Part shown: piece by piece, positions 1-64,000 of the stretch
Layout: every line of letters starts with the position of its first letter
Position numbering within the stretch: position 1 is the stretch's first letter
Assembly (NCBI GenBank): GCA_963733095.1
Contig: CAVTBV010000012.1
Location: 446,279 to 510,278, forward strand
Reading direction: 5' to 3'
DNA: 64,000 nucleotides
From: Candidatus Bathyarchaeota archaeon
GTDB lineage: Archaea; Thermoproteota; Bathyarchaeia; Bathyarchaeales; Bathycorpusculaceae
Notes under the pieces: generated by a model
Database searches by the model: none
What the model was told of the DNA's origin: nothing
What the model saw: the letters and a program-made list of their open reading frames with translations, nothing else
Made by a program: the position numbers and the translations under genes

Positions 1-672
1 ACCTAAGCGTTCCACTACATCTTGAATGGCTTCAGCTTTCTGTTCCCCACCAACGGTTACAACATCCGTGAGGAACTTGCCCACGAACATCTTGGGAATT
101 AAGCTCCAGAAAATCTCATCCAGTCGCTGAATTATGGCTTGGTCGCGGCTTGAAAAATCCTCAATGGTTTTTGCATTTGAGGGAATTTCTATTAAGGGCA
201 TTTGTGCGATTTCTTGCGCTATCTCTCTCAGGTGCTCTTTCTCTTGGGGGGTTATGGGGCATTTGTCGAGTCTTACTTTGGTACAGTAGGTGTTTTTGTA
301 TGGGAAATCGACTGCTCTGCAGAAGGCTTTTATGTAGTGTTCGTAGCTGGTGCTGACGATGAAAGAGTCAGCTATGGCTTGCACATGGTGGAGTGTGGCT
401 TGGCTGTTGGCGATTAGAACGATGTTTTTGGCTGAGAAGTCTTCAATTTGGCTGTCAGTCATGCTATAGGCTTTGAAGAAGGGCAAAATCAACTTGAGCG
501 TGCTGCCCGCGGAGTAACCAGGTTTCTTAAACGTATCTGCCAGTACATCATCGTAGAGGCTTATGTTTGTGAAGAATTTGTCTCCGTTTGGAATAAAGTT
601 CTCTGCCAATTCGAAGGCGTTATCGTTTTTGGATATGGGCCCTTCGCAGTCGGAGACGAAGACACGTTTCAA
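1..672 (-). CDS. HAD-superfamily hydrolase, EhaR-like (runs off window)
   Basis: Not in the ORF track. Manual translation from TTG at 672 gives MKRVFVSDCEGPISKNDNAFELA...STSYEHY...GGEQKAEAI (HAD-like DxEG motif I). The start overlaps the purD stop (TTGA). Confidence 0.8.
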   Translation of the reverse strand, partial: MKRVFVSDCEGPISKNDNAFELAENFIPNGDKFFTNISLYDDVLADTFKKPGYSAGSTLKLILPFFKAYSMTDSQIEDFSAKNIVLIANSQATLHHVQAIADSFIVSTSYEHYIKAFCRAVDFPYKNTYCTKVRLDKCPITPQEKEHLREIAQEIAQMPLIEIPSNAKTIEDFSSRDQAIIQRLDEIFWSLIPKMFVGKFLTDVVTVGGEQKAEAIQDVVERLG

Positions 673-2081
673 GACTTGCGCCTCAACTGATCCATATGGT
701 TGATGCTTTTTTGGATGTGTTGTTTTGAGGCAACGTCGGTGCGGTTCCAAAGTGCACCGCCTGTTATGGCTTTGGCGGCTTCTTGGCTGATTTGGCGGGC
801 TTCTTCGATGCTGTCGCCGATTCCGAGGATGCCGATGGCACGGGATTTGAGGGCATAGTTTTTGCCGTCGCGTAGTTCAATTGAGCCGGGGTAGAGGCGG
901 ATTTTGTCACCGTATTTTTTGGCTAACGCCTGTGCTTTTGTGAGGTCAACGGGTGTGTTGATTGTGGATTTGTCAACTTTGTTTGGGAACGTGTCGGCGT
1001 AACTGCCGTAGTCTGCGGGAACTTTGTATGTTAAAACTGTCGCCGACTTCTCCATCATGACACCAGTTAGGTTGCCGTTCACCATGTTTAAGCAGACATC
1101 TACAAAGTCGTCTTTAACGATTGGAAGAAGGTTCATTATTTCTGGATCACCGGGGCGGCTGTTGATTTCGAGGATTTTAATGCCTTTGCCAGTATGCATA
1201 AACGCAAGGTATAATGGGACGCCTCGGAGAGCTGAGTCATCGCTGATTTTTGCTCTCCAACCCGCGAAAACCTTGTTGGCTAACGCAAGCTCCTGTTCCC
1301 GCTCTGCAGCGGTCAAAAACGGCAACCAATCAACAACATCCTTGTAAGAACCCATGCCCCCCGTGTTTGGACCATGGTCGTCGTCAAAAGCGCGTTTGTA
1401 ATCGCGCGTGTCTGGAAGAGGAATGAAATGTTTGCCGTCGCAGAAGCCCATGCAGCTGGATTCTTCACCGTCGATTTTTTCTTCTATAAGAACCGAGCCA
1501 TACTTGAAGTTGGACAAGAAATGTTCAAACAGCTGTTCACGGTTTGCAAAGTGGTCGCCCCAGACACCAACACCTTTTCCTAAGGCAGGCTTATCTGGTT
1601 TAACGACGGCTTGGTTGTTAAGTTCATCGAGCCATTGGTAAACAGCCTTCTGAACATCCTTGCCCTTGTAATCAGCGGGATGGAAAATCTTGAAGCGTGG
1701 GTTTGCTTCTGGAGCAATCTCGTCAAAGAGCACTCGTTGAGCAATCTTGCTCTCTTCAATAGCATACTCTTTAGTAGGACAAATTACAGGTATGCCCGTT
1801 TGTTTCTCGATTAGGTCGCGTAAGCCCTCGATTATGGGTTTTTCAGAGCCAACCATGACAAAGTCGAGTTTGTCTTTGTTTTCTTGGGCAAATTTGCAGA
1901 TTTCATTGATATCGAGATTTGGAATTACTTTGTGTTTTGTGGCTTTTTCAGCGTTGAAAGGGTTGCATTGTTTGTCGGCGACGTAGAGGTCCACGTGGTA
2001 TCTTCTGCTTCTTAGAAGGGCATCTGCCATGGCGACTTCTCTTGCGCCGTAAGAAACCAGTAGCACACCTATCTTTTCCAT
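669..2081 (-). CDS. purD: phosphoribosylamine-glycine ligase (archaeal type)
   Basis: GAREVA, EESK, KGV, DYKRAFDDDHGPNTGGMGS and EINSRPGDPE motifs. Confidence 0.95.
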   Translation of the reverse strand: MEKIGVLLVSYGAREVAMADALLRSRRYHVDLYVADKQCNPFNAEKATKHKVIPNLDINEICKFAQENKDKLDFVMVGSEKPIIEGLRDLIEKQTGIPVICPTKEYAIEESKIAQRVLFDEIAPEANPRFKIFHPADYKGKDVQKAVYQWLDELNNQAVVKPDKPALGKGVGVWGDHFANREQLFEHFLSNFKYGSVLIEEKIDGEESSCMGFCDGKHFIPLPDTRDYKRAFDDDHGPNTGGMGSYKDVVDWLPFLTAAEREQELALANKVFAGWRAKISDDSALRGVPLYLAFMHTGKGIKILEINSRPGDPEIMNLLPIVKDDFVDVCLNMVNGNLTGVMMEKSATVLTYKVPADYGSYADTFPNKVDKSTINTPVDLTKAQALAKKYGDKIRLYPGSIELRDGKNYALKSRAIGILGIGDSIEEARQISQEAAKAITGGALWNRTDVASKQHIQKSINHMDQLRRKS

Positions 2082-2130
2082 CGAGACACACCGTTAAGTG
2101 ACTAATCAGTGATGCAACACTTTATAGCGG

Positions 2131-3618
2131 TTACGGCTGAACTTCTTCAGATTCGTAAATTCTGTTTTTCTCCTCGTAGCCCTCAAGGAAACGTTTTTTC
2201 ATGACATCCGCCATTTTCTGCGCGCAAGACGTGGGGTATTTGCCAGTGACGCAGGCTGAGCAAAGTTGATTTTCTGTTTGCCCTGTGGCGTGAATCAAGC
2301 CTTCCAGCGATTGGTAGCATACTGCGTCTGCGCCAATGATTTTTGCGATTTCTTCAGGATTATTTCTGGAGCCGACAAGTTGCCCATATGTTGACATGTC
2401 GATGCCGTAGAAGCAGGGTCCGATGATACGTGGGAAAGTGACGAAGAGATATACTTTTTTGGCGCCTGCCTTGCGGAGCTTTTCTATAATGACCTTGGTT
2501 GTGTCGCCTCGAACGACGCTGTCTTCGGTTATTATGACTCGTTTGCCGGCAACTTTACTGCCTAATATGTTGATTTTTTTGTCGATAGTTGAGTAGCGTT
2601 CGTTGTTTAGCAGTATGAACGCGCGTTCGGTTACATAGCGGTGGCGTCTTGATGCACGTTCCCACCGTAAACCCGACTCTTCATGAACGCCCATGGCGGG
2701 GTCGTCGCCTGTTTCAGGCACTGACATAATGAGGTCGCTGTCCTTGACGATTTCGGGGAATTCTTTGACGAGGTTTCTGCCGAAGGCTTCACGGATTTCG
2801 TAGACATATTTGTCGTCAAAACGTGAGTCGGGCCTTGCAAAATAAGCATATTCAAAACAGCAGAAGGCTTCACGGGGTTTCTCTATGAGTTGGGTGCGTT
2901 TGAAGCCGTTTTCTGAAACCGTCACGAGTTCGCCAGGTTTTAACTCGAAATCTCTAACAAAACTGTTCATATCTAAGCTTACGGTTTCAGAGGAAAATGC
3001 AAAAGTTTTACTTTCAGGATCATGTCCAGCACAAAGTGGTTTTATGCCGTGTGAGTCCTTGAAGGCAAAAAATTGCCCATCGCCTGTTATGCCAGTTACG
3101 GAGAAGGCCCCATCTAAGCTTTCCATGACTGTTCGGGCTGCTGCTTCCAAGGTTTTACCTTGCTTTAACCCTAAAAGCATTTTGTGGCAAACGATGTCGG
3201 AGTCGCAGTTGTAGAGGAAATCCGAAAAGTTTTGATTTATTTCTTTTTTGAGCGGCAACGTGTTAACGATGTTGCCGTTAAAGGAGAGTGCAAGTTTTAT
3301 TCCATCGGTGGAACCGACGACGGGTTGCGTGCCGTCAATTATGGAGACGTCGTCGCATTTGCCTGAAGTTGTGTACCTTACGTTGCCGATACCTATGGAT
3401 CCGGGCAGACGTTTGAACCATTCGTTTATGACGTTTGTTTTTAGTCTTGGAACTAAATCCAAGGCTTTGTGGGTGAAAAACTCGTTATTGTTGCTTGTGA
3501 GGAAACCGTGTGACTGGTGTCCGCGGTGGTTTTGTGCGCGTAGTCCCCAGTAAACATATGGAAAAACTGGTTGTTTTTCATAATTTATTACGCCAAAGAT
3601 ACCGCAGCCTATTTTCAG
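2131..3618 (-). CDS. purF: amidophosphoribosyltransferase
   Basis: The frame extends 52 codons upstream of the ORF-track start and includes CGIFG and QNHRGHQSHG. Also NGN, FEYAYFARPDS, EDSVVRGDT and PCFYGID. Probable CTG start at 3618. Confidence 0.93.
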   Translation of the reverse strand: MKIGCGIFGVINYEKQPVFPYVYWGLRAQNHRGHQSHGFLTSNNNEFFTHKALDLVPRLKTNVINEWFKRLPGSIGIGNVRYTTSGKCDDVSIIDGTQPVVGSTDGIKLALSFNGNIVNTLPLKKEINQNFSDFLYNCDSDIVCHKMLLGLKQGKTLEAAARTVMESLDGAFSVTGITGDGQFFAFKDSHGIKPLCAGHDPESKTFAFSSETVSLDMNSFVRDFELKPGELVTVSENGFKRTQLIEKPREAFCCFEYAYFARPDSRFDDKYVYEIREAFGRNLVKEFPEIVKDSDLIMSVPETGDDPAMGVHEESGLRWERASRRHRYVTERAFILLNNERYSTIDKKINILGSKVAGKRVIITEDSVVRGDTTKVIIEKLRKAGAKKVYLFVTFPRIIGPCFYGIDMSTYGQLVGSRNNPEEIAKIIGADAVCYQSLEGLIHATGQTENQLCSACVTGKYPTSCAQKMADVMKKRFLEGYEEKNRIYESEEVQP

Positions 3619-3767
3619 TCCCTTCTAGCAGTAAATGCTCATGTATTGAAAGAAGGGGTTTATACGCTTTTAGTACAAATTTAAGTATAAACCATGGGTT
3701 TTTTGACATAATACAGATTAGCAGAAAAGGAGATGCAAAAATATAAGTCTAAAAATAAATAAACGAA

Positions 3768-4165
3768 CTATGGTTTTTGCATGTGCTCGAGCATGCCAAA
3801 GGTGTTGCCTTCAGGGTCAAGCGCCAGCGCCCACCAACCTAAGCCAGGAATCTCCATCTTTTGTTGGACAATTTTGCCGCCAACGCCTCAACTTTTTTGC
3901 TGCACTCTTCCAAAGACTCCAGAAATATAGTTTATCGGTTTAGCCATCTCGGAAATCGAAGCGTCCTTTTTCTCGTATAATCCACCATTAACACCGGGTC
4001 GCGTCGGCATCATGGTTTTCTCATCCACGGGAACCGTTCCCACAAGATAATAGGTCGTCGGTCCAGGATACTTATTCATCTTCCACCAAACAAATCCATA
4101 TAAAATTTCCTCAATTTCTCAATATCATCTGCGGGTATTTCAAAATGCACAATTGTATGATCCAC
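3768..4165 (-). pseudogene. VOC/glyoxalase family protein, two frameshifts
   Basis: Segments MDHTIVHFEIPADDIEKLRKFY..FG / KMNKYPG..GVNGGL..PINYI / ..KVEALGGKIV..EIPGLGWWALALDPEGNTFGM are joined by frameshifts. Confidence 0.8.
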
Positions 4166-4259
4166 CAAAAATCACCAATTCCGTGTAATTTAATGATCTA
4201 TAAAAGAATTACTTAATGATGAAAGTTAAAAATCAAAACAAAATAAGAAGAGGGATGGC

Positions 4260-5693
4260 TTACGGTTGCCATTTCTCTATGAGATACTTGGGTATCTCGC
4301 TGCTGTCGCGTGGTCCAACTTGGACTTTCCAGCCGCTGAGTTCTTCGATTTCGCCACTGATGCGTGAGGCTTTGCCTGGGATAATGATTTTGCGGTGTTT
4401 GACTTTGCTTTCTACTCCGCTGGCTTTGATTGCTTCTGCAACTTTTTCGGCTGTGAGTTTGCGTCCTGCAACTCCGCTGTCAATGGCTGAACCTTCGGTT
4501 TCGACGACGATTAGGTAGGCATTGAGTTTGTTGGCTTCGATGTCTGAGGCAACTGTGTAGTAGGTTAGGGCAAAGTTTGATGTGAAGAGAACTGGTGAGT
4601 TTTCGTCTGGGGTGCCGTAGACTTTGAGGCCTGGTGCAACTGCAACTGGTTTGCGTGGGTCAGTGTAGATGTTTTGGCGTAGTACGGTTGCTGGGAGCAG
4701 TGCCCATCCGTCGTTGCCGTGCATTACTAGTACGTCTGCGTAGCGGACAATTAGCATCGATGCAACGTATGCTTCGCGCCATTTGATAAGGTCGTCTGCT
4801 GTGTCGCCCTTGTCTACCCAAGCGACCATGGGGACACCGAGTAATGGGAAGCCTGCGAGTTCTTCGCCGCCTTTAGTTGTTGCTCGACGTAACATTGTAA
4901 AGTTGTTTATTGTGTCGGGCAACCCTTCGTTTATGAAGGTGCCTGGGTCAAGGACAATGTCAGATACACCGTATGCCAGCAGGGTTTTTGCGAGCGAAAC
5001 CAACGTGCTCAGGTCGTTTGGTGCAGATGCAACGATTGGGCAGTTGTACATCAATGCTAGTTCTGCCATGTCTTTCCAGTTGCTTGCGGTTGCTGCATAG
5101 AGCAGTGGGCGTGCTTTTGGTGCTGCCATTAAGCCTGCTTCAGCAATTGAGGGGTTTAAGGTGCACAAGATCATTGGTAATTGGGTTGTTTCTGAGACTT
5201 TCTTAACGCATGCTTTGAATTTGTCAGCGTCTTGGGATGTGCATCTGATTGCTATCATGTCGAGTTTTAGGGTGTTGCCGATGTATTCGAAGGTAAAGTT
5301 GTCTGTTTTTTGTACCCGTGAAACGATTTCTTGCTCGTTCATCTCGTCGGTTACGTCGATTGCGATGGCTGTTGGGTTCTTGTAAGTGAATTCGTGGCGG
5401 TACATTACGAGTTTGCCGCCGATTTTCTTTGCTTTGTCGCCAGCTCCAACAATGATTTCTTTGACTGCCGGTTTTAGGAGTTCCTTTAGTATGGCGTAGG
5501 ATTTTGCATTTTCCGGTTTCAGGAGTGGTTTGCAACTGTCGAGTTCCATTTCGCGGTTGACAATCTTGGTGGCAAATGCCATGCAGTTGTCGACGCCGCA
5601 TTCTTTGCAGTTGATTTTTGGCAAGGATTTGTAAATGGTTATGGGGCTGAGTTCTTTTAATCCGCCTTTTTTCTTTTCTGCCATTTGTGTCAT
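4260..5693 (-). CDS. cdhE: ACDS complex gamma subunit (CFeSP large subunit)
   Basis: LPKINCKECGVDNCMAFA, RQNIYTDPRKP, TSNFALTY and VGPRDSS motifs. Confidence 0.97.
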   Translation of the reverse strand: MTQMAEKKKGGLKELSPITIYKSLPKINCKECGVDNCMAFATKIVNREMELDSCKPLLKPENAKSYAILKELLKPAVKEIIVGAGDKAKKIGGKLVMYRHEFTYKNPTAIAIDVTDEMNEQEIVSRVQKTDNFTFEYIGNTLKLDMIAIRCTSQDADKFKACVKKVSETTQLPMILCTLNPSIAEAGLMAAPKARPLLYAATASNWKDMAELALMYNCPIVASAPNDLSTLVSLAKTLLAYGVSDIVLDPGTFINEGLPDTINNFTMLRRATTKGGEELAGFPLLGVPMVAWVDKGDTADDLIKWREAYVASMLIVRYADVLVMHGNDGWALLPATVLRQNIYTDPRKPVAVAPGLKVYGTPDENSPVLFTSNFALTYYTVASDIEANKLNAYLIVVETEGSAIDSGVAGRKLTAEKVAEAIKASGVESKVKHRKIIIPGKASRISGEIEELSGWKVQVGPRDSSEIPKYLIEKWQP

Positions 5694-5699
5694 GTCTCC

Positions 5700-6935
5700 T
5701 TAAGCTTTTACGTTAACCCAGTTTGCGTATTTTGCTGGGTCTGCTTTTTTGCCGCTTGTCAAGTAGTTTGTGACATCTTTTAGTGTTTTGACGGCTGCGG
5801 GATGCATCATCATGAATAGGTCAACGCCTGCAAGCAACAGGGTTATGGCTGTTGTTACTTCCCAGAGCGGACCTCTGAGTTCGCGTGGTTCCCATTCAGC
5901 GCCCATTTTGAGCCATGCTTCTCTTGCTGCCCAAGCGTTGGTTGTGCCAGACGACATTGGGTGTGCAAGCTCTGAATCGCCCATCAAGCCGCCCATTCTT
6001 GCGCGTTCCATGTTTGTGAATGCATAGTCTAATCCGTAGCCTAAGGCTGCGGTTGTCAAGTCCATAACGATGTCTTCTCTTGCGACGTAGTCGTAGAGGC
6101 GTCTGTTGAGTTCGCGTGCTAAGTTAAGGTCCATTGGTGTGAATGAGAGGATTGCGTGACCTGCTTTTTTGATGAATTTTGCACATTTTTCTACGTCCAT
6201 GTCTCGTGTTACTGAGCTGATTAGGAAGCGTTCGCCTGGGAATTGAGCGCATACTTCTTCGAAGACTGCTGTGTCTTTAACTGGGTCTCCGCATCCACCG
6301 ATGACTAGGGGTACGTCTACTGCTTGTAGGACTTTCTCGATTGTTTTACATGCGTCTTTTGGCGTTGCATCTTTGAGAAGTGGGTCAACGCTGATTAGGT
6401 GCATTGTAACCATGTCTGCGCCGAATTTTTCGACTGCAAGTTTTGCCCATGCGGCTGGGTCGCCGACGACGTCTTTTACGTGCATCTTAACGGCCTTTGA
6501 CAGAGGGATTTCCATGTCGAAAACGTCTAATGTAACGACTGGTTTGTGGGGCATAGGGTTCTCAAAAGTGTAGAAGGCAGGAGAGACTTCTCCGCCGATG
6601 GTTAGTGATCTTCCGCGTGTGCCGCCTTCGCTTTTTGTTGCACCGAGTTTTACTTCAGTGATTTTGTTTGGGTAGGTTTCGATTGGTGGTAGGAAAGCTG
6701 CTTGCAACATGCTGAGGGGTTTGCCGCCTGCGATTGCTGCTGGAAGCTTTATCTTGGGCATCAATTGACCTGCTGCGCCTGCTTCAAAGAGGATTTCCAG
6801 TTCTTTAACATCCATCTGGAAGTCTTCTATCTCGATTTGCTGGAATTTTGCGAGAGCTTCCATTAGCTCATCGCTTAGCTGTAGCCCTTCAGCGTCTTTC
6901 TTTTTGTCTGTGTCGTGGTGAGTCGTTGGAATCAC
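5700..6935 (-). CDS. cdhD: ACDS complex delta subunit (CFeSP small subunit)
   Basis: GGTRGRSLTIGGE, DLTTAALGYGLDY, NAWAAREAW and MMHP motifs. Confidence 0.96.
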   Translation of the reverse strand: MIPTTHHDTDKKKDAEGLQLSDELMEALAKFQQIEIEDFQMDVKELEILFEAGAAGQLMPKIKLPAAIAGGKPLSMLQAAFLPPIETYPNKITEVKLGATKSEGGTRGRSLTIGGEVSPAFYTFENPMPHKPVVTLDVFDMEIPLSKAVKMHVKDVVGDPAAWAKLAVEKFGADMVTMHLISVDPLLKDATPKDACKTIEKVLQAVDVPLVIGGCGDPVKDTAVFEEVCAQFPGERFLISSVTRDMDVEKCAKFIKKAGHAILSFTPMDLNLARELNRRLYDYVAREDIVMDLTTAALGYGLDYAFTNMERARMGGLMGDSELAHPMSSGTTNAWAAREAWLKMGAEWEPRELRGPLWEVTTAITLLLAGVDLFMMMHPAAVKTLKDVTNYLTSGKKADPAKYANWVNVKA

Positions 6936-8350
6936 CGTTTGTCTTTGTTGTCTTTGACGGTTTGGATGATGACTTTGTTTGCGTAGATCTTTGCGTCTTT
7001 AAGGATGATCTTAAATCCGCCTGCCATGATGGGCAGTGATCCGGCTGTTGCCACTGGCATCATGGTGCCTGCTGCTTCTTCGTTAACTGTTATGGTTTGA
7101 GCTTCTTGGGCTGGTGCTGCTTCTGCTTCCCATCTTGCGACGACTGGGTGGTTCTTTGCCTTTAGGAACGCTTTGAGTTCATCAACGTTCTTTGCATCTT
7201 CTTCTGTAGCGATTTTGTCAACGATATCTTTAGGTATGAAGTCTTTGACTTTTTCTTTGACTTCTTTAGGTACCCAAACGATGCGGTTCCATCCACCGTC
7301 TGCTGCGAAGAATTTCGAGCTTCGCATGTATTCGATGGACATTCCGTGGAATCCGTCAATTTGCCGTCCGCCTGCCGCTGAGTCTGCTAAGGTGCTGAAG
7401 GGCAATCCGTTTACGGCTGCGCCTTTAAAGTTTCTTTGCACAACGCCTAATCCGTCAACTTCTGGGATGTAGAAGGTTACTGCTTCGAAGCATCCGCATG
7501 AAGTGTGTGGGTGGTCAAAGGCTGTGTATAGCCAGACTTGGTTGACTTCGCCCATGCTGCGTTTCTTGGCTGCTTCGTTAACTCCGCTGAATTCGCCTTT
7601 CTCTGCGTTAATTATTTCGCCTCTTGGAATTGCGAAGACTGGACCTTTCGGGTCTATACTTGCTGAGGCTTTGCCATCAAACCAGCTGATTGCGCCGCAG
7701 TTGCTGTATCTTTGTGGTGTGATAACACAGACGTGGCTTGGTGCGAATGATTGGCAGAGTGCACATCCGTAGAATGTGTCGACTTCTGAGTCTTTGAGGC
7801 CTCTGGCTTTTGCGTCGCGTGATTCGTATGCTTGGATTGCTTCAGGAGTCATTTCGTCTAGTTTTGCTGGGTCGGTTACGAAGGTAATTTGTACTTTCTC
7901 AATGATGGGCAATTCGCTCTTGAAGAGTCGGTAGAGAACTTTGCCGATTGAGTCAAAGCTGTTTAAGCCTTTTTGGAAGGATTTCTTGCCTATGCGTATC
8001 CAAATGTCATAGCGCTGGTTTAAGTGCATGAAGCCTTCGATGTAGTTTAGGTAGCCGTGGATGCGTCTTTCAATGACACCTTCAAGGCCTGCGTCGAGTT
8101 TTGCGCCTGCAGCTTCAACGAGTATTCCGAATGGGTATGCGCCGCCTTCTTTCATGTCTTTTAGGTCTGGACCGATGATGGTGATTTTTCCATCGTCGAT
8201 TTCATTCATGGGTTTTACTTTTGCGAGTTCAAATTTTTGTTTGACTGTGGGTCCGCCGAGTTCTACTTGCATGTCGTTTCTTCGGATACGTTCTCCTTCG
8301 TAGATTACGCCAACTTCAACAGGGATATCTTTAAACATTGACATTTTCAA
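6932..8350 (-). CDS. cdhC: ACDS complex beta subunit (acetyl-CoA synthase)
   Basis: GERIRR, ELGGP, FYGCALCQSFAPSHVC and HTSCGCFE (A-cluster ligands). Confidence 0.97.
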   Translation of the reverse strand: MKMSMFKDIPVEVGVIYEGERIRRNDMQVELGGPTVKQKFELAKVKPMNEIDDGKITIIGPDLKDMKEGGAYPFGILVEAAGAKLDAGLEGVIERRIHGYLNYIEGFMHLNQRYDIWIRIGKKSFQKGLNSFDSIGKVLYRLFKSELPIIEKVQITFVTDPAKLDEMTPEAIQAYESRDAKARGLKDSEVDTFYGCALCQSFAPSHVCVITPQRYSNCGAISWFDGKASASIDPKGPVFAIPRGEIINAEKGEFSGVNEAAKKRSMGEVNQVWLYTAFDHPHTSCGCFEAVTFYIPEVDGLGVVQRNFKGAAVNGLPFSTLADSAAGGRQIDGFHGMSIEYMRSSKFFAADGGWNRIVWVPKEVKEKVKDFIPKDIVDKIATEEDAKNVDELKAFLKAKNHPVVARWEAEAAPAQEAQTITVNEEAAGTMMPVATAGSLPIMAGGFKIILKDAKIYANKVIIQTVKDNKDKR

Positions 8351-8892
8351 TTTCCTCCATTTTCAAATTTTGAGGTCATTACTTTGAGGTTTGCAGCCCA
8401 CTCTTCGAGGGTTGCGTTTGGGAAAGACCAGCTTGCATGCGGATGGAATAGGTTGTCGAGGGTCATTGTTTTTAGATCTTGTGCAAAGTGTTTGAATCCT
8501 GAGAGCATCAACGATTCCATGTAGTAGGGTAACCCGACCAAAAGAATTAGGTCAGGGTGCCCTTTGCCGTCGAGTCCTTGCCAAGCGGGGTCAACAATTC
8601 TTTGCCCAATGTCCATTGCACCCATGAAGCTTGCTGGTTGATATCCTCGCTTGAGGAATTCACCAACCATATGGGCTGTAGCCACTACTGGTACTTTGGA
8701 GGCGTTAGCGAAATCAATCATGTAATCGATCAGCTGTTTGCCTTCCATGTACCTTTCAGTGGCGTTGCTTCCCACTATGAGAAGGGGGCGTTGGGCTTTT
8801 TTGATCATTGCTACTGCTATCTCGGGTTTAGTTATGGGGTTTGCTTTTTTGGTGGCAGCTATTTCTGCACATTGCCATGGTTCACAGGACAT
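8347..8892 (-). CDS. cdhB: ACDS complex epsilon subunit
   Basis: KKAQRPLLIVG, WQGLDGKG and HPHASWSFPN; lies between cdhA and cdhC. Confidence 0.93.
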   Translation of the reverse strand: MSCEPWQCAEIAATKKANPITKPEIAVAMIKKAQRPLLIVGSNATERYMEGKQLIDYMIDFANASKVPVVATAHMVGEFLKRGYQPASFMGAMDIGQRIVDPAWQGLDGKGHPDLILLVGLPYYMESLMLSGFKHFAQDLKTMTLDNLFHPHASWSFPNATLEEWAANLKVMTSKFENGGN

Positions 8893-8898
8893 GTCGTA

Positions 8899-11247
8899 TT
8901 ACTCCTTCACTTTACGGACCATTCTTTGAAGTAAGGTTGGGTCCGGAATTATGGTTTCTTTCCAATTTTTCGCTTCCAATATCTTGGCAAACTCGTCTTT
9001 CATTGTCATGGGGACATCAGACATTGTTCTTACGAATAGGTGCAAATCGTTTGGCATAACTCCTAGGTAGCGTTTACTTAAGTCGACGTAATGACTTAGT
9101 TTTATGCTGCGTCCTTTCCACGTATCGTTGGGTCTGATGCAGAGTTTTGCGATTGCAACCATACATTCTTCCTTGGTCTCTATCGCGTTGAAGAGGTGTT
9201 CTGGTGCTGGTCCAACATTTACTTTGTCGCCTGTGCGTGCATCGTAAACTTCCCAACCTTCGGGTTTGTCTTCTCTTCCCATGAGCATACGGCGATACTT
9301 TACACCATGTGGTCCAACGAGAACTGGAACGCCTAGACTCCAAAAGCCTGATGCGATTGAAGCTGCTTTCTGTGAGTATGCGCCCCAAGCTAAGCCGACT
9401 GCGCCAAGACGATTGTGGATGTAATCTGCGATTTCTTCATAGTTGCCTCTGAGGTTACGTTTGGCAAAGATATTTGCTACTTTGATGGCTGCCCCTGCGA
9501 TGTGTGCATTTGCAACGCATGAACCGACGTTAAGGACTCCTCCTGCTTCGAATCCACCGGGGAATTCTTCGTACAATGTTTTGCCTTCGCTATTACGGTA
9601 GCTGCCTGCTGACATGGCTGAGCAGCCAGATGTTACCACTATGTATCTTCTGCTGGCGAATTCTCTGCATATATCGTAGACATCTTTGCCGCCGTGTGGA
9701 TAGTTTGCGCAACCCACCACTGCAACTATACCTGGGATTTCTCCAAGGACGATTGGGCTACCGACATTGCGTATTTCGATGTCTTGAACTGCACCTCTGC
9801 CTGCTCGGCATAGGTTTGATTCTGCCTGCATGAATTTTTCGCCGGCTTTAACGATGTAGCTGTGTATTTGTAGTTTAATTGGGCAAGCTTCTTCGCATCG
9901 TCCGCATCCAATACATTCTTCGTATAGGTCAGTTAATGGTTCCATGTTGCCTTCTGCAGCTGCTTTGAGTGCATGTGGGATTCTGAGGTCTTGTGGGCAG
10001 CTTCTTTGGCAAAGGTTGCATTGTCTGCAGGTTTTGGCGAATTGTTTAATTTCTTCGACGCTTGGTAGGGCATGTTGTTTCTTGCGCAGTGGAGCCATCT
10101 TTACTGCTGTTTTTACTGCGACTTCGCCGACTTTTTCTGGGTCAAGAATCAGTACACCAGCTACTTTACCGCTAACGAGGTCAGCGACGATTTCGTCTGC
10201 TGGGTCGTTTGTGCGGTTCTTGAAACCCATGCAGTTCTTTTCTGATGCTGCGATTACTGGAGCGCGAACTTTTTGTGCTTCGTCGTAGCAGTCTGTGCGA
10301 ACGCATTGTTCATCTAAGACTACCACATCTGCGTATCCGCCGCGTATGAATTTTAGTTGCCACGAGATTGGACCAACAATTTTTGCTCTATCGTAGTATC
10401 GTGTGTTGTCGAATGCTGTGCAGCATAAGCCTACGACTTCCATTTTGTCGTCAAGCTTGCTGTCTCTCATATAATCGATAATTCCAACTGAGGGGATAAC
10501 GTTGTGGCCAATGCACATAATAACCGGTTTTGTTGTGTCGACAGATCCGATACCCATTTTGATGAGTGGTGCTTCGGGGTCAGCTTTGGGGAAGCCTAAA
10601 GTTGAGATTTGAGCTATATCTGCGACTTCCATGCCCACTTGGTCGATTCTTCCTGCGTGGAGAGCTTTTGATTCAAAGTCTAAGTTGCTTCCTTCTTGAC
10701 CTGTGTGTGCTGCTGAAAGTAAGTGTGTGATCTGGGTTTCGCAATAGGTCAAGACTTCATCCAAGTCGCCCAAGTTTTCAGGTTTTATTCCAGTAACTAG
10801 CCTGGTTACAGGTGCTTCAACTTTGACGTTTAAACCGCCTACGTCAAGGGCGAACCTGCGACCGTATTTTTCAATTAAGTGATCAACAACATGACGGGCA
10901 TGACCTGTATGGGTTGCCGCTCCAATACTGCAAGCAATAAGTACAATACGTGATGACTGGGCAGCGATGTCTAAGCCACATGCGCCGCGTTTCCCAGCGG
11001 TCAAGTCACATTTTCCGTATGTGCAAAGACAACAAAGGTCGCAGTCGGGCATGTAGAAGGGGGGATACTTTTTGAGTAGCTTCATGTCCCAGTCGCGAAG
11101 AGCGCTGATGGAGGGCATTGGAGTTGGACCCATTGGTTCAGTCCAGTTATCGTTGACAACTTTGCCAATGGATAATTCAAGATTTTTAATAAGACCACTA
11201 TTGGTCTTCATTTCGTCTATTTTTACATGGACGTTTTTACTTGTCAA
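8899..11247 (-). CDS. cdhA: ACDS complex alpha subunit (CO dehydrogenase)
   Basis: CDLCCLCTYGKC, GHN, GLCCTA, DEQC, two ferredoxin motifs, GSCVANAH and AWGAYSQKA. Confidence 0.98.
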   Translation of the reverse strand: MTSKNVHVKIDEMKTNSGLIKNLELSIGKVVNDNWTEPMGPTPMPSISALRDWDMKLLKKYPPFYMPDCDLCCLCTYGKCDLTAGKRGACGLDIAAQSSRIVLIACSIGAATHTGHARHVVDHLIEKYGRRFALDVGGLNVKVEAPVTRLVTGIKPENLGDLDEVLTYCETQITHLLSAAHTGQEGSNLDFESKALHAGRIDQVGMEVADIAQISTLGFPKADPEAPLIKMGIGSVDTTKPVIMCIGHNVIPSVGIIDYMRDSKLDDKMEVVGLCCTAFDNTRYYDRAKIVGPISWQLKFIRGGYADVVVLDEQCVRTDCYDEAQKVRAPVIAASEKNCMGFKNRTNDPADEIVADLVSGKVAGVLILDPEKVGEVAVKTAVKMAPLRKKQHALPSVEEIKQFAKTCRQCNLCQRSCPQDLRIPHALKAAAEGNMEPLTDLYEECIGCGRCEEACPIKLQIHSYIVKAGEKFMQAESNLCRAGRGAVQDIEIRNVGSPIVLGEIPGIVAVVGCANYPHGGKDVYDICREFASRRYIVVTSGCSAMSAGSYRNSEGKTLYEEFPGGFEAGGVLNVGSCVANAHIAGAAIKVANIFAKRNLRGNYEEIADYIHNRLGAVGLAWGAYSQKAASIASGFWSLGVPVLVGPHGVKYRRMLMGREDKPEGWEVYDARTGDKVNVGPAPEHLFNAIETKEECMVAIAKLCIRPNDTWKGRSIKLSHYVDLSKRYLGVMPNDLHLFVRTMSDVPMTMKDEFAKILEAKNWKETIIPDPTLLQRMVRKVKE

Positions 11248-11382
11248 AGTGTAAACCTCTGTAAAGGTTTATGACTATGCTGCATTACAGACCTTTTAAA
11301 CCTTTCCAGATTTCTTAGGCAAAAGTCACGGTGCAGTCATAGATATGCAAGATTTCCTAAAAATTGTGTAAAAGTCTGGGGA

Positions 11383-12162
11383 TTATAAGTAACTCAAGGA
11401 TTGGAGGATCTTCTTCACTGAAAGATAGGCGTTGTTGTCCTTTGGAAGCTCCAAAAGGTTCTTTCCATCCAAAACAAACTCGTCTAACTGGTCGTCGGCG
11501 CTGATTTTGCCCAAATATTTGAATTTTAAGTCATCTTCAGCCTGCTTTCCCAGTTCGGCTGGAAATCGGTAGCCACCCACAATGTAAAAGTTTTCGAATT
11601 GCATGTCAACTTCTTTAGCAATTTTGTAAGCACGTCTGACATGGTCTTTGGATTTCTTGGAATGGTCCAATATGTCAAATACGTCATTAACATTGGAAGT
11701 TATCCGTCTGTTGAGGTTTTCCAGCCCCGCTGGGGAATCTATGAGCACATACTTGTAGGTTTTTGTCAGGGATTCTAAGGCGCCTTTTAATGCAGAGTTT
11801 GGCATACAGTAACATCCTTCAACCCATTTTGTGCCCACAGCCATAAAATCGAAACTATTGCTTTCGTAGAGCCCGTTTTCCCAGATACGGCTTTCAATGC
11901 GTTGTGTTGGGGGAACGCCGACTGTGGTACCGCCGCCTTTGATAAAGGTGCTCACTATCAGGTCGGCTATGGTCGATTTGCCAGCTTCTTTAAGGTCTAC
12001 TCCAAGCATCTCCGCCAAGTTCTGGTCTGGATCAGCATCAACCAACAGAATTGGAGACTGATTAGACTCAATGAAGGCTTTTGCCATAAGAGCAGTGAAA
12101 CTGGATTTCCCTGTTCCACCGCGACCAATCGTAACCAAAGTTTTCATGTAGACAAGCCTCAA
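11383..12162 (-). CDS. CooC/AcsF-type nickel-insertion ATPase
   Basis: GRGGTGKS, DADPDQNL and EGCYC; directly upstream of cdhA (start may be the ATG at 12147). Confidence 0.85.
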   Translation of the reverse strand: MRLVYMKTLVTIGRGGTGKSSFTALMAKAFIESNQSPILLVDADPDQNLAEMLGVDLKEAGKSTIADLIVSTFIKGGGTTVGVPPTQRIESRIWENGLYESNSFDFMAVGTKWVEGCYCMPNSALKGALESLTKTYKYVLIDSPAGLENLNRRITSNVNDVFDILDHSKKSKDHVRRAYKIAKEVDMQFENFYIVGGYRFPAELGKQAEDDLKFKYLGKISADDQLDEFVLDGKNLLELPKDNNAYLSVKKILQSLSYL

Positions 12163-12571
12163 ATTTATATTGTTTTCTTAAGCAAATCCTCGCATATATT
12201 GTCTACGGTTTCAAACATAGTCATTTGCTTGTTTTTGCTGCAGTTTCAGCCGGAGTTTTGGTTAAAACCAGAGTAAGCAGGGACAACCCGTCTCCAATAG
12301 TTTTCTCATCTTCGTTACCATATAACGTTTTAAATGTTGATTCGATTTGCGTCTTCGGATAAGCCACAATTATAGTCTCATCCGCTTTATCCTTTTGTAA
12401 AATAACAATCTATGAATATTCATAATTCTTAACCTAATGTAATCACTTGGTTTTCATCAACAGTCATTTTTCCAAACGCGACCTGCCAGCGTATTCTGCT
12501 GTCAATTGTTCCATGAAAAATCAGGAATTTAAGGTACAGATCAGAAATTCGATTTCTTGCAATTCTACTTT

Positions 12572-12955
12572 TTATTCTTCGTTCAAATGACGGCTAAAAT
12601 CATACTCGAACCTTTCCACTAGTTCTGCGAGGCTCTTAGTTATCTCTTTTACTCTTTGCCTCACCTGTTCCTTGATCTGCGAAGGATCCGCAATGCTGTA
12701 AACGTGATAGTATCCCCCGCCCTTTAACGTTCGAGATTGTTTGTGTACTAGTCCTGCGCTTACAAGCTTTGCGAGGCATCGGTGGGTTGAACTTCGGTCC
12801 CTTTCCACTGCTTCGGCGATCTGGTCCAGGGTAGCATGTTCTCTTTTGGCAACTTCGTAGAATACGGCGAGGTCTACTGATTTCAAGTTATAGAGACAGC
12901 CGAGTAAGTCTGTGCAGGTGGCGCCTTTTCTTGTCAGGAGGTGGATGCTATCCAT
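12572..12955 (-). CDS. winged-helix transcriptional regulator (TrmB-like/COG3355)
   Basis: CTDLLGCLYNL, LDQIAEAVERDRSSTHRCLAKLVSAGLV and GGGYYHVY. Confidence 0.8.
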   Translation of the reverse strand: MDSIHLLTRKGATCTDLLGCLYNLKSVDLAVFYEVAKREHATLDQIAEAVERDRSSTHRCLAKLVSAGLVHKQSRTLKGGGYYHVYSIADPSQIKEQVRQRVKEITKSLAELVERFEYDFSRHLNEE

Positions 12956-13095
12956 GATGGATCTACTGGTTTAGTTGGTTTTCTGAGATATAAGTATTGC
13001 ACGGTGTTGAGTATTGCATGATTTTGACAAAACACCACAAAACATATAACATGTAAGGACACATATAAATCCATAAGCAAAAGGATGTGTAATGT

Positions 13096-13560
13096 ATGTC
13101 TTGGCTAAAAGCAATGAGAGAAAAAGAGCCATCTGAACCCACAAATCCCCTCGGAACCATTATCATAGGCAACCTCCGCCCTGACATGATGGACACGCCC
13201 AAGGAAATGGTCAGAAAATCGCTCAAACTCGCGCAGTTTAAAACAATAGACCTCGGAAGAGATGTCCCTCCAGCAAACTTTTCCGCGAAAGCTAAAGAAG
13301 CAAACGCTGACATCATTGCAGTCTCAGTAAACCTTACCCCTGCCAAAGAAAACTTGGCCACGTTAATGTCCGCAATTGAAGCAGAGGGATTGAAAGGCAG
13401 AATCACAGTTATGATCGGCGGCGCAGCAGTAAAGAAGGAGGATGCCGATAAAATCGGGGTGATGTTTGGTAAGACGAGAGAAGAAGCAGTGGGGCTTGCC
13501 AAAAGAATTATGGCAGAAAAACAAGCTGGAAAAACAGTCGTAAATGCAATTCAGACCTAA
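13096..13560 (+). CDS. stand-alone cobalamin-binding domain protein with atypical DxHxxG motif
   Basis: IDLGRDVP, ADIIAVS and VMIGGAAV are typical of B12 Rossmann domains; the His motif reads DMMDTPK. Confidence 0.75.
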   Translation: MSWLKAMREKEPSEPTNPLGTIIIGNLRPDMMDTPKEMVRKSLKLAQFKTIDLGRDVPPANFSAKAKEANADIIAVSVNLTPAKENLATLMSAIEAEGLKGRITVMIGGAAVKKEDADKIGVMFGKTREEAVGLAKRIMAEKQAGKTVVNAIQT

Positions 13561-13647
13561 ATTCAAATTAAAAACGACATTTAAACACCGCCCCATTTTG
13601 GGGGTTTAGCCATATTTTTTTGAAGCCTGCAGAAAGCGAGGCAAAAA

Positions 13648-14274
13648 ATGGTGAAAATAAACAGTGTTCAACCAGTTAACACTCAGGTTCCATACTACAA
13701 GCAGCATTATGATCTCACTTGTGGTCCCGCTTCATTGATGATGGCGATGAAATATTTTGATAAACACCTACCTCTTACAAAGTGTTTAGAAATTGACATA
13801 TGGAGGGAGGGAAACATGGTAGAAGTGTACGGGACAAGTAGGTTCGGTTTGGCTTATTCGGCTGCTATTCGCGGCTTCCATGTAAGAGTTACGAGTCGCA
13901 CTGGTAGAATCGATTTTGTTGACAGGCTTATTCCGCCTCTTAAAGACCTCAATACATACATGCTTAAACTTCATTTTTACGAGAGGCGAGAGCGATGCAG
14001 AAAACTTGTTGAAGAAAGAAAGGAGCCAATATCAAGTCGAACCATCTACAACACTCTTCTCTCAAACTATGTCCCACTTATAATTACAAGCATATTATTC
14101 TGCAAAGGAGAGAACCTGCCTCATTGGATTGTCGTAAATGCCATGGACAACAACTTCCTTTACTTTAACAACCCTCTGTATGTAAATCCACAAAAGAAAA
14201 AGTTCAAGCTGTCAACTTTTGAGAAGGTTATCGGTTACCGCGGTGACCAATACATGGTTGAAATTTGGAAGTAA
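13648..14274 (+). CDS. peptidase C39-like protein (DUF3335 type)
   Basis: YYKQ..TCGPASLMMAM, EIDIWRE, GTSRFGLA and PHWIVV. Confidence 0.8.
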   Translation: MVKINSVQPVNTQVPYYKQHYDLTCGPASLMMAMKYFDKHLPLTKCLEIDIWREGNMVEVYGTSRFGLAYSAAIRGFHVRVTSRTGRIDFVDRLIPPLKDLNTYMLKLHFYERRERCRKLVEERKEPISSRTIYNTLLSNYVPLIITSILFCKGENLPHWIVVNAMDNNFLYFNNPLYVNPQKKKFKLSTFEKVIGYRGDQYMVEIWK

Positions 14275-14287
14275 ATCTAAATGAGCA

Positions 14288-15076
14288 TTATTGCGTTTTC
14301 TTAATTAAAAGCTCACAGATGCTATCTATAGATTTGACTGCGTTGATTTCCTTGTTTTTGAGTGGGGTTTCACCCAGCATGTCAGCATCAATTACTTTTT
14401 GGTCCCAAGGCACAAAAGCAAGTATTGCTATCCCATTTCTATCTGCAAAGTCTTGAATAGCTTGTTTTTGGGTGTCATTCATGACACGATTGCCAACCAG
14501 AAATAGCTGTTTCATTCCTGCGGCTGATGCCATGTCATGGATGTGTTTGGCGATTTCCAACGATTTAAGATTCGAGTCAGCAACAATTAAAAGTGCATCC
14601 ACTTGTCTTGCGGTGCCTCGGCCGATATGCTCTACACCTGCTTCAAGGTCTAAAACAACGGCTTCATTCCGCTCAACAACTAGGTGCCTTAGTAACGCAC
14701 GGATGACTGCATTTGGGGCGCACATGCAACCTGCCTCCATAGCCTGCACCGTACCCATAACAATCAAGTTTGGGCCTAAAGGAGTAGCCATAGAGTAATC
14801 TTTAACGATATCATCCACGGTAAAATTCAAGTTGTAAACCCCTCCATAACCAGTACTCGTTTTAGAGTCTACCAATGGCTTATTCTCAGTGATGGGCACT
14901 ATTTTGCGGGTTTCCTCAGCCGACAAGCCCAAAGTCAAGCCCAAATTTGGAGAAGAATCAGCGTCAATCGCTATAGTTTTTAAGCCTCGCTCAACAAAAC
15001 CGCTCGCTAGGCCTCCAGCAATCAAGGTCTTGCCGACGCCGCCTTTACCAGAAACAGCAACCTTCATACAAATCAC
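14288..15076 (-). CDS. cooC: CooC family nickel-insertion ATPase
   Basis: SGKGGVGKT, DADSSPNL, GCMC and DLEAGVEHIGRGT. Confidence 0.88.
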   Translation of the reverse strand: MICMKVAVSGKGGVGKTLIAGGLASGFVERGLKTIAIDADSSPNLGLTLGLSAEETRKIVPITENKPLVDSKTSTGYGGVYNLNFTVDDIVKDYSMATPLGPNLIVMGTVQAMEAGCMCAPNAVIRALLRHLVVERNEAVVLDLEAGVEHIGRGTARQVDALLIVADSNLKSLEIAKHIHDMASAAGMKQLFLVGNRVMNDTQKQAIQDFADRNGIAILAFVPWDQKVIDADMLGETPLKNKEINAVKSIDSICELLIKKTQ

Positions 15077-15280
15077 AAACTAAAAATAATTTATTTCTCT
15101 GACTAATTTATGTTTTCTCTTAAACTAATAACAAAATATCTGTTCGGGAGATATCCTCTAATTAGAGTATCTATCTCCCGCCAATTCTTTGAGTAACATG
15201 ATTCATAACCAATGTAATAATGCACGACGCACTTTACCGAACCATTAGACAATAAATATACATTGGATAGGAAAGAGCGC

Positions 15281-16345
15281 TTATTTCTCACGCAATACTT
15301 TAGGTATGTAGGCGCATCTTGGGTCTGAACCCAAAATATCTCCCGTATAGAATAGTGCTGCTGATCGACATCCCCCACAGAGGTCTTTGTATTCGCAAAC
15401 GCCGCATTTGCCCTTGATGTTGGTTTTGTCTTTGACTTGGTTGAAGAACTCGCTGCTTTGCATGTCTGCCCAAATCTGCTTGATGGGTTTGTTTTTGATG
15501 TTTCCTACTCGGTAGACGTCATTGTAGCTGCAGGGGATAGCATCGCCGTTTTCTGCGATGCTCATGAACTTGCCAAAGAAACACCTGCCCAAGAAGAAAC
15601 CATTGTACCATTTGTCAAAGTCTGGCATGCCGCGTTCTTTGGCGACTCGAGCGTAGAAGGGGATGTAGACGTTGACTGCGGGCTTGCCGTCGTATTCTTC
15701 TGCAAGGCAGTAGAGTTTGTTGCATGCCCACTCGTACTGGGCGGGGGTGAGGTCGGCTTTAAGGCAGGCCGGGTCACTACTATAAGGAATCATGCCATGG
15801 AAAACCACCCAGCGGGCACCATACTTTCTCGCCAAATCCAGCACGTGCCTCATGTCCTTCTCGTTTGCATTGGTGGTTTCGCCAGCGTTCGCAAAAGTGT
15901 AAACAAGCACGTTCAACAATTTCTCTTCGGAAAGCCGCTTTATGAGCGAAACTGACGCAGAATAAGCACCCTTTCCACGGATAGCATCGTCAGTTACCTC
16001 TGCACCATCGATGCTGACAGATATTCTAGTTTGGTTTTTAACAATTTTTTGGAAGGCCTGTTCATCTAACATGCGCCCATCGGTGATTATGCTTGTGTTC
16101 AACCCCTTTTCCGTAGCGTAATCGAGCACTTCAAAGAGGTCTTTACGCAAAAAAGGCTGCCCACCCGTAATCCCAAAGAAAGTTGCTCCGAAATCCTCCA
16201 CTTGATCAACGATTTTTTTGGCATCTTCAGTATTTACTTCTTCTGCAGCACCTTTCTTGCCCGCTGATGTGCAGTGGACGCAGTCGCTATCGCATTCAAA
16301 AGTGCATCTCCAAGGAACAATAAACACTGGACCTTTACCTTTCAA
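15281..16345 (-). CDS. radical SAM/SPASM protein (NirJ/Ahb-like)
   Basis: CDSDCVHC, ITGGQP and C-terminal KCGVCEYKDLCGGCRS..DPRC. Confidence 0.88.
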   Translation of the reverse strand: MKGKGPVFIVPWRCTFECDSDCVHCTSAGKKGAAEEVNTEDAKKIVDQVEDFGATFFGITGGQPFLRKDLFEVLDYATEKGLNTSIITDGRMLDEQAFQKIVKNQTRISVSIDGAEVTDDAIRGKGAYSASVSLIKRLSEEKLLNVLVYTFANAGETTNANEKDMRHVLDLARKYGARWVVFHGMIPYSSDPACLKADLTPAQYEWACNKLYCLAEEYDGKPAVNVYIPFYARVAKERGMPDFDKWYNGFFLGRCFFGKFMSIAENGDAIPCSYNDVYRVGNIKNKPIKQIWADMQSSEFFNQVKDKTNIKGKCGVCEYKDLCGGCRSAALFYTGDILGSDPRCAYIPKVLREK

Positions 16346-16437
16346 ACCTCAACCTTCCGTAGCTCTCAACGAGGTATCCAAACTAAATATTCTATTTAAC
16401 ACTTCACATTTCGCCACCAAATTTTTTCATCCTACCG

Positions 16438-17403
16438 TTACAACCGATAGAGGTTCCCAACACTGTTCCACACAAAGGCCTCAGGTAGGGCTTGGGATAT
16501 GGCAAGCATTGCACGCCAGCCTGTACAATGAGAAGGCACAATCAAGCGAGGACTCAGCTTAACTAGTTCGGTTAGGGTTGGCGCGATTTTATCCTCAAAA
16601 CTTTTTCCTGCCAAATGGAACCCGCCCATAACCGCATAAACCGCCTCTACACCGGTGATTTGCTTTGCGTAGTTTAGGGTGTTGATTATGCCTGCATGGG
16701 CACATCCTGAAAGCACTACCAATCCCTTGCCCTTAACGTTCAATACGATGGCGCGGTCGTCCCGAATCAGCGGGTCAGGCTGCCAAACTCCGTTGACTAA
16801 GGTTTTGTGTTGAGTTAAGCCTCTCTCGAAGGGGGTCTTTCGGGGTATCTCGCCTGTTACACAAACTTGTTCATTGGCAGCTAGAAAAGCCTGCTTAGTA
16901 AGAATTACTTGAGTTGACTTTAATTGCGTTTGAACGGGGAAGTCTGGGTACTTTCGAATTGTTCCACCTCGCGAAGCAGTTCCACGAGCCTTAAACATGT
17001 CTTCATGAAGTATCAAGGGCAATTCCATTTTTCCAATCGCTTGAACAACTGACAATAGCCCGCCGAAGTGGTCGTAGTGTCCATGGGATAAAACAACAAA
17101 TTCAACTTCACTAAGGTCTAACCCCATTATCTTTGAATTATCGATAATTACTCGGGGACTGCCGCCCGTATCAAAAAGTAGACTTTCTGATTTTCCCTTG
17201 TTAAAGACCCTGACTAGCATTGAGAAACCATGCTCGGCAATCGGCAACTCAGAATGCCCAGTTCGCGCTTTGATCCATTGCCAATACGATTGAACTTCCC
17301 TTCGACTCACCGTTGACAGGAAATCGATTGAGTTATCAACCAGACTAATTACTTCTACTTTGTCAACCTCTCGAAGCTCAAGAGCAACATCAGGTGGTTC
17401 CAT
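16438..17403 (-). CDS. MBL-fold metallo-hydrolase (COG1237 type)
   Basis: AEHGFS, FDTG, SHGHYDHFGG, GCAHAG, GGFHL and PSHCTG. Confidence 0.88.
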   Translation of the reverse strand: MEPPDVALELREVDKVEVISLVDNSIDFLSTVSRREVQSYWQWIKARTGHSELPIAEHGFSMLVRVFNKGKSESLLFDTGGSPRVIIDNSKIMGLDLSEVEFVVLSHGHYDHFGGLLSVVQAIGKMELPLILHEDMFKARGTASRGGTIRKYPDFPVQTQLKSTQVILTKQAFLAANEQVCVTGEIPRKTPFERGLTQHKTLVNGVWQPDPLIRDDRAIVLNVKGKGLVVLSGCAHAGIINTLNYAKQITGVEAVYAVMGGFHLAGKSFEDKIAPTLTELVKLSPRLIVPSHCTGWRAMLAISQALPEAFVWNSVGNLYRL

Positions 17404-17420
17404 TTTATATTCCCAACTTA

Positions 17421-17990
17421 TTAGAGAGTACCTTTATAATTTTTCTTAGTTGGACAACCAACACATTTTTGGGTTTCAAACCGATTACAGGGATCGCACT
17501 CTACTTTGCAAGGTGTTACCTTTCTCTCTTCTTGGGCAAGATTCTCTCTTATTTGAAGAAATGGTGAAAAATAGGTTTCACTTATGGGGTAGAATTCTGA
17601 GCGACGAATTCCTTTGCTACACCTTAAAGAACATTTTTCCATAGATATACTCTCAAGGGTTTCTTTTGTTTCGGCAACAACAAGCGCGATTAAGTTGTAG
17701 CCACCCATAGTCTTGAATATCTGAATCACTCGGGGGCATTCCTCGAATCGATCCAAAACAGCCTGCATCGCCTCTGCACTTTCCATTTCTAGCATCACTA
17801 TTGCTGGGTGAAGTTTGAGAACGTTTGGATTAATTAGAGCAGATATTTTTATTGTTCCGTTTTTTATGAGTCTTTCGACTCTTTTCTTGGTTCCCATGCT
17901 TGTGAATCCTGTGATCTTTGACAATTCTTCAAGGGTTGTTCTTCCGTCTGCTTGAAGTTGAGTGATTATTTTTTTGTCAACTGTGTCCAA
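17421..17990 (-). CDS. Lrp/AsnC family regulator with Cys-rich C-terminal extension
   Basis: MDTVDKKIITQLQADGR HTH, a RAM-like domain, and tail CKVECDPCNRFETQKCVGCP. Confidence 0.88.
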   Translation of the reverse strand: MDTVDKKIITQLQADGRTTLEELSKITGFTSMGTKKRVERLIKNGTIKISALINPNVLKLHPAIVMLEMESAEAMQAVLDRFEECPRVIQIFKTMGGYNLIALVVAETKETLESISMEKCSLRCSKGIRRSEFYPISETYFSPFLQIRENLAQEERKVTPCKVECDPCNRFETQKCVGCPTKKNYKGTL

Positions 17991-18001
17991 ATTAGACGCC
18001 T

Positions 18002-18047
18002 GTTTATTTTATAAACATAAACTATTAATATTGTTTAGCTATTAAAC
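18002..18047. promoter_or_regulatory. paired palindromic operator, site 1 (divergent lrp/metK promoter)
   Basis: GTTTATTTTATAAAC (18002-18016), TATTAATA (18023-18030), GTTTAGCTATTAAAC (18033-18047). Confidence 0.8.
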
Positions 18048-18091
18048 GTTTTCTAAAAGCCTCAAATAAGCGTTAACCAAACGTGATGAAA

Positions 18092-19272
18092 ATGAGCAAA
18101 ATCCAAACAAATAGGTATACATGTTTTCCTCTGAATCCGTAGGAGAGGGCCACCCAGATAAGGTTGCAGATCAAGTATCGGACAGCGTTGTTGATGCAAT
18201 TGTTACCAAGGATCCTAAAGCCATAGTGGATTGTGAAACATTGTTCATGCAGGGCAATGTCACACTCACAGGTCAAATCACAACTTCTTGTTACGTATCG
18301 ATACCAAGCGTTGTCAGAAAGACGCTGAAGGAAATAGGCTTTGATAATGCCAAGGATGGTTTGGACTGAGAAACCCGCGGTGTTCTTACATCTTTTAGAG
18401 CAGTCTCCAGACATTGCCATGGGCGTGAATGAAGGCAATGGACATGAGCAGGGTGCTGGAGATCAAGGTATGGTATTCGGTTATGCCTCGAACGAGACAG
18501 AAGAATTGATGCCCCTGCCTATCGTGCTGGCGCACAAACTTGTTGCAATACTCTCAGAATGCCGTAAAAAAGAAATATTGCCCTATTTGCGACCGATGGC
18601 AAATCTCAGGTAACGGTTGAGTATCTTAATGGAAAGCCAAGGCGGGTGGATGATGTCGTGATTGCTACTCAGCACACTCCAGAAATTGATGCAGCTAAGA
18701 TGCGCGAAGACGTCATAAACCAGGTGATAAAGAAAGTCATATCTGCCAACCTGCTGGATTCAGAGACAAAGTACATAGTTAACGGGACAGAAAGATTTGT
18801 GGTCGGTGGAACACTGGCTGACTCTGGCTTAACAGGGCGAAAAATCATCGTTGACACTTACGGTGGCGTCGGAAGGCATGGCGACGGGTGTTTCTCTGGA
18901 AAGGACCCTTTAAAAGTAGATCGAAGTGGCGCTTACAGGGCAAGGTACATCGCCAAAAACATTGTTGCTACATGCTTGGCAGATCAATGTGAGGTCCAAA
19001 TATGTTACGCGTTAGGCGTTGCTCAACCAGTCTCAGTGATGGTGAGCACGTTTGGCACGGGCAAGATTCCTGAAGAGAAAATACTTGAGTTAGTAAAGAA
19101 GCATTTTGACATGCGCCCAAAAGCAATCATAGATCATTTGAATCTTCGAAGACCGATATACAGGAAAATTGCTGTGTTTGGGCACTTTGGAATTGAAGAC
19201 ACAGACTTTACCTGGGAACGAATCGACAATGTAGAAATATTTAAAAGAAATCTGGAAACCGCCAGTTGCTAA
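18092..19272 (+). pseudogene. metK: bacterial-type S-adenosylmethionine synthetase, disrupted
   Basis: [35 protein letters not shown] and FSGKDPxKVDRS are spread over several ORFs, with a TGA at 18367 and frameshifts. Confidence 0.88.
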
Positions 19273-19352
19273 TAAAAAGGGCCATCTAAATATGCAGGTA
19301 GCCGTTGAGGTTTTATCCTCAAAGAGGGGGATAGATTCAATGACCGTATTTC

Positions 19353-19398
19353 GTTTATTTTATAAACGAAATCTATTAGTATAGTTTATTTATTATAA
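19353..19398 (+). promoter_or_regulatory. paired operator, site 2
   Basis: GTTTATTTTATAAAC, TATTAGTA, GTTTATTTATTATAA; boxes 31 bp apart. Confidence 0.75.
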
Positions 19399-19430
19399 TA
19401 TTATCGCGCATTGCATACGAGGTGGGCCTC

Positions 19431-19607
19431 ATGAGAAAGTTAAGGTTAAGTAGTATTGATTCTCGTAATGGTGAAATGCATTTTATTCTGGAGGAATTTC
19501 AATCTTCTGAATATTCTGAGTACTTCAAAGATTTTGATTTAGCTGAAATCAAGAGAATTTTAAGAAAAGAAGCAACTAAGCCACTTGCTTTATTTCGTGA
19601 AGAATAG
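19431..19607 (+). CDS. small hypothetical protein (copy 1)
   Basis: GAGGTG SD; frame conserved in the paralogue at 35472-35648. Confidence 0.65.
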   Translation: MRKLRLSSIDSRNGEMHFILEEFQSSEYSEYFKDFDLAEIKRILRKEATKPLALFREE

Positions 19608-19642
19608 AATTCGCGCAGAGATTGAGGAGGAAGATTGATATA

Positions 19643-19846
19643 ATGCCGAAGGTTGGGGTTGACTGGAAAAAGTGCAATGGATGTGGGACATGCGTTGATG
19701 CCTGTCCTATTTTGGTCTTCGAGCTTCAAGACATTCCAGATTATCCGGACTCAAAGAAATCTGTTCCCGTCAGAGCAGACGACTGTATTCTGTGCATGAC
19801 CTGCGTGACCTCATGTCCTACTGGCGCAATAGCAGTGGAGGAATAG
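19643..19846 (+). CDS. 2[4Fe-4S] ferredoxin (copy 1)
   Basis: CNGCGTCVDACP and CILCMTCVTSCP; GAGGAGG SD. Confidence 0.92.
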   Translation: MPKVGVDWKKCNGCGTCVDACPILVFELQDIPDYPDSKKSVPVRADDCILCMTCVTSCPTGAIAVEE

Positions 19847-19852
19847 GACATT

Positions 19853-20290
19853 ATGTCCGCCGTGAACAAACTTTCAAAGTAGGCGCGTTAAACTATGTGG
19901 GGTTGAGTGTATAGTAAAGAACAGTAATGAAGCAAAAAATCCATTGCGTATTGCACCTCATGCCCAAGGGTTTCATTTCTACAGAGCCGTTGGCTGTTGT
20001 ATTGGCGTAACTTGTTGCAGCTTGGAGAAACTTGCTAAGACCATTAATGAAGTGTGTTCTGAAGTAATTCGTTTTCACTTTGAGCATGGCGATTTCCAGA
20101 ATTGGATAAGAAATGTCCTAGGCGATGCTGAATTTGGCTCAAAGTATAGACGAGATAAAGATGTGTTCGCGCCAACTCTCAGCCGAACGCTGCAGGGAAG
20201 AACTTACGGAAAGATTACGCATTCGCATTTTTCAGTTGGAAACAAATGAAGTTCCTCCTTTCTTTGGGGGCGGAGAAGAAAATAACCCCC
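19853..20290 (+). pseudogene. DUF5752-like protein, disrupted (copy 1)
   Basis: GFHFY..GDFQNWIRNVLGDAE; early TAG and frameshifts relative to the intact copy at 35888; end approximate. Confidence 0.75.
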
Positions 20291-20438
20291 ATAAGTCCGT
20301 GTGGGCTAACAGAGTAAGTGAGGTCGAAGACGGTGTGATTGAGGCAGGAAATCAAGCAGTTGAAAAATATGAAAGACGACCAAAAGAAGGCGTGATGTTT
20401 ATTGGCAGCGCCCATTTTAGAATTGAGGTTGGAATGAA

Positions 20439-20927
20439 TTGACAAAAACAGACGATGTTTTACTTGAATTAAAAACGGCTTTTGTTGCGTTCCTGAATAG
20501 TTTTTTTCCCTTTGAATATAAAAACAAAACCTACCGTTTAGTCAACATTTATGTGGCATCACCTTGGATTAGATGCGATATATGCAGAAACTATCCGATA
20601 CAGGATATTTCGGTAATAAGAAACAGTGATGGTCAAGAAATGCGTTTGGGAAACAAATGCATAGACCTAATAACAAATCGCAAAGTGTCTGAATGGTTTA
20701 AGGAATTCAAGATAAAACGCGACAATGTAACTTTGAACCGAAGATACATCGACGGTCTCGCTTCAATATTGGCCGCTTGCGGAAGAAGTGAACGTTCATT
20801 CCAGATACCAGCAAATGACATCGAAAAGTTGCAAAAGGCGTTAGAGCAGATGTGCAACGGGTTCAATCCCACTAGAGAACAAGAGCAACTAGCTGAATAC
20901 TACATAAACATGAGTAGTTCCATTTAG
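20439..20927 (+). CDS. hypothetical protein with Zn-finger-like CxxC..GxxC motif
   Basis: 162-aa ORF with RCDICRNYPI..GNKCID; 3' remnant paralogue at about 40405-40535. Confidence 0.65.
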   Translation: MTKTDDVLLELKTAFVAFLNSFFPFEYKNKTYRLVNIYVASPWIRCDICRNYPIQDISVIRNSDGQEMRLGNKCIDLITNRKVSEWFKEFKIKRDNVTLNRRYIDGLASILAACGRSERSFQIPANDIEKLQKALEQMCNGFNPTREQEQLAEYYINMSSSI

Positions 20928-21006
20928 CGGTGTGCCTTAAAAACAGAAACAGCAAAATAGAATTAACCTAGCTATTAATCAAACTCAATTTGCCTGGTTG
21001 GAACAA

Positions 21007-21693
21007 ATGATTTGTAAACTGTTTGTTTTTCGGCATGCTGAAACGTTTGATAACAGTCACGGGGTATTCTCGGGCTGGCGTGACTCAGAACTAACTATGA
21101 AGGGGCTTTTGCAGGCGCAGGAAATCTGAACAACTCAAACGATACCGAATTGATTATGCTTTTACCTCGCATTTGAAGCGCGCCCGAAAAACCCTTGAAA
21201 TCGTTCTCCAAGGTCGCCGGTCAGTTCCAGTTTTCACGGACGACCGGCTCATCGAACGTTGCTATGGCTTGCTCCAAGGTAAACATAAAAGAAAAATGGA
21301 TCATGAAAATCCTGATTGGTACGCTCAGATTCATCGAGGCTATGGTTTAGCTCCGCCCTAGGGGAGAGCTTGGAGATGGTTGAAAAACGGGTAATTCCGT
21401 TTCTAGAGCAGCTCAGAGAATGGCTCAATCAAACCCCAGGTAATGTGGCGATCTCTTGCCAAAATAATTCTATTTGTCCTTTCAGAAGGGTTTTTGAAAA
21501 CTTGAGCATTGCCCAGATGTGCAAACTTGAGAGTCCACAGAATCGTGCAATAATCTACGAGATCCAGCAGGAACATTCGGGCATTGAAAGCCCAAGAGCT
21601 AGGGCAACCAAACTAAACTGGAAGAGTATTGTGATTCCACGAAAAGTGAAATTGGCAACAGATGCTCTAAACCTGTTAAAGATTTATTACTAA
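21007..21693 (+). pseudogene. histidine phosphatase/dPGM family, disrupted (copy 1)
   Basis: FRHAETFDN..FSGWRD, frameshift near 21125 and in-frame TAG at about 21359; intact paralogue at 40814. Confidence 0.85.
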
Positions 21694-21721
21694 TAACACG
21701 TGTTCGAGACCTGACACATTT

Positions 21722-21767
21722 GTTTGTTTTCTAAACAAAAAGTATTAATGTTATTTATCTAATAAAC
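21722..21767 (+). promoter_or_regulatory. paired operator, site 3 (mrp operon)
   Basis: GTTTGTTTTCTAAAC, TATTAATG, ATTTATCTAATAAAC; boxes 31 bp apart. Confidence 0.75.
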
Positions 21768-21792
21768 TATATCCGTATTAGACGGTGAAAAA

Positions 21793-22731
21793 TTGACAAA
21801 TATAACGAAGCAGGTAAACGTCACCGAGGAATGCGGCGGAAAATGCGGTTCATGCTCAACATCTGATGGTTGCAACGATCAAAGAAAGCAACAGTATGAA
21901 CAAGAACAGAAACTAAAATTGAGCCTGGGCAAAATTAAGTATAAAATAGCAGTTATCAGCGGCAAGGGTGGCGTTGGCAAGAGCACCGTAACTGCGAATC
22001 TGGCCATGGCTTTCGCAATGAATGGACACAAAGATGCAGTCGGTGTTCTCGACGCTGATATTCATGGTCCGTGTATTCCAAAAATGTTAGGTCTCAAAGG
22101 ACAAACGTTGATAGGTGGTCCCGGTGGAATGTTGTTTCCAGTTGTTGGCAAACTGGGAATAAAAGTTGTCTCAATGGATTTTCTATTACCAAACGACGAA
22201 GCGCCAGTTATTTGGCGTGGTCCACTGAAAATGAGAGTTATTCAGCAATTCTTATCTGATGTAACGTGGGGTGACCTTGACTATTTGCTAGTGGATCTTC
22301 CGCCTGGAACTGGCGATGAACCGCTAAGCGTTATGCAGTTGATACCGAATCTGGATGGCGTTGTTATAGTTACGATGCCGTCAGAGGTGTCTGAAGCGGT
22401 TGTTAAGAAATCTGTTTCGTTCGCTAAGCAAGTTGGCGTTCCTGTAATTGGCGTAATTGAGAACATGAGTGGGTTTATCTGTCCTGAATGCGGAGCCAAA
22501 GTGGATGTTTTCAAAGCCGGTGGCGGAAAAAGAATAGCTGAAAATATGACTATTCCTTATCTGGGTTCTATACCTTTAGATCCCAAGATTTGTAATGACT
22601 CTGATAGTGGATTATCTTTTATAGTTGAAAACAGAACTTCGCCTGCAACTAAAGCTTTCTTGGAAATTGTCAAGAAGATTGATCAATTCTTAGAAAATAC
22701 AGATCCTAATCATGAGGAGATAAAAAAATGA
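21793..22731 (+). CDS. mrp: Mrp/NBP35 Fe-S cluster carrier ATPase
   Basis: N-terminal Cys cluster, SGKGGVGKST, WRGP, DLPPGTGD and ENMSGFICPEC. Confidence 0.93.
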   Translation: MTNITKQVNVTEECGGKCGSCSTSDGCNDQRKQQYEQEQKLKLSLGKIKYKIAVISGKGGVGKSTVTANLAMAFAMNGHKDAVGVLDADIHGPCIPKMLGLKGQTLIGGPGGMLFPVVGKLGIKVVSMDFLLPNDEAPVIWRGPLKMRVIQQFLSDVTWGDLDYLLVDLPPGTGDEPLSVMQLIPNLDGVVIVTMPSEVSEAVVKKSVSFAKQVGVPVIGVIENMSGFICPECGAKVDVFKAGGGKRIAENMTIPYLGSIPLDPKICNDSDSGLSFIVENRTSPATKAFLEIVKKIDQFLENTDPNHEEIKK

Positions 22732-23123
22732 AAATATGTGTTAGTGCAACAGGCAGCAATTTGGAAGCACAGTTAGACCCTCGCTTCGGCAGATGCCTCT
22801 ACCTTATAGTTGTGGATTCTGAAACAATGCAGTTTGAAGCCATTCCAAACATGGCCGCAGGCGCAACAGGCGGAGCAGGAATTCAAGCAGCTCAAGTCAT
22901 AGCCGACAAGGGTGTCAAGGTGGTTATAACCGGAAATGTTGGACCCAACGCCTTCGGGGCGTTATCAACTGCTGGCATAGAAATTGTGACCGGAGCCTCT
23001 GGGGTCGTCAAAGAAGTGGTCGAGAAGTTCAAGAAAGGCGAGTTAGGAAAAACTGGCGTGCCTACCGTTGGCGGACATTTCGGAGAAGGCAGAAGACAAA
23101 GGGGAGGTATATGGAAGCTTTGA
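22728..23123 (+). CDS. NifB/NifX-family (COG1433) protein
   Basis: DPRFGRC, GGAGIQAAQ and GNVGPNAF. Confidence 0.88.
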   Translation: MKICVSATGSNLEAQLDPRFGRCLYLIVVDSETMQFEAIPNMAAGATGGAGIQAAQVIADKGVKVVITGNVGPNAFGALSTAGIEIVTGASGVVKEVVEKFKKGELGKTGVPTVGGHFGEGRRQRGGIWKL

Positions 23124-23178
23124 CCACCCTAAACCAAGAATCCACTAAATCAGGTTTACTCGCAAAGGAGGTGAATAG

Positions 23179-23583
23179 TTGACAGACAAAGTAATAGTTC
23201 CTACAGAAGATCAACAAGGCTTGAACGCTCGAATAGCCGAGCACTTTGGAAGAGCACCCTACTACACAATTATTGAACTTGAAGAAAATGGAGAAGTATC
23301 AAACGTCAAAACTGTTCCAAACGTTGGCGAACACGCAGGCGGGACGGGACTGTCTCACGATAACATTCTGGAGCACAAACCAACAGCACTCATCGTCTAT
23401 GGTATGGGACCTAAAGGATTGACATCTTTCCAAGACGCAGGAGTTGCAGTTTTGAAAGCAAACGCAGATACAGTTAGCGAAGTCATCTCGGCGTACAAAA
23501 ACGATTCACTCATAGAGCTTACAGAAGGCTGTGAAAATGCACACCACAAAGATGAACACCACACGCATGAACACCATCATTGA
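23179..23583 (+). CDS. NifB/NifX-family protein with His-rich tail
   Basis: EHFGRAPYY and GMGPK; ends CENAHHKDEHHTHEHHH. Confidence 0.88.
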   Translation: MTDKVIVPTEDQQGLNARIAEHFGRAPYYTIIELEENGEVSNVKTVPNVGEHAGGTGLSHDNILEHKPTALIVYGMGPKGLTSFQDAGVAVLKANADTVSEVISAYKNDSLIELTEGCENAHHKDEHHTHEHHH

Positions 23584-23716
23584 CAAAAAGGCAAATTAGT
23601 GTGAAAAAAATGTTGAGATACCTCTCAGAAGAAGAATTGAGGCTGATGCTAGAGTCAGCTACTCTAAGAAAGCTATCTTTCAATTTTTTCTTAATTAAAT
23701 TCAGGCGGATAAGTAA

Positions 23717-24553
23717 ATGATTGTGTCTGTTGCTAGTGGAAAAGGTGGAACGGGAAAAACATCGGTAGCGGTAAACATGGCTCTTTCAGTAGGCAACATC
23801 CAACTTTTGGACTGCGACGTTGAGGAACCTAACGCATATCTGCTATTACACCCAGAAATCAATAAAAAGGAACCAGTTCACACTTCAATTCCAAAAGTAG
23901 ATAGAGAACTTTGCAATACATGCGGCGAATGCACAAAATTCTGCCAGTTCAACGCTATATTTGTCGCTTCTGAGAAAATTCTTGTTTTCCCAGAGCTTTG
24001 TCACAGCTGCGGCGGATGCGCTATGATCTGCCCAAAAAAAGCGATCACGTGGGAAAAGCACAAAATCGGTACGCTAAACTTTGGCGCCAATGACGGAGTA
24101 GACCTTGTTTATGGGGAGCTTGACGTAAGCAAGCCTCTGGCGGTTCCAGTCATAAAAGCGGTTAAAAAACAGATTAAAGAGACCCAAAATGTAATCCTTG
24201 ATTGCCCACCTGGAACCTCCTGTCCATTTGTGGAAACTGTAAGTGATAGCGACTTCTGTTTGTTGGTAACGGAACCTACTCCTTTTGGTTTGCACGACTT
24301 GAAGATAGCAGTTGAGGTCTTGCGCAAAGTCGGGGTTCCTTTAGGTGTTGTCGTTAACCGTGCAGGCATAGGCGACAAAAAAGTGTATGAATACTGCACC
24401 AAAGAGAACATTCCTATTCTACTGGAAATTCCATATGAAAGAAGAATAGCTGAACTCTACTCTAAAGGGGTTCCATTTAGCTTGGAAATGCCTGAATGGG
24501 CAGAAAAATTTCAAACACTCTACAATGAAGTCGAGGAGTTGGTCAGAGAATGA
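23717..24553 (+). CDS. MinD-superfamily P-loop ATPase with inserted ferredoxin (COG1149)
   Basis: [17 protein letters not shown], two CxxCxxC motifs, PPGTSCP and TEPTPFGLHDL. Confidence 0.9.
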   Translation: MIVSVASGKGGTGKTSVAVNMALSVGNIQLLDCDVEEPNAYLLLHPEINKKEPVHTSIPKVDRELCNTCGECTKFCQFNAIFVASEKILVFPELCHSCGGCAMICPKKAITWEKHKIGTLNFGANDGVDLVYGELDVSKPLAVPVIKAVKKQIKETQNVILDCPPGTSCPFVETVSDSDFCLLVTEPTPFGLHDLKIAVEVLRKVGVPLGVVVNRAGIGDKKVYEYCTKENIPILLEIPYERRIAELYSKGVPFSLEMPEWAEKFQTLYNEVEELVRE

Positions 24554-25431
24554 AGCAGTTAACAATTTTAAGTGGAAAGGGTGGTACAGGCAAAACATCG
24601 ATAACTGCTTCTTTTGCAGTCCTAGCGAAAAACGCCGTGGTTGCAGACTGCGATGTGGATGCTCCTGACCTACACATGTTATTGCACCCTGAAATAAAAA
24701 AAGCCCAGGAGTTCATAGGCTCAAAATTAGCGGTTATTGACAAAACAAAATGTATCAAATGTGGTTCATGCCGAGAAAAATGCAATTTTGGCGCAATAAA
24801 CAGCGATTTAGAAATTGTCGCTATTTCATGTGAGGGATGTGGTGTCTGCAAAGTAGCTTGCCCAGTTGAAGCCATAACTTTGGCTCCTAGAGTTTCAGGG
24901 AAAGCCTTTATTTCAAAGACTAAATACGGTTCCATGTCACACGCCCTGCTTAATCCAGGTGAATCCAATTCAGGAAAACTCGTAACTTTAGTTCGGCAAA
25001 ACGCTAAAATATTAGCTGAAAAAGAAAAACATGACCTAATCATTATCGACGGCTCGCCTGGAATCGGTTGCCCTGTAATAGCTTCCATAACAGGAGTAGA
25101 TGCAGCATTAGTAGTTACAGAGCCGACAATGTCAGGAATCCATGACCTTGAAAGAGTCCTAAAATTGCTGGATCACTTCAATGTCTTTGGGTTTGTTTGC
25201 ATAAATATGTATGACATAAATGTAGGCAATACAAAAAAGATTTTGAGCTTCTGCAAAGAAAACAAAACAGAAGTTGTTGGCTGCATTCCCTTTAGCCCTG
25301 AAGTTACTCAGGCAATGGTTAATGGGAAAACAATTGTTGAATACGCTCCTAAGGGTGGGGTATCGGAAGAAATAAAGAACATGTGGAACAAAATGAGACA
25401 ATTTTTAAGTGTTGAAAACTATGATACCTAA
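24550..25431 (+). CDS. MinD-superfamily P-loop ATPase with inserted ferredoxin (COG1149), second type
   Basis: [33 protein letters not shown] and [10 protein letters not shown]. Confidence 0.9.
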
Positions 25432-25969
25432 ATTTTTTTTTCTGACAAAGGGTGTCGGCAAACACAGAGACCAGTTGCAGTCTTTTGAGCTTGCGTTAAG
25501 AGATGCAGGCATCCAGTATTGCAACCTTGTGAATGTTTCAAGCATAGTTCCCGCAGGATGCAAAATGATTTCGCGTGAACTAGGTTTAAAGATGTTGCAG
25601 CCCGGAGAAATCACCTATGTGGTTCTGGATAGAAACTCTGCTATGGAACCACATAGATTGCTTGCATCTTCTATCGGTGTCGCCATCCCGTCGGAGAAAA
25701 ACCAGTACGGCTATCTCAGTGAACACCACTCCTTTGGGCAAACGGATGAAGCTGCAGGGGAGTATGCAGAAGACCTAGCCGCTACTATGTTAGCTACTAC
25801 TATGGGTATCCAGTTTGACCCTGAAACAGCATGGGATGAGCGTAAACAACTTTTCAAAACCACGGGGCTAATTATAAAGACAGCCAATATAACACAGTCA
25901 GCTACTGGAGACAAGAATGGTTTATGGACAACTACTGTGGCAGCCGCTGTTTTTGTATCCATGAAATAA
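25421..25969 (+). CDS. pdaD: pyruvoyl-dependent arginine decarboxylase
   Basis: [21 protein letters not shown] (Ser-Ser self-cleavage site) and GYLSEHH. Confidence 0.9.
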
Positions 25970-26020
25970 TAGCCCATGTAAAGCTTTCTGTCGCCAAAAT
26001 GGAGTTGGAGCCTGACTAAT

Positions 26021-26977
26021 TTGCCTAATCCAATGCCCCTAGCTTTTGGTCCTGTTCCATCCAGACGTTTGGGTAAAAGCCTAGGAATAAATAACATTCG
26101 ACCAAAAGTGTGCAACTATTCATGCCTCTACTGTCAACTAGGAAAAACCAGCAAGAATTTTGTTGAACGCCAAGTTTTCTACCAGCCATGCGACATTGCG
26201 AAAGAAGTCCAGCGAAAAGTTGCCAATGCCGCCAAGCGGAATGAGCAAATTGATTATCTTACTTTTGTATCGGATGGAGAGCCCACTCTAGATGTTAACA
26301 TAGGTGAAGAAATATCGTTTCTAAGGCGAATGGGTATTCCTATAGCTGTCTTAACTAACGCTTCTGTGCTTTGGTCTAACGATGTTAGGCAAGATTTGCT
26401 AAAGTCTGATTATGTTTCTTTAAAGGTAGATGCTGTCAGCAACGCTTTGTGGAGAAAGATTGACAGACCCCATAAAGACTTAGAAGTAAGTTCGATTCTG
26501 ACGGGCATCCAAGATTTTGCAGAGGCATTTAAGGGAACGATTGTAACTGAAACTATGCTTCTAGATGATATCGATTACAGAAACGAATTTGAAGGAATAG
26601 CAATTTTTTTGGCAAGTTTGAAAAAACTAAATAGAGCATATATTGCGGTTCCGACTAGACCGCCATCAGAGACTTGGGTTAAACCTGCCCGAGAAAAGGT
26701 TGTAAATGTTGCCTTTCAGGTTTTTTCCGAAAAGCTTGGAGTCGACAGGGTTGAGTGCTTGATTGGTTATGAGGGGAATGCGTTTGCTTTTACTGGGGAT
26801 GTTGAAGAAGATTTGTTGAGCATGATGGCTGTGCATCCTATGCGTGAGGAAGCGGTCAAGGAGTTCTTGGTTAAAGCAAATTCTAACTGGCAAATTATTG
26901 AGAAACTTTTGACTGCCGATAAACTTGTAGAGTTGATGTATATAGGAAACAGGTACTATATGCAAAAACTGGCTTAG
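26021..26977 (+). CDS. radical SAM protein (COG0731 type)
   Basis: FGPVPSRRLGKSLGIN, CNYSCLYCQLG and GEPTL. Confidence 0.88.
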   Translation: MPNPMPLAFGPVPSRRLGKSLGINNIRPKVCNYSCLYCQLGKTSKNFVERQVFYQPCDIAKEVQRKVANAAKRNEQIDYLTFVSDGEPTLDVNIGEEISFLRRMGIPIAVLTNASVLWSNDVRQDLLKSDYVSLKVDAVSNALWRKIDRPHKDLEVSSILTGIQDFAEAFKGTIVTETMLLDDIDYRNEFEGIAIFLASLKKLNRAYIAVPTRPPSETWVKPAREKVVNVAFQVFSEKLGVDRVECLIGYEGNAFAFTGDVEEDLLSMMAVHPMREEAVKEFLVKANSNWQIIEKLLTADKLVELMYIGNRYYMQKLA

Positions 26978-26989
26978 GATTGATGACAT

Positions 26990-27577
26990 GTGAAAGTGCA
27001 TCTTGAATGTATTCCTTGCTTGTTAAGGCAGGCGTTAGAGGCAACAAAACTAAGTTCTACTTATTTAGCCACACAGGAGCGTGCTCTTAGAGAAGTAATG
27101 GATTATCTTTCGAATGTGCAATGGGATAATGCTACGCCTGAGCTTGCCACATGCATGCATAGGCTTATTAAAAGAGTTACAGGGAACGCTGATCCGTATA
27201 ACCTGTTAAAGGAGAAATACAATTGTACTGCTTTGGGGCTTTATCCAAAACTTGCAGCTTTTGTTGAAGCTTCGGAAGATCCGTTATTAACTGCGGCTAA
27301 GTTAGCGATTGCTGGCAACATAATAGATTTTGGTCCAAAAATGGAGATCAACTTAGAAAAAGGCATTGCGGAAGTATTAAGAAGTGACCTTGCAATAAAC
27401 GATGTGGATAAACTGAAAGAGTCACTTCTTGGATCTAAGGTGGTGTTGTATCTTGCTGATAATGCAGGAGAATCAGTTTTTGATACTACAGGAATTGCTG
27501 TTCAAGATGCTGTAACAGCTAAACTTGTCTACACGAAAGCTTTGCAGAAAAAGCGTGGCTCATTCATAAAAATGTAG
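26990..27577 (+). pseudogene. truncated DUF89/ARMT1-like phosphatase fused in frame to the C-terminus of an ornithine cyclodeaminase/alanine dehydrogenase
   Basis: CIPCLLRQ, DPY, AIAGNIIDFG and LADNAGE (DUF89), then FDTTGIAVQDAVTAKLVY (OCD/AlaDH-type tail). Confidence 0.72.
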
Positions 27578-27690
27578 ATTACTATTAAAAAAAATAAAGG
27601 GAACTAACATGTTAAATTCCTTGCTAATTAACCCTTGGGGGAACAGAAGAAACCGATGTCTACGTCATTTTCAAAAGCTGTTTTTATTGG

Positions 27691-27801
27691 TCAATGTGAA
27701 TGATGATAATGTTGCTCGTGGTTTTTTATGTGGTCTTCGAGTTTGTCAATGTGTTCTTTCAAATCCTTTATCTCTGATTTGACTTCATCAACTTCACTCA
27801 T
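27691..27801 (-). CDS. 36-aa coiled-coil, His-rich small protein
   Basis: Manual translation: MSEVDEVKSEIKDLKEHIDKLEDHIKNHEQHYHHSH*. Confidence 0.55.
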   Translation of the reverse strand: MSEVDEVKSEIKDLKEHIDKLEDHIKNHEQHYHHSH

Positions 27802-27941
27802 TTTAACGCCGAATAAGTTCGAGATGCTTCCAATATAAGAAAGTTTTCTTTCTTGTTATGCCCTTAAGGAAATAGAGGAAAGAATTGATAGTCTGTAGGG
27901 ATTAAGGGTTCTATGGTTCAACTTACCTCAACTAGATGATT

Positions 27942-28211
27942 TTACATGTACATAGGGCAAATGTACTCGCCTTTTTCTAAATACTCCAAAGCTTTCGCTT
28001 CCTCAATCTGCCGTTTACGCTCCTTTTCTTCTGCAAGCCTGATGGTATCACATTTTTCTGCTATCAAAGCTTTAATGGCTTCTTTATTATTTTTTAGATC
28101 AAAATGTTTTTTCAGTAGTTCGAGATTTTCAAAGTCAGCTTCTTCAAAATCTATCATTTCTACTAGCTTTCCGCCCTCTTGCGAGAATTTATCTTTAAGC
28201 GCTTTTTTCAC
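27942..28211 (-). CDS. hypothetical protein
   Basis: 89-aa charged ORF with GAGGAG SD. Confidence 0.55.
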   Translation of the reverse strand: MKKALKDKFSQEGGKLVEMIDFEEADFENLELLKKHFDLKNNKEAIKALIAEKCDTIRLAEEKERKRQIEEAKALEYLEKGEYICPMYM

Positions 28212-28281
28212 CTCCTCACTTCTGAAGATAAAAAGGCGTGACTAAGGACGCCTTTCTAAGTATCCGTACACGGTCTCGCTA

Positions 28282-28950
28282 TCAATGGAATAATATTGGT
28301 GAAAAGATTGTAAAGGATTGTTCTGGCAAGAAATCCAAATCTTTTTCGAGATGATAGCCCGCTTCACCCATTTCTCTCATTATCGTTTCTTTAGGAACGG
28401 AATGCCCAAAAAGCCTATGAAAACTCAAACCTTCGCTGCCTCTATACTCGACAATCGCGATCCTCCCATCCGTTTTCAACACGGTTCCCAATCGCTTGAA
28501 ATAGTCCACCCTGTTCGGAAGGTGATGGCATACATTACGCATGAACACCAAATCCACAGCCTTTTCAGGCAGAATCGGGTTGTCACGCTTGGCGAGAACA
28601 GTTTCAATGTTAGTTAATCCTTTTTCTTTCGCATTCTTCTTTACGAATTCTAAAAAGTCCAGATTCGTATCAACAGCAAATACGTGCCCTTCTAGTGCCA
28701 CAGTTTCAGCAAAGCTTAAGGTGAAGTAACCTCCGCCGGATCCAATGTCAGCGACCACTTGTCCTACCTTCAGTTCTAAAGCGTGCACTATTTCATCTGG
28801 TTCGTTCTTGGGGTCAGAAGCCTTTTTGTTAAACATCTCTGCCTTATGGTTTCTTTTCGTTTTACTTTTCAATAGTTCTGAGTGTTGCTCGTTCTCTTTG
28901 AGTAAACCGAAAAAAGAAGGGAAATTAGTTGTACTCCGCTGGAGTTTCAT
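28282..28950 (-). CDS. class I SAM-dependent methyltransferase
   Basis: VADIGSGGGYF, AVD and VDLVFMRNVCHH. Confidence 0.88.
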   Translation of the reverse strand: MKLQRSTTNFPSFFGLLKENEQHSELLKSKTKRNHKAEMFNKKASDPKNEPDEIVHALELKVGQVVADIGSGGGYFTLSFAETVALEGHVFAVDTNLDFLEFVKKNAKEKGLTNIETVLAKRDNPILPEKAVDLVFMRNVCHHLPNRVDYFKRLGTVLKTDGRIAIVEYRGSEGLSFHRLFGHSVPKETIMREMGEAGYHLEKDLDFLPEQSFTIFSPILFH

Positions 28951-29168
28951 TGAATAGCTCCTTTCCCAGTTTTAGAGAGGGCGTATTTTTCCTGTGTTTC
29001 CTCAACGAGCCCCGCGTTCTTAAGTTCCCTCAAACCGCTTCTCACCCGAAACAAAGGTTGACCCGTTTTGTTAGAAATCCCTTCAGGAGATAACGTTCCT
29101 TCTTTTAGCGATTTCAGCACTGCCATTCCGCTTGCTGTCGGCTTTCCATCAGACGACACACAGGGCAT
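28947..29168 (-). CDS. small winged-helix protein
   Basis: MPCVSSDGKPT..LFRVRSGLRELKNAGLVEE..YALSKTG; ATG just after the peroxiredoxin stop. Confidence 0.7.
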   Translation of the reverse strand: MPCVSSDGKPTASGMAVLKSLKEGTLSPEGISNKTGQPLFRVRSGLRELKNAGLVEETQEKYALSKTGKGAIQ

Positions 29169-29172
29169 GCTC

Positions 29173-29832
29173 TCAACCCTCAGGGAGTTGTTTCTTGCAC
29201 AGGTACCAGTCTTTGCACTCGTAGCCTTCTTTGAGCCTCTGCTCTGCATCCTCAAGGGTGGTTGGCGCTGGAACGACAACAGGATCACCTGGTTTCCAGT
29301 TTGCTGGGGTGGCTACCTTGTACTTGTCGGTTGTCTGCAGGGCGTCTACCAACCTCAGGATTTCGTTCATGTTTCTGCCCGTAGTTAGTGGATAGTAAAG
29401 CATGGCGCGTATCTTACTTTCCGGGTCAATTATAAAGACACATCGAACTGTTTCGGTTTTGCTCTGTTCAGGATGTATCATTCCATACTTCTTGGCAACT
29501 TCCTTATTCAAATCGGCAATGATGGGAAAAGGTATTTTGACACCCATTTTTTCCTCACAGTTTCTTATCCAAGCAATATGAGAAGAAACACTATCGACGC
29601 TTAAACCCAAGAGTTCGACATTTCGCCTCTTTAGTTCATCGTATATTTCGGAGAAAGCCATGAATTCCGTTGTGCAAACGGGTGTGAAATCTGCTGGATG
29701 AGAAAAAAGAATCAGCCACGTACCTTTGTAGTCTGATAATCGTAATGTACCCTGAGTTGTGGGTGCTTCAAAATCTGGCGCGTTTTGACCTAATACTGGG
29801 AAACAAGTTTGCTCTGTTTGAACTTCAGTCAT
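29173..29832 (-). CDS. peroxiredoxin (Prx6/archaeal type)
   Basis: HPADFTPVCTTEF, GRNMNEILR and CKDWYLC. Confidence 0.95.
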   Translation of the reverse strand: MTEVQTEQTCFPVLGQNAPDFEAPTTQGTLRLSDYKGTWLILFSHPADFTPVCTTEFMAFSEIYDELKRRNVELLGLSVDSVSSHIAWIRNCEEKMGVKIPFPIIADLNKEVAKKYGMIHPEQSKTETVRCVFIIDPESKIRAMLYYPLTTGRNMNEILRLVDALQTTDKYKVATPANWKPGDPVVVPAPTTLEDAEQRLKEGYECKDWYLCKKQLPEG

Positions 29833-29873
29833 TTATTTTCACCTTCAACAAACAGAATCATCAAGTGACAATA

Positions 29874-29919
29874 ACATAATAAACAAACAATACTAATACT
29901 TGTCGTTTATAAAATAAAC
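29874..29919 (-). promoter_or_regulatory. paired operator, site 4 (peroxiredoxin operon)
   Basis: On the minus strand: GTTTATTTTATAAAC, TATTAGTA, GTTTGTTTATTATGT; boxes 31 bp apart. Confidence 0.75.
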
Positions 29920-30215
29920 GAATTATACAAATAAAACAAAGATCGCGCATCGCGAATGCTTTCAGCAAAGAGACTGGACGCATTTGAAGGTTCTCAGATA
30001 ATCATTTCCTCAAACCGTGTTTTCCTACAGCAGTCTTTTTTCCGAGCGCTCGCGCCCAATATGAGTTAAATAGGGCTTTTATTGTAGCAGAATTGAATTG
30101 AACAATATTTTGTTGATATGTCTGGGAGCGTGAAAGGAGCACAATTTCATTCGTCTAAAACCCGCCTGAAAGAAAAAATTCGTTTACTCTCATTAAAAAC
30201 AAAAGTATGTTAAGC

Positions 30216-30452
30216 TCATGTTTGCTCGATTTTTTGGATAACCAGTGCCTTCTCAGGACATCTTTCCACGAGCTTCTTAACGTAATTCAAGTTATCTGAA
30301 AACTCTCCCATAATCGAGCATTCCTTTGAAGACTTGTTTGAACTTGGCTTTAGCTCACGCGCCAAGAGTTGTGCATGGATTGGGCAACGACCGATCGATG
30401 TACCGCAGTCGAGGCATCTATCTTTGTTTACGATTACCCTGTACTTAGTCAT
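30216..30452 (-). CDS. atypical monocluster ferredoxin
   Basis: CLDCGTSIGRCP..ERCPEKAL; GAGGTGA SD. Confidence 0.7.
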   Translation of the reverse strand: MTKYRVIVNKDRCLDCGTSIGRCPIHAQLLARELKPSSNKSSKECSIMGEFSDNLNYVKKLVERCPEKALVIQKIEQT

Positions 30453-30777
30453 ATGGGCAACTCACCTCTTTTTATTCTATTCCAACCTGAATCTTGTTTG
30501 TTTTTTCGCCTACCCTTTGCTGTTTCGTTAAGTTCTTTAATGGTTTATTCTCTCTTTGAGCACTCGTTTTGACGCTTTGCAGCGATCTCTCTTGCAATGG
30601 TTTGCCACTCATTGATGAATCATCCAGTTTTTATCTCTTTTTCCAAAATCTCCAAATTTTTTTCGATTAAATTGCAACGTTTGTTTAAGATTAATACCTA
30701 CCGCTCGTAAGTGTCTCTGCCTCGTCTTCTTTTTAAACTCGCTTCCTGCTTTGCTTCAGTTGGAAAGCGGCAACATG

Positions 30778-31119
30778 TTATTTTGTTCCGTTAGTGTTTT
30801 GAACGTTTTTGCGTGGAGTGGACGTAACTAAGTAAATTGGTTTTCCTTCGCTGAGAGCTTGCGCTGTCTTTCTTCTTGCACTTTGAACAAGTCTCCAAAT
30901 GGTTCCTCTCGAGATGCTCATTCTTTGTCCAGCCTCTTCCTGTGACAAACCCTCCATATCCACCAGCCTGAAGGCTTCAACTTCCGCAAACTCAATGAAA
31001 ACTGGTTCCAAATTCCCTGAGGGATTAGGCATAAAGCTGGTTATGGACGGAATAGTCCCTAAGGTAACTGGCTTTGGAAATCTCCCTCTTCCACCACATC
31101 GATGTCTTCCTCGCCACAT
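30778..31119 (-). CDS. DUF134 HTH protein
   Basis: EVEAFRLVDMEGLSQEEAGQRMSISRGTIWR..ARRK; GAGGAGG SD before the ATG at 31119. Confidence 0.88.
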   Translation of the reverse strand: MWRGRHRCGGRGRFPKPVTLGTIPSITSFMPNPSGNLEPVFIEFAEVEAFRLVDMEGLSQEEAGQRMSISRGTIWRLVQSARRKTAQALSEGKPIYLVTSTPRKNVQNTNGTK

Positions 31120-31160
31120 GACAGGTTTTCTCCTCCTCAAGATTGTTTGTCTTTTGCTTA

Positions 31161-31316
31161 TTACGTTAATGGGTTCTCTGTCTCTTCGAGAACCCACTCA
31201 AATGCTTGCTTCGATGCTTTTTTAGCGATGATTTCAAACTCGGTGAATGGACCGGCGTTTAACATCTCATCTTGAAGGTGCTTTAAACATTTTCTGATTT
31301 CTTGCTCTGTTTTCAT
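31161..31316 (-). CDS. 51-aa hypothetical protein
   Basis: Manual translation: MKTEQEIRKCLKHLQDEM..KQAFEWVLEETENPLT*; directly upstream of DUF134. Confidence 0.5.
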   Translation of the reverse strand: MKTEQEIRKCLKHLQDEMLNAGPFTEFEIIAKKASKQAFEWVLEETENPLT

Positions 31317-31343
31317 GTTTGGCACATTTCAACATTTTTTATA

Positions 31344-31417
31344 TTCTGTTCATTTAAATCTTATGTTGAACAGAACTTTTATATATTTCCGTGCATTATC
31401 ACACAATTGATTGTGTG
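31344..31417. promoter_or_regulatory. inverted repeats in the divergent DUF134/DUF5320 promoter region
   Basis: TTCTGTTCA-N14-TGAACAGAA (31344-31375) and CACACAAT-N2-ATTGTGTG (31400-31417). Confidence 0.5.
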
Positions 31418-31456
31418 CATAAACACAAAAATAACCTGAAAGAGGTGAAATAAAAA

Positions 31457-31834
31457 ATGGGATATCGAAGAAGAGCATATTTTGATCAATGGCCCGGTAG
31501 AGGTCCCTTCAGCCACTTGCCCCCATGGCAAAGACCCGGACGCATGTACGGCGGCAGAGGCTATGGCAGAGGATATGGCAGAGGCTGGGGCGCTGATCCG
31601 CAAGCATGTGCAAGGTTTCCAAGTCTCCCAAGAGGGTGGTGGGCAGACCCCGCATACGCATATCAGCTTCCAACACCGAATCCACAAGATGAAATAGCAG
31701 CGCTAGAAGATTCCAAAAAGGAACTCGGAGAAGAGAAAACCAGCATAGAGCAAGAAATCAACGACATAGAAATGCAACTAAAAACACTAAAATCAAAGCT
31801 TGACCCAGAGAAAAAACAACCTGAAGGACAGTAA
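31457..31834 (+). CDS. DUF5320-like Gly/Arg-rich coiled-coil protein
   Basis: WPGRGPFSHLPPWQRPG, GRGY repeats and a C-terminal coiled coil; GAGGTGA SD. Confidence 0.75.
   Translation: MGYRRRAYFDQWPGRGPFSHLPPWQRPGRMYGGRGYGRGYGRGWGADPQACARFPSLPRGWWADPAYAYQLPTPNPQDEIAALEDSKKELGEEKTSIEQEINDIEMQLKTLKSKLDPEKKQPEGQ
31553..31588 (+). repeat. 3 x 12-bp coding tandem repeat (GRGY/GRGW)
   Basis: ggcagaggctat ggcagaggatat ggcagaggctgg. Confidence 0.8.
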
Positions 31835-31910
31835 GTATCGTCAACTATAATTAATCGAAATACTTTCCAACATTTCAAGGCTGCGAAAAAAATAAGCGGA
31901 GACAAAGAAA

Positions 31911-32210
31911 ATGTTGTCAAAAATTCCAATAAACTTTGAAAGAATAACGAAAGAAGACTTGGACAAAGAAATACTCAGAGTAGTAATCATAGCCGAGTTG
32001 GATGCAGTAAACCTTTACGAACAGATGTCAGCGTTAACTGAAAATAAACACATTAAGACCGTCCTGCTGGATATAGTTGGGGAAGAAAAGACACATGTTG
32101 GAGAATTCCAAGCGCTTCTACTAGCAAATGATGAGCAGCAGGAAAAAGAATTGGCTGAAGGCAAAAAAGAAGTTGAAGAACTAACTAGTAAAATTGGTGC
32201 AAGACGGTAA
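31911..32210 (+). CDS. short ferritin-like (Flp/rubrerythrin-type) protein
   Basis: AELDAVNLYEQ..DIVGEEKTHVGEF. Confidence 0.82.
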   Translation: MLSKIPINFERITKEDLDKEILRVVIIAELDAVNLYEQMSALTENKHIKTVLLDIVGEEKTHVGEFQALLLANDEQQEKELAEGKKEVEELTSKIGARR

Positions 32211-32359
32211 TTTCAAGCAGAATTCTCCCCTTTTTTAGATAACAATTAAGCTTCAACGCTTGAAGTTATTAGATAGTAGAGCTGCCATCTTAATAAAAAT
32301 GTAAGTCTAGTTGGGCAAGTAAATAAGCGGATATTTATGAAAACTTGAGATTTTCAAAG

Positions 32360-33625
32360 ATGAACGAAAAAAGAACACCTCTTAAAAAAGGAGAAGAAGC
32401 AGCGAGGCTTTCAACTATTATTCTTTTAGCTCTCGGTATTTTGAAAGGAATCACTTCCATTGCAAGTGGTAGCGTTGCCCTCCTGGCGGGCACAATCGAT
32501 TCTTTCTCGGATGTTTTCTCATCAATAGCGGTGTGGGCTGGACTCAACGTTGCAAAGAGAAAACCGACCGAAAGATTTCCGTACGGATACTATAAGGCAG
32601 AAACTTTTGCGTTGTTCGCCGTGTCTTTGATAATCGTGGCATCCAGCGTTTTGATCATGTTCGAGTCTTTTCAAAAGTTTTTTGAGGTCTACGTTATCTC
32701 ATTTTCAGACTTAGCGCTTGCTGTATCAGCTGTATCAGCAATTGTCTATTATTTGCTTGCCAAATACAAAGCGAGGGTGGGAGGTCAAGTTGGTTCGCAA
32801 GCTTTGATCAGCGAAGGCTTGCATTCTATGATAGATGTTTATACTTCTCTGTTGGTTTTTGTCGGGGTTTTTCTGGCAGTGTTAGGGTATCCCGCCGGTG
32901 AAGCCCTAATTGGCTTCGTAATTGGTTTGTATGTAATGATAAGAGGATTATTATATGGAAAAGATGCAGCACTGGTTTTGATGGATGTTTCACCTAGTCC
33001 GCAAAGAGTTAAGGAAATGAAGGAAATAGCAGAGGCTGTTAATGGAGTTAGAGGAACCCATGATGTCAGGTTGCGAAAATCCGGACCAGTTTTCTTTGGT
33101 GAGATGCACGTGGAGTTGAAGGAGGGGCTTTCTCTGGAAAAAGCTCACGTTATATCGGAGGAAGTAGAAACCAGAATTAAGGAACGTTTCAAAGACTTGG
33201 AATTGATCACTGTTCATGTGGGGCTCGCGCATAGGAAAAAAACAAGGATTGCTATTCCTATAGTTGAAAACAAGGGCTTAGAATCATCAGTTAGTCTTCA
33301 TTTTGGAAGTGCACCTTATTTTGCCTTTATAGATGTTGAAGAAGGGCAAATAGTGGGTTCCTATGTTAAGGCGAATGAGGGAGCAAAATTGTCTCACAAG
33401 AAGGGTATACAAGCTGCTAACCTCTTGATTGAAGAAAATGTTACTGCTGTGCTAGCGGGAGGTATCGGAGAAGGCCCATTCCACATACTAGGAGACAACT
33501 TAATACAGATTTATTCTATCTCCAAATCTGTAAAAATAATAGAAACGGTTAACCTCCTAAATACAGCCTTGTTAAAAAGAATGACTTCACCGACTGAAGA
33601 GCATGGCGAGGATAAAATTGAATGA
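32360..33625 (+). CDS. cation diffusion facilitator with C-terminal NifB/NifX domain
   Basis: DSFSD, FPYGYYKAE, HSMID, dimerisation domain, then HFGSAPYF..GIGEGP. Confidence 0.9.
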   Translation: MNEKRTPLKKGEEAARLSTIILLALGILKGITSIASGSVALLAGTIDSFSDVFSSIAVWAGLNVAKRKPTERFPYGYYKAETFALFAVSLIIVASSVLIMFESFQKFFEVYVISFSDLALAVSAVSAIVYYLLAKYKARVGGQVGSQALISEGLHSMIDVYTSLLVFVGVFLAVLGYPAGEALIGFVIGLYVMIRGLLYGKDAALVLMDVSPSPQRVKEMKEIAEAVNGVRGTHDVRLRKSGPVFFGEMHVELKEGLSLEKAHVISEEVETRIKERFKDLELITVHVGLAHRKKTRIAIPIVENKGLESSVSLHFGSAPYFAFIDVEEGQIVGSYVKANEGAKLSHKKGIQAANLLIEENVTAVLAGGIGEGPFHILGDNLIQIYSISKSVKIIETVNLLNTALLKRMTSPTEEHGEDKIE

Positions 33626-33969
33626 CTCATCAATTCCTTTTTATCCCAAAGAAAGAAACAATTAATATTACTCTTCCTCAAATTGGCTGTTACTTTTTTC
33701 AATATCTGGTTTATGCAACCTATTCTTCCAACATTATTAATGTTGATATAGATCGCACTTGATTTGCAGTTCTTATTTTTTGTATTACTACATCTTTTAA
33801 TTTAGTGCGCTGTCTTGCCTCGATATTGGATGTTGAAGTAGGTTGTAGGTTCGCTATGATTCAAGAGATCATAATATTGCAGATTTATTAGGGGTTGTAG
33901 TTGGAGGGTTACAGTCACACGTAGTTATATTATCGTGCGCGTTAATTCAACTATAAGACGTGATATTTT

Positions 33970-34140
33970 ATGGTACATTGTCATGATATGAAATTAGGTC
34001 AGGTTTATGTTTGTGAAGAATGTGGACTTGAACTGAAGGTTGCTAAGAGCTGTACTGTGGACTGTAATCATCCCAAGGGAGTATCTTGTACTGTTTGCAC
34101 TCATGTCTGCTGCAACAAAGATATGAAATTAAAAGCGTAG
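33970..34140 (+). CDS. 56-aa Cys-rich desulforedoxin-like protein
   Basis: Manual translation: MVHCHDMKLGQVYVCEECGLELKVAKSCTVDCNHPKGVSCTVCTHVCCNKDMKLKA*. Confidence 0.75.
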   Translation: MVHCHDMKLGQVYVCEECGLELKVAKSCTVDCNHPKGVSCTVCTHVCCNKDMKLKA

Positions 34141-34155
34141 TTAAGAGGTGGTATT

Positions 34156-34260
34156 ATGTGTGAGGATGTTCCGAAGAAAGATGGCTCTGGAAAAGGTGTA
34201 GGGCAGCCTGGAAAAGGTTGCGATGGGAAGCCGCGAAAGAGAAAAGGAAGGAATCAATAA
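34156..34260 (+). CDS. 34-aa Gly/Lys-rich small protein
   Basis: GAGGTG SD; MCEDVPKKDGSGKGVGQPGKGCDGKPRKRKGRNQ*. Confidence 0.45.
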   Translation: MCEDVPKKDGSGKGVGQPGKGCDGKPRKRKGRNQ

Positions 34261-34271
34261 AGTTAGCGCGC

Positions 34272-35362
34272 CGCTTCATCCCTAAATTAGGTATTAAAGT
34301 ACGTTGGTGACACTGCTTTTTCATGTTTGCCAATGTTTTGAAATGCCTCTCTAATTGGAACTAAACAAAGAATGCTCTGCACAGAGCGTAAAACGCAACT
34401 TGCATCAAACCTCTCACCTTGTTGTTAGCCATGCTGAACTGAGTCTTCAGAAAACTGTTCACCGCCTCAATAAGTGGTCTTTTATGATACTCCAACTTCT
34501 GCTCATCAGACCCATAAGTCCTAAACTTCTTATCCACTCGCAAAAGACCCTCAACGCCTTTCATTTGATTCGCAGGATAAGGAATAGTTGCCTTCTCCAC
34601 AGCAGCTCTAAGCTTAGAATCGCTATATTGACTATCCGCGACTACACTTCTAACCTTAGCTTTGCACCGTTTAAGAATTTTCTTGGCTTTGTCAAGTATA
34701 GTCAAGGAATGTTTCTTCTCATTTTGGTTTGCAGAAGCAAAGACACTTGAAAGAGGAATCATAGTTTTGTGGTCAATCGACAGATGCAGCTTATAGCCCA
34801 ACGCAAAGGATCATCCGGGTCGGCCAACTCTGGCGTCAGCATCCGAATAGCCGGTTTGGTTATCTGTTGGGTGACGTATGCTCCAAGCTTTTATGAAGGA
34901 AGCATCCAACACAAAATCAACCTCACCGCTTTGTTGCTCTCTCAGGAGTTTGGCCACTTTGCTGTCTATTATTCTGTTGAGGCTTTCTTCGCCGACGCAT
35001 TTGGAGAATCTGCTTAGAACGCTTCGTGTGTAGCCTTTTTGGTTATCTTTGATTGGGCAGAGCTTTCTGATTCTTTGGTCAGTTTAGGATGCGGATCATT
35101 TCTCTTAGGCTTCGTACTGCTTTCATGCCCATGATTAGGAACGCTCGAAAGAGGCCAAGTGGGTTTCTGGGTGGTCTTCCTGGACCAGAAATGTGGAAGC
35201 ATCTGGTTAGGGTGGACAAAGCTTAAGTCAACGTTTTTAAAGAAAGTTTCAAGGGTCTCGTGTTCATCCTGTCTCGCAGGGATTCACCTCCCATGTGTAG
35301 ATTGGTTCTCAAGATACAAGACCCCATGTCTAGTAATATACGTTTCAATTTAGGGACAAGCC
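34272..35362 (-). mobile_element. degenerate IS (IS4/IS5-like DDE transposase)
   Basis: Imperfect terminal IRs (GCTTCATCCCTAAATT / AATTTAGGGACAAGC), AGCGCGC on both flanks, internal transposase fragments. Confidence 0.75.
34361..35202 (-). pseudogene. DDE transposase, fragmented
   Basis: DFVLDASFIKAW..DADARVG, GYKLHL, VADSQY and KRPLIEAVNSFLK across frames; bounds approximate. Confidence 0.8.
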
Positions 35363-35378
35363 AGCGCGCTTAATCACT

Positions 35379-35439
35379 GTTTATTTTACAAACGTTTATT
35401 TTATAAACGAAATGTATTAGTATTGTTTGTTTATTATAA
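35379..35439 (+). promoter_or_regulatory. paired operator, site 5, with an extra tandem box
   Basis: GTTTATTTTACAAAC + GTTTATTTTATAAAC (35394-35408), TATTAGTA, GTTTGTTTATTATAA (35425-35439). Confidence 0.75.
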
Positions 35440-35471
35440 TATTATCGCGCGCTGAGTTCGAGGTGTGCATT

Positions 35472-35648
35472 ATGAGAAAGGCAAGTATAAATAGAATGGA
35501 TTCTCGCAATGGCGAAACACATTTCATTCTGGAGGAATTTCAGCCTTCCGAATATTCTGAGCACACTAAAGATTTTGATTTAGCTGAAATCAAGAAAATT
35601 TCAAGCAAAGAGGCATCCAAGCCACTTGCTTTAGTTCGTGAAGAGTAA
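35472..35648 (+). CDS. small hypothetical protein (copy 2)
   Basis: Paralogue of 19431-19607; GAGGTG SD. Confidence 0.65.
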   Translation: MRKASINRMDSRNGETHFILEEFQPSEYSEHTKDFDLAEIKKISSKEASKPLALVREE

Positions 35649-35677
35649 ACTTCATCGAGTTGAAGGAGATTGAAGTA

Positions 35678-35881
35678 ATGGCGAAAGTTAATGTTGATTG
35701 GAAAAAGTGCAATGGATGTGGGACATGTGTAGATGCCTGTCCTGTTTTGGTCTTTGAGCTTCAAGACCTTGCGGATTATTCAGATTCAAAGAAATCCGTT
35801 CCCGTCAGAGCAGACGACTGTATTCAATGTATGACCTGCACGACATCATGTCCTACTGGCGCAATAATAGTGGAGGAATAG
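35678..35881 (+). CDS. 2[4Fe-4S] ferredoxin (copy 2)
   Basis: CNGCGTCVDACP and CIQCMTCTTSCP. Confidence 0.92.
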   Translation: MAKVNVDWKKCNGCGTCVDACPVLVFELQDLADYSDSKKSVPVRADDCIQCMTCTTSCPTGAIIVEE

Positions 35882-35887
35882 GAAATT

Positions 35888-36334
35888 ATGTCTGCTGTGA
35901 ACAAGCCTCAAAGTAAGCGAGCTAAACCACATGGTCGGGTCGAGCATACTGTCAATAGCAACAGTAATGAAGCCAGAAAGCCATTGCGCGTTGTTCCTCA
36001 TAACCAAGGTTTTCATTTCTACAAAGCCATTGACTGTTGTATCGGAGTAACTAGTTGCAGCTTGGAGGAACTTGCTGAAGCTGTTAATGAAGTATGTTCT
36101 GAAGCTATTATTTTTCATTTTGAGCGTGGCGATTTTCAGAATTGGATAAGGGACATAATAGGCGACGCTGAATTGGCTCAAAGTATAGATGAATTAAAGA
36201 CGTGTTCGCGCCAACTCTCGGCAGAAGCCTGTAGGCAAGAAATTGCAGAGAGATTACGCATTCACATTTTTCAATTAGAAACTAAAGAAAGTTCTCCCTT
36301 CTTTGGTGAACGAAGAAGAGAACAAGCCAACTAA
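35888..36334 (+). CDS. DUF5752-like protein (intact copy 2)
   Basis: GFHFYKAID..SLEELAE..FHFERGDFQNWIRDIIGDAELA. Confidence 0.75.
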   Translation: MSAVNKPQSKRAKPHGRVEHTVNSNSNEARKPLRVVPHNQGFHFYKAIDCCIGVTSCSLEELAEAVNEVCSEAIIFHFERGDFQNWIRDIIGDAELAQSIDELKTCSRQLSAEACRQEIAERLRIHIFQLETKESSPFFGERRREQAN

Positions 36335-36605
36335 TCCATCCAAGCTTGCTAGAGAAGAGAGCTTGTATTCCAATACCAGATGAGGACATATAATGACCGC
36401 AAAAGGCGTTAGAGTTGGTGCGCGATGAGGTCAATTCCACTATAGAGCAAGAGTAACCATCTGAATATTGCGTAAACCTAAAAACTCGTGGTTAAGTACG
36501 ACAATCTGAACGGGAGGGGTTTGAATCGGAATTAACCTTCTCTTAGCCATCGAACCTTCGACAGGCAAAAAGCGCATCAACAAGTTCTCAAGTTGGTGAT
36601 CCGAC

Positions 36606-37700
36606 ATGATTAATGTAAAAGTGAGTAGTTTGGAGGACTATCTTTCCTTTATTTACAAGACAAAAGCCAGAATTTCATTTATGGGTGAGCTCGGGCGAGA
36701 AGATTGAAAAAAGCCACAAGGAGGAGTTGAAAACTTTTGGATACGGCGCCCCTTATTTAATCGAATTCAGCTTGAATGGAGAAACGAAACGTGTTGTCTT
36801 AGAGACTGTGCGACCCGGCGGTTTCGGTCATGACCACTTTTCAGACCGCGCTCAAATAGCATTATGGCAGCATTCTGCATTCAACAAGCTCCCAAAACAC
36901 GTTCACTCCATTGATGTTGGACACTGATGGGTCAATCAAATCTTTGGGAAACTGCTACGAGTATTTTATTTATCACCAAATTGGTCGAAGGAAAACCATA
37001 CTCTAAAGATTTTGAGAATATAAGAAAACAAGAGAGCCTGACACAATTGGATAAAGATAGATGCGAAGTTCTCTCAAACTATCTCACCAATGTACATTCT
37101 ACAAAAAAGGACGCTACTGAACTTTACATAAGGCGCACACGCAACTTAGTAGGACATGGGGAATGCATAGTGGGTTTATGCGACAGTTACCCTTCTGGAT
37201 TAAAATACATAGATGAAAAAGACTTGTGCAGCATGGAAAAGAAATGCGTTGAATGGAGATGGAAAACAAAAAGATATTCTCACAGATGTTCACAAGTTCA
37301 CAGCGATTTCCACCCGTGAAATATTCTATTCAGAAAAGGTAACGAGTTCACTGTTCTAGACCATAGTCGAGGCGAATATGGAGAGCCAGCAGACGATTTA
37401 AGTGCCATGAGCATCAACTACATTTTATATTCCTTGCTAACGTATGGTAAGCTGGACGGACAATTCAAAACACTATTTGACCTATTTTGGAGCACATATT
37501 TAGACAAAACAGGTGACATGGAAGTGTTAAGCATAATACAACCCTTCTATGTCTGGAGAGGTTTAGTGCTTGCTTCCCCAATTTGGTATCCCAAACTCAA
37601 CCTCAACGTACGCATCAAAATTCTTAACTTCGTGAGAAACATGCTGGAAATTGATACATTCAACTACAAAGACGTGAACTCTTACATTAAGGAGGAGGAA
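36606..37700 (+). pseudogene. aminoglycoside phosphotransferase-like kinase, disrupted
   Basis: FGYG, FGHDHFSDRA, QVHSDFHP*NILF and LDHSRGEYGEPADD across frames; end approximate. Confidence 0.75.
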
Positions 37701-37704
37701 ATTT

Positions 37705-38259
37705 TTGGAAAAACCTATTGGCTGGTGTGTATGGCTAACAGGTCTCCCTGGAAGTGGAAAATCTGTCATTTCTCAAGCTTTACTTGACAAATTAAGAGAA
37801 ATTGGAGTTCACGCCCAAATTGTTTCCTCAGATACTTTGCGCAAATCAATTACCCCTTATCCAACATACACAAATGAAGAACGCAACATTGTTTATGCAA
37901 CCATAGCGTTTATAACTAAACTTCTAACCCAAAACAGCATTAACGTGATCATAGATGCTACAGCTAACCGTCGACTATACCGCGATATGGCTAGAAAAGA
38001 AATCAGCCGCTTCATTGAAGCCTACATTCGATGTCCATTGGAAATCTGTATGAAGAGAGAAGCAAAACGAGGAAAGACTTTCGATTCGCCTAAGAACATC
38101 TATGAAAAGGCCCTTATTGGAAAAAGCAGAACTGTGCCAGGTATTGGAACCCCCTACGAAGAACCTTTGCACCCCGATTCAATTGTGAATTCCGACAAGT
38201 TAAATCCCAATCAATGCGCCCAAAAGATTATGGAAGAAATTATGAAAAAGTTTAGCTAA
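37705..38259 (+). CDS. adenylyl-sulfate kinase-like P-loop kinase
   Basis: WLTGLPGSGKS, DATANRR, CPLEICMKR and PYEEP; GGAGGAGG SD. Confidence 0.82.
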   Translation: MEKPIGWCVWLTGLPGSGKSVISQALLDKLREIGVHAQIVSSDTLRKSITPYPTYTNEERNIVYATIAFITKLLTQNSINVIIDATANRRLYRDMARKEISRFIEAYIRCPLEICMKREAKRGKTFDSPKNIYEKALIGKSRTVPGIGTPYEEPLHPDSIVNSDKLNPNQCAQKIMEEIMKKFS

Positions 38260-38394
38260 TTCACACCCATCTTGTTTGCAACTCAAAAACGATTGATGAG
38301 AACTTACCTGATGGTGGCGCATATTTAGTTAATAACTTTAATTAGGCAAAAGATGCTTTAGGTTTTGCTCTACCTGCAGTGGGGCGTACCATTT

Positions 38395-40281
38395 TTATGC
38401 GCCCTCTTTAATTGCTTTCTCAGCAATATACGCAAAGTCACCAAGACCTAACGCTTTGAGCTTCTCAGTTGTAGGCACTCCGTCGACATTCCAACCTCTA
38501 ACAGAGTAATAATCGTCCAAACCAAGTTGAAATTCTTCCTCGCCAACATACATACCCTTAGCAGGTCCCTCATCAGGCACTGGAAAATTCATTATCTTCC
38601 AAGGCAAGGTATCGAATTTACGTGTGCCTTTACCTTCACGAATGTTGAAAAGCCTTGCAAGGTTCTCTATACGCTCACCGCTTTTTGTCATTTCTTCCGG
38701 AGTCAAAGATAAGCCTGTGGCTAATGTGTAATAGTTTGCCAAATCCTTCCACCCATCGTAGTATGTGCCTCTGCTAAACTTGCAAACGATAAGTGAGTCA
38801 ATGATGTTGTACATGTTTCCTTCGTCCGCAATCATTTTGCCCCTGCCTTTCTCAATCTTAAAACGGTTAACTTTACCTTTAACATCAGGCGAATAAGCAC
38901 CGTTGCGCAGGTGGCAGGCACCACGGAACGAAACACTAAAGCCAAGTGCAGCAGTCTTCAACGTGCGTAAGTCATAGCCTGGTAATTCTAAGCCTTTAAT
39001 ATGGCAAGCGTACTTGTAAGCGTCACCGCCGATCAATTCAGCTGCTTTCGCAACTCCTTCAGCAAGGATGTTACCAAGCCAACCTTCCCGTTTGCCAATC
39101 TTATGGATTACAGCGATTAATGCTTCAGCATTTCCAAAACGAAGGTCAATACCATCAGTTTGCTCCTTTGTAATTATGCCATGCTCATAAAGATCCATTG
39201 CAAATGCAACGACGACACCGATTGAGATGCCGTCCATGCCGTACTCGTTAACTATTCGCATAGCTTCAATGATAGCGTCTAATCGGTCAATACCGCATAA
39301 TGGTCCCATGCTCCAGAGACACTCGAACTCCAATCGTGAAGTTGAACCCTTGTAAGGTCCTTCTGGAACAACTGCAATGTGGTCACACCGCATACCGCAA
39401 GTTGCACAGCCAATAATTTTCTTCACATAATGCTCGTTTAAGTTTTCACCACTGACTTTGTCTGCTCCCTCAAAACGGGAATTAGTAAAGTTTCTTGTAG
39501 CTAACGCAAAAAGAGAATTAAGAACAAGAACATTCTCGGGGGTCCCCAAAGTTTTGTATTTCTTGGTTGCTGGGCCCTCCATGCGTTCAAAAATCATTTT
39601 GATAAATTCTTTGAACCCTTCAAGATTTGCGACGTTAACGTCGTGTGTTCCCCGGACAGCAACTGCCTTAAGGTTTTTGGATCCCATGACTGCGCCCATA
39701 CCGCTTCTTCCAATAGCACGAAACTCGTCATTTATGATTGCTGCAAACCTGCAAAGTTTTTCGCCAGCTTCACCGATAGCAGAAACTCTAATGTAAAAGT
39801 CGCCTAGTTCATCTCGGATCTTATTATCAGTATCGTTAACTGTTGCGCCTTTCAAGTACTCAGCATCTCTAATCTCAACTTTGTCGTCGTCTATCCAAAC
39901 GTAAGATAATTTTGGTGCTTTACCCTTGATGATAACTGCGTCGTACCCTGCACGTTTAAGGTCAGGACCGAAAAAGCCATGTGCTTTGCCTTCGCCAACT
40001 CCTCCAGTAGCAGGTGACTTTGAAACGACAGCGTACCCGTTTCCAGCTGTTGGACCCATAGTACCGCTGAGTGGACCAGCGCAGTAAATCAATGGAGTAT
40101 CTGGGTCAAAAGAGTCTGTGTCTGGTTTTGAATTGCCCATGAGCAGGCGGATGCCTAATCCTATTCCGCCGATGTACTGTTTAGCCAAATCTTCACTTAA
40201 TGGCTCTGTTTTTGTTTCTCTAGTTGCGAGGTTAACGTGTAAGATTTTTCCTGCATAAGAAAACACGCTTTTTCCCTTCAA
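38395..40281 (-). CDS. aor: tungsten-dependent aldehyde:ferredoxin oxidoreductase family
   Basis: KSPATG, GRSGMGAVMGSKNLKA, CATCGMRC, EFE, DGIS, RGACH and DSLIVCKF. Confidence 0.92.
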   Translation of the reverse strand: MKGKSVFSYAGKILHVNLATRETKTEPLSEDLAKQYIGGIGLGIRLLMGNSKPDTDSFDPDTPLIYCAGPLSGTMGPTAGNGYAVVSKSPATGGVGEGKAHGFFGPDLKRAGYDAVIIKGKAPKLSYVWIDDDKVEIRDAEYLKGATVNDTDNKIRDELGDFYIRVSAIGEAGEKLCRFAAIINDEFRAIGRSGMGAVMGSKNLKAVAVRGTHDVNVANLEGFKEFIKMIFERMEGPATKKYKTLGTPENVLVLNSLFALATRNFTNSRFEGADKVSGENLNEHYVKKIIGCATCGMRCDHIAVVPEGPYKGSTSRLEFECLWSMGPLCGIDRLDAIIEAMRIVNEYGMDGISIGVVVAFAMDLYEHGIITKEQTDGIDLRFGNAEALIAVIHKIGKREGWLGNILAEGVAKAAELIGGDAYKYACHIKGLELPGYDLRTLKTAALGFSVSFRGACHLRNGAYSPDVKGKVNRFKIEKGRGKMIADEGNMYNIIDSLIVCKFSRGTYYDGWKDLANYYTLATGLSLTPEEMTKSGERIENLARLFNIREGKGTRKFDTLPWKIMNFPVPDEGPAKGMYVGEEEFQLGLDDYYSVRGWNVDGVPTTEKLKALGLGDFAYIAEKAIKEGA

Positions 40282-40404
40282 TTAATACTATTCAACCGAA
40301 TACTATTAACTTAATGGATTATTCATTAAAAAAACATATTTAACTTCGGCATATTTTTCAATACCCAGCTCAAATAAATAACCATCCAAGTAATCTTCAA
40401 AATA

Positions 40405-40535
40405 GTCATTCAGATATTAGAAAAAGAGGTTAAAAGATCGCAAAAAGTGTTCGAGCGAATGTGTAATGGATTCAACCTCACTATTAAGCAAGTGCAACTA
40501 TCTGAATGCTGCACAAGCTTGAGCTATTCTATTGA
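40405..40535 (+). pseudogene. 3' remnant paralogous to 20439-20927
   Basis: gcaaaaagtgttcgagcgaatgtgtaatggattcaacc.. aligns with gcaaaaggcgttagagcagatgtgcaacgggttcaatc..; bounds approximate. Confidence 0.65.
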
Positions 40536-40813
40536 TGCTCTCTTTATAAAACAAACCTGAGCACAAAAGTAGCATAGCCGTAATCGTAACCGCTGATTAG
40601 AGAGATGTCGCGACCATATAAGAACAAGCAGATAACACGAATTTTTACTGCATACTCAACAAATTAAATTTTGCTTTGAACTTGAAGGAAGTCAATAAAC
40701 ACGTTCAAATTGTGCAAACTCGATATTTTTAATTTAGCAAGTTGCGAAACATCAATATGGTTATCTGACAATCTTTTCTTAATTGCGACTCGAAAGTTGG
40801 TAGGTTGAGATTG

Positions 40814-41503
40814 ATGATCTGCAAGTTGTTTATTTTTAGGCATGCTGAAACATTTGACAACAAACGCGGGTTATTCTCGGGTTGGCGTGATTCAGGACTT
40901 ACTTTGAAGGGGCTTTCGCAGGCACAGGAAATCGCTGAACAACTCAAGCGATACCAAATTGATTATGCCTTTACCTCACATTTGAAGCGAGCCAGAAGAA
41001 CCCTTGAAATTGTGCTCCAAAGTCACCCCTCGGCTCCAGTTTTCGTCGACGATCGACTCATTGAACGTTGCTACGGCTTGCTTCAAGGCAAAGACAAGAA
41101 AAAAATAGAAAAAGAAAATCCAGACTATTATGCTCAGATTCACCGAGGCTATGGTTTAGCTCCCCCGGAGGGAGAGAGTTTGAAAATGGTTGAAAAACGG
41201 GTAAGTTCATTTCTGGAAGAACTCACAGAGTGGCTGAAGCAAAACCCGGGCAACGTGGCTATTTCTTGCCATAATAATTCAGTTCGTCCTTTTAGGAGGA
41301 TTTTTGAAAACCTGAGTATATCCCAGATGTGCAAGCTTGAGAGTCCACAGGATCGGTCATCGGTTTGCAACCTTGAATTAGGTAATTGGAGTATGGTTTG
41401 CCCAAAACAAAAAGCGTTAAAAGAATATTGGAAAGGCGTGTTAATTTCGAAACGCATAAAACTTGCAACAGACTCTCATAACCCATTAAAGAAATATTAT
41501 TAG
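40814..41503 (+). CDS. histidine phosphatase / 2,3-BPG-dependent phosphoglycerate mutase-like (intact copy 2)
   Basis: FRHAET, FSGWRD, FTSHLKRA, LIERCYG, PPEGESL and SCHNNS. Confidence 0.88.
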   Translation: MICKLFIFRHAETFDNKRGLFSGWRDSGLTLKGLSQAQEIAEQLKRYQIDYAFTSHLKRARRTLEIVLQSHPSAPVFVDDRLIERCYGLLQGKDKKKIEKENPDYYAQIHRGYGLAPPEGESLKMVEKRVSSFLEELTEWLKQNPGNVAISCHNNSVRPFRRIFENLSISQMCKLESPQDRSSVCNLELGNWSMVCPKQKALKEYWKGVLISKRIKLATDSHNPLKKYY

Positions 41504-41695
41504 TTTCAAGCAAAATAAATTAAAAAGATTTTACAGATCGAACTTGCTCTTCCCCCAAAAAAACCAGTCAAGCAAATAAACTTCTCTATCATGACCACCG
41601 ATGAAACAGAGTGATTTTTTAGTTTTTCTCTGTTTCTCCCCAAAAATCCATGGCAAAGCTAGTTAGTTCCCAGTGCAGTCTCTTTTTTCTGTGAT

Positions 41696-41890
41696 ATGCC
41701 TCTTAAGCTTGGGAACATCCGTGAAAAGTCTTTTAGGAATATTTGGTTCAACTTGGAGGTCTTTAAGGTTTTGCGTGACTTCGACCAGCTGAAATTGAAA
41801 TGTGGATTATGCGAATATCGTGATGTATCCGGGGGATGTCGTGCTCGGCAAGGTAAGCATGACTTCAGTATCACCTCAAACTACTCTTAG
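41696..41890 (+). pseudogene. isolated SPASM-domain fragment
   Basis: MPLKLGNIREKSFRNIW..KCGLCEYRDVSGGCRAR with no radical SAM core. Confidence 0.7.
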
Positions 41891-42107
41891 CCTTAACCAA
41901 CATAGATTTTCGGTCTTTTGGCTGAATGGATAAAATCAGGTTAACTGAGGAGTCTATTTTTTTGTTCAATTCATTCAGAACATGCAAGTATGTAGTTTTG
42001 TAGCTAAGCGCTTAAGTTGAGACGCGCAGTTTTATCATTGTTGTAGTTTACCTGCACCAACATAAGCTTAATGCTAAGTCAAGCTCTTTGGTGTTCAGGT
42101 AATTTTT

Positions 42108-42590
42108 ATGGGAAAAAAAGGTCGATCGATAGTTGAAGTCGATATAAACAAACTTCTTGAGTTGTTAAACAAGGCATATGCTGACGAGTGGATTGCGTAC
42201 TACGCTTACAAATGGGCTGCAAAAGTCGCTAGCGGAATCATTTCGCCCCATGTATCGCAACTAGCTGGCAAAATTGCTGATGAAGAAAAAGAACACGCTG
42301 ACGAGTTAGCAGAGCGCATTCTAGAGTTAGGCGGAACTTTGCCATTTGGAATCGAGAAATTATATGACATGGCAAATTGCAAGGCGGTTAACTATCCGAA
42401 GGATATGAAAGATCTCAAAGGAATCCTGGAAGCTCTCGTGGAGGCTGAAGGCTGCGCCATAGACGTCTACAATAAAATAGTGAAATTTCTAGGCCCCTGC
42501 TATAACACAGATGTCAAAACCTTCCACCTAATCCACCATATCCTAGGCGAAGAAATAAAACATGAAGAAGAATTCACAAACCTTCTCTAA
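42108..42590 (+). CDS. Dps-like (DPSL)/ferritin-like protein
   Basis: LNKAYADEWIAYY, EEKEHADELAERILELGG, EGCAI and EEIKHEE. Confidence 0.88.
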   Translation: MGKKGRSIVEVDINKLLELLNKAYADEWIAYYAYKWAAKVASGIISPHVSQLAGKIADEEKEHADELAERILELGGTLPFGIEKLYDMANCKAVNYPKDMKDLKGILEALVEAEGCAIDVYNKIVKFLGPCYNTDVKTFHLIHHILGEEIKHEEEFTNLL

Positions 42591-42716
42591 GTGAATCTAA
42601 ATCGACGAATAAAACAACTTCATCCATGGTTCCCTCTTTTTGTAATACGCACAGGGTTGAATAAGAGAAGGGTGTTCAAGAAAAATCCGTAGCGCGCTTG
42701 ATAGGAGAGATAAGAA

Positions 42717-42827
42717 ATGGCCACAAAAATGATAACTATAGATCCGATCGCTCGTTTGGAGAGTCATGGAATGGGAACAGGAAGCGTGGAGAAAAGTGGA
42801 GCGAATAAACAAATTGAACCGAGTTGA
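42717..42827 (+). pseudogene. N-terminal remnant of a [NiFe]-hydrogenase large subunit
   Basis: MATKMITIDPIARLESHG matches the IDPxxRxEGH start of large subunits; then unrelated sequence and a stop. Confidence 0.55.
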
Positions 42828-42880
42828 ACTAAACAAACTTAGAACATCTTTTGGGTTTAGCAGAATTGGAGGTGAGGCAA

Positions 42881-43260
42881 TTAGACAGATAGAGTAGTAA
42901 TTCCTACGGAAAATCAGAGTGGTTTGGACGCTCGTTTAGCTGAGCATTTTGGAAGAGCCCCCTACTATGCAGTTGTTGACTTTGACGAAAAAGGTGAAGT
43001 TACAGAAGTTAAGACTTCCAAATGTTAGCGAGCACTCTGGTGGAACTGGGTATGCACATGATCAAATTTTGGTGGAGTTGAAGCCAAACGCAATCATGCA
43101 AGTGGCAGGCGCAAACTGGCTTATGATTGGACCAGCAGAACAAGCTGAATGGGTATTCCCAGCAGTCGCAGTCACAGACACATACATCGCATCAGCAGCA
43201 GGCGACCTTGGAACAAGACCCCTCGAAGAATCTCATCCAATCTACAAAGCCTTCCTTTAA
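42881..43260 (+). pseudogene. NifB/NifX fragment fused to an MtrH-like C-terminus
   Basis: DRVVIPTENQSGLDARLAEHFGRAPYY (frameshifted, start damaged), then GANWLMIGPAEQAEWVFPAVAVTD..LGTRP..HPIYKAF. Confidence 0.68.
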
Positions 43261-43448
43261 ATTGCAAAGCATCACCCTCTTTTAGTTCTGTCTGAACACG
43301 ATAAATTAGGACATCAACATCTCGAATTCAATTGTGCGGATAGTTCCTTGAGAAGCTCCGAACCAAAAAACCAGCAACCCTGAATACCGTCAAATGAACC
43401 CATATGTTCCAAGCAGACTTCAAAACATTAACTTACTCAACCCTTTTT

Positions 43449-43494
43449 GTTTGTTTTCCCAACGAAAACTATTAATATAGTTTAGTATATAAAC
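43449..43494 (+). promoter_or_regulatory. paired operator, site 6 (nifX-osmC-flavodoxin operon)
   Basis: GTTTGTTTTCCCAAC, TATTAATA, GTTTAGTATATAAAC; boxes 31 bp apart. Confidence 0.72.
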
Positions 43495-43539
43495 TATAAA
43501 TCAAACATATTCGTAAAAGGAAAAAATGAGGTAAAAAGA

Positions 43540-43920
43540 ATGACAAAAAGAATAGTAATTCCAACTGAAGATAAGTCCGGTTTAGAGGCACATTTAGCTC
43601 AACATTTCGGAAGAGCTCCATACTACACAATTGTAGAATTGGATGAGAAAAACAACAACCTGGGGATAAGAACAGAAGTGAACAAAGGCGAACACGTTGG
43701 GGGCACTGGACATCCGCATGAACATCTCTTAGCCTTAAAGCCGAACATTTTTGTGGTGCATGGCATGGGACCCGGATGCTTAAGCAGCCTTCAAGACGCA
43801 GGCATAAATGTCCTCAAGGCCACTGGAACGACTGTAAAACAAATAGTTGAGAGCTTCAAAGAGGGCAAATTAAACTCCTTAGAAGGTGCTTGTGAACATG
43901 CACACCACCATGAGCATTAG
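43540..43920 (+). CDS. NifB/NifX-family protein with His-rich tail
   Basis: QHFGRAPYY and GMGPG; ends CEHAHHHEH. Confidence 0.88.
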   Translation: MTKRIVIPTEDKSGLEAHLAQHFGRAPYYTIVELDEKNNNLGIRTEVNKGEHVGGTGHPHEHLLALKPNIFVVHGMGPGCLSSLQDAGINVLKATGTTVKQIVESFKEGKLNSLEGACEHAHHHEH

Positions 43921-43967
43921 CCATAAATCTTAAGCCAAGCATAGAGAAAGAATATAGGGGAAAAGAT

Positions 43968-44384
43968 ATGCCAAAAGTAAAAGCAAAAGCAACTTGGGTT
44001 GAAAATGTCCGGTCAATAGCAGATAACCAAAGGACACATAGCGTTGTATGTGACCTAGCCACACCAGCCGGCGGAACAGATAGCGGACCCACAGCACTCG
44101 AGCTCAGCCTTATGGCTTTAGCAGATTGCGGAGTCACTATTTTCGCTGACGTATGCAAAAAAAGCGACATAATACTAAGCAAAGTTGAAGTGACTGTTGA
44201 AGCGGATAAATCTCCAGATTCGCCAATGATAAGTGGCGTAACGATGAAAGTCAACGTTATCTCTAAAGCACGAAAAGAGCTTGTGGAAGCTGCTTGGAGA
44301 AGAACTGAAGCAAACTGTCCAGTACTGTTTATTTTCAAAGAGCCAACACCCGTCAAGGTTGAGTTTGAAGGAAAAATCGAATAA
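43968..44384 (+). CDS. OsmC-family protein
   Basis: GGTDSGPTALEL..LADC..NCPV. Confidence 0.85.
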   Translation: MPKVKAKATWVENVRSIADNQRTHSVVCDLATPAGGTDSGPTALELSLMALADCGVTIFADVCKKSDIILSKVEVTVEADKSPDSPMISGVTMKVNVISKARKELVEAAWRRTEANCPVLFIFKEPTPVKVEFEGKIE

Positions 44385-44418
44385 TCCAGCTGAATAAGTC
44401 AGCTATCGAGCATGAAAA

Positions 44419-44955
44419 ATGAAAAGAGCATTAATAGTCTACTGGTCAAAAACAGGTAACACTGAAAAAGTAGCTAAAGCCATAAAACAAGGCTTGGAAA
44501 CAAAGGATATACAAGTTAACCTACAGAAGGCTGAAGAAGCGGAAAAAATTGACTATTTCGACTATGACCTTGTTTGCATTGGTTCACCATCTTACTCGTG
44601 GCATCCACCAGAGCCGATGACAAATTTTCTAAAGAAAAAGTTTGCTGAATACCGTCAACAGGGCAAAATTAAACCTTCATCCCCAAAAGTTCCAGGTAAG
44701 AAAGCTCTGGTTTTTGTCACTTATTCTGGACCGCACACAGGAATTGACGAAGCTACGCCAGTGGGCAAGGATATACGGCAGTACTTCGAGCATATAGGCT
44801 TTAGCGTCATCGACGAATGGTACATCCTAAGCGAATTTCATGGCTCATTAGAAAATAGCACAAAAGGCAGAATGGGTGACGTAAGAGGAAAACCCACCGC
44901 TGAAGAACTACAAAAGATCATGCAGGACTCAAAGCAGTTAGCTATTTTTCTTTAA
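44419..44955 (+). CDS. flavodoxin-domain protein
   Basis: YWSKTGNTEKVA, IGSPSY and FVTYSG. Confidence 0.88.
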   Translation: MKRALIVYWSKTGNTEKVAKAIKQGLETKDIQVNLQKAEEAEKIDYFDYDLVCIGSPSYSWHPPEPMTNFLKKKFAEYRQQGKIKPSSPKVPGKKALVFVTYSGPHTGIDEATPVGKDIRQYFEHIGFSVIDEWYILSEFHGSLENSTKGRMGDVRGKPTAEELQKIMQDSKQLAIFL

Positions 44956-45574
44956 TTTTTTTTATCAAGATTGAAGTATAACAGATATAATCACACTTTG
45001 GCGAAGTCTATAAATTTCTCTTATAAGTTTCGGCACTCGTGACGAACTCAGCTAATAAAATGATTTTAAAACCAAACTTCCTGCCAATCAGTTGCGCCTC
45101 TTTCTTTATGAACAGCAAGTACGTGAAGCGAAGTTCTGCGCAAAGAAAACGCAATTGGCAGCTCACAAGAATAGGCACACAATGACGTTTGCTGGAGCAC
45201 CGCGTTAACTGTTTATGCAGCGGTCCCCAAAACTGTTCCAGCGTTATATCTAGATAAAAAAAGTTATCAAGCGTATAACCACCACTGAAAACCCAACCCT
45301 AACCCAAAATGCATTAACATCTGCAACCCAAAAAACTAACATATCGTCATGCACAATAGTGAGAAATAACCAGTCAACTCACTTCTTTAAGCACCCAAAT
45401 ACACAAGCTAACACAGAAACACAACTCAAACCACAACCAGAGAAATATTGTCTATAAAACCAGTCACTTCCACACAAAAACAAAACTAACATTTTACTTA
45501 CACAACCAAAAAACACCAAGCTTTATTTCCCGAAAACCATCTAAACCTAGTAATAACTTGGTTGGACTCTTGAA

Positions 45575-46432
45575 ATGTCGGATGCTCAAGCAGAAAAAAC
45601 ACAAAACTACAAAGCCCAAGACGAAGCAAATGTAGAGCAACAGTTTTTGGAGGGTAAGAAAGATGAAGACCTTGGGGTCTACTGTGATTTGTTTTCAGCC
45701 AAAAGCAAAATCGAGGGGCAGGATGGCGGTGTGGTTTCGGCGTTGTTGATTAAGGGTTTTGAGGAAGGCCTGTTTGATGCGGCCATAGTTGTTCGCCGTG
45801 GGGAAGGTTACAGCGCAGAAGCGGTAGTGGCTACTAACCCAACCGAAGTGTTGTCGGCAAAAGGGACCAAATACCTCAAGATAAACGTCACAAAAAAACT
45901 TCGCGAACTCATAAGCCAAGGAAAAAAAAGAATAGCCATCGTTTGCACCCCATGCGAAGCTAAAGCAGCAAGAAAAATACAGCAAACTCTCAAGGGAGTA
46001 TGCGAGATCACGATTATTGGGTTATTCTGTTTTGAAGCCTTTAACAGCGCTAAAATAAGAGAGGAAATAAAGAATCGGTTGGGAGTAGATTTGGATAGAG
46101 CCCAGAAAACCCAAGTTAGTCAAGGAAAATTCACGGCGTTTGTCGATGGAAAAGAGTACAGTTGCAAGGTAAAAGACTTAGATTGTGCCGCTGAAAAAGT
46201 GTGCCATTACTGCAACGACTTCACAGCACAGTTCGCTGACATCTCTGTGGGTTCCGTGGGTAGCCAGAGGGGTTACTCAACGGTAATAGTTAGGTCAGAG
46301 GCAGGGGAAAAACTGGCAAAAAACCTAGATGTCGCCAAGGTAGCAACTGAGAGCGAAGAAATCGTTAGATTATCAAAACTTAAGCGGAAACGCGCCGAAA
46401 AAAGCCTAGCAGCAACAAACAAAACAAAATAG
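45575..46432 (+). CDS. F420 hydrogenase/dehydrogenase beta subunit (FrhB-like)
   Basis: QDGGVVSALL, GTKY, TPCE, GLFCFEAF, CHYCNDF and ADISVGSVGS. Confidence 0.88.
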   Translation: MSDAQAEKTQNYKAQDEANVEQQFLEGKKDEDLGVYCDLFSAKSKIEGQDGGVVSALLIKGFEEGLFDAAIVVRRGEGYSAEAVVATNPTEVLSAKGTKYLKINVTKKLRELISQGKKRIAIVCTPCEAKAARKIQQTLKGVCEITIIGLFCFEAFNSAKIREEIKNRLGVDLDRAQKTQVSQGKFTAFVDGKEYSCKVKDLDCAAEKVCHYCNDFTAQFADISVGSVGSQRGYSTVIVRSEAGEKLAKNLDVAKVATESEEIVRLSKLKRKRAEKSLAATNKTK

Positions 46433-46518
46433 CACCTGTTTTCCAGACGACTCCCGACATATGCAAAAGCCTTTTAAACCCCAAACTCCTCACCTCTTTC
46501 ACCTGAGATGAAATCTCC

Positions 46519-47244
46519 ATGAAAATACTAAATGAATTTGTGCCAACACGTAAATTCTTAAAGCTTGCCGACGAACTCAAAGACCTAGTCGATGGATGGA
46601 ACGTCACTGACAGCGCAGCAGGTTTCCCAGCACCAAGCGGCGTAGTTGTAAGCTGTTTACTCAAGTATAAGTACCCAGAAAAATATGTCTGTCCAATCTT
46701 CATTCTACACTATAAAGGCCCAGTTGAAGTAGGCGGATTAGCTTTAGCATCTGACATAATCGGATTAGACGGCTTGGCAGTAACCATGGGCGATAAACCC
46801 AAGTTTGGCGAACCCATAAAGATGCTGCCCTCATCCGAAGCTGCTAGAGACTTTATACGTACCAACTTGAAGACCAAGAACCTCAAACTCGGCTGCCTAT
46901 TGACCGCAAGACGCTCAATCGAAGAAACACTTGAACGAGTACGCGAGCCATGGGATTTCGTGTACTTCATGCGACTACAGGACTCATCGTTCGATGCACT
47001 CAAAGCAGTATCTGCAGAATGCAAGAAACTAAACAAGCCACTCTTCGCATACTTCCTAGTTGGAACAGACAAAAACGTTGAAACCGTCAAAATGATTGGG
47101 TGGCCAACCGCTGCAACCATGGATACAGTTGAAGAGAAAGCATCGCAACTTGTCGGGTTAGTCGACGGCATAATCGCAACATGTGCTGGTGACGCTGAAG
47201 GCGACAAACTGATGCTGCAGAAACTGCAGAAATTCCGAAGTTAA
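46519..47244 (+). CDS. short methylenetetrahydrofolate-reductase-like flavoprotein
   Basis: EFVP, NVTDSAAG and LAVTMGDKP resemble the MTHFR barrel N-terminus; divergent. Confidence 0.55.
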   Translation: MKILNEFVPTRKFLKLADELKDLVDGWNVTDSAAGFPAPSGVVVSCLLKYKYPEKYVCPIFILHYKGPVEVGGLALASDIIGLDGLAVTMGDKPKFGEPIKMLPSSEAARDFIRTNLKTKNLKLGCLLTARRSIEETLERVREPWDFVYFMRLQDSSFDALKAVSAECKKLNKPLFAYFLVGTDKNVETVKMIGWPTAATMDTVEEKASQLVGLVDGIIATCAGDAEGDKLMLQKLQKFRS

Positions 47245-47383
47245 ACAGCTAAATCAACGAGAACTTTACAGTCTCCAAATAGTTCAAACCTACCTAATCT
47301 TTTCATTTTTTTGTTTCTAAAAATTTTCCGAGATAAATTTAAGTTCTACTCTTAATAGCCTCCTCTAAGAAGAGGAAAAAAGC

Positions 47384-48142
47384 GTGAATCCTATTCAAGT
47401 ATTCGCTGTAGAAAATCTACCACTAATAAAAAAAGGAGACAACTTAGGCAAACTTATGGTTGAAGCAACCAAAAAACAGAACCACCCAATCCAACCAAAC
47501 GACGTCATTGTGGTTACTCATGTGGTTGTTTCGAAAGCTGAAGGAAACGTAGTAAACCTAGATGAGGTTAAGCCCTCAGAAAAAGCCAAAGAAATAGCCC
47601 AAAAAACCAACAAAGACCCCGCCTTAGTCGAAGTTATATTGCAAGAGACCAAAGATATCGTTCGGGTGGGCCAAAGCAGCATCATCACCGAAACCGTCAG
47701 CGGCATAATCTGCGCCAACGCGGGGGTGGACCGTTCCAACGTTTCAGGCGATAGAAACGTTGTTCCCCTCCCCAAAAACCCAAACGCCTCCGCAGAGGCC
47801 ATTAGGAAAGAAATTAAACGTTTAACGGGAACTGATGTTGCAGTTATTGTTTCTGACACTCACGGTCGACCTTTTAGGTTGGGCGAAATAAACGTAGCCA
47901 TTGGCGTGGCAGGGTTCAAGCCCATAAGGGATAGACGAGGAGAAAAGGATCTATTCGGCTACGTTCTTAGAATAAAGCAAACGGCCATCGCAGATGAACT
48001 GGCTTCAGCGGCTGAACTTGTTATCGGGCAAGCCAACGAGGGCATCCCAGCTGCCATCATACGAGGCTATAAATATCAAACCGACGAGAACGCATCAGCA
48101 ACATCGCTTACAAGGGCCAAAGAAAGAGACCTATTCAGATAA
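47384..48142 (+). CDS. cofE: coenzyme F420-0:L-glutamate ligase
   Basis: VSKAEG, ANAGVDRSN, SDTHGRPFR and ADELASAA. Confidence 0.93.
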   Translation: MNPIQVFAVENLPLIKKGDNLGKLMVEATKKQNHPIQPNDVIVVTHVVVSKAEGNVVNLDEVKPSEKAKEIAQKTNKDPALVEVILQETKDIVRVGQSSIITETVSGIICANAGVDRSNVSGDRNVVPLPKNPNASAEAIRKEIKRLTGTDVAVIVSDTHGRPFRLGEINVAIGVAGFKPIRDRRGEKDLFGYVLRIKQTAIADELASAAELVIGQANEGIPAAIIRGYKYQTDENASATSLTRAKERDLFR

Positions 48143-48205
48143 GAAGATAACCAAACGTTCAATAAGTCAACTGTGTAAGATAGCTGAAATCAACAGGCGG
48201 AAACG

Positions 48206-48535
48206 ATGGAGACAAAAACACCTAAAGATTTCTTCGAAAATGACTTGCCGACAAGGTTTAAGCCTGAAAAAGCAGCAAGCATCGACGTGATTGCGCAGGT
48301 AAACATAACGGGAATTGAAGGAGGCAACTGGACAGTTATTATAAAAGAGCAGAAACTTCATGTAAGCGAAGGAACCCATCCGTCGCCCACTCTCACTTTG
48401 AAGATGAATGAGAATGATTTCTTGGACATGGTTAATGGTAAATTAAGTTCTGAAAAAGCCTTCTTCACGGGGAGAGTACATTTTAAAGGCGATATCCGTG
48501 TGGCACTTAAACTAAGGGATGCCGGCTTTTTATAA
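48206..48535 (+). CDS. SCP2 sterol-binding domain protein
   Basis: GGNW..DFLDMVNGKL..AFFTGRVHFKGD. Confidence 0.85.
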   Translation: METKTPKDFFENDLPTRFKPEKAASIDVIAQVNITGIEGGNWTVIIKEQKLHVSEGTHPSPTLTLKMNENDFLDMVNGKLSSEKAFFTGRVHFKGDIRVALKLRDAGFL

Positions 48536-49072
48536 GCCGAGTTTTTTAGCCACTTTGATAGGCAAATCTTCTTCGGCGACTTTGAAAGTTTGGGGCTCAT
48601 CGATTTTCATAAGCTCCCGCAGCTCATCTGCAGTCAACTCTTTGATTAGTTGCATGATTTCTTTTTTGGCAATCTCAAAATGGTCGTTGAAAGCTGCTTT
48701 GTTCTTGTACAATTCGCCTGCATAAGCGCAGATTCCCGATTTTTTCAAAAAATACTGAACCTTTTTAGTCTTAAAGTTGATGTCGAAGGTGATTGGCCCT
48801 GCCCTGCACGTTTCAGGCTTAACTGCGTGCACCATGCATCTTTTGGTTTCTTTGCTGTTAAACTTGCAGAGAAGCGTTTCATCTACTGAGGGGTATGAAT
48901 ATTTTTCGTTAGTAAAAGGTTCTTCAACTTTGATTTTCTGCTGGTCCAGGAATTCTTTTAATATTTTTTTGCGGCTTTCGCTGAGCGGTGGTTTGGCATC
49001 TTGGCAGCAGATAATTTTGCATTCGCTACAGACATCGTAGGAGTAGGTTTTTCCTTTGTTGTCATCGGGCAT
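48530..49072 (-). CDS. YkgJ-family cysteine-cluster protein
   Basis: CSEC..CC, CKF, CMVHAVKPETCRAGP. Confidence 0.85.
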   Translation of the reverse strand: MPDDNKGKTYSYDVCSECKIICCQDAKPPLSESRKKILKEFLDQQKIKVEEPFTNEKYSYPSVDETLLCKFNSKETKRCMVHAVKPETCRAGPITFDINFKTKKVQYFLKKSGICAYAGELYKNKAAFNDHFEIAKKEIMQLIKELTADELRELMKIDEPQTFKVAEEDLPIKVAKKLGL

Positions 49073-49089
49073 CTGGCGTCACCTGTTTT

Positions 49090-50259
49090 TTAGGAGAATA
49101 TTTCATTATTTGAGAGGCACTTAATAAGCGTTGAATAAACATCTATTATTGCTTGATGGAAATCTGTTTTCTGTGCCCGCCTCAAAATGTTTGTGCGGAT
49201 GAGTTCTGAGAGACTACCGTCTTCTATGCGCTTTTTAAGTGTCGGCAGGTACTTTTTCTCGTCTTTATCAGCATGTTCTAGTGCTAAGTTGAAGTAGTGT
49301 TGGCATACTTGCCTCGCGGTTTTGCCATGGGGACTTGAGACTTCTGCGTTCAACCCGTCCTTAATTACAGCATTAAAATCCTTAACTAAAAGCTCATGGG
49401 GCAGAAGCTCAACGTTCGACGCAATTAATCCTCGGAGGGCTGCCCGCACAAAACAAGCCAAAGCCACATCTGCCTTAACACATTCCTGTTCATCCATAAC
49501 GCGCAATTCAACTGCGCAGCGGTCGAAACGGAAAATTACACCTCTTGAATTAACCCATTCCCGATTCAACAAAGTTTTGTCTGCACCTTTATCTGCTAAA
49601 TCCCTCGAATACCGTCCGATAACGTCTTGCTTGTACTGGCTCAGCGAGGTTACATATTCAGGGATGACATCGCCCGTTACTGAAGGTACTTCCTTCTGGT
49701 TAACTTTGTAGAAATGGAGACGGTTATCAACGTCAGGTCCCATTTTGTTTTCGAAAATGGGAGAGGAAGCCGCGATTGCGGGCAGATAAGCGCAGAGGTT
49801 AGCGAGTTGATTGTGAGTTTGGATGGCGTCGACTTCTTTTTGGTAGGGCAAGTTTAGGTGAAAGCTTTGGATGTTTAGCCATCCGTGCTGATTTAGGTTG
49901 AAGATTTTGCCGTATTCACGGTAGATTTTTTTGTGGTAGTGGGGCCACACTGCTGTGTCTTGGAGGTTAAACTGGGGGTGCATGCCTGTTCCAAGGAGCA
50001 TGGCGCCGTGTTTTTGTACGATTTGGTTAAGCGTTATGACTGCGTTTTGCATTGTTTCTTCGAATTCAGTGGGCGTTTTAAAGGGTTGGTTGGCTTTAAT
50101 CTCCATTACATGCAATTGCATTTCTTTGCCAAAAGAAAATTTTGTTAGTTCTATGAAGTTTATGATTTTTCCGCAGTAATCCTTGATGATTTTGTCGCTG
50201 ATTGGCAACACATGCAGATCTTCACCTACAAGCGAGTATTCATGTTCTGGCCCGAGCAC
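49090..50259 (-). CDS. glutamate-cysteine ligase family 2 (GCS2) protein
   Basis: GPEHEY, HVMEIK, GMHP, SFHLNLP, AASSP and ELRVMDEQEC; the frame stays open to 50298. Confidence 0.85.
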   Translation of the reverse strand: MLGPEHEYSLVGEDLHVLPISDKIIKDYCGKIINFIELTKFSFGKEMQLHVMEIKANQPFKTPTEFEETMQNAVITLNQIVQKHGAMLLGTGMHPQFNLQDTAVWPHYHKKIYREYGKIFNLNQHGWLNIQSFHLNLPYQKEVDAIQTHNQLANLCAYLPAIAASSPIFENKMGPDVDNRLHFYKVNQKEVPSVTGDVIPEYVTSLSQYKQDVIGRYSRDLADKGADKTLLNREWVNSRGVIFRFDRCAVELRVMDEQECVKADVALACFVRAALRGLIASNVELLPHELLVKDFNAVIKDGLNAEVSSPHGKTARQVCQHYFNLALEHADKDEKKYLPTLKKRIEDGSLSELIRTNILRRAQKTDFHQAIIDVYSTLIKCLSNNEIFS

Positions 50260-50389
50260 TTCTAGGGGTTCGTACGTTGTTTTTGCCTCTTTTCTTATTC
50301 AGCGTTAATTTAAGATGCTAGTTATTTGTATAGTTAATTTTAAATATAACTATCGAATAACGCCTTCTCAATTACCTGGTGTCACATGA

Positions 50390-51085
50390 GTGTTAATCGT
50401 TTCAAACATCGATTTTAGAGATGATTTGAACGCGTTAAAACCTTCACAGTTCCTCGAATCAACGATAAAAGACACCACCATCAACATCAACAACGACTAC
50501 CGCTACCTAAAAACAGGCTACTACGTTTCTTTGCACGCAGAAATTTTAGGCAACAACGTTATACCGTCCTGTGAGAACATTATCGATTCCAGCCGAACCC
50601 CGATACTTTTATTGCGTGCGAAACTAGCAAAAATTCCAACATTGCCATTCTTGGTCACGGATTCTGTAAAGAAAATCATGGCTGAACTAAACTTACCCGT
50701 GGTAGTTTTTGCCGTTAACCCCTTCATCTATGAGGGCTACCAAGTGGCTAAAAACAAGAGTGCCCTGTACCGGGCGTTGAAGAGTTTAGGAATGAACTAC
50801 AAATTCACGGTTTGCGCTCAACCCCTCACGGGGGAGATGTTCACAGTCAAATCGTTTTTTGGCAAATGCGAACAGAAAGATGAACAAATCCAAGCTATCA
50901 CAGAAAAGGTTTTTGAACTCTTCAAAATTCCAATCTGTAAAGTGCATGTTCAAAAAACAGAGGGAAAAGCTTTCCTGTGTGGTCTTGAACCTTTGAAAGA
51001 AAACAACCTGTCACAGAGTAATTTAGAATTAATCTCCAAGGAGATTATGCTGATTTCTCAGCAGGGTGAACACTTAAGTGTCTAA
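50390..51085 (+). CDS. RimK-like ATP-grasp N-terminal (RLAN) domain protein
   Basis: INxxxDYRYLKTGYYVSLHAE..VIP. Confidence 0.8.
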   Translation: MLIVSNIDFRDDLNALKPSQFLESTIKDTTININNDYRYLKTGYYVSLHAEILGNNVIPSCENIIDSSRTPILLLRAKLAKIPTLPFLVTDSVKKIMAELNLPVVVFAVNPFIYEGYQVAKNKSALYRALKSLGMNYKFTVCAQPLTGEMFTVKSFFGKCEQKDEQIQAITEKVFELFKIPICKVHVQKTEGKAFLCGLEPLKENNLSQSNLELISKEIMLISQQGEHLSV

Positions 51086-51956
51086 GATTGCATGTTTTGT
51101 TGAAAAATATAATTTTACCGACCTTCGAGAGGAAGCCGCCCTGCAAAACTTTAAACAAGCAGCAGAGCGGTCTGGCCAACAATTCAGTTTCCTGTTCCGC
51201 GAACACATTGATGAAATCCCCAACTACGACGCCGTGTTCATTCGCGCAACCACCGACCCACTTTTTACAGCATATATCGTGTCCAAAACAGCATGGGAAC
51301 TAGGCTTAAAAGTCGTCGACGACCCAGAATCCATCACAATCTGCGGAAACAAAATCCACCAATACGCACTCTTCGAAAAATACAACGTCCCCCACATACC
51401 CACAGTATTTTTAAGCAAAGATGATTTGCACCGCAAAAAAATCAACGAAATCTTTGACGAACTAGGCAAGCCCGTCGTTATAAAAGCACCCTATACAAGC
51501 TTCTCGCGTTACGTTGAAAAGGCTGCATGCGAAACCAGCTTCCGCGATGTCGCAAAACGCTTCTTCAAAAAATCCGACGTTCTAGCTATCCAAAAGTTCA
51601 CTCCAACAGCCTTTGACTGGCGCGTGGGCGTTCTGAACAACGATATCTTGTATGTTTGCAAGTACATGATTCCCAAAGGCAAATGGAAACACGGCGCTAA
51701 ACTCCGCGGCAAACCAACCGTGGTTTGGGGCAGAACCGTAAGTTCTCAGAAACGGGACATGCCTGATAGGCTCAAAGAAGTTGCGCTTAAATCTTGCAGC
51801 GTTGTAGGCAAGGGACTCTATGGTGTTGACATAAAAGAAGTCAACGGCGACTACGTGGTCGTGGAAGTCAACGATAACCCAAGCATCTACGCAGGCTACG
51901 AAGACTCAGGCGACAACGATATTTACCAACGCATTATCAACTACCTAGCCGAATAG
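51078..51956 (+). CDS. RimK-family ATP-grasp ligase
   Basis: DAVFIRATT, DDPESI..NK, PVVIKAP, FDWRVGVL, GLYGVDIK and EVNDNP. Confidence 0.9.
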   Translation: MSKIACFVEKYNFTDLREEAALQNFKQAAERSGQQFSFLFREHIDEIPNYDAVFIRATTDPLFTAYIVSKTAWELGLKVVDDPESITICGNKIHQYALFEKYNVPHIPTVFLSKDDLHRKKINEIFDELGKPVVIKAPYTSFSRYVEKAACETSFRDVAKRFFKKSDVLAIQKFTPTAFDWRVGVLNNDILYVCKYMIPKGKWKHGAKLRGKPTVVWGRTVSSQKRDMPDRLKEVALKSCSVVGKGLYGVDIKEVNGDYVVVEVNDNPSIYAGYEDSGDNDIYQRIINYLAE

Positions 51957-52011
51957 CTCATGGCGCTTCGACATGTATTTATTCCCATTTTCGCTATCAA
52001 CTTGTCGTTGA

Positions 52012-52983
52012 GTGATAAGTATGCATAAAGAAGCAGCTCATAAGGTTCCTGTGAAAGATTATGATTTTGCCAAAGACCTCTCAGTGGATGAGCTTGTTTT
52101 GCAGATGGAAGCAGCATGGGGCTTCACCGCCGGCAAACTCGCTGTCGGTGTCAACATCTTGCAAGACATGATTAACAGCAAAGGCTGTATCAAATTCCTC
52201 TCCTTCCCAGCCGATATCTGCGCAACAGGCACCCGAGGAGTAATTCGCGAACTCGTAAAACGCAAACTCGTAGACATAATCATAACAACTTGCGGCACCC
52301 TCGACCATGATGTGGCACGCTGCTGGAAAGACTACTACAGAGGCAGCTTCATCATGAACGACACAAAACTCCACCAAGAAGGCCTAAACCGCCTCGGCAA
52401 CGTCCTGGTTCCCAACGACAGCTACGGCATAATTATCGAACAAAAAATTATTCCAATGCTCGAAGCCCTCTACAAAGAAGGCAAAAAAGAACTCTCTACC
52501 ACCGAACTCTGCCGCGAAATCGGATTACGATGCTGCGACGAAACTTCAATTCTTTATTGGGCAGCCAAAAACAACATCCCAGTCTTCATTCCAGGAATCA
52601 CTGATGGCTCAGTTGGCTACCAACTTTGGTTTTTTAGCCAAGACCACAAAGACTTCCGCATTAACCTGCTAAAAGACGAAGGCGACCTCAACAACATTGT
52701 CTTCGACGCCAAAAAATCTGGTGCCCTCATCGTCGGCGGCGGCATCAGCAAACACCACACGATTTGGTGGAACCAATTCAAAGACGGCTTAGACTACGTC
52801 ATTTATATCACGACGGCAGACGAATGGGATGGAAGCCTCAGCGGCGCACGCCCCCGAGAAGCAGTATCATGGGGAAAAATCAACGAAAAAGCCAAACGCA
52901 TCATGATCGAAGGCGACGCAACAGTGGTTATGCCGATAATGACAAGTTCGCTTTTAACGCGACTAAATAAGAAGAAAAAATAA
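52012..52983 (+). CDS. dys: deoxyhypusine synthase
   Basis: NRLGNV, ITDGS, GGGISKHH and DGSLSGARPREAVSWGK. Confidence 0.92.
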   Translation: MISMHKEAAHKVPVKDYDFAKDLSVDELVLQMEAAWGFTAGKLAVGVNILQDMINSKGCIKFLSFPADICATGTRGVIRELVKRKLVDIIITTCGTLDHDVARCWKDYYRGSFIMNDTKLHQEGLNRLGNVLVPNDSYGIIIEQKIIPMLEALYKEGKKELSTTELCREIGLRCCDETSILYWAAKNNIPVFIPGITDGSVGYQLWFFSQDHKDFRINLLKDEGDLNNIVFDAKKSGALIVGGGISKHHTIWWNQFKDGLDYVIYITTADEWDGSLSGARPREAVSWGKINEKAKRIMIEGDATVVMPIMTSSLLTRLNKKKK

Positions 52984-53003
52984 AAAAATTAAAATTTGGG
53001 CGT

Positions 53004-54071
53004 TTATTGTACGCCTTTGAATAGCCAGCTCATGTCTGGCCCTTTCCGTTTTTCTGGTACGCGCTCAGCGAGTGCATGGCAAATTAGTGGCAGTGCGATG
53101 GTTGCGTCGCAGTAGCAGACTGCTCTTGTTCCAGTTTGGCTGTTGATTTTGCCCCAGCTAATCGCTTCTTCCAATGTGCAGCCGGATAAGCCGCCCCATT
53201 GTGGTGAGTCGGTTGTGATTTGGATGGCGTATTTGTGAGGGTAGTAGTATTCCTGTAGGCTCTTGCGTAAACCACCTTTTCGTCCTGCTACGCCTTTGTC
53301 TTCAGTCATGGGTGAAACAGATATGGCGATGAGTTGGGTTAGGTCTTTTGGTACGCCACCGCCGATGTAGACTACGCCGACTTCTTTGGTTTTGGTTCCG
53401 ATGCTGACGAACTGGTCGAATTCTTTGACGCTGTCGATGTGGACATTGTGTCCTTGGTTTTTGGCTAAGAGAAAGGTTTCGCCGTATGCGCTGTCAACCA
53501 TGGCTGGGCTGAAGATTGGGACGCCGTTGGCTGCTGCAATCGCAGAGATGGCGGGGATGTTTTTCTTGCCGAGGTATTTGCCGAGGAGGTAGAGGAATTC
53601 TGCTGAAGTGTAATTGTAGTCTTGCTTGCAGGTCATGACAAAGTCGGTGACGACTTCTTCCATCTTGCGGTAGTCGGTTTCTTTGCCATAAACATCGTAA
53701 TAACGGTTAACATCGTCTTGGAGCAGTTGCTCATCGTTTGCCATGTGGTTACCTTGATAGTATCCAAAGCCCATTGCGTCAACGATGTCTTCACTAACAT
53801 TTGCGCCAGTGGAAACCAACACATCGATGAAACGATTTTCCATAAGCCAGTTGATGATTGTCCACTGCCCCGCAGTACTCATGGAACCTGCAAAGCCCAT
53901 GGCGATGACTGTGTCTTTTGAATTAATCATGTTTTCCCAGACATCAACGGCTTCGCCGAGCTTGCGTCCTTGATATGCGGTTTTGCCCATTTCTTTTAGG
54001 AGTTGTGAGATTGGTTTTTGTTTTGTAACTTTGATTGGTTCAAGTTTCTTTTGGAAGTATGAATCACTCAT
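53004..54071 (-). CDS. deoxyhypusine synthase-like paralogue
   Basis: STGAN, VDSAYG, GGGVPKD and WGGLSGCTLEEAISWGK. Confidence 0.88.
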   Translation of the reverse strand: MSDSYFQKKLEPIKVTKQKPISQLLKEMGKTAYQGRKLGEAVDVWENMINSKDTVIAMGFAGSMSTAGQWTIINWLMENRFIDVLVSTGANVSEDIVDAMGFGYYQGNHMANDEQLLQDDVNRYYDVYGKETDYRKMEEVVTDFVMTCKQDYNYTSAEFLYLLGKYLGKKNIPAISAIAAANGVPIFSPAMVDSAYGETFLLAKNQGHNVHIDSVKEFDQFVSIGTKTKEVGVVYIGGGVPKDLTQLIAISVSPMTEDKGVAGRKGGLRKSLQEYYYPHKYAIQITTDSPQWGGLSGCTLEEAISWGKINSQTGTRAVCYCDATIALPLICHALAERVPEKRKGPDMSWLFKGVQ

Positions 54072-54155
54072 TAAAGTGCACCTCGATGTAGATTATTTGA
54101 CTGATATTTGAAATTTGTTATTGCTACTGCGGCTAACGGGGTATGTAGGGAACAT

Positions 54156-54830
54156 TTAGGTCTTAATTTTTTGCCATACGCTTCTCTTGATGAAGATGAA
54201 CGAGGTTACGCTGGTGATGAAGAGAGTGCCGATTAACATCAAGTTGGCGAAGGTTACGAACTGCGGATTACTGTAAATAGAGAGGATGATGGCAACAAAG
54301 ACGTAAAAGGAAACAGCCCCACAGATGACCTGTACTACCGATATAATTCGGGATCCTTGCCCAACCTTCGCCTTGAGCCTGTTAAGCGACGACTCCACAC
54401 TTTTGGAGACATCTGGTAGGTCATCTAGGAGCAGTGTTAAGCCGCCTAAGAGGAAGAATCTGCCGATGTTAACTTGGAGGCTGGTGTCGTTGACCAGAAA
54501 GATGTTGAGCAGGTTTACCGGTGTAAAGAAGGCAACGTAGATGGCTGAGAAGATTAAGACCAAGATGCCATAGAAGTAGTGGTGGAACAGGAACCTACCT
54601 GTATGGAGCGAGCGCCCGAGTTCTGCGCTGGGGAAGATGTTGATAACGGCGGCTACGATCGCTACCCACAAGAGATTGCCGCTGACAAGGTAGGGTGAGA
54701 ATGGGTACCAGTTATGGTAGTACCAGTAGAAGCCGCCTAAGATGCCGACGGTGCAGCCAATGGTTAATAGCGCATTGAAGACGAGGGAGACACTGAAGAT
54801 TTTTTTGGTTATTACCCATAACTTGCCCAT
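54156..54830 (-). CDS. integral membrane protein
   Basis: About six hydrophobic segments; FHHYFYG and LDDLPD motifs. Confidence 0.75.
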   Translation of the reverse strand: MGKLWVITKKIFSVSLVFNALLTIGCTVGILGGFYWYYHNWYPFSPYLVSGNLLWVAIVAAVINIFPSAELGRSLHTGRFLFHHYFYGILVLIFSAIYVAFFTPVNLLNIFLVNDTSLQVNIGRFFLLGGLTLLLDDLPDVSKSVESSLNRLKAKVGQGSRIISVVQVICGAVSFYVFVAIILSIYSNPQFVTFANLMLIGTLFITSVTSFIFIKRSVWQKIKT

Positions 54831-55016
54831 GAGTAGGTCTCTTTAGGTTTAGACGACATTATATCTAAAAAATCTACCGAAAACAAAAAGGAAACAAAGT
54901 TTTGCCTGTGCATTAAACTATTTGGAGCCTATAGTGGTTGCATACAGAAACAATAAAGGGGTAGGTTTCTGTTGGCGATTTTCGCTTTCAATAGCTGATT
55001 TAAAAGAACTACGTGT

Positions 55017-56987
55017 CTACATTTTTTCGGGCGAAATCACACCAATGAGGTTTAAGGCGTTATGTATCACAGTTTTTATGGCTTGGGTTAGAGCGATGCG
55101 TGCGTCGCTGAGTTCTTGCGATCCAGCCTTTATCACGGGGTAGGCGTTGTAGAAGGTGTTGAATTTGTCGGCTAAGACGTTGGTGTAGTCGGCTATCATG
55201 TTGGGTTTATAGTATTCTGTGGCTTCGATGAACATGTCGGGGAAACCCGCTAAATTGAGGATGAGTTCACGTTCAAGTTTCTCACTTAGCAAGTCGTAGG
55301 CTGGTTTTTCTGGTTCACGAGCCGCTTTGCGCAGGATGCTGCAGGCTCTTGCATGAGTATACTGAACGTAGGGGGCGCTGTTGGTTTCGAAGTTCAGCAC
55401 TCGTTCCCAAGTGAACACCACAGTTTTGGAAGAATCCACATCCACAAGCGCATAACGCACGGCTCCCAACCCGACGAAGTCGGCGATTTCGCGTTTTTCC
55501 TCCTCCGAGAGCAGAGGGGACCGCTTCGAAACCTCTTCGTAAGCCCGTTGGACCGCTTCGCTTAAGACCTCGTCGAACGTGATGTAGTGCCCCCGTCTAC
55601 TGCTCATCTTGTAACCCGGCAAAGTAACCAAGTTGTAGGCAAAGTGAACCAAATTCTCGGCGTATTCGGGGTATCCCATTGCATAGACAGCAATTTTTAG
55701 CTGCAACTGGGCCAGAGACTGTTCCATGCCGATTACGTTAATGACTTTTTGGGCTTGCTTGAACTTCCAGAGGGTGTAGGCTATGTCGCGAGTGGTGTAG
55801 AGAGTTGTGCCGTCAGCACGTCCTAGAGTCAACGGGGGGACCTCGTTGTTTGGGCTTAAACCTAACTTGGCTTTCAACCCTAAAGTCTGCACAACTTTTT
55901 CCGCATCAAACTCCAACACACCCTTCTCGCTGTAAACAAACGGTGTGGTCTTGAGCTGTGCCATAACATCATTAACTTGCGTACTCCAGACAAAATCGCT
56001 CTCCCAATCCCACGAATCATACGTAACACCAACACGCTTCATGGTTTCCCTAAAACCCTCAAGACACAAATCGCTGACTTCGCGGACAAGTTGCTTTGCG
56101 TTGGGTTCACCGTTCTCGTAGGCGCAGTTTAGGATTTTAATTTCTTCTTCTGGATTTTCGTCTTGGTTAATTTTTGCCGTTAACGCTTCAAAGAGGACAG
56201 GGTATTTTCCTTTGAGTTCAACTGCAATTGACATCCACTCATCAATTTCCTTGTTCGCTTTAACCAAATCTTCAGAGGACTTGGCAGTAATTGCGTTTTC
56301 GCGGGCTTTTTTGAGCCGGTTAATCTCGACTATGCAGCTGGTAACTGTGTAGATTTTGCCCACGAAAAGGTCGGCTTTCTCGGTGGGTTTTGGTCTGCCC
56401 AACTTTGCATACCCGTACGCGACAACCGACGATTGCCGTCCAACATCGTCAATATAATAATGTCGTGAAACTTCGTGTCCCCTGTACTGGAGAATCCGAG
56501 CTAATGCATCGCCCAACATGGGGTTTCTGGCTTGACCAATATGAATAGGATGCAGCGGGTTAACGCTGGTGTGCTCAACAATGATTTTTTTAGGCTGGTC
56601 AGTTTTTACAGACCCATATTCGAACCCTAACTCTTTAATCGACTGCAAGGTTAATGCAGAGAATTTAGCAAAGTCAACATGGAAGTTTATATATCCCGAA
56701 CCTGCCGTAGCAACCTTTTCTATGAGGTTGAAATTGGATTTGTCCACTGCAGCAACAAGTTGCTCAGCTAAATCCAGCGGTTTCTGACCAAGTTTCTTTG
56801 CCAACTCAAAGCACAGCGATGAGGCTAGTTGTCCGTATTCGATGTTTGGCGTTTTGTTTAGTGTGATTACTGGTTGATTTATCTCTGGCAAAGCTTTGTT
56901 TAGCGCTTTTGCCAGTGCAGTTTGGCATTCTTGGCGGAATTGGTCGAATGGATTTTGTGAGACCATTAGCTTTTTCTCCGATTGCAT
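55017..56987 (-). CDS. argS: arginine-tRNA ligase
   Basis: EHTSVNP, HIGQ, RADGTTLYTTRDIAY, KMSSRRG and PYVQYTHARACSI. Confidence 0.97.
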   Translation of the reverse strand: MQSEKKLMVSQNPFDQFRQECQTALAKALNKALPEINQPVITLNKTPNIEYGQLASSLCFELAKKLGQKPLDLAEQLVAAVDKSNFNLIEKVATAGSGYINFHVDFAKFSALTLQSIKELGFEYGSVKTDQPKKIIVEHTSVNPLHPIHIGQARNPMLGDALARILQYRGHEVSRHYYIDDVGRQSSVVAYGYAKLGRPKPTEKADLFVGKIYTVTSCIVEINRLKKARENAITAKSSEDLVKANKEIDEWMSIAVELKGKYPVLFEALTAKINQDENPEEEIKILNCAYENGEPNAKQLVREVSDLCLEGFRETMKRVGVTYDSWDWESDFVWSTQVNDVMAQLKTTPFVYSEKGVLEFDAEKVVQTLGLKAKLGLSPNNEVPPLTLGRADGTTLYTTRDIAYTLWKFKQAQKVINVIGMEQSLAQLQLKIAVYAMGYPEYAENLVHFAYNLVTLPGYKMSSRRGHYITFDEVLSEAVQRAYEEVSKRSPLLSEEEKREIADFVGLGAVRYALVDVDSSKTVVFTWERVLNFETNSAPYVQYTHARACSILRKAAREPEKPAYDLLSEKLERELILNLAGFPDMFIEATEYYKPNMIADYTNVLADKFNTFYNAYPVIKAGSQELSDARIALTQAIKTVIHNALNLIGVISPEKM

Positions 56988-57063
56988 AAGTTAATGCATA
57001 CTTTGGTTAGTTATGTTTTTTAAATGTGAAAGCGCACTTATGTGTCTAATGGATGTAGCACCG

Positions 57064-57912
57064 ATGAAAACAAAAATAGTCTATTCAGAAAAATGTTTAG
57101 GCTATGGTACCTGGCACATTGAAGGGCCCCAGCGGGTAAAAGGGGCGCACGACATTTTGCAGAAGAAGGGTTATGGATTTGTTGAACCAACGCCAGCAAA
57201 CGACGATGATCTTTTATCGGTTCACGATGCTGATTACCTCTTTAACGTGAAAAAAGGCTTAGTTGAAGATTCAGACACACCGGCATACGCAAACATCTAT
57301 GAGTTCGCAAGACTCTCAGTAGGCGGCGCAATCTTAGCCAGTAAAATCAATGGTTTTTCGCTCATGCGTCCTCCCGGTCACCATGTTGGCAGAAGCGGGG
57401 CAGCACTGGGCGTTTATACACGGGGATTCTGTTACTTAAATAACATCGCTATAGCCGTAAAAGAGTCGGGGAAACGTACATTAATCCTAGATATCGATGG
57501 CCACCACGGAAACGGCACGCAAGAAATTTTCCAAGGCGATGAAAAAGTCGTTTATTTGTCGCTTCATCAATCACCCAATTATCCTGGAACGGGTCATTTC
57601 ACTGAGGATAACTGCATAAATTTTGCGTTATCAGGCAATCTGGGAGGAAAAAGATATCTTGAAACCCTCGATAGAGCGTTGAGTATGGTGGATTTGTCAA
57701 AGTTTGAGGCGGTTGCTGTATCCGCGGGTTTTGATACTCATGATGGAGATTTAGCAACTTTGGGCTTAGTCGAACAGGATTACTTTGAGATTGGCAAAAG
57801 AGTTGCGTTCCTCAAGAAACCAGCGTTCTTTGTTCTTGAAGGCGGTTACGTAGGTGAAAAGGTAGGTTTGGATATTGATAGTCTTTTGAGGGGATATGAA
57901 AAGAACTGTTAG
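57064..57912 (+). CDS. histone deacetylase family amidohydrolase
   Basis: RPPGHH, GFCYLNN, DIDGHHGNGT, SAGFD and LEGGY. Confidence 0.9.
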   Translation: MKTKIVYSEKCLGYGTWHIEGPQRVKGAHDILQKKGYGFVEPTPANDDDLLSVHDADYLFNVKKGLVEDSDTPAYANIYEFARLSVGGAILASKINGFSLMRPPGHHVGRSGAALGVYTRGFCYLNNIAIAVKESGKRTLILDIDGHHGNGTQEIFQGDEKVVYLSLHQSPNYPGTGHFTEDNCINFALSGNLGGKRYLETLDRALSMVDLSKFEAVAVSAGFDTHDGDLATLGLVEQDYFEIGKRVAFLKKPAFFVLEGGYVGEKVGLDIDSLLRGYEKNC

Positions 57913-57922
57913 GGAAAAAGGT

Positions 57923-58546
57923 TTATTTTTGTTTTTTTGCGTTTGCCTTTTTATTTAGTTCTTGCAGTTTTTCTGTGATTTTTTCGGATCGTTTTTCGGC
58001 GATGGCTAAGAGTGGTTTCCAATCTTTACTCTTGATGCAGAGAGCTAGTTTTTCTGTTTGAGCAGGTAGGAGGGCTAATGCATCGTTGAAGCGTTTTTCA
58101 GCTGCTTCATCAGATTCTACGATTTCTAAGGCTTCTTCTGGGCAAGCTTCGACACATTTTGGTTCGCCGTCACAAAGGTTGCATGCGATGGCTTTTCCTG
58201 TGTCGGCGTGGATGGTGATTCCGCCGTGGTCGCAGGCTTGAACACACCAGTCGCAGCCTTTACATTTGGATTCATTGATGATTAGTAATCCTGTGCTTTC
58301 TGATTGACTTAGCGCGCGCTCAGGGCATGCTTTTACACATTTAGCGTCGTTGCATCCTCGACAGGTTAAAGCAAAATTGAAGACAGGCGCCATGCGGACT
58401 ACTCGAATTCTGGACCTCAGGGGGTTCCATACACCTTCGCCCTTCTCTACTGTGCAAGCATACTCACAGATACCGCATCCAATGCATTTGCCTGGGTCAA
58501 CTGAAACGAATTTTCTCTGTTGAGTTTTAGCAGACATGGTTACCAA
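57923..58546 (-). CDS. polyferredoxin 4Fe-4S subunit (DmsB/AorA-like)
   Basis: Four Cys motifs: CIGCGICEYAC, CRGC..CVKACP, CKGCDWCVQAC and CNLC..CVEACP. Confidence 0.88.
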   Translation of the reverse strand: MVTMSAKTQQRKFVSVDPGKCIGCGICEYACTVEKGEGVWNPLRSRIRVVRMAPVFNFALTCRGCNDAKCVKACPERALSQSESTGLLIINESKCKGCDWCVQACDHGGITIHADTGKAIACNLCDGEPKCVEACPEEALEIVESDEAAEKRFNDALALLPAQTEKLALCIKSKDWKPLLAIAEKRSEKITEKLQELNKKANAKKQK

Positions 58547-58721
58547 ACCTTTTTGGTGTTAAAGTATCACTGCACACATTGGCTTTTAACCGTTACTTAA
58601 AAAAAACGTCAATCCCATGAAAAAACCATCGACCACCACAGGTATTCCCTGTTAATCGGAAGAAGTCTGATGTTCCCTATGCTAAGGCTTAAGGTTGAAA
58701 AGAGACCTAAGAATGAAAGAT

Positions 58722-58931
58722 TTATTTTGGTTGAGATGGAGGACTCCAGGGCGTTTCAGAATGCAGTTTGCCGCCAGTTGCCCAGTTTTCTCTTGGTATT
58801 TCAACAATCATAACGGTGGTGGCTTGACTTGGAATGCCCATTTCCACAAAGACCTGGGTTATTCCTTCAACGACTTTTTTCTTGTTTTCAGGAGACATTC
58901 CTGCCCAGACAGAAACTTGCACATTCGGCAC
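58722..58931 (-). CDS. 4-oxalocrotonate tautomerase family protein
   Basis: The GTG start at 58931 exposes Pro1 (PNVQV); ..ENWATGG; GGTGA SD. Confidence 0.85.
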   Translation of the reverse strand: MPNVQVSVWAGMSPENKKKVVEGITQVFVEMGIPSQATTVMIVEIPRENWATGGKLHSETPWSPPSQPK

Positions 58932-59454
58932 ATAAATCACCAATTGCTAAAAGACACCGTGGCAAATTAATTTTTTCTAAAAGGCTTGGTTGGTGCGGGT
59001 GGCTGGATTGTTAATGTGCCTTTATGGTTTTTTTCTTTTTGTGTGGGTGTGGTGGAATAATAAATGCACACTACACTTGGGGCTTTGGAAATGGTTGCTT
59101 TTTTAGTTTAGGCTTGTTAGCTAATTCGGTTTTTGTTTGGGAAGAGAGTTTGCCCACACAACTCAACATGGAACCTATGCAGAGTAGTGTGGGTGTGAGT
59201 GTGCAGTATGTTGGGGAACTCTACGTCTTGTTTTCGGCTGTAGGTTTAGAGCAAGAAGCGCTTAATTGGGAGAATCGGGTTTGCTGCTTAAGGGCGCTGA
59301 TTGAGCGTTACAGAAAAAAGCTATAGCATTACTGATTTAGCAACATACATCCAAACGCAAATCAAACCCTAAAATACTAAAATAATAGTGGACCCGATGG
59401 GATATGCCTAATTATTTAAGCGAATCCCTTTATTTTTTCTTAACTACAAAAAGA

Positions 59455-59469
59455 GTGCGGAGGGTGGGA
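59455..59469. repeat. att-like direct repeat of the tRNA 3' end
   Basis: GTGCGGAGGGTGGGA is identical to 63980-63994. Confidence 0.8.
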
Positions 59470-59677
59470 CATCAACCCTATTTTACCGGTAAAACTCCCA
59501 AAATATGCCTTACATTCGAGCGGTAAATCCCGGTAAGCATAGCCGCACAACGGCATACCAAAAAAAGATTAACCGAAGTTCCATGGAAGAAAAGGTCAAG
59601 AAACGATTATTTGGAAAAAAAAGCCAAATTTGGAAATGGCGCGGGATGTTAGGTTTACAAGTATTGTTTGCAGGACC

Positions 59678-59719
59678 GTTTCAGTTTTTGAAACGGTTGT
59701 ATCGGAGTGTCCCTTAACT
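59678..59719 (+). promoter_or_regulatory. islet operator+TATA, copy A
   Basis: GTTTC-N7-GAAAC-N4-GTATC-ggagtgtccc-TTAACT. Confidence 0.75.
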
Positions 59720-59757
59720 TCAGGTTTCACAAATACAATTTGTGAGGCGAAAAAATA

Positions 59758-59988
59758 ATGAACCAAAAAATAAAAGGTGCCTTCATCATAGGAATAGTTC
59801 TATTTTCAGCAGTAGCTTCAATGTGTCTTCTCCCCACTTCCGCTGCCGTTAACGATGATGCTGACCAAACACGCGGCAGAACACAAGATCAAATCCAAGA
59901 TAAAGACTGCTTACAAGACAAAGATTGCAGTTTTGATTGCGCAAGAGACCAAGACCAGCTACGTACTAGGCTACAGATTAGAGATTGA
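59758..59988 (+). CDS. small exported protein with Q/D/R-rich repeats
   Basis: Signal-peptide-like N-terminus; DQTRGRTQDQIQDKDCLQDKDC..RDQDQLRTR. Confidence 0.7.
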   Translation: MNQKIKGAFIIGIVLFSAVASMCLLPTSAAVNDDADQTRGRTQDQIQDKDCLQDKDCSFDCARDQDQLRTRLQIRD

Positions 59989-60123
59989 TGAATGAAAAGC
60001 CTTAAGCTATAAAACAAAAATATCCTCATTTTTTTTAATCCCAAAAAGCAGCTAATCTGAAAAAACAATCTGTAACCTTTAACACCTGTATCTTATCGGC
60101 CAATTTTGATGGGTGAATTGAGC

Positions 60124-60165
60124 GTTTCGGGTTTTGAAATGCTCATTTCAAAGTGTCCCTTAACT
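60124..60165 (+). promoter_or_regulatory. islet operator+TATA, copy B
   Basis: GTTTC-N7-GAAAT-N4-ATTTC-aaagtgtccc-TTAACT. Confidence 0.75.
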
Positions 60166-60200
60166 GGAGGAATAATCAATACTATTGTCGGTGATTTGAA

Positions 60201-61229
60201 ATGCTCAAGAAAACAAAAGTAGCCGCAATAGCAATACTAGCGTCAATTATATTGGCAACAACTCCAGCAATGCTCTTAGCACAAGGACAGGTTCAAACTG
60301 CCCCTGCACAACAGATAGTGACACTCGCTGAAAGAGCAGCACAACAAGTCCAAAACCTAATCGACATGATAAACGCGAACGAGGACGCGCTTGCACAAAT
60401 CGACACCGTTGGCCTCGCAGATGAATTCGATGCGAACGTGACGTTGTACGAGATTGATGGCTTGAAAAAATTGGCAGATGTGCAGGAAGCGCTGACCAAC
60501 GCTAAGTACGAGGACGCAGTGGATTCTGCGGTTGAAGCTTTGAGTATTTTCAGAGAGGTTTACAGTTCAATACATGTTATCATGAAAGCAGCAGACCTGC
60601 AAAGAGATGACTTGATTGAGAATCAAGGACTGCTTGAAGCCATAGCACGCGAACAACAAAGGATCGATCGCCTCAGAGAAATTCTTTCGGTGGATGCGCT
60701 ACAAGACATCTTTGACACCCTTGATGCCACTACAGGACTGTTAAGTGAGGCTAAGACATTAGTGCTTGATGGTGATGTAGATGCGGCGAAGTCCACGTTT
60801 CTTAAAGCCAAAGAAAACATATCAGAAGTCTACGATTACTTGAAGGAGCAGGCTGTGGATTCCAACACTTGGCGACTCTACAACTACTGTGAACAAGCGC
60901 AAGAAAGAATCCGTGAAAGATTCAGATACGGCCAAGATCAAGGTGTCGACTTCACAAGTGTGCTGCAATCTTACGGTTACCAAACTGAAAGCCAATTTAT
61001 GGAAGCCCTCCAGAACCGTACTCAAACAGCCCAAGGCGAACAAAACTTTAGCAATGCCATGCAAGATTGCGACGAAGTCAGCCAAATGGTTCAACAAATG
61101 GAGCAAACGCTTAACCAAGAAATCTATAGACAGCGAGGACAGAATAGCTCTGGGTTCGGCGGCAGTGGCTCCGTCTCTGGCAATGGCGGCAGCGGCTCTG
61201 GCTATGGTGGTAGTGGCGGCGGTCTATAA
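60201..61229 (+). CDS. exported helical protein with Gly/Ser tail
   Basis: Signal peptide MLKKTKVAAIAILASIILA; acidic helical body; GGSG tail. Confidence 0.8.
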   Translation: MLKKTKVAAIAILASIILATTPAMLLAQGQVQTAPAQQIVTLAERAAQQVQNLIDMINANEDALAQIDTVGLADEFDANVTLYEIDGLKKLADVQEALTNAKYEDAVDSAVEALSIFREVYSSIHVIMKAADLQRDDLIENQGLLEAIAREQQRIDRLREILSVDALQDIFDTLDATTGLLSEAKTLVLDGDVDAAKSTFLKAKENISEVYDYLKEQAVDSNTWRLYNYCEQAQERIRERFRYGQDQGVDFTSVLQSYGYQTESQFMEALQNRTQTAQGEQNFSNAMQDCDEVSQMVQQMEQTLNQEIYRQRGQNSSGFGGSGSVSGNGGSGSGYGGSGGGL

Positions 61230-61272
61230 GAATAAAAGGGAAAAATCGTTTCCCAAATTCTCTTTTTTGTTT

Positions 61273-62142
61273 TTATTTCTTGAGTTGAACCCGGTTTTCA
61301 AGACCGATGCGCTTTATTTCAACAAGTTCCAGTCCTTCAAGGCGTCTGACGAGTCTCCAAAGGCTTGTCCTGGGCATGTCTGGAAACCGCTCGCGTATTT
61401 CAGCCTCGAAGGCTTTGCCGTCTTTTTCAGCCAAGAACTCGATTACGGCTATGTCTTCCTTCACTAAATCAGGATGTCGCCTCAGTATCTTTTTGACGTT
61501 AATTGTTTTTTTTCGCCTAACCACAAATATCATAATGAGAATAGCTACTGCGACTACGATTGCTGTAGCGATCAAATATTCGATTGGAATCGCCCATGCT
61601 CCGTTGTTCTGGACTTCCAGCTCCAATGGCACTATATAGCTAAGTTCCCATTGACCTTGATGCAGAGCCAAGGATAATTCCTCGCCAGCTGTGTCTATTG
61701 TAGTTGGCACTTGATTTAGGTATACGATTGTTGAGTTCTTAGGCAATGAGACTGTTAGGTTATAGGGATGATTCAGGATTAGAGTCCATACATCTGCTTC
61801 TTTATTCGTAAGTGCGATAGTATCATATTCAACCGAGACGCGAGAGGCCCCTAAAGTGAAGACAGTAAGATTTACTATGTTTTGCTCGTAGTCTACAGCC
61901 AGTTGATTTTCGTCAAGAACCATCAGGTTTTCAACAGATGAAGATAGAAGAGGCAAGACTACTTCAGGAAGCAGACTATCTACGATTAGAGTTTGTGTGA
62001 CGTGAGTTAGCCCGTCTCTATAAACTTTGATTGTCATGGTTTCGACTTCGAACGAGAACTCAGCTACAGCTGAACTGAATGTCGATAAAAGGAAAAACGT
62101 AAACAGGGCTATGGCGCTGATTCGCAGACAGTAGAGTTTCAT
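61273..62142 (-). CDS. membrane-anchored winged-helix regulator (COG2512-like)
   Basis: Signal peptide, beta-rich ectodomain, TM ending in RRKK, and C-terminal wHTH (EAEIRERF..PRTSLWRLVRRLEGLELVEIKRIG.ENRV). Confidence 0.82.
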   Translation of the reverse strand: MKLYCLRISAIALFTFFLLSTFSSAVAEFSFEVETMTIKVYRDGLTHVTQTLIVDSLLPEVVLPLLSSSVENLMVLDENQLAVDYEQNIVNLTVFTLGASRVSVEYDTIALTNKEADVWTLILNHPYNLTVSLPKNSTIVYLNQVPTTIDTAGEELSLALHQGQWELSYIVPLELEVQNNGAWAIPIEYLIATAIVVAVAILIMIFVVRRKKTINVKKILRRHPDLVKEDIAVIEFLAEKDGKAFEAEIRERFPDMPRTSLWRLVRRLEGLELVEIKRIGLENRVQLKK

Positions 62143-62286
62143 GCGATTTCACATTATATTTGTTTATCTTAGTTAAGATTTTTGTGTATCCTGAATACAG
62201 TTCGAGTGCGTTGGCAAGTTTGAGATAAGCCAGAATTGACATGTGTCCACTGTGGAAGGTTGAAACGCTGAAACACAGATAGGGGT

Positions 62287-62328
62287 GTTCCAATTTTTGA
62301 AACGCTTATTTCAAAATATCCCTTAAGT
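62287..62328 (+). promoter_or_regulatory. islet operator+TATA, copy C
   Basis: GTTCC-N7-GAAAC-N4-ATTTC-aaaatatccc-TTAAGT. Confidence 0.75.
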
Positions 62329-62363
62329 TAGACGTCAATATATATTGTATCTCGTGATTAACG

Positions 62364-63152
62364 ATGAAAACAAGAAGAATAACTAGAAACAAACTCGGCG
62401 CCTTCATCATGGCCTTAATGATCGTTGCATATATTGTACCTCTGTGTGCAGCCGTCGGTGGTTCTGGGGAAACTTCGGGCGATGGCAAATACCCAGAAGT
62501 ACCCGGTGCCCCTGACAATGCAGTGCAATACAACAAAACCGACACTACACCCGTAGCCGAAATGGCGCAAGTTGCTGTCGGAGAACCCGCACTATTTCAA
62601 TATAGAAATATGACTATGCTGATGAATTGCTCAAAGAACTGCGAGGTAATCTTCTCTGCAGACCCAGACGTAACACCCAAGATCTTAGGGCTATCCGTGG
62701 AACCCAATCAGACAATGACACTTACTATGAACATGTACGGCTCTCCGCTTCAAGGCGAACAGGTTATGGAGCGAACTTTGAATTTCTACTTAGGAATAGA
62801 GCCAAACGCTGAATTACAGTTAACGGCGCAGATAAAATTACACATCAACCAGACAGGGCTAAGTCAAGAGCTAAACAGAGAAGTTAACGCCTCAAGACTC
62901 ACATGGATGTATTGGAACACGACACAAGCACAATGGGTGCATGTTGAAAGCGTCATTGACCAAAACGGTTACCTAGTATGCAACACTGACCACTTCTCAA
63001 CCTGGACCGTAGCAGAACTCGCAGATACAACAGAACCCTTAACCGATACGACCCAGAGTGGAATGCCAGTCGAATACCTCTACATAGGAACTGCAGTAAT
63101 CGCCATAGTCGTGGTCGTAGCCGGAGTATTCGCGTTCAAGAAACATAAATGA
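62364..63152 (+). CDS. cell-surface protein with C-terminal membrane anchor
   Basis: Signal peptide; YWN..W..TDHFSTW; Thr-rich linker; TM followed by KKHK. Confidence 0.8.
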   Translation: MKTRRITRNKLGAFIMALMIVAYIVPLCAAVGGSGETSGDGKYPEVPGAPDNAVQYNKTDTTPVAEMAQVAVGEPALFQYRNMTMLMNCSKNCEVIFSADPDVTPKILGLSVEPNQTMTLTMNMYGSPLQGEQVMERTLNFYLGIEPNAELQLTAQIKLHINQTGLSQELNREVNASRLTWMYWNTTQAQWVHVESVIDQNGYLVCNTDHFSTWTVAELADTTEPLTDTTQSGMPVEYLYIGTAVIAIVVVVAGVFAFKKHK

Positions 63153-63977
63153 CCGCAAACAAGTAACTCTCTCCTTTTTCCTTTTTTTATTTATCCATTT
63201 ACCCTCGCGTCATAGTTAATCCAGCCATTTTTGTAAGGGCATAGAATGCGATTCTCGCTGTGACAGAACCATTTTCCTGTGAAGTAAACCAGCATAACTT
63301 CAACAACAATAAACACGAACGCTACTTAGTCACCGCTTAACAGAACAGTATTAACTTAAGCCCAAACACACCAGCAAACCAAGCAACAAGAAGAGAAATT
63401 GCTTAACCGCTAACTTTAGGTTAAATTACTCCCATTTTCCGCTACTTTACGTAAACTCTATCTGAACAACTCGGCAATCCACGCACAAGATCCTGAGAAT
63501 CTTAGAAACTGGACTTTCATGGGTATCTTTGGTGTAGTGACGAGTTTCCTTCTTACACGCAGGACCCACGAACCGCCCTGCAAAGTGCGCATCAGCTTGA
63601 TTCAATAAAATTGCTCTCGCCATTCTATTAAAAGTACGAGGGTTCAAATCAGTCCACTGCCTAATTGCCAAAATAACACACGCTAAAACCTCAAACAAGT
63701 GAAGTAGTTTTGGCTCTCACCAAAATTAAGTGGATTCGAACCAAAAATGGTTTAGGTCTCTACCGGGTTTAGCCCTCAGCGGGTATTAGCCCAAATAAAT
63801 GAGTCTGTTCCTTAAATCAAAAACAAGCAATTAACCCAAATTGAAGAATAATGAAGAGAGCTCAGCAAAGAGGCAAACATTTTTGCCGGTAAACTTTTGT
63901 TCAATTTTTAGCTTTCTCACATAAAACTATAAATTGAGTTTATTTTGTCAAATTAAGCTTAAAATAAGCTTGAATTT

Positions 63978-64000
63978 TGGTGCGGAGGGTGGGATTTGAA
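63978..64000 (-). tRNA. 3' end of a tRNA, probably tRNA-Leu (partial)
   Basis: Minus strand reads TTCAAATCCCACCCTCCGCACCA: T-loop, 3' acceptor strand CCTCCGC, discriminator A and CCA. The anticodon is outside the window. Confidence 0.75.

Follow-up and report, generated by a model that had tools for sequence, protein, structure and literature searches.

The locus described here, in a 64,000-nucleotide stretch of DNA from a Candidatus Bathyarchaeota genome (the window), holds a gene for a membrane-spanning protein with a DNA-binding fold, flanked by genes for secreted proteins with a common promoter element. This arrangement suggests a compact signalling circuit leading from outside the cell to gene expression, and circuits of such kind are barely described in archaea. 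It raises the question of whether the membrane protein reads the element, and whether it would switch the neighboring genes on or off.

In the preliminary description the element was a single N7-spaced repeat within 42 bp, followed by a proximal GAAAY-N4 repeat and a box. The proximal repeat and the box were recovered; the single repeat and the length were not, since the upstream GTTYC turned out to belong, as its right half, to a further palindrome on the distal side. The element therefore consists of two 14-bp palindromes in tandem, GAAAY-N4-RTTYC, whose centres are 21 bp apart, followed by the near-invariant box GTGTCCCTTAA, and extends over about 49 nt from the distal palindrome to the end of TTAA (Table 1). 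The proximal palindrome ends 10 nt ahead of TTAA, the box ends 38–41 nt ahead of the start codon, and TTAA ends 40, 37 and 37 nt ahead of the ATGs at 59758, 60201 and 62364; when aligned, the three copies are similar over about 67 nt. The pattern GTTYC-N3-TTTTGAAAY-N4-RTWTC-N2-ARTRTCCCTTAA matches 59678–59717, 60124–60163 and 62287–62326 on the plus strand with 0 mismatches, and the distance from the first G to the start of TTAA is 36 nt in all three copies, exactly the spacing originally reported. No further match with up to 3 mismatches was found in the window and none in 100 shuffles, in line with the earlier remark that the element occurs nowhere else in this stretch. The genome scan suggested at the time gave the same picture: a less strict pattern of 40 nt, searched with at most 2 mismatches, found only these 3 sites in the whole genome of 2,835,923 bases (0 for the reversed-pattern control), so that the element is not common genome-wide.

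Table 1. Position of the promoter elements, genes and BRE/TATA match in the window.
Feature	Position	Strand	Description
Element A	59669..59717	+	distal palindrome 59669-59682, left half degenerate, right half GTTTC
Element A, proximal palindrome	59690-59703	+	GAAAC-GGTT-GTATC
Element A, box	59707-59717	+	GTGTCCCTTAA
P76	59758..59988	+	76 aa; Asp/Gln-rich, four Cys, signal-peptide-like N-terminus
Element B	60115..60163	+	distal palindrome GAATT-GAGC-GTTTC, 60115-60128
Element B, proximal palindrome	60136-60149	+	GAAAT-GCTC-ATTTC
Element B, box	60153-60163	+	
P342	60201..61229	+	secreted, all-helical (tandem helical bundles), Gly/Ser-rich tail
Regulator	61273..62142	-	transmembrane winged-helix regulator, 289 aa (sequence and AlphaFold2 model)
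Regulator, near-canonical BRE/TATA match	62173..62188	-	TACACAAAAATCTTAA; 46 nt upstream of ATG, 7.7 bits
Element C	62278..62326	+	distal palindrome GATAG-GGGT-GTTCC, 62278-62291
Element C, proximal palindrome	62299-62312	+	GAAAC-GCTT-ATTTC
Element C, box	62316-62326	+	ATATCCCTTAA
P262	62364..63152	+	signal peptide, domain without assigned fold, C-terminal TM anchor ending KKHK

Read by eye, the three ORFs downstream of the element begin with a K/R-rich stretch followed by a hydrophobic run and small residues, as expected from the signal-peptide-like N-termini first ascribed to them. For P76 no family match was found; ORFs 37–38% identical to it are present at the equivalent place in two relatives' loci (L029 and L032). 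P342-like genes adjoin the regulator gene in every subfamily examined, and P262 is kept in main-type clusters. The fold of P342 gave no specific match among solved proteins, the best Z of 11.6 being in the generic range for helical bundles. Contigs from two RNA libraries lie on P342, and those from one of the two also on P262, though DNA may be present in such libraries.

The fourth gene is divergent from copy C, as its coordinates confirm. Its product shows the proposed order of signal peptide (residues 1 to about 27), ectodomain (28–176), TM segment (187–209) and winged helix (214–289). This order is reproduced in the AlphaFold2 model (mean pLDDT 84.7), in which a hydrophobic helix at the N-terminus (2–20) is followed by a beta-sandwich (31–170) and a helix (187–209) leading into RRKK. 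Signal peptide and topology were read by eye and off the model, the signs being MKLYCLR, a hydrophobic run and AVA-EF, and RRKKTINVKK after the TM segment; they suggest a type-I membrane protein with the winged helix at its C-terminus, on the predicted cytoplasmic side. Residues 216–287 are modelled as H-H-strand-H-H-strand-strand (helices 216–222, 228–239, 246–252 and 258–270; strands 243–245, 274–279 and 282–287), with PRTSLWRLVRRLE as recognition helix. Structure prediction had been named as a check on this assignment, and the C-terminus indeed superposes on solved DNA-binding domains: residues 214–289 fit TFE-alpha, PerR, RosR, MecI and MarR with Z of 10–11.2 and rmsd of 1.1–2.5 Å over 62–77 residues, TFE-alpha WH reaching Z 11.2 at 1.4 Å with 74 residues aligned.

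DUF7343 (Pfam PF24034) is an archaeal winged-helix domain of unassigned function. The regulator aligns to it with 16.7 bits (E 0.0067, residues 228–287 on positions 3–61 of the 62-position profile), which is below the gathering cut-off of 27.6 bits, and 22 of 22 aligned relatives match it at E ≤ 0.01 (best 1.1e-07). Because of this combination we refer to the protein as DUF7343-like and not as a certified member; the label COG2512-like goes back to the preliminary description. Literature searches for DUF7343 and COG2512 turned up no publication on the family or on its operator, which agrees with the original statement that no operator or regulon had been described.

We then turned to related genomes. 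Using a site rule composed of an anchor and a half-site, we found 111 distinct sites in 81 loci (80 loci from relatives and the window) and 0 in reversed or complemented sequence, so that the element does lie beside homologues of the regulator, as had been anticipated. At least one site is present in 63 of the 81 loci. Cluster and element are kept together across Bathyarchaeia, in two Culexarchaeia records and in one Nitrososphaeria-titled record, and the regulators in these loci are 29–92% identical to the window protein. The distal palindrome played no part in selecting the sites, and its right half reads G74 T90 T100 T72 C92 over the 111 sites. Conservation of the element thus appears to exceed the neutral expectation. 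Sites are located ahead of the P262-like gene, which is divergent, and ahead of the P342- and P76-like genes, which are convergent. An ORF follows in 110 of 111 cases, and according to a crude rule 95 of these 110 are signal-peptide-like, compared with 236 of 573 control ORFs.

The distribution of sites among genomes follows that of the regulator gene. In a draw of 41 genomes, all six same-genus genomes with the gene carry sites beside it; the one match in the 18 genomes without the gene is an unrelated sequence with 2 mismatches that is also found inside an ORF of the source genome (G000). In a class-wide draw of 301 genomes (2 matches for the reversed-pattern control), the gene was detected in 12 of 48 genomes of family f1 and in 8 of 12 of family f7, and sites were present in 12/12 and 8/8 of these, respectively. 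Among the 36 f1 genomes without the gene, two had one site each, one at a contig edge and the other an orphan with no ORF after it. In these two closest families the element is therefore almost confined to genomes with the gene, related genomes not being independent samples in such counts. Part of the co-occurrence is explained by linkage, since the gene and its neighbors move as one island.

Two observations escape this explanation, and only these two. Sites remote from the regulator gene, on other contigs or at other positions, precede homologous signal-peptide ORFs of 64–73 aa with twin GPAPNSGDGIPDGSGF-type repeats in five genomes (G007, G040, G191, G170 and G244); in a sixth, G318, the start is ambiguous. 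In another genome (G022) the regulator gene of the cluster is broken by stops, the P342 and P262 ORFs are intact and their sites have 0 and 3 mismatches, and an intact regulator is encoded on another contig. We count both as comparative evidence that the regulator may act in trans.

Further support comes from diverged subfamilies. The recognition helix PRTSLWRL is invariant in the main-type and long-type sequences recovered by a helix search (67 loci and the window; seven loci had no match to the search pattern). Paralogues L038 and L118 have RTTTW and the wing RRQN, and their sites consist of TTTYC repeats with GGGTTTCCTAAA; L036 and L037 have KSTTW and GGQN, with sites of the type GGAAC/GAAAC-N4-GTTCC and GGGTTCTTAA. 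Going by their record titles, L043 and L118 are from one MAG, each with its own variant. Diverged paralogues carry diverged boxes, a covariation amounting to about three to four independent divergences.

In order to read the core promoter we derived a BRE/TATA matrix from the source genome's own tRNA promoters, 41 in number (consensus G-W-A-A, two bases, TTTAWW; median 9.7 bits). Measured against this matrix, the position ahead of TTAA, GTGTCC, differs from the usual purine-rich BRE, and the purine-poor BRE noted earlier was thereby confirmed. A consistent canonical core promoter was not found in the 111 sites with this matrix.

Taken together, we consider it probable that the cluster is an envelope-signalling module made up of a transmembrane one-component regulator, its local regulon and an extracellular partner, with DNA binding and activation as its inferred parts. 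The 289-aa regulator would sit in the membrane with the beta-sandwich outside and the winged helix inside. It would bind, probably as an oligomer of two or more subunits, both GAAAY-N4-RTTYC palindromes and the adjoining GTGTCCC box, directly upstream of the TATA-like TTAA at promoters of exported proteins. The regulon would comprise three genes in the source genome and in relatives also the unlinked small-peptide genes. Activation from just upstream of the core promoter, as by ArnR, Ptr2 and EarA, appears the most likely mode, because GTGTCC replaces the purine-rich BRE at the targets and the regulator's own promoter is near-canonical.

The same protein and sites could also be read as a repressor system, which we regard as rather unlikely. 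Here the proximal palindrome, GAAAC-GCTT-RTTTC, would serve as a weak BRE/TATA, and a regulator bound to it and to the box between TATA and start site would occlude the core promoter and shut it off until released by an outside signal or by loss of P342 binding. Repression from sites overlapping BRE/TATA or the transcription start is common among archaeal winged-helix regulators. This register is the only one that scores consistently with the tRNA-derived matrix (offset -32, mean -0.3 bits; 6.3 bits are reached in 13% of the 111 sites, and 25 of the 111 have their best position here), copy C reaches 9.3 bits in it, near the tRNA median, and the GAAAC half-site is the BRE-like part of several tRNA promoters in the same genome. 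However, copies A and B score only -1.2 and 2.0 bits, and the right half of the palindrome has G as its majority base (GTTTC) at a place where the frequency of G in the TATA matrix is 0.01. Long-type and distant loci read like the genome's TATA boxes from TTAA on (CTTAATTTAA, CTTATTAAAATA). In addition, the register leaves the distal palindrome unexplained, and the difference between the regulator's near-canonical promoter and those of the targets speaks against it as well.

That another factor reads the element, either a specialised TFB paralogue using GTGTCCC as BRE or an unlinked soluble regulator, seems to us unlikely. The membrane protein would then simply belong to the island, and its winged helix might serve in contacts with other proteins. 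Four TFB-type ORFs in the source genome (8 cyclin-repeat matches) could supply such a paralogue for the invariant box, the most invariant part of the element is this box beside TTAA, where a BRE would lie, and the link between regulator protein and DNA is a comparative one. One genome (G188, 99% complete) has a good site and no detected regulator gene; this site has no ORF behind it, though, and looks like a relic. TFBs are universal, yet f1 and f7 sites occur almost only in gene-carrying genomes, and the box variants track those of recognition helix and wing, including the two variants within one MAG. Moreover, the topology of the winged helix is that of a complete DNA-binding domain, and the solved structures closest to it are domains of this kind. 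Very improbable, finally, is that the repeats are no operators at all but promoter copies that arose by recent duplication, or that they act at the RNA level, for instance as leader hairpins. Three copies do lie within 2.7 kb, and each palindrome could form a 5-bp hairpin if transcribed. Still, the element is kept where proteins are 29–60% identical to those of the window and flanks are not alignable. Half-sites are symmetric in 63 of 111 sites at pair 2 and in 55 of 111 at pair 5, and A-C, T-T and C-A combinations are frequent, so that this asymmetric variation shows no compensatory pattern. No Rfam match was found at E ≤ 1 in 56000–64000, and no canonical promoter further upstream of copies A and B.

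Returning to the proposed activator, its ectodomain is predicted to bind the adjacent secreted P342, the sole partner we propose on the extracellular side. Ectodomain 28–176 and P342 33–318 gave a complex score of 0.86 (0.85–0.86 in three runs; best of 3 controls 0.02). In the calibration, 58 of 80 solved complexes attained this mark, as did 2 of 110 mismatched pairs; these counts are rough for custom alignments, and those used here were unpaired and small (22 and 15 rows). The predicted complex has 136–144 contacts and a partner pLDDT of 90. Interface positions are more conserved than the rest in both chains (permutation p 0.0098 and 0.0032), and a helical insert that distant homologues have in their ectodomain is matched by the P342 profile (hhalign probability 84%, E 7.5e-6). 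These results support binding, at the level of a model. By clasping P342, the product of the most conserved target gene, the ectodomain would complete a feedback circuit like that of CpxP-CpxA or ToxS-ToxR.

Similar logic is known from bacteria. ToxR-ToxS, TcpP-TcpH and CadC are transmembrane one-component regulators in which an outside sensor is joined to a winged helix. The winged helix, of the OmpR/PhoB type (Trans_reg_C), is cytoplasmic and N-terminal, the sensor is periplasmic and C-terminal, and the TM lies between them. The window regulator resembles them as a single-pass protein, and the predicted complex with P342 would be analogous to the binding of their sensor domain by a small outside partner encoded next door. 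Its domain order is reversed, however, which places it outside this class, the transcription machinery is archaeal (TBP/TFB) and Trans_reg_C was not among the families listed in Pfam scans of the regulator and 22 relatives. In the Cpx envelope-stress response, CpxP is a secreted all-helical protein encoded beside the sensor CpxA, controlled by it and binding its outside domain, the same logic as proposed for P342. Unlike in this two-component phosphorelay, sensor and DNA-binding domain are one polypeptide here; no relation of P342 to CpxP is claimed, since P342 has no specific fold match.

Among archaeal factors, Ptr2 and TFB-RF1 are activators that bind immediately upstream of BRE/TATA at BRE-poor promoters. 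EarA is comparable, with a site directly upstream of BRE/TATA and a poor BRE; its activator is reported to become dispensable once part of the promoter's BRE is deleted (PMC5512572). These three are soluble, belong to other families and use other site sequences and numbers. Closer in architecture are two membrane-bound one-component activators of Sulfolobus acidocaldarius, ArnR and ArnR1, which act on the archaellum promoter. The target promoter is reported to carry two boxes at -43 to -84, each an inverted repeat (TCGAC-N5-GTCGA); they lie just upstream of BRE/TATA, and binding needs both (PMC6396743). The cluster shares with this system a membrane-anchored factor, two inverted repeats upstream of BRE/TATA and cell-surface targets, a resemblance in architecture only. 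As portrayed there, ArnR carries an HTH at its N-terminus and two TM segments at its C-terminus; its HAMP-like and sensing domains are cytoplasmic, and it has no ectodomain of appreciable size (PMC6396743). The window regulator instead has a signal peptide, a 150-aa ectodomain, one TM and a C-terminal winged helix, and the half-site sequences differ. No sequence relation to ArnR, including HAMP, was found in Pfam scans of the regulator and its 22 relatives.

The fold of the ectodomain model (28–174) resembles that of two known domains, the lumenal one of ribophorin I/Ost1 and the N-terminal one of M1 aminopeptidases (human ribophorin I, 6s7o_E, Z 11.8, rmsd 2.9 Å over 146 residues; yeast Ost1, 6c26_1, Z 11.6; F3 aminopeptidase, 1z1w_A, Z 11.7), and ribophorin I is also a type-I protein. 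Ribophorin I has no DNA-binding domain, however, and a search with Ribophorin_I (Pfam PF04597) gave no match to the regulator at E ≤ 1. With 11–12% identity and no Pfam match, the shared beta-sandwich was not taken to show common descent or function; that the ectodomain might be a true relative of eukaryotic ribophorin I is a side reading of the model.

A more far-reaching picture, which we hold to be quite unlikely as a whole, would join these parts into a self-contained archaeal cell-envelope signalling circuit. In it P342, as a secreted target of the type-I transmembrane factor, would hold or release that factor outside the cell, and inside the cell the factor would supply the TFB contact normally given by the missing BRE. 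The regulon would include small secreted peptides, P76 here and the twin-repeat GPAPNSGDGIPDGSGF peptides in relatives, acting as autoinducers. If true, this would mean peptide-based cell-to-cell signalling in Bathyarchaeia.

The three promoter elements claimed in the preliminary description were all recovered with the full pattern at 0 mismatches, and no further site appeared in the window when up to 3 mismatches were allowed (0 in 100 shuffles). In the 2,835,923-base host genome (G000) a relaxed 40-nt pattern that tolerated 2 mismatches likewise returned the same three sites only, and its reversed version returned 0. Likeness among copies A, B and C extends over about 67 nt. Each copy is followed, 37–40 nt from its end, by the ATG of a plus-strand ORF with the signal-peptide-like N-terminus that had been described. 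A GGTGA-type Shine-Dalgarno sequence is located 6–8 nt ahead of the ATG for copies B and C; as it recurs at the sites of relatives, it forms a second conserved patch. A search of 56000–64000 against Rfam (E ≤ 1) gave no match. Upstream of copy C, the spacer towards the regulator gene contains TGAAACGCTGAAAC, an extra direct half-site pair. L043 and L044, the closest relatives, retain this pair, which could serve in autoregulation.

Positions of the genes, elements and protein domains discussed (window numbering unless a contig, locus or residue range is named; C, contig of G000; L, locus of a relative)
Feature	Position	Strand	Comment
Element copy A	59678-59717		precedes P76
P76	59758-59988	+	exported protein
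Element copy B	60124-60163		precedes P342
P342	60201-61229	+	exported protein
Regulator gene	61273-62142	-	289 aa
Spacer	62142-62286		regulator gene to copy C
TGAAACGCTGAAAC	62261-62274		half-site pair
Element copy C	62287-62326		precedes P262
P262	62364-63152	+	exported protein
GTGCGGAGGGTGGGA, left	59455-59469		direct repeat
GTGCGGAGGGTGGGA, right	63980-63994		direct repeat
GTGCGGAGGGTGGGA, third	58990-59009		80% alike
N-terminal hydrophobic helix	residues 2-20		regulator, AlphaFold2 model
Beta-sandwich	residues 31-170		regulator, AlphaFold2 model
Linker	between beta-sandwich and long helix		regulator, AlphaFold2 model, low confidence
Single long helix, then RRKKTINVKK	residues 187-209		regulator, AlphaFold2 model
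Helix-helix-strand-helix-helix-wing unit	residues 216-287		regulator, AlphaFold2 model
Remote peptide ORF	L040 3253-3492	-
Remote peptide ORF	L041 3943-4149	+
Remote peptide ORFs	L125, L126, L128
TFB-type ORF	C12:408839-409387
TFB-type ORF	C11:16815-17366
TFB-type ORF	C13:372901-373452
TFB-type ORF	C5:41861-42409
tRNA-Cys	C10:9925-9998
tRNA-Cys	C11:2-75
Exosortase/archaeosortase-family ORF	C1:33047-33844

In relatives a site was called when the box, the conserved GTGTCCC/TTAA stretch ending the element, had at most 1 mismatch and at least 6 of 10 positions matched in the proximal half-sites. Applied to 80 named loci and the window, this rule gave 111 distinct sites, and 0 in reversed or complemented sequence. 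At least one site was present in 63 of the 81 loci; among the remaining 18, several contain a site with proximal half-sites too weak for the rule. The consensus of the 111 sites is tGAAA-N4-GTTTCa-N2-tTTT-GaAAc-GcTt-gTttC-a-N-AGTGTCCCTTAA. It comprises two 14-bp palindromes followed by the box, in which CCCTTA is invariant or nearly so. The palindrome centres are 21 bp apart and therefore on the same helix face. The distal palindrome is conserved though it lies outside the selection rule. The bases of the GTTYC-N7-GAAAY unit described before are present, but they do not pair as one unit: they are the right half of the distal and the left half of the proximal palindrome. Half-site positions vary asymmetrically across the 111 sites and a compensatory pattern is absent; such variation is in keeping with a protein-bound site and not with an RNA hairpin. 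For loci of the long-type regulator subfamily a relaxed regular expression proved noisy (28 matches vs. 17 in controls); only matches with a GTGTCCCTTAA box were retained, and the anchor-based rule was used afterwards. Ca. Bathyarchaeum tardum (L103) is among the relatives with a cluster of the long type.

The relatives share one layout: a site and a small ORF, a site and a P342-like gene, the regulator gene on the opposite strand, and a site with a P262-like gene. An ORF follows 110 of the 111 sites. A crude signal-peptide rule is passed by 95 of these 110, compared with 236 of the 573 ORFs in the same loci that are 150 aa or longer. The regulator gene was found in 6 of 24 same-genus genomes in a draw of 41 genomes, and in 12 of 48 genomes of family f1 and 8 of 12 of family f7 in a class-wide draw of 301. 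The preliminary description had asked whether the motif is absent beside homologues; sites accompany (in the genus adjoin) the gene in 6/6, 12/12 and 8/8 of these genomes, a co-occurrence that is partly due to linkage within one island and comes from related, non-independent samples. Among the 18 same-genus genomes without the gene a single 2-mismatch match was seen and rejected as a true site, being unrelated sequence also inside an ORF of G000. Family f7 gave one additional doubtful match (G132), and f1 genomes without the gene one site each in G327 (contig edge) and G188 (no ORF behind). The reversed pattern had two matches across the 301 genomes. Regulator homologues at E ≤ 1e-5 occur in 135 of the 301 sampled Bathyarchaeia genomes, the distant ones mostly without the exact box; in family f24, distant homologues were found in 66 of 71 sampled genomes. 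The G188 element (L123, contig C8) is well formed, ends at 4079 and looks like a relic: the genome is 99% complete and the regulator gene was not detected in it.

Some evidence goes beyond linkage. In G007, G040, G191, G170 and G244, genomes that belong to two families, homologous 64–73-aa ORFs lie behind sites far from the regulator gene. Each of these peptides starts like a signal peptide, contains two GPAPNSGDGIPDGSGF-type repeats and ends in DGSGF; in G318 the start is not resolved. Tblastn found no such twin-repeat peptide gene in G000, where P76 fills the slot of the small exported protein. One genome, G022, carries two clusters. In the first (L039, contig C45) the regulator gene has several stops, and the P342 and P262 ORFs are intact, their sites having 0 and 3 mismatches. 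In the second (L028, contig C16) the regulator is intact and there is no P342-like neighbour. Furthermore, protein and element vary together. Every main-type and long-type sequence recovered (67 loci and the window) pairs PRTSLWRL and the wing GLEN with GTGTCCCTTAA; 7 loci had no match to the pattern of this recognition-helix search. With RTTTW and RRQN (L038, L118) the element consists of three TTTYC repeats at 10-bp spacing that run into GGGTTTCCTAAA, and this variant precedes both flanking exported-protein genes. KSTTW and GGQN (L036, L037) pair with GGAAC/GAAAC-N4-GTTCC and GGGTTCTTAA. Because the titles of L043 and L118 bear the same isolate name, two variants are present in one MAG. Two Culexarchaeia records and one Nitrososphaeria-titled record (L085, L121, L093) also have related elements, located ahead of their P342-like neighbour.

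The regulator was modelled with AlphaFold2 from an alignment of 22 relatives (mean pLDDT 84.7). In an all-versus-representatives structure search residues 214–289 superposed on solved winged-helix DNA-binding domains, best on TFE-alpha/TFIIE (Z 11.2, rmsd 1.4 Å, 74 residues) and also on PerR, RosR, MecI and MarR. Model and structure search bear out the proposed order of putative signal peptide, ectodomain, TM and winged helix as well as the winged-helix fold; as to the cytoplasmic side, an N-out, C-in topology is favoured by the basic residues that follow the TM and by an N-terminus resembling a signal peptide. A sequence profile search of solved structures returned nothing below E 0.09. Against Pfam DUF7343 the regulator scored 16.7 bits (cut-off 27.6), and 22 of 22 relatives matched at E ≤ 0.01, some of them also HTH_24, MarR_2, IclR and TrmB. 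Among named records, the closest are Bathyarchaeia MAGs, whose proteins are 92% (L043) and 90% (L044) identical. The ectodomain (28–174) superposed on ribophorin I/Ost1 and the M1 aminopeptidase N-terminal domain (Z 11.6–11.8); it had no sequence match to the Pfam ribophorin family. The resemblance is to the lumenal domain of ribophorin I/Ost1, which belongs to the eukaryotic oligosaccharyltransferase, and the ectodomain model is equally close to M1 aminopeptidase N-domains. P-[IV]-E-Y occurs at the outer TM edge of the regulator (residues 184–189) and of P262 (234–238), and G000 has one exosortase/archaeosortase-family ORF. A sorting signal common to both proteins was dropped, as the motif is present in only some P262 relatives.

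Of the neighbouring genes, it is the P342-like ones that recur in all regulator subfamilies examined. P342 is modelled as all-helical (pLDDT 79.5) and showed no specific fold relative: its matches were all generic helical bundles, the best with Z 11.6, under the helical caution line of about 13. Its profile matches a helical insert in the ectodomain of distant homologues (hhalign 84%, E 7.5e-6). Complex prediction with ectodomain 28–176 and P342 33–318 scored 0.85, 0.86 and 0.86 (best control 0.02), with 136–144 contacts, a partner pLDDT of 90 and at least 95% of contacts common to the runs. The contacts are best defined at ectodomain 82–85 and 95–97 and at P342 211–229. Of the cases used to calibrate the predictor, 58 of 80 solved complexes reached this mark, as did 2 of 110 mismatched pairs; these figures are only rough with own alignments. 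A pass from predictor memory seems unlikely because we know of no similar solved complex. Both chains are more conserved at the interface than elsewhere (p = 0.0098 and 0.0032). The predicted complex supports binding of P342 by the regulator ectodomain, and by analogy suggests a loop of the CpxP or ToxS kind. No meaningful Pfam or NCBIfam match was obtained for P76, P342 or P262, and ESM Atlas matches of P342 and P262 were confined to hypothetical Bathyarchaeota clusters. As a lead only, 25% of members of one cluster at rank 12 have PGF-CTERM. Metatranscriptome contigs cover 60206–60692 of P342 (library X21, about 97–98% identity) and, in library X24, 60241–61123 of P342 and 62579–63091 of P262; such libraries may include DNA, and contigs show neither starts nor levels. 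None of them lies over the regulator gene or P76 or extends into a 5' UTR, gaps to which no weight is given.

The direction of control was approached with a BRE/TATA matrix derived from 41 G000 tRNA promoters (consensus aacaGaAAagTTTAaa, median best score 9.7 bits), which was used instead of a k-mer profile upstream of 321 ORFs with Shine-Dalgarno-supported starts, too noisy for a TATA box. The tRNA-Cys gene is present twice with an identical 70-nt upstream sequence, one copy at a contig end, and is probably an assembly overlap. No consistent match to the matrix was found at any offset in the 111 sites. If TTAA is the TATA start, a reading supported by sequences like CTTAATTTAA and CTTATTAAAATA from long-type and distant loci, GTGTCC would take the BRE position and the palindromes would lie immediately upstream of the core promoter. 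Known activator sites are located at just this position. Because of this putative arrangement, and because a near-canonical BRE/TATA match (7.7 bits at −46) lies upstream of the regulator gene itself, we favour activation of the target promoters by the regulator. With TTAA as TATA, the palindromes would match the position of ArnR's two boxes, which PMC6396743 places at −43 to −84 and describes as both required for binding.

Repression would place the TATA box within the proximal palindrome. This palindrome is indeed the only weak BRE/TATA register in the 111 sites, with a mean of −0.3 bits and 13% of sites scoring 6.3 bits or more; we consider repression less likely than activation. A specialised TFB that reads the box remains a rival to activation by the regulator: there are four TFB-type ORFs in the 2.8-Mb genome, and different TFBs may serve separate promoter classes. 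If the regulator is an activator with its own box in the BRE position, it would be a clean system for archaeal TFB/TBP recruitment.

Transmembrane one-component regulators such as ToxR and CadC are known in bacteria. The present family differs from these and from ArnR in domain order, sensor-domain fold and operator; in addition, its predicted secreted partner P342 is itself a putative target. To our knowledge the operator is known for very few regulators of archaea; among those anchored in the membrane, our literature search found a studied binding site for ArnR alone. In line with the earlier statement that no described operator is known for the family, the search found no paper on DUF7343 or its operator, and nothing relevant on COG2512 or on ribophorin combined with archaea and helix-turn-helix. 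The available part of PMC4158269 does not mention the family, which the arCOG tables in its supplements could list. How outside events are coupled to archaeal transcription without two-component systems is a largely open question. Here sequence alone gives an operator architecture, a small exported-only regulon, operator variants of subfamilies and a predicted extracellular partner. All four predictions are testable with recombinant proteins and 70-bp probes, and culture of the organism is unnecessary.

Because the cluster is found in differing genomic contexts among relatives and is patchy within the genus, the four genes may be a present or past mobile cassette inserted at a tRNA gene. No integrase was found between the GTGCGGAGGGTGGGA repeats, and ARAGORN found no tRNA in the window. 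An exact 15-nt direct repeat, GTGCGGAGGGTGGGA, flanks the cluster, and a third, less similar copy is located further upstream. The window (C12:446279-510278 of G000) reaches the contig end, where the right copy resembles the 3' end of a minus-strand tRNA gene.
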